Source: Naegleria gruberi (Eukaryota). From it: a DNA stretch of 2,443 bases. The notes beneath the pieces were generated by a model. The model saw only the letters and a program-made list of their open reading frames with translations, had not been told where the DNA came from and made no database searches. Positions 1 to 2,443 of the stretch are shown here, one piece after another; position 1 is the first letter of the stretch; the number at the start of each line of letters is the position of its first letter. The DNA lies in the NCBI GenBank assembly GCA_000004985.1, contig GG739260.1; one strand, written 5' to 3'. Made by a program: the position numbers and the translations under genes.

Positions 1-60
1 GTGTAAGTCGACTCGGCTTAATACCACTAGGGCGTTTCTTAACGATAATTTTTTTAACAT
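1..60 (-). CDS. Possible 5' coding exon of a neighbouring minus-strand gene, running off the left edge (MLKKLSLRNALVVLSRVDLH...).
   Basis: A minus-strand ATG at 58-60 opens a frame that stays open for 20 codons to position 1. Positions 1-45 are markedly GC-richer than the rest of the window. The peptide is basic and amphipathic, resembling an N-terminal targeting sequence. Twenty stop-free codons is only weak evidence. Confidence 0.15.
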   Translation of the reverse strand, partial: MLKKLSLRNALVVLSRVDLH

Positions 61-102
61 AAAACGCAATTTTCAAAAAAAACGCAGCACCCAAGCCAAA
101 AA

Positions 103-128
103 CAAGCCAAAAAATAAACCAAAAATTT
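103..128. repeat. A-rich microrepeat, (A/G)CCAAAAA x3.
   Basis: Direct reading: aagccaaaaa caagccaaaaaa taaaccaaaaa. It lies immediately upstream of the 20-bp tandem array. Confidence 0.6.
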
Positions 129-188
129 ATTATTAGCTCAAAAATGCTATTGTTAGCTCAAAAAGACTATTATTAGCACAAAAAAGCT
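129..188. repeat. 20-bp tandem repeat x3, unit TATTRTTAGCWCAAAAAKRC.
   Basis: Direct reading: tattattagctcaaaaatgc / tattgttagctcaaaaagac / tattattagcacaaaaaagc. About 85-90% identity between copies. Confidence 0.75.
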
Positions 189-208
189 AATTTTAACTTG
201 ATTAATAA

Positions 209-227
209 CAATTGGCTAGTTCAAACC
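209..227. promoter_or_regulatory. Reverse CCAAT box within CAATTGGCTAGTTCAAACC (copy 1 of the shared motif).
   Basis: ATTGGCT (211-217) followed by AGTTCAAAC. It is paralogous to 840-855 (ATTGGCT-TGT-CAACA). Confidence 0.25.
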
Positions 228-761
228 TCTAAAGTTAATTGGAAACAACACAAATATTATTTCATATTCGTGATCAGGATAGTTGAAATAGTGGGAATAC
301 CAAAAATTATTTCTTGAGCATATACTTTTTAAGAGTTGGATTTTGCACAAATTTTGTATAATTTTCGGTATTTAAAATATCAATAAATACACAATTTCAA
401 CACAACCTAACAATTTGAGTTGTAACACCATACATATGAGAAGGTGATATTCATGTTTGATGACTCAACATTACACCATCGGAAAGATATTGGTGATTTT
501 GCTCGTGAAATTTTCAAGTGTTCGAATTTTCGAAATGATGCGTTTATTTTGAAAATTGCGTTATAATTTAAAAATTAAAAGATGCAATAAGGTGAATTGT
601 TATTCCTAACGTTCATTTCTAATTTTAAAATTCTCAAACACAGAAGATGACCTTTCAATTCAGTAATAACAAAGAAATAATAATTAATAAACTTTTTCAG
701 AATCATCTAGTATTGTTTTCAAACAAAGGGGATAATGCTTCAAAAGACCAACATTGTCTCT

Positions 762-773
762 TTTCGCGCCAAA
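762..773. promoter_or_regulatory. E2F/DP-type binding site, TTTCGCGCCAAA.
   Basis: Exact match to the classic E2F consensus TTTSGCGCSAAA. It is one of the few CG-containing islands in an otherwise AT-rich stretch. Function is not demonstrated. Confidence 0.3.
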
Positions 774-838
774 ATGAACAGTTCCCGAATATTTTTTAGA
801 GGGTTTTTTAGGGTCACATTTTGCTTTGCTCTAGCTGT

Positions 839-856
839 GATTGGCTTGTCAACATT
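839..856. promoter_or_regulatory. Reverse CCAAT box within the motif GATTGGCTTGTCAACA (copy 2 of a shared motif).
   Basis: ATTGG (840-844) is CCAAT on the minus strand with NF-Y-like flanks (AGCCAATCA). A near-identical block, ATTGGCTAGTTCAAAC, occurs at 211-226. This copy lies 67 bp downstream of the E2F-like site. Confidence 0.25.
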
Positions 857-890
857 TTAAACTTTACCCCTAAAAAAACCGAAATTCACC

Positions 891-914
891 CTCAAAGTTG
901 GGTGCAACTTTGAG
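891..914. repeat. Perfect hairpin: 10-bp stem, 4-nt loop.
   Basis: CTCAAAGTTG (891-900), ggtg, CAACTTTGAG (905-914). The arms are exact reverse complements. Confidence 0.85.
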
Positions 915-1038
915 AAAGTTTTGTTAATAATTCAGGGCTCGAAAAAAACAAAAAGTTAAGGGTATTTTACACAGTAATTGGTATCAAGTTTTTAGACTGT
1001 AAAAAAAGTAAATTTATTAAATTTGAACAAGTCTAAAA

Positions 1039-1408
1039 TCAACTTGTCATTATTTGAAATCATGTAACAAAGCAACAGCTAAATATTGGCCATCCACTCA
1101 AATTATCAAAGCTCAACTTGTTAATTACAGAAACATCAATATGACAATGTCATTAATCATCCACTCAAATTATAAATTGAAAGATCCAATTACATCCACT
1201 AATTTTACCATGGCCATGTTGTTTCCACTTATTCAAATTCAGTGTATTTCCAATCAGATTCAATAATATTAATTCCAAATAATTGTAGTAACAAATAAGA
1301 AATCTCTCCTAACAATTCCGAATATTGTAATGTAATACATATTAAGTGAGATTGTTAGCAAAATAGGTTTGAAATAACCTTACATGAAAATGATAAATGA
1401 CAAGTTAA
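1039..1408. mobile_element. MITE-like non-autonomous element (~370 bp) bounded by terminal inverted repeats.
   Basis: Left end TCAACTTGTCATT (1039-1051) and right end AATGACAAGTTAA (1396-1408) form a 12/13 inverted repeat; AACTTGTCATT is an 11/11 match. Palindromic CATG sits a further 9 nt inward at both ends (1061-1064 and 1383-1386). The interior is AT-rich and carries its own direct repeats and palindromes. No clear target-site duplication was found, which lowers confidence. Confidence 0.3.
1091..1207. repeat. Dispersed direct repeat CATCCACTCAAATTAT: two exact copies plus one partial, inside the MITE-like element.
   Basis: Exact 16-mers at 1091-1106 and 1158-1173. A partial copy, CATCCACTAATTTTA, is at 1193-1207. 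Spacings are 67 and 35 bp. Confidence 0.6.
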
Positions 1409-1826
1409 TATTTCTATTAATGAGTATCATCCTCATCACTAATAAATAAATAATCAATAATTAATAATAAGAGTAAACTTACTTGACGATAGATCTGATC
1501 AATTAATTTAATATGTCAATAATGTTGATAATGTTGATGATAAATTAGGTTGAAAACTAACCTTTAGCATTTAGAGATTAGAACTTCATCCAAACTCAAT
1601 AGATTCCAACTAGTAAAGTCAAATAAAGCTAATATAAATGTGTAAATTAATTGGTAATGGCAATTTTAATCAAGTAAACCTACAACATTTTGCAATTGTG
1701 TATTTAATGTGAGATGTCATTGTGTATTAATTCAAATCAAAAAAGCTTACTTAAACATATCAATTTAAATATCAATTAATGAAAATTAACAACTAAAAGT
1801 AACTGAACTTACTTGAAAATGATATT

Positions 1827-1870
1827 CAGATATAATAGGAAGATTTCTCAAGTATAATAGGAAGAATTAT
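1827..1870. repeat. 22-bp tandem repeat x2, just downstream of the minus-strand gene's stop codon (probable 3' UTR).
   Basis: cagatataataggaagatttct / caagtataataggaagaattat, 18/22 identical. On the mRNA strand this is CTTCCTATTATA twice. Confidence 0.65.
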
Positions 1871-1893
1871 CAAAATAATTTGATACATTATAG

Positions 1894-2095
1894 TTACTTA
1901 CATTTTAAAAGAATGGAATGACAATCCAACACCTTGGAAAGGTATATTTTGGTGTCGTTTCGTAAAACTATAGCTTTGTGACCCACTCGCTCAATCGGCA
2001 ATGCCATCATTGAAGTGATTTTACCTAAACTCACTTCTTTGATGATGAGCTTGATTGTGGAGTCACGTACTACAAATGAATCAATTATTGCAGTT
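1894..2095 (-). CDS. Exon 3 of the same gene. Probably the terminal coding exon, with a TAA stop at 1894-1896.
   Basis: The frame set by the exon 2 to exon 3 junction reads KTAIIDSFVVRDSTIKLIIKEVSLGKITSMMALPIERVGHKAIVLRNDTKIYLSKVLDCHSILLKCK* with no stop for 64 codons; the other two frames stop within 5 codons. Local GC content is raised (gcgagtgggtcac). A GTGAGT at 2029-2034 and a GTAAGT overlapping the stop (1896-1901) are possible alternative donors, so the 3' boundary is uncertain. Confidence 0.5.
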
Positions 2096-2136
2096 CTAAA
2101 ATCAGTGAAAGAAACTAAGTAAACAAGAAAACTTAC
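2096..2136 (-). other. Intron 2, 41 nt, GTAAGT...TTTTAG.
   Basis: Minus-strand sequence gtaagttttcttgtttacttagtttctttcactgattttag. The split codon AA|A is completed as Lys, and the downstream frame stays open for 64 codons. Confidence 0.6.
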
Positions 2137-2294
2137 TTATTATCAATTGTAAAAATTCCAGAGTTATCAGCAGCTCCTTTCTTATCATGTTTGGCAAGAT
2201 ACATCCCATTATACATCACTGCCGAAATTTGATCTTGTGACTTCTTCATTATAATTGTATTTCCAATACTCTCATACTTTGAAACCATTGCAAG
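2137..2294 (-). CDS. Exon 2 (158 nt, phase 0 in / phase 2 out) of the same gene.
   Basis: After the intron 1 acceptor only one frame is open. It reads LAMVSKYESIGNTIIMKKSQDQISAVMYNGMYLAKHDKKGAADNSGIFTIDNK for 52 codons; the other two frames stop within 15 codons. The exon ends 2 nt into a codon at a perfect GTAAGT donor (plus 2131-2136). Confidence 0.65.
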
Positions 2295-2336
2295 CTAAAT
2301 ATGTTGAAGTAGTTATTAAGATTATTAGCAACTTAC
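2295..2336 (-). other. Intron 1, 42 nt, GTAAGT...ATTTAG.
   Basis: Minus-strand sequence gtaagttgctaataatcttaataactacttcaacatatttag. Canonical GTAAGT donor and AG acceptor. Splicing keeps the single open frame open across the junction. The length matches short nematode introns. Confidence 0.6.
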
Positions 2337-2443
2337 ATTCTTTTTATCCACAATTTCAAGGAGAGGAAGAAAAGTTTCATTTGCAATTCTGTACTTCAAT
2401 TCTTTGGTTAAATTAAAACTTTCCGATGCATACATTTCCACAT
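2337..2443 (-). CDS. Exon 1 (partial; runs off the window edge) of a spliced minus-strand gene, product unknown. Possible start Met at 2433-2435.
   Basis: Minus-strand frame 3 is the only frame without stops. It reads VEMYASESFNLTKELKYRIANETFLPLLEIVDKKN, while the other two frames stop within 12 codons. The exon ends in phase 0 immediately before a perfect GTAAGT donor (plus 2331-2336 = acttac). The frame is open to the window edge, so the true 5' end may lie beyond 2443. Confidence 0.6.

Follow-up and report, generated by a model that had tools for sequence, protein, structure and literature searches.

The minus strand of the window, i.e., the whole 2443-bp stretch of DNA that was analysed, probably carries a small spliced coding unit from the nuclear genome of an AT-rich eukaryote whose introns measure ~41–44 nt, and the product would be a lineage-restricted basic protein. 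As we read it, transcription of the minus strand would be followed by removal of two U2-type GT-AG introns, 42 and 41 nt long, which bring in immediate stops if retained, and then by translation of the resulting 459-nt frame, which runs from a presumed start ATG at 2435 to a TAA at 1894. The gene model as a whole is well beyond chance and has a real coding signature. A preliminary description of this segment had proposed a minus-strand coding unit of three exons and about 150 aa, and this proposal was borne out by reassembly of the exons and by intrinsic statistics.

Exons, introns and the ends of the reading frame

Reading of the minus strand and reassembly of the exons gave three short exons and two introns of 41–42 nt, with uninterrupted spliced frames (the coordinates of the exons and introns are all for the minus strand). 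Coding exon 1 (2337..2441) encodes (VE)MYASESFNLTKELKYRIANETFLPLLEIVDKKN; its first ATG is at 2435–2433, and no stop interrupts the frame up to the window edge. Intron 1 (2295..2336) is 42 nt long, has the sequence GTAAGTTGCTAATAATCTTAATAACTACTTCAACATATTTAG, and runs from GTAAGT to TTTAG; its retention would introduce in-frame TAA and TAG stops. Coding exon 2 (2137..2294) has a single open frame, which encodes LAMVSKYESIGNTIIMKKSQDQISAVMYNGMYLAKHDKKGAADNSGIFTIDN(K). Intron 2 (2096..2136) is 41 nt long, has the sequence GTAAGTTTTCTTGTTTACTTAGTTTCTTTCACTGATTTTAG, and runs from GTAAGT to TTTTAG. The frame is moved by one across this intron, and retention would give an instant stop, AAG TAA. Coding exon 3 (1894..2095) encodes (K)TAIIDSFVVRDSTIKLIIKEVSLGKITSMMALPIERVGHKAIVLRNDTKIYLSKVLDCHSILLKCK, followed by a TAA stop at 1896–1894; it lies within an open stretch of 80 codons, and its genomic frame differs from those of the other exons.

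The spliced join is in frame and measures 465 nt when counted from 2441; the part that begins with the ATG at 2435 and ends with the TAA at 1894 is 459 nt and codes for 152 aa. The whole 152-aa product is MYASESFNLTKELKYRIANETFLPLLEIVDKKNLAMVSKYESIGNTIIMKKSQDQISAVMYNGMYLAKHDKKGAADNSGIFTIDNKTAIIDSFVVRDSTIKLIIKEVSLGKITSMMALPIERVGHKAIVLRNDTKIYLSKVLDCHSILLKCK. Both introns have the features of U2-type GT-AG introns, i.e., GTAAGT at the 5' end and an AG after a T-rich tract, and for both introns removal leaves a continuous frame and retention interrupts it. The junctions given in the preliminary description, 2337|2294 and 2137|2095, proved to be exact. Its statement that each exon has a single stop-free frame, and that GTAAGT donors and AG acceptors join these frames, was likewise confirmed: one stop-free frame only was found in each of the three exons. 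The protein length of 153 aa had to be corrected, since the earlier translation, DNKKTAII, had a surplus K where exons 2 and 3 meet; the junction peptide is DNK-TAII, and the product is 152 aa.

The original view of the gene unit as complete is not supported, in that the frame runs off the window edge and the stop overlaps a consensus donor. At the 5' end, no stop is met in the exon 1 frame before the window edge. Only two codons separate the edge from the ATG at 2435, which is therefore a presumed start codon. The context of this ATG is GAA ATG T, with A at –3. At the 3' end, the TAA stop sits inside a further GTAAGT (1896..1901, minus strand), in the context AAA T|GTAAGT AA. The GTAAGT at 1901 is thus a candidate alternative donor, from which exon 3 might splice onward. 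Continuation through this donor would put a tail of at most ~10 residues in place of the final two; both the spliced-ORF search described below and direct reading showed that all acceptors reachable from the 1901 donor soon meet a stop. Extension of the coding sequence through the GTAAGT at 1901 was accordingly rejected, the gain being ~10 codons at most.

Coding signal compared with chance

The window is ~28% GC, and the longest ORF in any frame is no longer than 80 codons. The chief argument of the preliminary description was that each exon has one open frame. While correct as an observation, this is weak as evidence at 28% GC and is matched by shuffled sequence: windows of the same composition had a longest open stretch of ~75 codons and ~5 stretches of at least 50 codons. 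The window itself contains a chance-like open stretch of 79 codons that is unrelated to the gene (plus strand, 1027–1263). Given the weakness of the open-frame argument at this composition, we applied tests that are independent of frame openness.

The donor hexamer GTAAGT occurs six times in the window versus 1.17 expected, a ~5-fold excess that was reached in none of 200 dinucleotide shuffles. The distribution is strand-biased: the minus strand has five of the six copies, all within 1477–2336. Further, the extended donor context AAGTAAGT is present in three copies versus 0.13 expected; it is common to the intron 2 donor and to sites at 1812 and 1482. Looser donor-like sites show the same tendency, with 11 on the minus strand versus three on the plus strand.

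Both strands were then searched exhaustively for spliced ORFs with an ATG start, GTAAG donors, and any AG 35–130 nt downstream as acceptor. The longest strict-donor spliced ORF on either strand was the proposed chain, at 483 nt (459 nt to the TAA at 1894). The same search of 200 Markov-shuffled windows gave 202±50 nt with a maximum of 435 nt, so that the 483-nt chain is above all of them. The next best spliced ORF of the window was 192 nt, and it lacked periodicity. When any GT was allowed as donor, chance spliced ORFs exceeded 1 kb and the search lost its power; the weight of the spliced-ORF result is therefore carried by the consensus donors.

Codon-position composition provided a further measure. 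In the spliced frame, the frequency of G is 0.28 at codon position 1 versus 0.10 at position 2. The difference, G1–G2, is thus 0.18, as against 0.03±0.04 for stop-free stretches under the Markov null (p ~6e-4). The purine frequency at codon position 1 is 0.69 (p ~8e-4). The periodicity is present in every exon taken separately, in the frames proposed: G1–G2 is 0.23 for exon 1 (purine at position 1, 0.69), 0.21 for exon 2 (purine at position 1, 0.75), and 0.14 for exon 3, with exon 2 having the strongest periodicity of the whole window. A six-frame sliding scan of 468 forty-codon windows put the best three within exons 2 and 3, again in the proposed frames. Base composition also follows the model, the GC content being 0.305 for exon 1, 0.32 for exon 2 and 0.361 for exon 3, which is the highest-GC segment, in comparison with 0.238 and 0.27 for the introns and 0.23 for the downstream DNA. 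Reading of the window with alternative genetic codes (TGA as the only stop, or TGA as Trp) did not improve the ORF structure, and no alternative-code ORFs were found.

The predicted protein and searches for relatives

The predicted product is a basic protein of 17.1 kDa with a pI of ~9.35. Inspection by eye showed no long hydrophobic segment of the kind expected for a signal peptide or a membrane span, and the protein is apparently soluble. No internal repeat was found in the protein.

The sequence searches turned up no relative. An hmmscan of the product against Pfam-A at E<=10 listed only DUF7910 (E 0.12, 12.8 bits, with a gathering cut-off of 35), product residues 12–89 being aligned to profile positions 53–134. 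In plants, DUF7910 accompanies GH5_11 glycoside hydrolases as an accessory domain (PMC12656318). We rejected membership in this family as a chance match, the score being below threshold and no glycoside hydrolase domain being found in any frame. There was no match to the product in NCBIfam, among PDB sequences at E<=10, or in a word-indexed search of 5.8 billion clusters, and when 1.84 billion 50%-identity representatives were scanned in full with phmmer, none matched at E<=0.001. Searches of metagenome and viral contigs with back-translated peptide patterns yielded no match that was upheld by tblastn, and a degenerate DNA pattern for the peptide ALPIERVGHKA was absent from metagenome and prokaryote genome contigs. 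The 152-aa protein itself was also absent from the protein collections searched, transcript-derived assemblies included. The assignment of the product to no known family, made before any database had been consulted, is in keeping with this outcome, none of the protein and DNA collections searched having yielded a relative.

A suggested resemblance to profilin, Roadblock/LC7 or SRP14 found no support: none of the three was found in Pfam at E<=10, and PDB sequences gave no match. AlphaFold models made from the single sequence had a mean pLDDT of 39.9 for the full length and 39.0 for residues 35–152, and with pLDDT values of ~39–40 no fold is assignable. These low-confidence models suggest a short helical part at the N-terminus and then about seven beta strands, i.e., a mainly beta-strand body. 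A Foldseek search of the PDB with the full-length model of pLDDT 40 gave a best E of 0.29 and TM below 0.25, which is noise. The product is thus similar to profilin, Roadblock/LC7 and SRP14 in size (~100–150 aa) and, in low-confidence models only, in the pattern of a helix followed by strands; it is unlike them in having no Pfam or PDB sequence match to them. Our guess, a weak one, is that the product might be a small non-enzymatic protein of the binding or adaptor type, since it showed neither a catalytic or cofactor motif nor a match in Pfam.

Judging from its absence from the databases searched, the unit is probably a taxonomically restricted (orphan) gene that either evolves fast or arose recently. 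Small orphan genes are ordinary in eukaryotes, and often make up 10% or more of gene sets. The lack of relatives among ~15 billion proteins is notable, is not rare in such lineages, and is partly a matter of database coverage. In its short multi-exon coding sequence, its GTAAGT...TAG introns of ~40–45 nt, an exon GC content above that of the introns, and the lack of a detected homologue, the unit is like the orphan small genes of AT-rich, short-intron eukaryotes; the comparison differs in that orphan status here is taken from absence from the databases searched. A more specific reading, which we offer tentatively, is that the product may represent a protein family not seen before, for which the ~15 billion predicted proteins contain no detectable relative; its gene would then be lineage-specific, either born de novo or evolving extremely fast, with a stop codon that lies within a functional donor, where alternative splicing could switch the C-terminus.

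If the gene is real, it would be one more unannotated lineage-restricted small gene in an AT-rich eukaryotic genome, of the kind overlooked by ORF-length filters when every exon is below 70 codons. Its practical value would lie in the correction of annotation and in providing a candidate for work on how genes are born de novo; taken alone, the gene raises no new question.

Downstream DNA, alternative readings and the rest of the window

Donor-like sites of consensus type continue on the minus strand past the stop, at 1812 (GTAAGT), 1750 (GTAAGC), 1482 (GTAAGT) and 1383 (GTAAGG). The site at 1482 begins a well-formed 44-nt unit, GTAAGT...TTATTAG (1482..1439, minus strand). A search for open or periodic exons between the downstream donor-like sites (1383–1901, minus strand) found none. 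These sites could be introns of the 3' UTR, part of a downstream non-coding transcript, or relics, and, given their presence, the transcript structure may depart from the three-exon model. Two further observations concern this region. There is a marginal similarity over 39 nt (77%, E 0.036) between 1735–1772 and 2121–2156, that is, between the surroundings of the GTAAGC at 1750 and the exon 2/intron 2 donor region; it reaches into the exon side, and a local duplication may have left it as a relic, or it may be due to chance. Searches by blastn and tblastn for a second copy of the gene within the window gave no significant match. In addition, a 22-nt tandem duplication (TCAGATATAATAGGAAGATTTC / TCAAGTATAATAGGAAGAATTA) occupies 1826–1869, 25 nt past the stop, in the presumed 3' UTR.

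Three other readings of the locus have to be set against that of a small spliced coding unit. It is very improbable that open frames and GT/AG dinucleotides in non-coding, AT-rich DNA have produced the model by pure chance. Such an origin is suggested by the ease with which shuffled windows yield open stretches of 75 codons, along with ~5 of at least 50 codons per window, and by the random appearance of spliced ORFs over 1 kb when any GT may serve as donor; yet it leaves the enrichment and strand bias of GTAAGT unaccounted for, as well as a strict-donor ORF longer than that of all 200 shuffles, periodicity at p < 0.001 with the best periodicity windows coinciding with exons, and the steps in GC content at exon/intron borders. 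A larger gene, starting beyond 2443 and represented here by its 3'-terminal exons, is unlikely. In such a gene the ATG at 2435 would specify an internal Met and the 152 aa would be the C-terminal part of a longer protein. Such a structure agrees with the lack of any in-frame stop in the two codons that separate the window edge from the ATG, and a truncated domain would also account for the unconfident structure models. The ATG, however, has a reasonable context (A at –3), there is no acceptor AG between it and the window edge, and a C-terminal piece of ~150 aa from a known family should have been matched by the local phmmer search or by Pfam, which did not happen.

Rather improbable, too, is a transcript that is spliced but non-coding, or else a pseudogene or piece of a transposon in decay, in which the splice signals would be real and the ORF would not specify a functional protein. 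The lack of homologues fits such a transcript or relic, the protein being missing from very large collections that include transcript-derived assemblies, as does the series of GTAAGT, GTAAGC and GTAAGG sites that extends as far as 1383 and encloses no coding exon, an arrangement like that of a non-coding RNA with several exons. The marginal 77% similarity between the exon 2/intron 2 junction and the 1750 site, and a nearby MITE-like inverted repeat indicating mobile DNA in the window, point the same way. Against this, significant and frame-correct periodicity in three separately framed exons is unexpected for decayed or non-coding DNA, the spliced frame is clean even though both introns stop at once if retained, and no transposase or other TE domain was found in any frame. 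On balance we favor a small spliced gene encoding a protein.

The rest of the window is unrecognised. A six-frame Pfam search of the window found no domain, and the 35 other open stretches of the window, when concatenated, had no match among the 5.8 billion clusters. The window had no Rfam match at E<=1, no tRNA genes were found in it, and in its full length it had no blastn match among phage and plasmid records. We infer that the window resembles the sparse-gene nuclear DNA of a eukaryote, not prokaryotic or viral DNA.

The highest GC content outside the gene (~0.36) is that of the segment 780–920. This segment contains a perfect 10-bp hairpin, CTCAAAGTTG-GGTG-CAACTTTGAG, at 891–914, and an imperfect 22-nt inverted repeat at 801–822 / 859–880. 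It was considered as an RNA gene and rejected, its folding being unexceptional (z –0.9 and –1.4) and there being no Rfam match.

Several repeats were noted elsewhere. A 39-nt inverted repeat (51–89 / 536–574) is 87% complementary, has the core ACGCAATTTTCAAAA(A/T)AAACGCA, and encloses 446 nt. By its arrangement the repeat looks like the terminal inverted repeats of a MITE-like element of ~520 bp, without definable target-site duplications. There is a tandem repeat of an 11–12-nt unit, CAAGCCAAAAA, at 92–125, after which 3.5 copies of a 20-nt unit, CAAAAATGCTATTATTAGCT, occupy 120–189. Lastly, the 18-mer CATCCACTCAAATTATCA occurs three times in 1091–1210 (copies of 94% and 78%), inside the plus-strand open stretch 1027–1263.
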